Source: a bacterium (lineage in GTDB: Bacteria; Patescibacteriota; Minisyncoccia; Phycocordibacterales; DATDWN01). Taken from it: a DNA stretch of 64,000 bases. Of this stretch, positions 1 through 64,000 are shown piece by piece. The stretch spans positions 1,233 through 65,232 of the forward strand of contig JBAXLH010000004.1 of NCBI GenBank assembly GCA_037134875.1, given 5' to 3'. The notes under the pieces are model-generated. The model worked only from the letters and a program-made list of their open reading frames with translations. It was not told the DNA's origin and did not search any database. Numbering within the stretch: position 1 is the first letter of the stretch; the number at the start of each line of letters is the position of its first letter. The position numbers and the translations under genes were made by a program.

Positions 1-40103: not shown

Positions 40104-40509
40104 ACTTATCCACAGTTATTTTTATTTTGTCCTTTACTTGTCTTTTATAAGATATACAATTACATCAGAGCCGAAATAAGATGTCCTTAAGAAACTTTAA
40201 AGACGGATCATTTCATTGTTCTTTGTTTGTATGTGTTGTACATTTTTTGGTCTTGGCCAGACCCCTATTTAAAGAGGACCTTCTGGGTTCTACGGAGATA
40301 AGGAATAAACGACTTCTCACTATCTACTATATTTTTTTGGAGTCACGTTATTATCACTTTCTTCATAAGAGCACTGGGACAATCCTTTTTTCCCCAACCG
40401 CTCAAACACTTGCTTAAACTTGCTTGTCGTTGGGCGGTTTTTTGCATACCAAAAAGCCCAAATTTGGCGATCTCCTAGTTGAGGATCTTATCCAAATTTG
40501 AGCTTTTTG

Positions 40510-41982
40510 CTATTTAACGTAGTGTTTTCCTCGTATTTTCTTTATTTCTTCCTCATCCGCCTCATCTTTCACCTCTTTTCCCTTCTCACCTAGTTCTTTC
40601 AATTCATTTTCCGGCATATGTATGAGTTCCACTGCTCTATTCTCCAGATATTCTTCAGTATTTTTCTTTGGATCTTCCAAGACTTCCTCGAGGAGTGCGT
40701 GCAGAGTCCAACCAATTCTTGGTCCAGGTGTTACATGTGTAACATCCATTATTTTTTTGCCATCTATTTTGAGCATTCCAACTGAAATCGGATCTCTCAG
40801 AGCCTCTTCTATCATCGAATGATATTTTCGCAGACGATACGGATCTTCTTTGGGTCTACCAGTGCCTATACGGTCGCATATGCGTACATTCATAAGATCC
40901 CATATATTTTCCCGTCCAACATTTACAATCATTCTACGGACCGCTGAGAGCGTAATTTGCTCGGTGTCAGAAAAGAACATATGCCACCGTGCCATTTTTG
41001 TAACTTTCTCAATAATTTTTGTCGGATATCGCAAATCATTTAGAATTTTCCGAGTCATACGTGAACCGACTACTTCGTGACCATAAAATGTCCATTGATT
41101 CTGCTCTTTTCCCCATCTGCGAGCTTCTGGTTTGGAAATATCGTGCAGTAAAGCCGTTAAACGGACTTCTAGAGGAAAATCACGATCGGCCCCAGCTTGC
41201 ACACTTCGGAGCAAATGTTCCCAAACATCGTATTTGTGAGCATGATTCTGGTCAATTCCTATTGTTTTTTCTAACTCCGGTAGTACATATTGCAAAATTC
41301 CAAGCTTTTTCATAAGCAAAAGTCCATCCATTGGTCTCGGAGACATAATCAGCTTTGTAAACTCATCACGGATTCTCTCTTTTGATATGTTTTGAAGCAA
41401 ATGCCCGTTCTCTGCTATTGATTTTTCTGTTTCAGGTGAAACTTCAAATCCAAGTTCTGCAAAAAATCTGACTGCTCGTAGGATGCGCAGGCCGTCTTCC
41501 TGAAATCTCTCTGTTGGATTCCCTACTGTACGAATAATTTTGTCCTTTATATCTTTTTGTCCATCATAAAAGTCAATTAGCTGATTTTTTGATACAGAGT
41601 ACGCTAGCGCATTCATTGTAAAATCTCGTCTCTGCAAATCGTCCTCAATTTTTTGACTGAAAACAACACTATCTGGATGTCGATTGTCAGAATACCCTGA
41701 TTCCATTCGGTATGGAGTCACTTCGACGACTTTGTAGAGCTCATTTTCTGTATTTTCGTCTACGACACCCACTGTACCAAATGTATTTTCATAAAATGTC
41801 TTGGGAAATATGGCTATAATCTGTTCTGGTGTGGCATTTGTGGTAACATCCCAGTCCTTTGGTTCCCTACCTAGTATGATGTCTCGTACACAACCACCAA
41901 CCAAAAAAGCCTCAAAACCTGCATTTTCAAGCATTTTTGTTACATATGAAACTTCTTTTGGTATTGAAAACTTTGTTTTCAT
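40510..41982 (-). CDS. cca: CCA-adding tRNA nucleotidyltransferase with HD domain
   Basis: N-terminal GGCVRD nucleotidyltransferase motif plus a C-terminal HD domain, 490 aa. Confidence 0.8.
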   Translation of the reverse strand: MKTKFSIPKEVSYVTKMLENAGFEAFLVGGCVRDIILGREPKDWDVTTNATPEQIIAIFPKTFYENTFGTVGVVDENTENELYKVVEVTPYRMESGYSDNRHPDSVVFSQKIEDDLQRRDFTMNALAYSVSKNQLIDFYDGQKDIKDKIIRTVGNPTERFQEDGLRILRAVRFFAELGFEVSPETEKSIAENGHLLQNISKERIRDEFTKLIMSPRPMDGLLLMKKLGILQYVLPELEKTIGIDQNHAHKYDVWEHLLRSVQAGADRDFPLEVRLTALLHDISKPEARRWGKEQNQWTFYGHEVVGSRMTRKILNDLRYPTKIIEKVTKMARWHMFFSDTEQITLSAVRRMIVNVGRENIWDLMNVRICDRIGTGRPKEDPYRLRKYHSMIEEALRDPISVGMLKIDGKKIMDVTHVTPGPRIGWTLHALLEEVLEDPKKNTEEYLENRAVELIHMPENELKELGEKGKEVKDEADEEEIKKIRGKHYVK

Positions 41983-42030
41983 AAATGAATAATAGCATTA
42001 ATTACAGATTTGTTGTATATTATACCCTAT

Positions 42031-42102
42031 GCGCCCGTAGCTCAATGGATAGAGTACCGGTCTTCGGAACCGTGGATGTGGGTTCGATTCCTGCCGGGCG
42101 CA
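42031..42102 (+). tRNA. tRNA-Arg (anticodon TCG)
   Basis: Cloverleaf: acceptor gcgcccg/cgggcgc, anticodon loop cuUCGga, T-loop ttcgatt. No encoded CCA. Confidence 0.7.
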
Positions 42103-42345
42103 CTAGGCTAAAAATCTCCCTGTTATGGGAGATTTTTTGCACTAGTGCGAGTCGGAGCGGGCACCAGTCGAGCACGACTGGTCGCGAGGTCAGGGTCCGA
42201 GGAAACTTTTGAGCGACAGCGAAAAAGTTATTCAGGACTCACATACTTTTTCAGCAGAAAAAGTGGCCGAGTCCTGAGGCAAAGGAAATTTCAATTCGAC
42301 GGAATTGAAATTATCCGACGTCACTAGCGCGACGTCACCAGAGGA
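42103..42345 (+). repeat. composite member of the element family abutting tRNA-Arg 3' end, copy G
   Basis: Contains the tRNA-linked 5' module cggagcgggcacc-[ccagtcgagcacgactgg]-tcgcgagg shared with copy H. Also core-like segments tttttcagcagaaaaagtggccg and ggaaatttcaattcgacggaattgaaattatccg. Confidence 0.5.
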
Positions 42346-42381
42346 TTCAAAAACAGCCTAACTTCAGCTTTTTTTCACTTG

Positions 42382-42452
42382 TGCGGGCGAGGAGAGTCGA
42401 ACTCCTACTATTTGATTGGCAACCAAATGTTCTACCGCTAAACTACGCCCGC
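42382..42452 (-). tRNA. tRNA-Gly (anticodon GCC)
   Basis: Reverse complement gcgggcgtagtttagcggtagaacatttggttGCCaatcaaatagtaggagttcgactctcctcgcccgca, 7-bp acceptor, T-loop ttcgact. Confidence 0.8.
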
Positions 42453-43114
42453 ATTAACTCATAAGACATCAAATCAATCCATTTCAAGACCTTAATTTTC
42501 AATGTCTTCTTGGAGATTATAATATTTCCGACTCCAAAAAGCAACCTCTTTGTCTTGTGTTTTCCTTGGATTACTTGAGTTTTATATAAATTATCCCTAG
42601 TTAAATCAAGCTTTTCTAACCACCAATTTTCGCATTTTTCTATATCAAGATCTGGGTAACATAACAGCCAAAAACGTATATTTTCTCTAGGAATATTACA
42701 ATATTTTCCCAAGAATTTTATAAATATTCCAAGAACAGAGTGATCAATATTCCCTATTCTCAGAGAGTTATTGTTATTTGACTTGTCCCCTTCTCCTACG
42801 TAGAGCATTAATGCTCCAATAAACATAGGGTCATTTTTGAATTTCTCAAACTGTACAGTTGCCTCCTCTTCTGCTAATTTATATTTTTCGGATAAATTCA
42901 GTCTCCTTTGTTTGTTCATTGAGATGATTTTTTTAGTCGAATTCTTTATATTTTCCTTGTTATTTTTCAAAGCAATTTTTTTTGACCATTCCTTATTTGA
43001 AAACCAATACGATAACATACTGGAGGATATTCCAGTTTCTCTGTTTATAAAGCCATAGCTTTTCCCAAGTTTTCTTAGTTCAATGGCTTTTTGTTTTAAC
43101 TCCTGTGATACCAT
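42443..43114 (-). CDS. hypothetical protein with N-terminal HTH; weak LAGLIDADG-like motif
   Basis: 223 aa. N-terminus ...KAIELRKLGKSYGFINRETGISSSMLSYWF is HTH-like. LYVGEGDKS is a weak, poorly aligned LAGLIDADG-like segment. The 3' end overlaps tRNA-Gly by about 10 nt. Confidence 0.3.
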   Translation of the reverse strand: MVSQELKQKAIELRKLGKSYGFINRETGISSSMLSYWFSNKEWSKKIALKNNKENIKNSTKKIISMNKQRRLNLSEKYKLAEEEATVQFEKFKNDPMFIGALMLYVGEGDKSNNNNSLRIGNIDHSVLGIFIKFLGKYCNIPRENIRFWLLCYPDLDIEKCENWWLEKLDLTRDNLYKTQVIQGKHKTKRLLFGVGNIIISKKTLKIKVLKWIDLMSYELMRA

Positions 43115-43350
43115 ATAAATAAATTATACAACAGTTCAATAATATACAGGTCTGTCTTTTTTACAAACTGTGGATAAGTCTGTGGACATGGGGATTAAAG
43201 ACAAGTCTTTGACTTGAGTCAAACTTTGGGACAGATCTGAGTCTGTTTCAAAAATACGGCTAAAAATATGAGTTTATAAAAAACAGACAGTCTTTTTTAT
43301 GTCTGTTTTTGAGAAAAACTGTAATTGTTTCACGTGAAAATATATTTTGT

Positions 43351-43403
43351 GTTCCACATGTAACTTTTTGGTTTGTAACGGTATAATTTGTTACATGTGG
43401 AAC
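43351..43403 (+). promoter_or_regulatory. 14-bp perfect inverted repeat operator overlapping the -10 box and start codon of yraN
   Basis: gttccacatgtaac (43351-43364) and gttacatgtggaac (43390-43403) flank tttttggtttgtaacggtataatttg. The TATAAT is at 43382-43387. Confidence 0.45.
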
Positions 43404-43823
43404 AAAAAGCACAAAGAACCAACTCAGAAACAAATAATTGGCAGAATTGGCGAGGATTGTGCGTGTGAATATTTAAAAAAGAAAGGTTTTGTAATTGTTG
43501 ATCGGAATTACCTCAAGAAGTGGGGAGAAATAGATATTGTGGCAAAAAAGGCCAAAAAGATACATTTTGTAGAAGTTAAAAGTGTTTCTCGGCCAATTTC
43601 CACCGAAAAGAGGGAAGTTACACGTGGAACAGGAGGAGAATATCGACCAGAGGACAATATGCATCCGTGGAAACTTCAAAGACTTGGCAGGGTTATTCAG
43701 TCATATTTGCTGGATAAAAATGTTTCAGATGAAACAGATTGGCAGTTTGATGTTGCAACTGTCTATATAGACAGTGAAAAAAGACTTTCTCGAGTTTTTC
43801 TTTTAGAAGACATTGTCTTATAG
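43395..43823 (+). CDS. yraN: YraN-family (UPF0102) endonuclease
   Basis: ...IGEDCACEYLKKKGFVIVDRNYLKKWGEIDIVAKK...HFVEVKS matches the YraN fold signature. Start set at the ATG inside the second repeat arm; the alternative ATG at 43347 lies upstream. Confidence 0.6.
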   Translation: MWNKKHKEPTQKQIIGRIGEDCACEYLKKKGFVIVDRNYLKKWGEIDIVAKKAKKIHFVEVKSVSRPISTEKREVTRGTGGEYRPEDNMHPWKLQRLGRVIQSYLLDKNVSDETDWQFDVATVYIDSEKRLSRVFLLEDIVL

Positions 43824-43848
43824 GGGATTGTGATATACTTTTTAAGGT

Positions 43849-44469
43849 ATGAGAGATTTTCTGAATTACTTTGGTCAACTCAGGATGTATTCGTTGGTTG
43901 ATCTTATATTATTACTTGTTGTTATTGGTACAGGTACGGAGCAACTCATTGGAGCTGTTGTTTTGCATATTGCATTTTTGGTTTTCCTCGAAAGTCGGCA
44001 TTCTCATTCGTATAGAAAACAAACGCCAGAATGGATATCCTACATCCTCGCGATTTTTGGTCTTGTGTTGTATGGGAAAATTGAAGGCTTCATATATTTG
44101 ATTTTCAGTTATTTGTACACAAAGAAAAACAAGGGTACTGCTTTTATGAGTCCGCTTGTGAGGGGTTTTCAGAACTTTTTTATAGTTGCTGGTATTATTG
44201 GATATCAGAATCCGATCACATATCTAGCCGGAGGATTGCTGTGTCTCAGAAATTTGGCAGGGGATTTGCGAGATACTGAAAAGGATAGGGGAGAGAATAT
44301 GAGGACGGTACCTGTTATTTTGGGAATACGGAAAAGTATCAAGCATATTCATCTTGTTGCTATGATTGCGACGTCGGTTGTTTGGTGGTCGCTCTCGTCA
44401 ATTTCTATTTACTGGCTTCTCTTGGTTATTTTGATTGAAGTTTCTACCTACTATCTGACACCGAGATAA
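43849..44469 (+). CDS. UbiA-family prenyltransferase-like membrane protein
   Basis: 206 aa polytopic protein with an Asp-rich motif NLAGDLRDTEKDRGEN. Confidence 0.4.
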   Translation: MRDFLNYFGQLRMYSLVDLILLLVVIGTGTEQLIGAVVLHIAFLVFLESRHSHSYRKQTPEWISYILAIFGLVLYGKIEGFIYLIFSYLYTKKNKGTAFMSPLVRGFQNFFIVAGIIGYQNPITYLAGGLLCLRNLAGDLRDTEKDRGENMRTVPVILGIRKSIKHIHLVAMIATSVVWWSLSSISIYWLLLVILIEVSTYYLTPR

Positions 44470-44519
44470 TTTGTGATTTTGATTTTTTGTGATAGACTGC
44501 GTATGTTAATTTAAGTTTA

Positions 44520-44590
44520 CGGGGTGTAGTATAGCGGTAGTATACCTGTTTTGGGAACAGGCGGCCCGAGTTCGATTCTCGGCACCCCGA
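44520..44590 (+). tRNA. tRNA-Pro (anticodon TGG)
   Basis: Acceptor cggggtg/caccccg, anticodon stem cctgt/acagg with loop ttTGGga, T-arm ccgag-ttcgatt-ctcgg. Confidence 0.75.
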
Positions 44591-44785
44591 CAATCAAAAA
44601 CGGAGTTTTTGTTCCGCCGAAAATCGAAAGCCGGAGCGGGTACCTAGTCAGCAGACTAGGTCGCGAGGCGGGGTCGCGGAAATTTCCGAGTGACGACGAG
44701 GAAATTATCCGTGACCGATTCTCGGCACCCCGACAATCAAAAACAAAGTCTCTGTTCCGTGACCAATTCTCGGCACTCCGATAAG
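44573..44785 (+). repeat. tRNA-Pro 3'-end direct repeats (att-like) bracketing element copy H
   Basis: The 29-mer cgattctcggcaccccgacaatcaaaaac occurs at 44573-44601 (tRNA 3' end) and identically at 44716-44744. A degenerate third copy ttccgtgaccaattctcggcactccgataag lies at 44755-44785. Confidence 0.8.
44602..44715 (+). repeat. element family copy H (tRNA-linked module: ccggagcgggtacc-[cctagtcagcagactagg]-tcgcgagg...gacgacgaggaaattatccg)
   Basis: Aligns with copy G after tRNA-Arg. It shows compensatory changes in the hairpin (ccagtcg/cgactgg in G versus cctagtc/gactagg in H). Confidence 0.55.
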
Positions 44786-44812
44786 ATTTTAATTATTTTC
44801 TAAATAAAAACA

Positions 44813-44884
44813 CGGGGCATGGTGTAACGGTAACATTCACGATTCGGGTTCGTGAGACTCTGAGTTCAAATCTCAGTGCCCCGA
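44813..44884 (+). tRNA. tRNA-Pro (anticodon CGG)
   Basis: Acceptor cggggca/tgccccg, anticodon stem cacga/tcgtg with loop ttCGGgt, T-arm ctgag-ttcaaat-ctcag. Confidence 0.75.
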
Positions 44885-45040
44885 CAAAAACCAACTATTT
44901 TTATAATATAAAAACACTTGACAAGTGTGGTATTTTTGTTATAGAATATTTCTGTCAGTATGGGAAACCTGCTGATCTTTTCCTGCCTTGCTTTCGGGCT
45001 TGGATGGGAAATGTAATTCCTCAAGAAGGAGGGACCAAAA

Positions 45041-45808
45041 ATGCAAACGGCATTTTGGATCCTCGGGATCATCTATTTCTTGATCGCAATTGTTTTTGCG
45101 GTCAAGAAGACCCGCGAAGTTTTCGTCGGGTCGGTCGAGTGGCCCCGCCGGTACTCCTGCCAATACTATAACAGGAGACAGTGGTGGAAGAAGCAGGTAG
45201 TACCCTGCCTGGGCCAACTGGCCCTGATAGGGGTCTGCTTCCTCTTCTGGGCAACCGTCGGGTTGCCCGCGTGGGTGGCGACCATACCGGTCCGCCGACG
45301 GCAGGCCTGCGAGGTTCAGCGGCGGCGGGAAGAGGATTTGGCCCGTAATAAGGCACGGGCTGAGCGGGTGGCGAAATGGCGGGCGGAGCACCCACCTGTG
45401 CTCTATTACAACAAGAACAACGGCGTTGTCCGTGTCGTCCGCAAGGGCGCCTACGACAACGCTGTTGTGGAGCGGGCTCGCCGGGTTCGCAATGGCGAAG
45501 AGCCGAAAGGTTGCTTCGTCTTCGCGGGTAATCCGGTCATCCTGTTTCTCCACACCTCGGCTGAGGTCAGGGTACCGGAGTGGTCGGCGGGGAAGCTGTC
45601 GGACTTCGACCGGCTCGTGGCAGGCGATTTTGGGCCTGTCGTCGTCGAACGACGGCGGGACATTCTCGTTACTTTCAGTTCGGGGGAGGCGGAACCTTGG
45701 ATGTGGGAACCCTATCGCCAGGGTTCCGACGAGAAGAGGAGGCTGGAGCAGGCGCTCCAGTACCTCCTTCACCAGGACGTTCCCCCCGACGTCCTCGCCG
45801 ACAACTAG
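45041..45808 (+). CDS. GC-rich (about 62% GC) hypothetical membrane protein, probable horizontally acquired cargo
   Basis: 255 aa with two predicted TM helices and an Arg-rich stretch. Composition is sharply different from the ~35% GC background. Directly 3' of tRNA-Pro(CGG), terminator at 45843-45868. Confidence 0.5.
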   Translation: MQTAFWILGIIYFLIAIVFAVKKTREVFVGSVEWPRRYSCQYYNRRQWWKKQVVPCLGQLALIGVCFLFWATVGLPAWVATIPVRRRQACEVQRRREEDLARNKARAERVAKWRAEHPPVLYYNKNNGVVRVVRKGAYDNAVVERARRVRNGEEPKGCFVFAGNPVILFLHTSAEVRVPEWSAGKLSDFDRLVAGDFGPVVVERRRDILVTFSSGEAEPWMWEPYRQGSDEKRRLEQALQYLLHQDVPPDVLADN

Positions 45809-45842
45809 TTCATTAAACCGAGCCTAACCGGATGGATAGGTG

Positions 45843-45868
45843 GCCCAGTCGTAGGACTGGGCTTTTTC
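45843..45868 (+). terminator. rho-independent terminator closing the GC-rich island
   Basis: gcccagtcgtaggactgggctttttc. Confidence 0.5.
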
Positions 45869-45913
45869 TTTTGCAAAATTTTTTGCCGTGATACTATGTG
45901 AATATTAACAAAT

Positions 45914-46225
45914 ATGCCATCTCAAACATTTATAAAAAACAAAGAGGACTTCGTGTGTGAAAAGTGCGGTTTTGCTGTGCAGGGAAATGGCTACACAAAC
46001 CATTGTCCGCAGTGTCTCTGGTCCAAGCATGTGGATGTTCATCCGGGCGACAGGGCAGAGAGTTGTGGAGGAATGATGGAGCCGATTCGTGTGGAAGTCA
46101 AAAAAGGTGAGTACACAATCATTCACAAATGCGAAAGGTGTGGACTGGAGCGACCAAACAAAGCAGTCAAAGACGACAATTTTCAAATGCTCGTGCAGAT
46201 CTTGGCGGAGAATGCACACAGATGA
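45914..46225 (+). CDS. RNHCP-domain zinc-ribbon protein
   Basis: 103 aa with CEKCGF...YTNHCPQC...KCERCG Cys clusters (RNHCP signature). Confidence 0.5.
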   Translation: MPSQTFIKNKEDFVCEKCGFAVQGNGYTNHCPQCLWSKHVDVHPGDRAESCGGMMEPIRVEVKKGEYTIIHKCERCGLERPNKAVKDDNFQMLVQILAENAHR

Positions 46226-46246
46226 TTATCTTGATATACTGTATGT

Positions 46247-47077
46247 ATGGAAGGACAAAAAGAATTTTTATTACCCGAGACGGTGGAAAAGGATGAATCG
46301 CTTGCGAGAAAATTGCAAAAAGATTTATTCAGAGCGTGTGAAAAAAGTAATTTTAATTTAGTTAGAATTCTCCGAGAAAAATTTGAAAGAGAATATCCAG
46401 ATCAGCTCGAGGGGGTTGAGGCTCTGTTTGGTTTTGTTGATTGTCTCAGAGATACAGACAAGTTGGACAGGGGAGAAGTGAAGCACAAGGACAGATCAAA
46501 GGTTTATGAAGAATTAACTCAGTATCAATTTCTCGTTAGTCATTTCATAAAAGAAAACTCGGAGGACAAAGAATTTCTCACTTTGTTTTGGAATGCGTTA
46601 CACAAAATATCAGCGCCTGGATATATACGAGAATTTAATATTTATAAACATGGAATACTGACACAGGTAGCAACGTTTAAAATTTTTGAAAAAATCGGTG
46701 AGAATCCAACAATGTCTCACCCAAAAGAAGATGCATTCAAATCAATCGATATGTGGGTTGGAGAAGATGCAGTGCAAATAAAAGGTGATGCGCGAGCTAC
46801 CAAACTCGAATTGGTTGAGGTAAAAAAAGAAGGTGTTGTGGGAGTACCTGGCATTATTATTGATAAAAATAATCAGAGCCGTTATTTCTCGAGTGAGATG
46901 TTCGGCAAAATCCAGAGATTTAAAGTAAAATTTGAAGAATACAAAAAATATTTGGGCAAGGAACATATCAAAGCCTACTTTTTGGTCATCCCGTTTTCAA
47001 TGATAGATCCAGTGACAGGAGAGCCCAGTGCCGAGCTTGTCGCAGAAGCCAAAAGTAAAATCGACCAAATGAATTAG
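46247..47077 (+). CDS. hypothetical protein
   Basis: 276 aa; no motif recognised. Confidence 0.4.
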   Translation: MEGQKEFLLPETVEKDESLARKLQKDLFRACEKSNFNLVRILREKFEREYPDQLEGVEALFGFVDCLRDTDKLDRGEVKHKDRSKVYEELTQYQFLVSHFIKENSEDKEFLTLFWNALHKISAPGYIREFNIYKHGILTQVATFKIFEKIGENPTMSHPKEDAFKSIDMWVGEDAVQIKGDARATKLELVEVKKEGVVGVPGIIIDKNNQSRYFSSEMFGKIQRFKVKFEEYKKYLGKEHIKAYFLVIPFSMIDPVTGEPSAELVAEAKSKIDQMN

Positions 47078-47126
47078 TCATATTTCTGGCTACATTTTTT
47101 GATTTTACAAAATAAAATAGGAAAAT

Positions 47127-47168
47127 CTGTCAAAAGTGCTTGACAGATTTTTCATAGTATGCTATCAT
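47127..47168 (+). promoter_or_regulatory. promoter with palindromic upstream motif TGTCAAAAGTGCTTGACA driving GC-rich RNA 1
   Basis: -35 TTGACA 47140-47145, 17-nt spacer, -10 TATCAT 47163-47168. The -35 is part of the inverted repeat tgtcaa-N6-ttgaca, which is also present at 58172-58186. Confidence 0.5.
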
Positions 47169-47175
47169 TATATCA

Positions 47176-47667
47176 GATAAGGTAGCTCAAGGACGGTGCC
47201 CCCGCCCGAGAGTTTAGCCCAAAAGGGCCTACCATCTACCGGATCCGCTTGGGGCGGTTCGGTTTTGTTCCAAGTCGCAGGACTTGGGACTAGGGGACAC
47301 TGATGTGCCAAGGGGTATGTCAGTGAAATGGCCGCCGGTCCGACCGGTCCTAGGAGAGGAGGATGGCGAAGTAGGGAAAGTACGGGTTTACCCCGGAAAA
47401 TCCGCCCGAAAAGCTTAGTTCGCCCTCGTGCGAACCACCTTCTCCCCGAAAACCTGTTGAGTTCCAAGGGACTTGATGGGTAGGGTGTAATGCGCACAAA
47501 CAGTGGCCACTGTTTGTCCGCGCGATCAGGGTCGGTTCGTCGTCAAGGCGGGCCAAAGGTCCTCTGGGGTTTCTCCCTAGAGCACGGCTTCAGAAGCCGT
47601 AGGTTCCGCTCCGCGGACCGACCCTGATCAACACAGAACGGACTCTTCGGAGGACCGTTCTTTTTCT
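47176..47667 (+). ncRNA. unclassified GC-rich structured RNA (~490 nt) with own promoter and intrinsic terminator
   Basis: About 58% GC in a 35% GC background with no convincing ORF. Long-range complementarity (gatcagggtcggt ... accgaccctgatc) and many local hairpins. Terminator gaacggactcttcggaggaccgttctttttc at 47635-47667. Confidence 0.45.
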
Positions 47668-47733
47668 TTATACATTTGCCAGATATGAAAATCCACCACA
47701 CGTGCGTGTGATGGGTTATTTTTTGTACTATTT

Positions 47734-48207
47734 TTACGCGAGGAAAATATCCACGCAATTTTTTTCAATAAATGTTGCCAGATCGCTCGACGATTTGCGA
47801 AGCTCGGAAATACGAGCGGTCGACCTTTCCCTGTTTATGTCAGTTGGTTGCAAATAAATCATAAAACCAGCAGTGGCGATGATTGGAATGAGTGACCATG
47901 TATCAATCGCTCTCGGCATACCCCCGTCTTTTCCGAGGCTCATATTATAGCGGGCGACTGCAATTGCCAGCTTGTTCAAAAATTGATCTTGTGCCAAGTT
48001 GACGGGTATCACGACCCATGGATATGGCTCGAGATTTTTTACATGACCGGCACAAGAACAGGCTGTTTTGTAGCCGATTTTCCAGAGAGTTTTGACGAGG
48101 ACCCTAATACCTTCCTCGACATAGTTAAAACCAATATATTCAAGATTTAGGTCTGGTTCGAGAGGGATAATCTCGTGGCCTTCAAAATCGAATTGCGAGT
48201 TGAACAT
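47734..48207 (-). CDS. hypothetical protein
   Basis: 157 aa, Cys pair CSCAGH; no family recognised. Confidence 0.35.
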   Translation of the reverse strand: MFNSQFDFEGHEIIPLEPDLNLEYIGFNYVEEGIRVLVKTLWKIGYKTACSCAGHVKNLEPYPWVVIPVNLAQDQFLNKLAIAVARYNMSLGKDGGMPRAIDTWSLIPIIATAGFMIYLQPTDINRERSTARISELRKSSSDLATFIEKNCVDIFLA

Positions 48208-48266
48208 TCCGCGCTCAATAATACGTATTTTCTGATCAAACGCAAGAATTGTTATCGAGATGTGTT

Positions 48267-64000: not shown

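Follow-up and report, generated by a model that had tools for sequence, protein, structure and literature searches.

Small structured non-coding elements recur at the 3' ends of tRNA genes in Parcubacteria

Introduction

Islands and prophages of tRNA-targeting tyrosine integrases, along with CIMEs (cis-mobilisable elements), insert at the 3' end of a tRNA gene, share with that gene an identity block from the T-loop to its end, and leave the gene restored. The displaced tail remains downstream, further elements accrete in tandem, and those in which the integrase is absent are mobilized in trans. T-loop-class tyrosine integrases reportedly leave direct repeats of the tRNA 3' end.

In integrons and in CTX phage (IMEX elements), folded hairpins, i.e. 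the attC sites and the CTX attP, act as recombination sites. Integron cassettes follow the order core site, inverse core site, attC and core site, and the CTX attP is used by Xer. Both kinds of site conserve structure over sequence and keep an extra-helical base, and the newest unit lies beside the fixed site. MITE/REP palindromes (Correia, ERIC, RUP, REP/BIME and the PATEs of IS200/IS605) are short, non-coding, multi-copy and hairpin-forming, often lie at gene ends, and differ in presence or absence among relatives. In inverted triplications (DUP-INV-DUP), which stem from replication template switching, an inverted copy of a segment lies between two direct ones and each junction has a hairpin; one model for them is ODIRA (PMC4689423). 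TIGR stem-loop arrays, which have variable palindromic stems, are box C/D arrays beside a Tas gene (PMC12045711).

Here, we describe a tRNA-Pro locus within a 64,000-nt stretch of DNA (the window) and compare it with related loci and metagenome contigs. The element found at this locus is recurrent, non-coding, structured, tied to tRNA 3' ends and natively small; it turns over among close relatives and stacks in tandem.

Results

The tRNA-Pro(TGG) gene of the window is intact, does not encode CCA, and has T54 at 44571, C56 at 44573 and its discriminator A at 44590. The 29-mer CGATTCTCGGCACCCCGACAATCAAAAAC, which consists of the last 18 nt of this gene (C56 in the T-loop to A73) and 11 nt of trailer, occurs exactly twice, at 44573-44601 and 44716-44744 (0 expected from 100 shuffles). 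As the first-pass annotation had reported, the tail and trailer thus recur identically, with starts 143 nt apart and 114 nt between the copies (44602-44715). Similarity extends beyond the 29-mer to 51 nt at 86% identity (44566-44616 vs 44709-44759). The locus has the following features:

44520-44590 (44590/1), + strand: tRNA-Pro(TGG) (ARAGORN; Rfam RF00005, 64.7 bits)
44573-44601, + strand: X1, the first 29-mer copy, C56-A73 (18 nt) and 11-nt trailer (exact match)
44595-44611, + strand: 'pre' segment of unit 1, a weak A/T hairpin in the trailer, CAAAAAC-GGA-GTTTTTG (sequence, fold)
44616-44626, + strand: anti-T, GCCGAAAATCG, the 5' strand of closing helix P1 (inverted repeat, fold)
44627-44715, + strand: family-A core of element H, a G+C-rich three-way junction of 89 nt (sequence comparison, fold)
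44716-44744, + strand: X2, the second exact 29-mer copy (exact match, pairwise alignment, fold)
44745-44763, + strand: unit 2 remnant, AAAGTCTCTGT and TCCGTGAC (pairwise alignment)
44764-44781, + strand: X3, degenerate tRNA-Pro tail CAATTCTCGGCACTCCGA, then the unrelated trailer TAAGATTTT (repeat comparison, relatives)
44813-44885, + strand: tRNA-Pro(CGG) (ARAGORN and Rfam)

The anti-T GCCGAAAATCG is the reverse complement (10/11) of CGATTCTCGGC, i.e. the 3' part of the T-loop and the 3' strand of the T-stem, which opens X2. X2 has a double role: its first 11 nt form the P1 3' strand of unit 1, and it also starts unit 2. We let a unit extend from C56 in one copy up to, but not including, C56 in the following copy, which gives 143 nt for unit 1 (44573-44715) and 48 nt for unit 2 (44716-44763). 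When the two are aligned, unit 2 matches both ends of unit 1 and lacks one 95-nt stretch, with the tetramer TCCG at each side of the gap. Hence, unit 2 is an H-like unit whose interior (anti-T and core) has been deleted.

The degenerate third copy noted earlier is real (44756-44784, 90% identical to copy 2), with a smaller tRNA-derived part than it suggests: TCCGTGAC, the 8 nt with which it opens (44756-44763), is the element's 3' end, and just 44764-44781 derives from tRNA. X3, probably the gene's original 3' end, resembles the resident allele and trailer of the relative L017 (CACTCCGAC AAGATG). The order at the locus is tRNA, unit 1 (element H), unit 2 (H minus 95 nt internally) and the likely original tRNA tail. 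Repeated insertion at a hotspot, which had been proposed for this locus, is supported by this two-unit stack.

Three further public assemblies (a Logan contig, a JGI contig and an NCBI MAG) match a 650-nt region around the repeats at 100% identity. Hence, the repeats are not an assembly artefact, the circumstance under which the finding had been expected to fail. The second proline tRNA (CGG) downstream was rightly recognized before; it is missing at the corresponding position in most relatives, and neither an element nor an anti-T was found behind it. ARAGORN and Rfam found no partial tRNA upstream of X2 and X3, where the sequence is the element end GTGAC. A terminator scan found no + strand terminator between tRNA-Pro(TGG), H and tRNA-Pro(CGG), and did not call the trailer hairpin as one.

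We compared 80 Parcubacteria loci from related genomes, taken around the syntenic CCA-adding enzyme gene, that keep the tRNA order tRNA-Arg, tRNA-Gly, tRNA-Pro and tRNA-Gly. We found that 33 of 256 tRNAs have their own last 16 nt repeated 90-290 nt downstream, vs 0 upstream outside real tRNAs. The complement of a tRNA's own T54-N65 lies within 300 nt downstream of 44 of 255 tRNAs with at most one mismatch (0 upstream) and of 60 with at most two (6 upstream). About 24% of the tRNAs examined carry an element, in a patchy distribution, and the four common tRNA types (Pro, Gly, Arg and Leu) are each affected at 20-27%.

Read in tRNA orientation, the common layout is the reverse complement of the tRNA's own T-loop/T-stem, a three-way-junction core, and a tRNA copy from C56. 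The anti-T covaries with the loop and stem of each tRNA (AATCGAA, ATTCGAA, ATTTGAA, ACTCGAA and AGTCGAA), and in tRNA-linked elements the left arm genuinely complements T-loop positions 56-60. Often the anti-T is prolonged into an anti-acceptor segment, sometimes split by a hairpin at the T-stem/acceptor boundary, and in many elements a canonical bidirectional terminator separates tRNA and element. A reversed tRNA fragment and the T-stem 5' strand were both rejected as sources of the anti-T: its covariation includes loop positions 59-60, and what comes after it is a conserved GAAAG in place of the T-stem. About 10-15% of elements have a downstream copy limited to C56-N65; this is a point against an insertion model, which then requires secondary deletions. 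In L014 and L072, the second copies retain more of the tRNA (variable loop and T-arm), and L074 has true tandem tRNA-Pro isoacceptors with a common tail and trailer.

Element H belongs to family A, whose motifs are GCCGGAG, GAGGCGGGGTCGC and a GTGAC directly before CGAYTC, and of which an Arg-linked variant exists; the motifs of family B are GAAAGACTTTTCC, GGAAAAGTACC and GTAGGGCGA. The family-A signature GAGGCGGGGTCG..GTGACCGA has at least 119 metagenome matches. Analysis of 82 of these placed 47 at 31-310 nt behind tRNAs, which together have more than 20 specificities, and in about 32 of the 47 the 18-20 nt after GTGAC are the element's own tRNA from C56 to the 3' end without a mismatch. Phage carriage was rejected, with 0 matches to the element among viral contigs.

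The end of the identity block was measured in 50 elements with a perfect copy of C56-N73. In genes that encode CCA, identity runs exactly 3 nt (CCA) past the discriminator in 9 of 15 and never less than 3, whereas in genes without an encoded CCA it runs 1-2 nt past in 18 of 35 (Fisher p = 0.0003). Hence, the shared block ends at the functional 3' end of the tRNA, as expected if one copy must complete a working tRNA. In CCA-less genes, the sequence after the copies is CTT, CCG, CTA or similar, and the match to the gene takes in 1-5 nt of its own trailer; the L044 anti-X is complementary to the trailer as encoded in the DNA. A fixed-length target-site duplication was rejected because the end of identity tracks the encoded CCA, and a tRNA-primed retroelement or mature-tRNA origin because the copies mostly lack CCA where the gene lacks it and have DNA-encoded trailer bases in common. 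The earlier reading of the repeats as bracketing DNA inserted at a tRNA 3' end agrees with a block that begins at C56 and, in 50 cases, with identity that ends at the tRNA end.

The unusual part, which the first-pass annotation overlooked, is the mirror copy and the structured core. In unit 1, GCCGAAAATCG pairs with the start of X2 and so closes the core, which has the junction AAA, a P2 of GCC/GGC with a GGA/GA internal loop, the hairpin CCTAGTC-AGCA-GACTAGG at 44643-44660, and the conserved GAGGCGGGGTCG at 44665-44676. P3 follows with the hairpin GGAAATTTCC..GGAAATT-A-TCC (44678-44710, bulged A), and the core ends in GTGAC (44711-44715). The predicted fold of H is a three-way junction with an MFE of -59.1 kcal/mol (z-scores of -7.5 for the + strand and -5.6 for the - strand).

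In a covariance-model alignment of the short class of related elements described below, 94.9% of cells are paired, with 175 double-change cells vs 54.5 in shuffles and a covariation score of 0.68 vs 0.08-0.14 with partners slid, though an alignment fitted to its model biases such pairing counts in favour of structure. An independent RNAalifold run on 23 family-A sequences gave compensatory changes in 14 of 23 predicted pairs. Non-Watson-Crick cells number 31 of G.U type on the tRNA-sense strand vs 12 of A.C type, which favours a folded sense strand (RNA or single-stranded DNA). The unpaired GACG loop, the AGCA loop, a bulged A and tandem G.A pairs are conserved. At gathering score, Rfam 15 matched tRNAs only in the window and 10 loci; in E-value mode, it again matched tRNAs only over 41900-45100 and 47050-47760, with no match over H at E <= 10. 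Hammerhead (CUGANGA / GAAA / UH), twister and HDV ribozymes were mapped by hand on the three-way junction and rejected because the junction lengths and core nucleotides mismatch.

The window also holds six short-class copies, which have a homologous core and are not tRNA-linked (covariance model R1, 70-99 bits), and one larger family member:

437-510: short-class copy
18654-18730: short-class copy
20518-20592: short-class copy
28661-28734: short-class copy
40008-40081 (+ strand): short-class copy
56096-56168: short-class copy
42139-42340, + strand: E42, a 200-nt compound family member behind tRNA-Arg(TCG) and its terminator

The minimal 88-nt form of family A has the same two hairpins as the short class (GACG loop, and AGCA loop with bulged A). 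Hence, the short class and family A are homologous. The short-class model covers 33 copies in the window and the loci, with arms TTTTTGGAAC/GTTTCCAAAAA. Four of the six copies and E42 lie between convergent genes. These relatives sit at non-tRNA sites without a direct repeat, which counts against the insertion model; one pair alone may have a 4-bp CCRG duplication. All eight copies in the window lie on the + strand, yet both orientations occur within single related loci, so no conclusion on strand bias is drawn.

Elements turn over among close relatives. At the same tRNA-Arg, L077 and L079 (flanks 91.5% identical) carry different elements, and the two form a clean filled/empty pair for the family in which the empty site is not palindromic. 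Hence, the insert brings its arms with it. L079 also holds a second copy whose core is approximately 97% identical (by eye) and whose arms differ by compensated changes, including a compensated indel. L064 and L070 are 89% identical to each other; the cores that lie behind tRNA-Gly(tcc) in L064 and behind tRNA-Arg in L070 are approximately 93% identical (by eye), and each has arms that match its own tRNA. Such differing arms on near-identical cores, and the compensated indel, hint that one arm is copied from the other, which is not a classic integrase property.

The outer tail and trailer of L064 are orthologous to the intact tRNA-Gly end of L070, and the working tRNA-Gly of L064 is a different allele: the whole tRNA, not just its tail, departs from the ancestral allele. 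Because the whole allele was exchanged too, this pair does not tell which copy came in. Tandem units are also present in L039, L045 and L080. In the comparison with empty sites that had been proposed for the tRNA-Pro locus, no empty-site allele was found: metagenome contigs gave 0 hits, and the long public contigs all carry the same array. Three contigs stop inside the tRNA. Among the closest relatives, tRNA-Pro lacks an element in L008 and has a different one behind it in L007. The element present also varies within close pairs.

Around the 256 tRNAs, we found no kb-distant tRNA fragments and no adjacent integrase, and we found no ORF inside the elements. Without distant fragments, internal ORFs or viral matches, the small size is native. 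The earlier suggestion that larger integrated elements had decayed is not supported, given these results and the recurrence of a 90-290-nt size everywhere. The cargo is the small element alone, as had been noted, so any mobilizing enzyme must act in trans. Trans-mobilization by a tyrosine recombinase had been proposed; the need for action in trans holds, and a tyrosine recombinase is no more than a candidate. The sole recombinase in the window is of Xer type (38118-39107), 5.4 kb away and syntenic. No recombinase linked to any element was found, nor any IntI integrase or attI/Pc platform in the window. A GC-rich ORF, cited earlier as a cargo gene that supports integration, does not serve as such support: it is situated beyond the stretch that the repeats bound, behind a promoter-like site of its own, and is window-specific but unlinked to the repeats. 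Among relatives, 4 bp to 5 kb separate tRNA-Pro from tRNA-Gly, and window-specific genes are present in this interval.

Discussion

We hold, with a little more confidence than doubt, that H and the downstream tails are a two-unit stack of a small (approximately 90-290 nt) non-coding structured insertion element on the 3' side of Parcubacteria tRNA genes. Each unit comprises X (tRNA C56 to 3' end), a short trailer/terminator hairpin, anti-X and the three-way-junction core, and would join the chromosome by recombination within the block it has in common with the tRNA. Joining inside this shared block would leave the gene intact and a second tRNA tail downstream of the insert. That tail pairs with anti-X in a long helix that closes the core. 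A later insertion at the same tRNA pushes the older unit outward, and unit 2 of the window has since lost its 95 nt. The join may be made by a site-specific recombinase acting in trans, to which the X/anti-X hairpin would present a duplex copy of the target, by analogy with a folded attC or the CTX-phage attP hairpin. Arms change faster than cores, and one core family has perfectly matched X/anti-X at more than 20 tRNA types. Hence, a carried att copy would suffice only if arms and cores recombine or the arms are rewritten.

The features set out above for tRNA-targeting islands, prophages and CIMEs are common to these elements, and direct repeats of a tRNA tail around an insert with an intact tRNA, the mark of an integrative element, are found here, at 33 tRNAs of relatives and in about 32 exact metagenome cases. 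Unlike the islands and CIMEs, the elements are 90-290 nt, have no ORF, have no integrase found nearby, and hold within them both a conserved three-way-junction core and the reverse complement of their target. A single core family is found at more than 20 tRNA types, and roughly one in four of the tRNAs examined is occupied. A classic integrase footprint has neither the reverse complement of the tail nor a covarying core.

The order target repeat, inverse repeat, structured centre and target repeat mirrors that of an integron cassette, and the traits noted above for attC and the CTX attP are shared, including an imperfect hairpin with an extra-helical base and structure conserved over sequence (the bulged A in hairpin Pb and the covarying stems). 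Xer, which uses the CTX attP, is also the type of the only recombinase in the window. The target differs, being the tRNA T-loop and tail rather than attI or dif, and the arms are 10-24 nt and tRNA-specific, unlike the 7-nt consensus of attC. By inspection, the attC R''/R' boxes (RYYYAAC / GTTRRRY) do not fit; GTTTCCA does not match GTTRRRY.

With the MITE/REP palindromes, the elements share all the traits listed above, but their terminal arms vary while the centre is conserved, and they are tied to tRNA 3' ends with tail copies. Shared terminal inverted repeats, a fixed short target-site duplication and a parent insertion sequence, by which MITEs are recognized, were not found: arms differ among near-identical cores, and no parent was detected. 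The direct, inverted and direct copies of the tail, with hairpins at both junctions, resemble an ODIRA triplication; unlike ODIRA, a conserved mobile core is at the second junction each time, and the arrangement recurs at many tRNAs in many genomes. Variable palindromic stems are common to TIGR arrays and these elements, which are not box C/D arrays next to a Tas gene. A full-text search of a limited body of literature found no description of the element, and Rfam 15 has no matching family. We regard the element as a variant of tRNA-targeting integrative DNA, with a modest chance that it is something categorically different.

The strong covariation of the helices, the excess of G.U-type over A.C-type cells pointing to a folded sense strand, and the conserved unpaired motifs (GACG/AGCA loops, bulged A and tandem G.A) would all suit a resident structured non-coding RNA, an explanation that we consider possible but doubtful. 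Anti-X, core and X would be co-transcribed with the tRNA, the closing helix would mimic the acceptor and T-arm stack, and tRNA-processing enzymes would perhaps cut the product out; the tail and its mirror would come from local duplication, e.g. a template-switch inverted triplication at the T-arm and terminator hairpins. The run of tRNA-Pro(TGG), H and tRNA-Pro(CGG) without a + strand terminator is consistent with this, as are the X / anti-X / X order, which is an inverted triplication, and the several elements whose anti-acceptor/anti-T is hairpin-split exactly where the 5' strand of the tRNA is interrupted. However, the patchy distribution (approximately 24% of tRNAs) and the different elements of close relatives at one tRNA speak against it, as do the sharing of one core across more than 20 tRNA types and non-tRNA sites, a clean empty site, the canonical bidirectional terminators that separate many elements from their tRNA, and the lack of an Rfam family match. 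In addition, template switching alone cannot put the same conserved core at the junction every time. A mobile or guide module at the RNA level, in which the arms would read both strands of the tRNA gene and the core would recruit, or be, the inserting catalyst, is unlikely in our view. It would act like the IS110 bridge RNAs or dual-spacer guides, but as free-standing 90-nt units that rewrite their arms for each tRNA, and it would explain the matched arms at more than 20 tRNA types, the near-identical cores with different arms, the compensated indels and the G.U bias.

We give little credence to a hairpin-seeking miniature transposon of MITE or REP type that inserts at hairpin apices (terminators and T-arms), so that the arms are the target hairpin. 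The copies between convergent genes, where bidirectional terminators are expected, and the element-free perfect palindromic terminators in the window and, in L007, at the site orthologous to 40008-40081 speak for such insertion, but no palindrome is present at the empty site of L079, which means that the insert supplies its own arms; where L028 has an element with arms, L029 has another, ordinary terminator; and the left arm complements T-loop positions 56-60, covaries with them and is distinct from the T-stem 5' strand. At tRNA-Pro, large integrase-borne islands or prophages that lost nearly all their DNA, leaving the ends next to attL and attR, would account for direct repeats that start in the T-loop, as T-loop-class integrases leave, and for the variable tRNA-Pro to tRNA-Gly interval with its window-specific genes. 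This reading is very improbable and already largely refuted: random deletion would not yield 33 to 60 independent cases that are all 90-290 nt with the same architecture and motifs, there are no integrase remnants or distant repeats, and the elements hold an inverse copy of the target, which, to our knowledge, attP arms do not need. Least credible is a tandem tRNA-Pro duplication that decayed to pseudo-tRNA remnants, or an assembly artefact. The fuller copies in L014 and L072 and the tandem isoacceptors of L074 resemble duplicates, yet copies at dozens of tRNAs begin at C56, abutting the core end GTGAC, and the 5' two-thirds of the tRNA (D-arm and anticodon arm) leaves no trace; against an artefact, the locus is identical across four independent assemblies.

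Bacteria of the candidate phyla radiation, with their tiny genomes, are considered poor in mobile DNA. Even so, a 90-290-nt non-coding insert of one conserved architecture lies behind about a quarter of the sampled tRNA genes. Island-finding software will misread the tRNA-tail repeats made by these elements as att sites, and the elements break assemblies at tRNA genes. Their inverted repeats may drive the frequent tRNA inversions and allele swaps among relatives. If a host recombinase acts on the folded hairpin, the principle of attC and CTX would extend to tRNA genes, and these would be the smallest known tRNA-integrating units; if the elements act as RNAs, they would be an abundant unannotated class of structured RNA linked to tRNA operons.

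Orientation and architecture of the element copies

We found that all eight copies of the element family (small non-coding structured elements, both tRNA-linked and short-class) in the 64-kb window lie on the + strand, whatever the orientation of the neighbouring genes; the two-sided chance of such an arrangement is ~0.008. Both element orientations are present within single related loci.

One of the members is compound:

42139-42340, + strand, compound element E42 (200 nt)

E42 is flanked by tRNA-Arg(TCG) and a terminator on one side and by a convergent tRNA-Gly(GCC) on the other. In its arms, GCACTAGTGCG and GTCACTAGCGCG, the sequence that is copied and complemented is the end of tRNA-Arg with its trailer (CGCA|CTAG), not the T-arm.

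Trailer modules and mixed arrays

In the related loci L064, L070 and L079, the stretch separating the tRNA from anti-T (the reverse complement of the tRNA's T-loop and T-stem) contains a recurrent trailer module, AAAATAAACGAG..GCGAAGC..CGACTATTATTTT, and the tRNA that it follows changes from one genome to another. Also recurrent in these three loci are hairpins that lie between the anti-acceptor and anti-T segments; their loop, AACTGCTT, is complementary to the AGCAG loop of the element core. The trailer parts may be mobile modules themselves, or they may be kissing-loop partners.

Several copies of family A (the core class that includes element H) from metagenome loci L105, L113, L117, L136, L160 and L087 have GTGAC followed by a conserved CGAAAGYGTACYCRCGGTT, with no tRNA tail at that position. 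CGAAAGYGTACYCRCGGTT resembles the beginning of an element from another class, which would make these loci arrays of mixed classes, nested or in tandem.

Window-specific genes and a G+C-rich stretch

Five open reading frames are specific to the window:

43849-44469, UbiA-like gene
45041-45808, 255-aa ORF, 56% G+C
46247-47077, 276-aa ORF
47734-48207, 157-aa ORF
49547-50086, C39-like ORF

The 255-aa ORF is missing from 80 of 80 related loci and has no match in Pfam or NCBIfam; two N-terminal membrane helices are predicted, and a strong promoter-like site (11/12) lies nearby at 44918-44947.

A window-specific insertion between the RNHCP and protease genes holds a G+C-rich stretch of ~470 nt (47180-47650; the genome is 38% G+C). 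We found no convincing ORF in this stretch and no Rfam match at E <= 1. A promoter-like site (TTGACA..TATCAT, 47139-47170) lies upstream, a T-rich tail follows on the 3' side, and a perfect 30-nt palindrome lies inside (47492-47521). Possibly the stretch represents a large structured RNA that has escaped annotation.

Separately, the DnaA-box consensus TTATCCACA occurs at 40107-40115, 3' of the CCA-adding enzyme gene. It is kept in the orthologous spacers of relatives L007, L008 and L012, while the rest of the spacer is not conserved.

Inversion and possible replacement of tRNA genes

Among the public contigs from this species in which the UbiA-like gene upstream is present, three (L003, L005 and L006) break off within tRNA-Pro(TGG), in the window interval 44545-44556. 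Downstream strain variation could account for these ends, or the assembly graph could have been broken by a tRNA sequence that is shared.

Among related genomes (L007-L086), single tRNA-Arg, tRNA-Gly and tRNA-Pro genes are inverted with gene order unchanged. Inverted repeats of X (the copy of the tRNA tail from C56) and anti-X could be the substrate for these inversions.

There are two clearly distinct alleles of tRNA-Gly(tcc), GCGGGATT...ATCCCGC and GCGGGCAT...TGCCCGC. Across all tRNA-Gly(tcc) genes compared, their distribution among relatives is patchy, and the allele differs between L064 (7346-7417) and L070 (7184-7255) despite 89% flank identity. These sequence comparisons suggest that tRNA genes are frequently replaced via recombination.

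Follow-up and report, generated by a model that had tools for sequence, protein, structure and literature searches.

A GC-rich membrane-protein gene with a conserved leader RNA, probably gained beside a proline tRNA in a Paceibacterota genome

Among described systems, the islets and moron cassettes that are linked to tRNA genes come closest to the locus reported here, which lies in a window of 64,000 nt (the whole stretch of DNA that was analysed). As in those systems, a single gene with its own predicted promoter and terminator has a composition and a codon usage unlike those of its host, and it occupies a spot of variable cargo beside a tRNA, with partial duplicates of a tRNA 3' end nearby. 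Unlike them, the locus lacks an integrase, a prophage context and att sites on either side of the gene, and its cassette family is conserved across distant genomes, untranslated regions included. Set beside an integrase-mediated tRNA-linked island, it shares the tRNA adjacency, the deviant composition and the absence from relatives, but lacks the bracketing repeats and the integrase; set beside a moron-like cassette, it shares the predicted promoter and terminator and the deviant composition, but is not embedded in a prophage.

Two further comparisons concern the RNA. Translational cis-regulatory leaders, such as riboswitch platforms, RNA thermometers and autoregulatory leaders, are likewise conserved, structured 5' UTRs of one gene family, and here too there is covariation in the helices and a short hairpin in which the SD sequence is paired; this leader differs from them in that it has no match in Rfam 15 and no supported switching helix, and in being represented by 8 + 4 examples. 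Katz and Burge reportedly described in 2003 that bacterial coding regions are under selection for local mRNA secondary structure. As in that case, the native sequence of the present gene is stabler than permutations of its synonymous codons, with a difference in magnitude (z = -6.2 here).

The gene and its surroundings

The features of the locus, all on the plus strand, are as follows.

44520-44591, plus strand: tRNA-Pro(TGG), the conserved anchor of the variable spot (ARAGORN, Rfam)
44709-44759 and 44756-44784, plus strand: two partial direct repeats of the tRNA-Pro(TGG) 3' end (sequence matches)
44813-44885, plus strand: tRNA-Pro(CGG) (tRNA scan)
44918-44947, plus strand: predicted sigma-70-type promoter, TTGACA-18-TAGAAT (consensus match)
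44957-45043, plus strand: conserved structured 5' leader of ~85 nt (alignment, covariation, covariance model)
5' end of the leader, plus strand: P0 hairpin with a GNRA loop (predicted structure)
44979-45011, plus strand: P1/P2 domain (predicted structure)
45017-45034, plus strand: P3 hairpin, sequestering the SD sequence GGAGGG at 45028-45033 (predicted structure)
45041-45808, plus strand: gene of 768 bp for a 255-aa protein (codon periodicity, homologues, AlphaFold2, RNA-structure excess)
45842-45873, plus strand: predicted intrinsic terminator, a 9-bp GC-rich stem at 45842-45863 and a T-tract (sequence)

An earlier note on this DNA had pointed to a jump in GC content at a single ORF of 255 aa, Arg-rich and with two TM helices, which follows tRNA-Pro(CGG) and is itself followed by a terminator placed at 45843-45868. 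All of this is borne out. The ORF has 61.1% GC against 39.2% for the whole window, the protein has hydrophobic segments at ~1-25 and 51-84 and contains 11.4% Arg against 4.3% Lys, the tRNA ends 156 nt before the start codon, and the terminator stem and its T-tract lie within a few nucleotides of the position first given. The longest run at or above 52% GC in 150-nt windows extends over 848 nt (45055-45902), averaging 59.4% and peaking at 70.7%. The island consists of one ORF, in which a Pfam scan found no domain, a content that gave no hint of an integron cassette. That it is a true coding gene follows from the GC content of its codon positions 1, 2 and 3 in the plus frame (0.648, 0.430 and 0.754); GC3 in the neighbouring genes is 0.31-0.50. 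Codon usage is shifted in every amino acid checked: CGG accounts for 45% of the Arg codons (4% in native genes), GGG for 47% of the Gly codons (6%) and CCC for 43% of the Pro codons (7%).

The two proline tRNAs differ in their history at this place. tRNA-Pro(TGG), 450 nt upstream of the gene, is found between YraN and RNHCP in all ten relatives scanned for tRNAs, and tRNA-Pro(CGG) occurs at the same locus in none of the ten. The latter shares 68 of its 73 positions, the stem changes being compensatory, with a tRNA on a contig of ~35% GC, and is for this reason not regarded as a high-GC import. Its transfer together with the gene was considered and rejected, because the low-GC contig that carries the near-identical tRNA lacks the gene, and because the L100 copy is divergent.

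The partial repeats of the tRNA-Pro(TGG) 3' end look like att scars. A 20-mer of this 3' end recurs exactly at 44717-44736 and with 3 mismatches at 44765-44784, against a chance expectation of 0, and duplicates of the same 3' end are also present in loci L018 and L025. No repeats bracket the island, the copies of this 3' end (at 44574, 44717 and 44765) all being upstream of the gene, and a second copy of the tRNA-Pro(CGG) 3' end is found nowhere in the window. The island contains no integrase or recombinase gene, and the nearest gene of the Phage_integrase family (38118-39107) belongs to the conserved synteny.

The organism is placed in the Paceibacterota because its CCA-adding enzyme is 78% identical to that of Parcubacteria/Paceibacterota MAGs. 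In relatives whose contigs cover the flanks, the gene order RNaseY-HU-(trypsin)-RNHCP-tRNA-Pro(TGG)-YraN-CCA is kept; a homologue of the GC-rich gene is missing from all 80 related loci of Paceibacterota. Five close relatives carry varying cargo beside tRNA-Pro(TGG), different in L018, L019, L022 and L028 and almost absent in L026. Given the absence from 80 loci, the variable cargo among relatives and the alien codon usage, the gene is, on this comparison of sequences, a lineage-specific insertion that is foreign to the locus. The cargo of L028 at this spot includes another GC-rich islet.

The protein family and its RNA

The 255-aa protein is predicted to have two TM helices, to continue beside the membrane in an Arg-rich helix (Arg-rich segment at residues 84-118) and to end in an alpha/beta domain. 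The AlphaFold2 pLDDT is 84.5 over the whole protein and 90.2 over the C-terminal domain, a globular unit of 135 aa that is confidently modelled. About 35 remote homologues with 18-42% identity were collected, 18 by exhaustive HMMER and more by profile search; the best is ~36-38% identical over the full length, and none above 42% was met among 1.84 billion representative proteins. In Pfam, NCBIfam, PHROGs and PADLOC the window protein had no match, and any family that was hit at all was hit by a single member of the 18, the PHROGs matches being two isolated single-member ones (E = 0.003-0.005) with nothing at the level of the family. A sequence profile searched against the PDB gave a best E of 0.014, on the TM region, and Foldseek against the PDB with two AlphaFold2 models gave a best E of 0.04 and a TM-score of ~0.2; an RNase-H-like/YqgF fold was rejected, as its matches were weak (E of at least 0.04, TM ~0.2). 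The motifs NPPVLYYN, G-LSDFDDL and ERR-DIFVPF are conserved in the family, which is generally Arg-rich, with R/(R+K) mostly 0.5-0.8. Conserved positions include a His171-x-Ser173 motif, Asp188 and, within ERR-D, Arg204 and Asp206.

The family was found on metagenomic contigs only. Contigs of the 12 homologous genes for which DNA was fetched have ~37-54% GC, and two homologue contigs show CPR-like features (an apparent lack of L30; a short EF-Ts), the absence of L30 being a CPR trait. One homologue follows SecY in a ribosomal-protein operon in which no L30 was called between S5 and L15, and members in L100/L101, L103 and L012 adjoin tRNA or tmRNA genes. IMG/VR was scanned for the protein family, for tRNA-Pro(CGG), for the scar and for the leader pattern, in each case without a match.

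The predicted promoter agrees with the consensus at 11 of 12 positions and is tied for the best within 44400-47800. The leader behind it is conserved upstream of homologues that are only 30-42% identical in protein. Every homologue carries such a leader; the examples number eight (subfamily A, aligned) plus four, and the covariation rests on the eight, which share 21 invariant columns. In these, 94.6% of the helix cells are paired, five pairs have changed on both sides (n = 8), and the P1 pair 34/65 is C-G in four sequences and U-A in the other four; the covariation score is 0.242 against 0.105 for shuffles, with none of 500 reaching 0.242 and slid controls at or below 0.105 (n = 8). Pairing of P3 with the SD sequence is predicted in the folds of the window copy and of L010. 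Folds of single leader sequences are no stabler than shuffles (z from -0.1 to -1.9). A covariance model of the leader (R1) scores 69 bits on the window copy and, in 1.33 Mb, matched family leaders only, with one weak exception. Taken together, the alignment suggests a conserved structured RNA with covarying helices and a hairpin that sequesters the SD sequence. Two other elements did not hold up: an anti-sequestor helix GGAA/UUCC has an A-C mismatch in four of the eight aligned leaders, and a 17-codon upstream ORF (44971-45024) is unconserved in the homologues and was treated as chance.

Searches of Rfam 15 (4227 families) gave no match to the leader, and 44886-45553, a span that takes in the leader and the first two-thirds of the coding sequence, gave nothing at E<=5. 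At the gathering threshold only tRNAs pass in the window; the homologue leaders give nothing, and the homologue regions give tRNAs and a tmRNA. At the 3' end there are overlaps below threshold only, with radC on the minus strand and, over the terminator, with anti-hemB and ctRNA, none of them reaching half its gathering score.

The coding sequence, too, is unusually structured. Its folding z of -6.2 against synonymous-codon shuffles is accompanied by values down to -4.7 in single 150-nt windows, and against dinucleotide shuffles the region has z = -7.9; 20 control genes in the same test ranged from -3.7 to +1.35, all but one at or above -2.2. The 12 family genes have a mean z of -2.6 against synonymous shuffles, compared with about -0.4 for 17 controls (Mann-Whitney p ~0.005 for the first 10 family genes). 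A generic effect of high GC was rejected on the strength of GC-rich control genes without the excess. A recurrent ERR/VPF hairpin was also set aside, being mostly predisposed by the amino-acid motif and only a little stabler beyond that (mean z = -1.3). The same genome has further orphan genes, at 59099-59882, that are rich in GC and in hairpins.

Origin of the cassette

The island is probably an accessory cassette that was added laterally downstream of tRNA-Pro(TGG) in an ultra-small, low-GC member of the Paceibacterota. Promoter, structured leader RNA, coding sequence and terminator would have arrived as a self-contained unit at a recombination-prone spot 3' of this tRNA in a Patescibacteria/CPR genome, the likeliest donor being an unsampled organism of higher GC, or a mobile element, from the same broad group and not an actinobacterial host. 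Transcription from the host-type sigma-70 promoter would yield an mRNA with the ~85-nt leader, composed of a P0-P1-P2 domain and the SD-pairing hairpin, and since the leader is predicted to fold with such a hairpin, a ligand, a protein or temperature probably controls the initiation of translation. The product would be a two-pass membrane-anchored protein with an Arg-rich helix beside the membrane and a globular domain of 135 residues. The extreme GC content may have two sources, the composition of the donor and a coding RNA that is GC-rich and highly base-paired throughout the family. Each of the 12 homologous genes examined exceeds its own flanks by 3-14 GC points, so part of the excess is a family property, and the GC contrast is an imperfect clock and an imperfect donor signature. 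Because neither a donor nor a homologue above 42% identity was found, composition and synteny are the only grounds on which the direction and the date of transfer can be judged.

The same regularity in 12 of 12 family genes, together with their Arg-richness and their stability relative to synonymous shuffles, is what one would expect if the GC-richness had arisen or been kept in place by selection, for instance for a heavily base-paired mRNA and an Arg-rich protein, the gene possibly being an old resident. This is nonetheless improbable. The gene is absent from all 80 related loci despite the syntenic frame in those with informative flanks, its excess of +22 points goes well past the family norm, and the codon shift extends to every amino acid checked, not just to places where pairs form; GC-rich controls without an excess of structure further argue that structure is not a simple consequence of GC. 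Acquisition from a high-GC actinobacterial host to which the organism would be an epibiont, had been put forward in the earlier note and is scarcely credible. Apart from the high GC and codons such as CGG and CCC nothing favours it, and it has to contend with the want of any homologue above 42% identity, with inspected homologue contigs of 37-54% GC (two of them CPR-like) that show no sign of such a donor in a search library without taxonomy, and with a conserved leader common to those homologues. Moreover, of the transfers into Patescibacteria detected in published work, the majority had other Patescibacteria as donors, and Actinomycetota accounted for very few (PMC12455944). What survives of the proposed acquisition from a high-GC donor is that the gene is foreign to the locus; the high-GC donor was not found. 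Similarly, of acquisition at a tRNA site the tRNA adjacency is retained, but the att-like repeats match tRNA-Pro(TGG), not tRNA-Pro(CGG), and do not bracket the island. The statement that no homology is recognisable applies to Pfam, NCBIfam, PHROGs, PADLOC and a word-indexed protein search, but not to exhaustive HMMER, which found the remote homologues.

A remnant of a prophage or integrative element, that is, a 'moron' left by an element that had integrated at the proline tRNA and later lost its integrase and structural genes, would account for an autonomous unit with its own promoter, terminator and deviant composition, for the duplicated tRNA 3' ends nearby and for the tRNA or tmRNA genes that adjoin other family members. 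We consider it unlikely, as phage genes are absent nearby, no PHROG is matched at the level of the family, IMG/VR yielded no relatives of the protein, tRNA, scar or leader, the repeats do not bracket the gene, and homologues occupy core chromosomal contexts such as the ribosomal-protein operon. There is, finally, very little chance that the island is an assembly chimera or contaminant, or a structured non-coding RNA in place of a protein gene. In AT-rich genomes a GC-rich island is often an RNA gene, this region folds far better than its dinucleotide shuffles, and an ORF of 277 aa is also open on the opposite strand. Against this, three-base periodicity is strong, with GC3 > GC1 > GC2 in the plus frame only, conservation at the protein level is evident from the three motifs, the AlphaFold2 models are confident, and Rfam has no match; the minus-strand ORF was rejected, its codon-position GC order being wrong and family support absent. 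A misassembled contaminant, a concern of the earlier note, is very unlikely because the window agrees at 100% identity with five assemblies of different run and source, each over its full length, and four of the five span both junctions of the island.

Implications

It is also possible, if rather doubtful, that the cassette is an RNA-centred unit, in which the leader would be a new riboswitch-like class serving a membrane-protein family met so far only on metagenomic contigs of CPR-like character, and the GC-rich, hairpin-saturated coding sequence and 3' UTR motifs would be selected as structured RNA. The 3' UTR motifs appear to be conserved within subfamilies. Such selection might act through the stability of the transcript, through membrane targeting or through binding of the RNA by the Arg-rich helix of the protein itself, and the same logic may extend to the hairpin-rich orphan genes at 59099-59882.

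For lateral gain from within the same broad group, the reading preferred here, the transfer event itself would be ordinary. What the locus adds is a gene-gain hot spot beside tRNA-Pro in the streamlined Patescibacteria, documented by synteny at 80 related loci, in a group whose routes of gene gain are poorly known. The cargo represents a rare and uncharacterised family of membrane proteins with a C-terminal domain that is modelled confidently and has no match among solved structures, and the structured 5' leader, absent from Rfam, is a candidate for a new cis-regulatory RNA, of which few are known in this phylum. The synonymous sites of the family's coding sequences appear to be tuned for base pairing; if this is true of the GC-rich orphan genes of such genomes generally, a contrast in GC would not by itself be a reliable sign of recent import.

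The GC-rich gene and its protein

Mean GC across the window is 39.2%, and its longest run at or above 52% GC (45055-45902, 848 nt; mean 59.4%, peak 70.7% over 150 nt) is matched by an ORF of 255 codons with a GC content of 61.1%. The GC island with a single ORF near tRNA-Pro(CGG), described in an earlier note made from the sequence alone, was thus borne out, and the gene and its signals are arranged as follows (window positions).

44520-44591, tRNA-Pro(TGG)
44813-44885, tRNA-Pro(CGG)
44918-44947, forward strand, promoter TTGACA-18-TAGAAT (11 of 12 consensus positions)
44957-45043, 5' leader of the window copy
7 nt 5' of the ATG, Shine-Dalgarno (SD) sequence GGAGGG
45041-45808, forward strand, the 255-aa gene
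45842-45873, 3' of the gene, terminator (9-bp GC-rich hairpin, then a T-tract)

GC at codon positions 1, 2 and 3 of this ORF is 0.648, 0.430 and 0.754 (GC3 of the neighbouring genes, 0.31-0.50), a ranking (GC3 > GC1 > GC2) that a real gene of GC-rich origin should show. Codon choice is equally distinct, with CGG supplying 45% of Arg codons (4% in native genes), GGG 47% of Gly codons (6%), CCC 43% of Pro codons (7%) and CTG 32% of Leu codons (9%). A 277-aa ORF on the opposite strand was rejected as the gene, as its codon-position GC has the wrong order (0.72/0.42/0.61), and no Rfam family matched the GC-rich region at threshold. The reading favoured for 45041-45808 is a real protein gene, over an RNA or an artefact. 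The protein is present on nine contigs, and five fetched loci (one NCBI MAG, one JGI metagenome, two Logan run assemblies and one ENA assembly) are 100% identical to the window throughout, with both junctions crossed in four of the five; an assembly chimera is therefore very unlikely.

A word-indexed protein search returned only the 255-aa protein itself, while 18 remote homologues of similar length (30-42% identity) emerged when 1.84 billion representatives were scanned exhaustively with HMMER; a profile search added more. The family has in common the motifs NPPVLYYNT-NGVTAVVRK, H-x-S-A, G-(W/R)-LSDFDDL and ERR-x-DIFVPF. AlphaFold2 modelled the full-length protein with a pLDDT of 84.5, as a transmembrane (TM) helix (residues 2-29), a long helix (45-116) comprising TM2 and an Arg/Glu-rich segment, and an alpha/beta domain (120-243); modelled by itself, the C-terminal domain reached pLDDT 90.2 and pTM 0.83. 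Foldseek found nothing significant for these models in the PDB (best E = 0.04, TM-score ~0.2), and Pfam, NCBIfam, PHROG, PADLOC and PDB sequences gave no meaningful match for the family. Positive charge flanks TM2 on both sides, a pattern that favours neither orientation in the membrane.

The 5' leader and the hairpin-rich coding sequence

Comparison of upstream regions revealed a 5' leader of ~85 nt, between promoter and start codon, that is conserved in every homologue and more strongly so than the family proteins. The eight leaders of subfamily A, including that of the window, have the consensus GGGAAACC..CCAUUUYCUACC-(variable hairpin)-GGACUGRAAAUGCAAUUCCA..GGAGGAACC-AUG. RNAalifold and pair counting gave three helices: P1, of 7 bp, whose pair 34/65 is split evenly between C-G (four sequences) and U-A (four); P2, a hairpin that varies in sequence; and P3, in which UCCA pairs with UGGA of the SD. 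In this alignment 94.6% of cells are paired, double changes occur at five pairs, and covariation scores 0.242, compared with 0.105 for shuffles, none of 500 reaching the observed value, and at most 0.105 in slid registers. In many leaders a 5' hairpin capped by a GNRA loop (GAAA or GAGA) is present as well, and in the predicted fold of the window copy P3 (45017-45034) covers the entire SD.

A covariance model of the leader (R1) matched all nine family leaders with E-values of 1e-14 to 1e-21, and in 1.33 Mb of related DNA its one other match was a weak one lying exactly on a subfamily B leader. The four subfamily B leaders are unlike those of A in sequence and similar in architecture, including the SD-pairing hairpin; no leader of either subfamily matched an Rfam family. 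As the comparison rests on 8 + 4 sequences, single-sequence stabilities are unremarkable and no alternative (switching) helix is supported, the leader is a candidate cis-regulatory element, probably gating translation initiation, and not a demonstrated riboswitch. A 17-codon hydrophobic upstream ORF overlapping the leader (MGNLLIFSCLAFGLGWEM, 44971-45024, forward strand) is unconserved in homologues and probably fortuitous.

The 3' UTRs were compared between the window (45809-45870) and eight loci with homologues (L006, L007, L010, L013, L015, L012, L098 and L100). By eye, ACCCGAGC and the terminator stem CCACGAGC/GCUCGUGG are common within subfamily A, and AAAAUCCAA..UUGGUC marks subfamily B. 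By the same inspection, the entire transcription unit, beyond the coding sequence, appears to be inherited as one. In L015 (7189-7782; also in L016 and L017) the called start lies inside the conserved leader, at the AUG of GGAAAUGAAA, whereas ATG CAC TGA stands where the normal start would align. This copy therefore seems to be frameshifted or N-terminally truncated, and it is without TM helices.

The coding sequence itself has a predicted fold of -386 kcal/mol, compared with -322 ± 8 kcal/mol for dinucleotide shuffles (z = -7.9) and -329 ± 9 kcal/mol for synonymous-codon permutations that keep protein and codon usage (z = -6.2). The excess is distributed among many local hairpins of 7-14 bp, with z < -2 in six of nine 150-nt windows, and it occurs on the antisense strand too (z = -5.4), so that RNA-level and DNA-level causes are not separable. 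All 12 family coding sequences have negative z (mean -2.6), strongly so, besides the window copy, in L012 (-6.3), L104 (-4.3) and L098 (-3.4); 20 control genes, GC-rich ones (59-66% GC) included, range from -3.7 to +1.35, and the first 10 family genes differ from 17 controls averaging about -0.4 (Mann-Whitney p ~0.005). A hairpin between the ERR and VPF codons recurs at one and the same position of the alignment; the amino-acid motif largely predisposes to it, native sequences being only modestly more stable than random recodings. Candidate explanations for the excess are transcript stability, translation-rate control for a membrane protein, and binding by the Arg-rich helix.

The variable spot and other GC-rich regions

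The CCA-adding enzyme encoded 3 kb upstream is 78% identical to enzymes of Parcubacteria/Paceibacterota MAGs, and among 80 related loci those with flanks on the contig have the conserved order RNaseY-HU-(trypsin-like)-RNHCP-tRNA-Pro(TGG)-YraN-CCA-exo/endo-phosphatase-XerC-like. The cargo between tRNA-Pro(TGG) and RNHCP is unlike in every close relative examined: a 311-aa ORF bearing the HExxH motif of metalloproteases in L018, an unrelated 185-aa ORF in L019, homologous ~200-aa ORFs (alpha/beta hydrolase-like by eye) in L022 and L028, and almost none in L026. L028 also carries there a 410-bp islet (573-983) of 58% GC, whose Gly/Lys-rich ORF (68 aa, 68% GC) resembles KGG-repeat stress proteins by eye, and this spot may repeatedly host GC-rich islets of a single gene. 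None of the 80 related loci has a relative of the 255-aa protein, and none of 10 relatives scanned for tRNAs has tRNA-Pro(CGG) at the corresponding place. The 255-aa gene is a lineage-specific, laterally gained cassette in a variable spot beside tRNA genes.

Two other regions of the window are GC-rich. The first (47140-47668, forward strand, 58% GC) has an 11/12 promoter match (47140-47168), a terminator-like hairpin with a T-tract (~47630-47668) and excess folding relative to shuffles (z = -5.8); it has no forward-strand ORF of at least 60 aa, no codon periodicity (0.62/0.56/0.56), no Rfam match and nothing similar in the 80 related loci, and looks like an unknown structured RNA of ~490 nt. 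Together with a 276-aa ORF, weakly and sub-threshold similar to the MjaI restriction endonuclease, and a 157-aa ORF, it makes up 46247-48207; neither ORF was detected in the 80 loci, and the trypsin-like gene of L018 and L026 is ~100 nt or less from RNHCP. This stretch appears to be a second insertion adjoining that of the 255-aa gene. In the other region (58300-59990), the GC-rich DNA at 58300-59090 is non-coding, and two small GC-rich genes show clear codon periodicity. The product of 59099-59470 has 123 aa, with an N-terminus like a signal peptide, a TM segment and a tail rich in Pro; that of 59607-59882 has 91 aa. Neither product matched Pfam, a word-indexed search found no homologue of the 91-aa protein, and RNA structure is in excess in both coding sequences (z ~-4 each).

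Origin of the cassette

The earlier note had also linked the acquisition to tRNA-Pro(CGG). A variable spot beside tRNA genes is indeed present, but the evidence concerns tRNA-Pro(TGG): two partial copies of its 3' end lie at 44709-44759 and 44756-44784, with similar duplicates in L018 and L025, and duplicates of this kind are what site-specific integration usually leaves behind. Every such copy in the window is upstream of the 255-aa gene and the 3' end of tRNA-Pro(CGG) has no second copy anywhere in the window, so that site-specific integration of this gene is a candidate mechanism only. Nor is tRNA-Pro(CGG) a high-GC import, since a near-identical tRNA (68 of 73 positions, with compensatory stem changes) sits on a ~35% GC contig without the 255-aa gene. 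Immediately 5' of the duplicated 3' end is a 53-nt GC-rich element (44664-44716), 96% identical to L018 9863-9915, where it lies between tRNA-Arg and the CCA-enzyme gene and is bounded by direct repeats of ~28 nt; weaker copies are present in L077, L090 and L031, and the element is possibly mobile or a small repeat.

Every homologue of the 255-aa gene comes from a metagenomic contig or an unclassified MAG, and the chromosomal surroundings vary. They include positions adjoining DnaX, close to ApbE, downstream of the genes encoding ribosomal protein S2 and EF-Ts, and behind SecY in a ribosomal-protein operon where no L30 gene was called between S5 and L15, lack of L30 being a trait of the Patescibacteria (CPR). 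Several lie immediately downstream of tRNA or tmRNA genes, namely 3' of a tRNA cluster including Pro(CGG) and Ala(CGC) (L100/L101), of tRNA-Tyr and tRNA-Thr (L103), and of the tmRNA gene 3' end (L012); a search of IMG/VR found no relatives. In 12 of 12 cases the family gene exceeds the rest of its contig in GC, by 3 to 14 points, the window copy being the extreme at 22 points, and GC3 is raised on each of the four contigs for which neighbours were measured. Some of the window copy's GC excess is a trait of the family itself. Of the proposed gain from a high-GC donor, the foreign, lineage-specific cassette stands, but the donor was not found, no homologue being near enough to name one, and the GC excess is partly familial; an actinobacterial donor has no support, and nothing points to Actinomycetota. 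Most detectable transfers into Patescibacteria come from fellow Patescibacteria, according to a survey (PMC12455944).

As a small genomic islet, the cassette belongs to an already known class of element; what raises its interest, moderately, is the combination of the leader, a domain without a solved-structure match and the hairpin-rich coding sequence.

What the first reader, a model, noticed from the sequence alone, without database searches (positions are those of the whole stretch)
47127..47667. Unclassified ~490-nt GC-rich structured RNA with its own strong promoter and terminator
A consensus TTGACA-17-TATCAT promoter drives a 58% GC, ORF-free, hairpin-dense transcript that ends at a clean intrinsic terminator.

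Long-range pairing (gatcagggtcggt / accgaccctgatc) encloses the 3' third. The motifs GGGAAAGUACGGG, GUGAAAUGG and ACAGAACGG are reminiscent of RNase P RNA, but they occur in the wrong order and spacing.

No tmRNA, SRP or 6S signatures were found. Candidates are a novel large ncRNA, an odd or permuted RNase P RNA, or an acquired RNA, given the foreign-like GC.
Basis: seen in the sequence. Interest (0 to 1): 0.75.

Follow-up and report, generated by a model that had tools for sequence, protein, structure and literature searches.

The report
Orphan structured RNA in CPR bacterium
A ~490-base stretch in the genome of a tiny uncultured (Patescibacteria/CPR) bacterium has the signals of a stand-alone, strongly transcribed, heavily folded non-coding RNA gene, matches no known RNA family (it is not RNase P RNA) and has no detectable relatives, so it is a credible but unproven new RNA.

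Summary
Window 47175-47665 (+) is a 491-nt, 57.8% GC, ORF-free unit. It is bounded by the best sigma-70-type promoter in the window (TTGACA-17-TGcTATCAT) and a cUUCGg hairpin plus U-tract terminator. It folds far better than shuffles (z -5.3 to -6.4), and better on the + strand than the - strand.

It matches none of 4227 Rfam families at E<=10, and no tmRNA or tRNA. The RNase P idea fails three tests: no model hit, whereas a diverged CPR RNase P RNA found in a relative scores 87 bits; the P4 helix cannot form; and sequence similarity equals that of shuffles.

The host is a Patescibacteria MAG. The unit is absent at the same position in the closest relatives, and no homologue was found anywhere, so covariation could not be tested. 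High GC is not evidence of foreign origin, because the host's tRNAs have 49-62% GC.

Two more ORF-free, hairpin-dense units (57625-57900 -, 58215-59010 +) share the same palindromic promoter module (TGTCAA-N6-TTGACA).

Verdict: a plausible orphan structured ncRNA gene of unknown function. It is moderately interesting and unproven without expression data or homologues.

The parts
47122..47151 (+). Perfect 12-bp inverted repeat AAAATCTGTCAA-N6-TTGACAGATTTT. It forms a terminator-like hairpin for the upstream 276-aa gene, and its 3' arm carries the -35 box of B's promoter.
   Evidence: I4, 100% complementary; dG -17.4 kcal/mol. The core TGTCAA-N6-TTGACA occurs perfectly only 3 times in the window, each time at an RNA-candidate promoter.
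47140..47168 (+). Sigma-70-type promoter: -35 TTGACA, 17-nt spacer, extended -10 TGcTATCAT. The predicted start is near 47175-47176.
   Evidence: 11/12 matches, TG present; best promoter of the window. The start site is inferred from spacing and was not measured.
47175..47665 (+). Predicted ~491-nt non-coding transcript ('B'), 57.8% GC.
   Evidence: No ORF with an RBS, no Pfam hit, no codon periodicity. No Rfam hit.
47238..47263 (+). Hairpin ACCGGA-u-CCGCU / GGCGG-UUCGGU.
   Evidence: pair probability 0.93.
47267..47290 (+). 10-bp hairpin GUUCCAAGUC-GCAG-GACUUGGGAC.
   Evidence: pair probability 1.0.
47298..47325 (+). 12-bp hairpin CACUGAUGUGCC-AAGG-GGUAUGUCAGUG with 3 G.U pairs, so it forms only on the + strand.
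   Evidence: pair probability 1.0; G.U count read from the sequence.
47365..47424 (+). Central local domain that contains the RNase P CR-I-like 12-mer GGAAAGUACGGG (47375-47386). It is closed by GGCGAA/UUCGCC, and the CR-I-like segment pairs locally (CGGG/CCCG, UAGG/CUUA).
   Evidence: pair probabilities 0.73-0.96; 11/12 identity to the E. coli CR-I.
47452..47481 (+). 13-bp hairpin ACCUGUUGAGUUC-CAAG-GGACUUGAUGGGU with 5 G.U pairs, so it forms only on the + strand.
   Evidence: pair probability 0.99.
47492..47523 (+). Hairpin GCGC-ACAAACAGU-GGCC-ACUGUUUGU-cc-GCGC.
   Evidence: I3.
47524..47629 (+). 3' domain: a 16-bp closing helix around a three-way junction (hairpins 47562-47582 and 47584-47600). 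This is the most strongly structured part of B (z -6.9).
   Evidence: I1.
47636..47669 (+). Intrinsic terminator: a 6+3-bp stem with a cUUCGg tetraloop, then UUUUUCUUU. Its 3' arm can alternatively pair with 47189-47197 (AAGGACGGU), giving a 5'-3' end closure (dG -14.3).

Best explanation
Window 47175-47665 is a stand-alone gene for a ~491-nt non-coding, highly structured RNA. It is specific to one Patescibacteria lineage.

What the sequence shows:
- A terminator-like hairpin ends the upstream gene, and its 3' arm carries the -35 box of a near-consensus extended -10 promoter.
- The body is a chain of about 12 stable hairpins, unrelated to one another in sequence, arranged in a 5' region, a central closed domain and a 3' three-way-junction domain.
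- The unit ends at a UUCG-capped intrinsic terminator that faces the terminator of a convergent gene.

What is inferred:
- The housekeeping RNA polymerase transcribes it at a high level.
- The RNA folds co-transcriptionally into local hairpins.
- After release, its 5' and 3' ends can pair (AAGGACGGU/ACCGUUCUU), as in many stable RNAs.
- It acts in trans as a stable RNA, not as an mRNA, a leader or an antisense RNA.

My best guess at the role is a protein-binding scaffold or decoy for RNA-metabolism proteins (about 0.2 on its own). It sits among such genes and has no detectable base-pairing target.
For: - Promoter and terminator: best promoter in the window and a clean terminator.
- Folding: z -6.35 for the whole unit and -5.3 for the body, against -3.0 for the opposite strand. 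The + strand structure is 30 kcal/mol weaker when mirrored onto the - strand. Two long helices contain 3 and 5 G.U pairs.
- Composition: GC equals that of the host's tRNAs.
- Not coding: no RBS-preceded ORF, no codon periodicity, no Pfam or protein-database hit.
- Not a repeat cluster: the hairpins are unique sequences, unlike the REP/MITE-like clusters seen in other CPR loci.
- Context: 650 nt of non-coding DNA is unusual in a streamlined CPR genome whose relatives have 21-67-nt gaps at this position.
- Promoter type: the same palindromic promoter word drives tRNA genes in other metagenomic loci. It also precedes two more ORF-free hairpin-dense units in this window.
- Neighbours are RNA-metabolism genes: CCA-adding enzyme, RNase Y and an RNHCP protein, a PD-(D/E)XK/RAP-like protein that sits next to rRNA, RNase P RNA or tRNA genes in other CPR, and a TYW3-like-fold protein.
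Against: - No homologue was found by any route, so there is no covariation and no evidence of selection.
- All four assemblies that carry it are 100% identical over their whole lengths.
- It is absent from the syntenic site in the nearest relatives, so it is young or recently acquired.
- Nearby GC-rich genes are compositionally foreign (GC3 0.66-0.75), so the region does accept foreign DNA.
- The architecture is mostly long, near-perfect local hairpins with no GNRA loops or recognisable tertiary motifs. That is less typical of ancient catalytic or 'ornate' RNAs.
- The G.U strand asymmetry is modest for B as a whole (19 vs 14 G.U pairs in the two strands' MFE structures).
- There are no expression data.
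- The large scans were limited. The source MAG is not in the genome collection.
Confidence: 0.5

Rival explanations
1. Non-functional DNA. A recently acquired or decaying GC-rich fragment lies between convergent genes. Its hairpins and expression signals are residual or fortuitous, and selection has not yet removed it.
For: - Lineage-specific insertion with no homologues.
- Neighbouring islands are compositionally foreign.
- Zero polymorphism, so no sign of selection.
- 'Beads-on-a-string' hairpins without tertiary motifs.
Against: - The AT-rich, host-type promoter (best in the window) and the terminator sit exactly at the GC boundaries.
- Folding z of -5 to -6 lies beyond composition, and the fold is strand-specific in the direction of the promoter.
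- CPR genomes are streamlined, and relatives have almost no spacer at this position.
Confidence: 0.25
2. A founding member of a new class of large mobile-element or phage-type 'ornate' RNAs, analogous to ROOL and GOLLD. It would possibly form an RNA-only assembly and was acquired horizontally together with nearby cargo.
For: - Size, stand-alone unit, proximity to tRNA genes and lake-metagenome origin.
- Two sibling units share the same promoter module, which also occurs on a low-GC phage contig.
- Absent from relatives.
Against: - No ROOL, GOLLD or OLE model hit at E<=10.
- No relatives in 50,697 phage records, 72,556 plasmids or IMG/VR word scans.
- Neighbours have no PHROG or PADLOC hits.
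- No flanking direct or inverted repeats.
- No GNRA loops or receptors.
Confidence: 0.1
3. A cis-acting hairpin array: a transcription insulator, multi-terminator or 3'-end stabiliser between convergent genes, like REP/BIME clusters, and not a trans-acting RNA.
For: - It lies between convergent genes.
- Other CPR loci carry hairpin-repeat clusters in intergenic gaps (L144 4398-4985, L146 3580-4164).
- The upstream inverted repeat doubles as a terminator.
Against: - B's hairpins are not repeats of one another or of anything else in the window.
- It has its own strong internal promoter downstream of the upstream gene's terminator hairpin.
- Both flanking genes have their own terminators.
Confidence: 0.05
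4. An extremely diverged or rearranged RNase P RNA (rnpB) of this lineage.
For: - CR-I-like GGAAAGUACGGG (11/12) and ACAGAA near the 3' end.
- CPR RNase P RNAs are known to be diverged and missed by default thresholds (PMC8172020).
- In relative L145 a real rnpB lies just downstream of the homologue of B's upstream gene.
Against: - No RNase P model hit at E<=10, even when only the relevant 329 nt are searched, whereas the diverged L145 RNA scores 87.4 bits.
- The P4 duplex is -5.2 against -12.1 kcal/mol for E. coli, and there is no room for the P4 and P1 3' strands before the terminator.
- Alignment scores to CPR and E. coli RNase P RNA equal those of shuffles.
- The CR-I-like segment is paired locally inside a closed domain.
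Confidence: 0.03
5. An mRNA for one or more small proteins.
For: Short ORFs of 35-51 aa exist on the + strand.
Against: - None has a usable Shine-Dalgarno sequence, unlike the neighbouring GC-rich genes, which have AAGGAGG.
- GC by codon position is flat, not the 0.65/0.45/0.70 pattern of the GC-rich genes here.
- No Pfam or database hits.
Confidence: 0.03

Closest known systems
Bacterial RNase P RNA, type A (Rfam RF00010), including the diverged CPR forms described in PMC8172020
   Same: - Similar size class.
- Stand-alone stable-RNA gene with promoter and terminator.
- An 11/12 match to the CR-I core and an ACAGAA near the 3' end.
- Possible 5'-3' end pairing.
- In one CPR relative, a real rnpB occupies a comparable position downstream of the homologous flanking gene.
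   Different: - No covariance-model match.
- The P4 helix cannot form.
- No P2 or P1 3' strands.
- Overall similarity equals that of shuffled controls.
- The CR-I-like motif is buried in a local stem.
Large bacterial ncRNAs of unknown function: ROOL, GOLLD, OLE, raiA
   Same: - Hundreds of nucleotides long and non-coding.
- GC-enriched relative to an AT-rich genome.
- Independent transcription unit.
- ROOL and GOLLD often lie near tRNA genes and on mobile DNA, and GOLLD was first seen in lake metagenomes (from my knowledge and PMC12286853).
   Different: - No match to any of their models.
- No family of homologues and no demonstrated conserved structure.
- The architecture is dominated by long local hairpins, not multi-junction tertiary folds.
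Protein-sequestering RNAs (6S RNA, CsrB/RsmZ type)
   Same: Abundant stand-alone structured RNA with no mRNA target. This is the mode of action I consider most likely.
   Different: - No 6S-like rod with a central bubble.
- No repeated loop motif such as GGA.
- No Rfam hit.
REP/BIME/MITE-like intergenic hairpin clusters (seen here in CPR loci L144 and L146)
   Same: GC-richer hairpin-dense DNA in an intergenic gap between convergent genes.
   Different: - The hairpins are unique, not repeated units.
- It has its own strong promoter and terminator.
- Several helices depend on G.U pairs and so form on one strand only.

Membership tests
RNase P RNA (bacterial A/B, archaeal, nuclear; Rfam clan CL00002) | Match to the family covariance model. 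| tested here: not met
   No hit at E<=10 on 701-nt and 329-nt searches. The positive control, the diverged CPR RNase P RNA in L145, scores 87.4 bits, E 3.6e-27.
RNase P RNA | Long-range P4 helix between the strand 3' of GGAAAG (CR-I) and the strand 3' of ACAGAA (CR-V). | tested here: not met
   Duplex energy -5.2 kcal/mol against -12.1 for E. coli. ACAGAA is followed at once by the terminator stem.
RNase P RNA | Conserved CR-I and CR-V sequence blocks in the correct order. | tested here: inconclusive
   A CR-I-like 12-mer (11/12) lies at position 206 and ACAGAA at position 464, in the right order. CCGGCUUA is missing, and the hallmark patterns are absent from the window.
RNase P RNA | Detectable sequence homology to known members. 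| tested here: not met
   Local and global alignment z of -1.2 to +0.8 against shuffles, versus 5.6 for CPR against E. coli RNase P RNA.
tmRNA / tRNA-like | tRNA-like domain and tag reading frame. | tested here: not met
   ARAGORN finds only 5 tRNAs elsewhere in the window. No Rfam tmRNA hit.
ROOL, GOLLD, OLE, raiA, HEARO, 6S, SRP, group I/II introns, riboswitches (Rfam 15) | Match to the family covariance model. | tested here: not met
   The best hits are noise (E 0.16-10, microRNA and sRNA models).
Cis-regulatory leader / riboswitch | A downstream gene in the same orientation under its control. | tested here: not met
   The unit ends at a terminator and the next gene is convergent (47734-48207, - strand).
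Protein-coding gene | An ORF with an RBS, codon-position composition bias, or homologues. | tested here: not met
REP/MITE-type repeat cluster | Multiple copies of the same palindromic unit. | tested here: not met
   No significant self or window repeats. The rest of the MAG could not be searched.
Transposon-like mobile insertion | Terminal inverted repeats or a target-site duplication. | tested here: not met
   none flank 47078-47733.
Conserved structured ncRNA (generic criterion) | Homologues with compensatory base changes. | not testable with these tools
   No homologue was recovered. All copies are identical.
Independent sigma-70 transcription unit | A promoter and an intrinsic terminator bracketing the unit. 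| tested here: met
   This rests on sequence signals only; transcription was not measured.

The most novel reading that the evidence does not exclude
B, together with the two sibling units at 57625-57900 (-) and 58215-59010 (+), forms a set of lineage-specific, highly expressed large structured RNAs in an ultra-small, probably episymbiotic CPR bacterium. All three are driven by a shared terminator-embedded palindromic promoter module (TGTCAA-N6-TTGACA). This would be a previously unrecognised class of large ncRNAs, for example RNP scaffolds or RNA-only assemblies, in a phylum where almost nothing is known about non-coding RNA beyond rRNA, tRNA and RNase P RNA.
Probability: 0.15. Interest if true: 0.8.

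Novelty: new variant of a known kind. Interest (0 to 1): 0.42.

Why it matters
Patescibacteria (CPR) make up a large share of bacterial diversity and have about 1-Mb genomes with very little spare DNA. Even so, their non-coding RNA repertoire is essentially uncharted, and even their RNase P RNAs escape standard annotation.

A streamlined genome that keeps a 490-nt, strongly promoted, strongly folded non-coding unit, plus two more nearby with the same promoter module, suggests lineage-specific structured RNAs with real roles. If that is confirmed, these would be new large RNAs for structural and functional study.

If it is not confirmed, the case is a useful caution. High GC, good promoters and strong folding z-scores in a single genome do not establish an RNA gene. 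Short motif resemblances such as an 11/12 CR-I match can also mislead.

Tried and rejected
**Known RNA families**
- Rfam at gathering threshold and at E<=10 on the whole window, on B, and on B's 3' 329 nt: nothing.
- ARAGORN: no tmRNA or tRNA in B.
- RNase P: rejected by the P4 test, the shuffled-alignment test and calibration against a real diverged CPR RNase P RNA.

**Coding**
- Rejected.

**Homologue searches, all negative**
- blastn against phages and plasmids.
- Five word or motif scans of IMG/VR. The 3 hits were chance 18-mers.
- A three-motif scan of 185,579 species genomes gave 9 hits, all chance.
- The spurious-ORF trick against 5.8 billion proteins found nothing.
- A metagenome scan with the promoter 18-mer returned 118+ loci, none related.

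**Synteny and neighbours**
- Synteny walks through homologues of both flanking genes found no B-like neighbour.
- An identical-HU look-up for sister strains found only the same strain.
- No flanking repeats that would indicate a mobile element.
- Not a repeat cluster.
- Antisense targets among neighbouring RNAs and 5'UTRs: none beyond shuffles.
- Phage or defence affiliation of neighbours: none.

**Literature**
- No description of such an RNA in CPR.

Full report
**1. What is there**

A -35 TTGACA (47140-47145) is followed after 17 nt by an extended -10 TGcTATCAT (47160-47168). My own scan of both strands of the whole window finds only four sites with at least 11 of 12 matches. This is the only one that combines the optimal spacer with a TG.

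The -35 box forms the 3' arm of a perfect 12-bp inverted repeat (47122-47151; dG -17.4). That repeat looks like the terminator of the upstream 276-aa gene.

The predicted transcript (about 47175-47665, 491 nt) has 57.8% GC in a 39.2% GC window. It ends in a stem capped by a cUUCGg tetraloop and followed by UUUUUCUUU (dG -13.1). The next gene (47734-48207) is convergent and has its own terminator.

**2. Is the structure more than chance?**

Yes.
- The full unit folds at -228 kcal/mol, z = -6.35 against dinucleotide shuffles. The reverse complement gives z = -3.6.
- Without the terminator, z is -5.3 on the + strand and -3.0 on the - strand. The 3' domain alone gives -6.9.
- About a dozen hairpins have pair probabilities of 0.9-1.0.
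- Two long hairpins contain 3 and 5 G.U pairs, so they exist only on the + strand.
- Mirroring the + strand structure onto the - strand costs 30 kcal/mol. For B as a whole the G.U asymmetry is modest (19 vs 14).

**3. Not coding**

- The longest + strand ORF is 51 aa and has no Shine-Dalgarno sequence.
- A 109-aa ORF on the - strand has no Pfam hit and no relative among 5.8 billion proteins.
- GC by codon position is flat (0.64/0.55/0.57). The GC-rich protein genes nearby show 0.60-0.72 / 0.43-0.46 / 0.66-0.75.

**4. Not a known RNA**

Rfam 15 (4227 models) finds only five tRNAs in the window at gathering thresholds. At E<=10 it returns only noise on B. ARAGORN finds no tmRNA.

**5. The RNase P question**

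This needed care. PMC8172020 reports that 10 of 35 complete CPR genomes had RNase P RNAs missed at default thresholds. I also came across such a case: in relative L145, a gene-free gap downstream of the homologue of B's upstream gene carries GAGGAAAGUCCGGAC...AACAGAAUCCGGCUUAUGGCUUACC. Rfam's gathering threshold missed it.

In sensitive mode, however, that RNA scores 87.4 bits (E 3.6e-27) end to end against RF00010. B scores nothing under the same conditions.

B does contain GGAAAGUACGGG, an 11/12 match to CR-I, and ACAGAA near its 3' end. Three things argue against RNase P:
- The strands that should form P4 give -5.2 kcal/mol, against -12.1 in E. coli. ACAGAA runs directly into the terminator stem.
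- The CR-I-like segment is paired locally inside a closed domain.
- Local and global alignment scores of B against both the CPR and the E. coli RNase P RNAs equal those of shuffled B (z -1.2 to +0.8). The two real RNase P RNAs give z = 5.6 against each other.

I therefore reject RNase P membership.

**6. Host and evolutionary context**

The exact flanking protein places the window on contig CAZJNJ010000003.1 of MAG GCA_964547445.1. The same sequence occurs in a JGI lake metagenome and two SRA runs. Homologues carry Patescibacteria and Parcubacteria names.

In the closest relatives the 650-nt gap does not exist. In the 76%-identity relative the next gene starts 21 nt after the stop, and in the 64% relative it starts 67 nt after. 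So B, and probably the adjacent 157-aa gene, is a lineage-specific insertion. There are no flanking direct or inverted repeats.

The 157-aa gene has nine homologues in varied CPR contexts, none with a B-like neighbour.

The four assemblies that carry B are 100% identical over up to 12.8 kb. There is therefore no polymorphism to analyse.

**7. Search for relatives**

Every search was negative:
- blastn against phage and plasmid collections.
- Word and motif scans of IMG/VR (chance hits dismissed).
- A three-motif scan of 185,579 species genomes: nine chance hits. The source MAG itself is not in that collection.
- The spurious-ORF trick.
- A look-up of the identical HU protein to find sister strains.
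- The single metagenome scan, spent on the only element with demonstrated conservation, the promoter 18-mer. None is similar to B, and the known self contig was not among them.

This negative result is therefore weak. Covariation could not be tested.

**8. 'Foreign GC'**

B's GC lies within the range of the host's five tRNAs (48.6-61.6%). It is what a structural RNA in an AT-rich genome should look like, and it is not evidence of transfer.

The neighbouring GC-rich island genes are different. Genes 45041-45808, 59099-59470 and 59607-59882 have GC3 of 0.66-0.75, against 0.32-0.47 for host genes. They are compositionally foreign, so the region does take up DNA. The island A protein has a small family of 18 remote relatives (19 hits including itself) whose composition looks low-GC.

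**9. Siblings**

Two other ORF-free, hairpin-dense units lie in the window:
- 58215-59010 (+): MFE -359, z -10.3, with 32 G.U pairs on the + strand and 15 on the - strand.
- 57625-57900 (-): z -8.1.

Neither has an Rfam hit at E<=1. The larger unit (58215-59010) has no phage relative; the smaller unit was not searched.

The perfect palindrome TGTCAA-N6-TTGACA occurs exactly three times in 64 kb, at the promoters of these two units and of B (expected 0.44 even when one mismatch is allowed). B and the 58-kb unit share 17 of 18 positions.

The same module, AAAAACCTGTCAAAAATGCTTGACAGGTTTTTT followed by TGcTATAAT, drives a protein gene on a 32% GC phage contig. The 18-mer lies directly upstream of tRNA genes in several metagenomic loci. 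It is therefore a generic strong 'terminator-embedded' promoter, not a marker for a specific RNA.

**10. Neighbourhood**

B lies among RNA-metabolism genes: CCA-adding enzyme, RNase Y and an RNHCP protein, and RsmE and NUDIX.

- the 23S rRNA in L005,
- RNase P RNA in L145,
- CCA-adding enzyme plus tRNA in L144 and L146.

B shows no unusual complementarity to the siblings, to the tRNAs or to neighbouring 5'UTRs.

**11. Rival model from other CPR loci**

Strongly 'structured' gaps in L144 and L146 (z -7.5 and -10) proved to be clusters of repeated palindromic units. B's hairpins are not repeats of each other or of anything else in the window. That rival is therefore disfavoured, although the rest of the MAG could not be checked.

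**12. Verdict**

- The best explanation is an orphan, independently transcribed, stable structured ncRNA (0.5). It most plausibly acts as a protein-binding scaffold or decoy; that step is inference only.
- The main rival is non-functional, recently acquired DNA (0.25).
- Interest is moderate. Singleton candidates are common outputs of GC/IGR-type screens. Three such units with a shared promoter module in a streamlined CPR genome make a worthwhile lead for metatranscriptomics and an exhaustive covariance search.

Noticed in passing
window 58215-59010 (+), promoter 58169-58216: A second, larger ORF-free, hairpin-dense unit of about 790 nt. MFE is -359 kcal/mol and z -10.3. It contains 17-bp near-perfect hairpins and has 32 G.U pairs on the + strand against 15 on the - strand. 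There is no Rfam hit at E<=1 and no phage match. It ends at a hairpin (58978-58998) with a weak U-tract, so it may instead be a long structured leader of the GC-rich ORF at 59099.
   Followed up: partly
window 57625-57900 (-), promoter 57933-57905 (-), bidirectional terminator 57628-57665: A third ORF-free structured unit of about 260 nt (z -8.1) with no Rfam hit. It is transcribed divergently from the 58-kb unit across a 290-nt AT-rich spacer full of short palindromes, and it is convergent with a TrmB-family regulator gene (56848-57609).
   Followed up: partly
window 47128-47145, 57928-57945, 58169-58186; also L023 1744-1761: The perfect palindrome TGTCAA-N6-TTGACA occurs exactly three times in 64 kb, each time overlapping the -35 box of one of the three RNA candidates. 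It extends to 10-14-bp A/T-flanked hairpins that look like terminators of the upstream gene. The same terminator-embedded promoter module occurs on a 32% GC phage contig, and the 18-mer lies upstream of tRNA genes in metagenomic loci L043, L125 and L092.
   Followed up: partly
window 45041-45808 (+); 59099-59470 (+); 59607-59882 (+): Three GC-rich protein genes (GC3 0.66-0.75 against 0.32-0.47 for host genes), each with a strong RBS, a host-type AT-rich promoter and a terminator. They have no Pfam, PHROG or PADLOC hits. The 255-aa protein has only 18 remote relatives (19 hits including itself) among 1.8 billion representatives. They appear to be compositionally foreign cargo. The first lies immediately 3' of tRNA-Pro(CGG).
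   Followed up: partly
L145 11382-11838 (+): A bona fide but diverged CPR RNase P RNA that Rfam's gathering threshold misses (87.4 bits against a cut-off of 100). It has a 123-nt insertion in the P8 region and lacks P12-P14 consensus. It lies two genes downstream of a homologue of B's upstream gene. This fits the report in PMC8172020.
   Followed up: yes
[not shown]
   Followed up: partly
[not shown]
   Followed up: partly
L144 4398-4985; L146 3770-4164: Intergenic clusters of repeated palindromic units in other CPR genomes (for example cgagctcagctcg, ggaagctcagcttcc, and cacgtggcaaagccacgtaaaaaatcgc...). They give folding z-scores of -7.5 to -10. These are REP/MITE-like elements that can be mistaken for structured RNA genes.
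   Followed up: partly
L005 about 2970-3531: An uncalled region in the 64%-identity relative is a TTGACA-17-TATACT promoter, a leader and the 5' end of the 23S rRNA, two genes downstream of the homologue of B's upstream gene.
   Followed up: partly
window about 32000-33300: Large ORFs switch from almost all - strand (1.7-33 kb) to mostly + strand (33-64 kb), and the cumulative GC skew reaches its minimum at about 33 kb. This suggests a replication origin near there.
   Followed up: no
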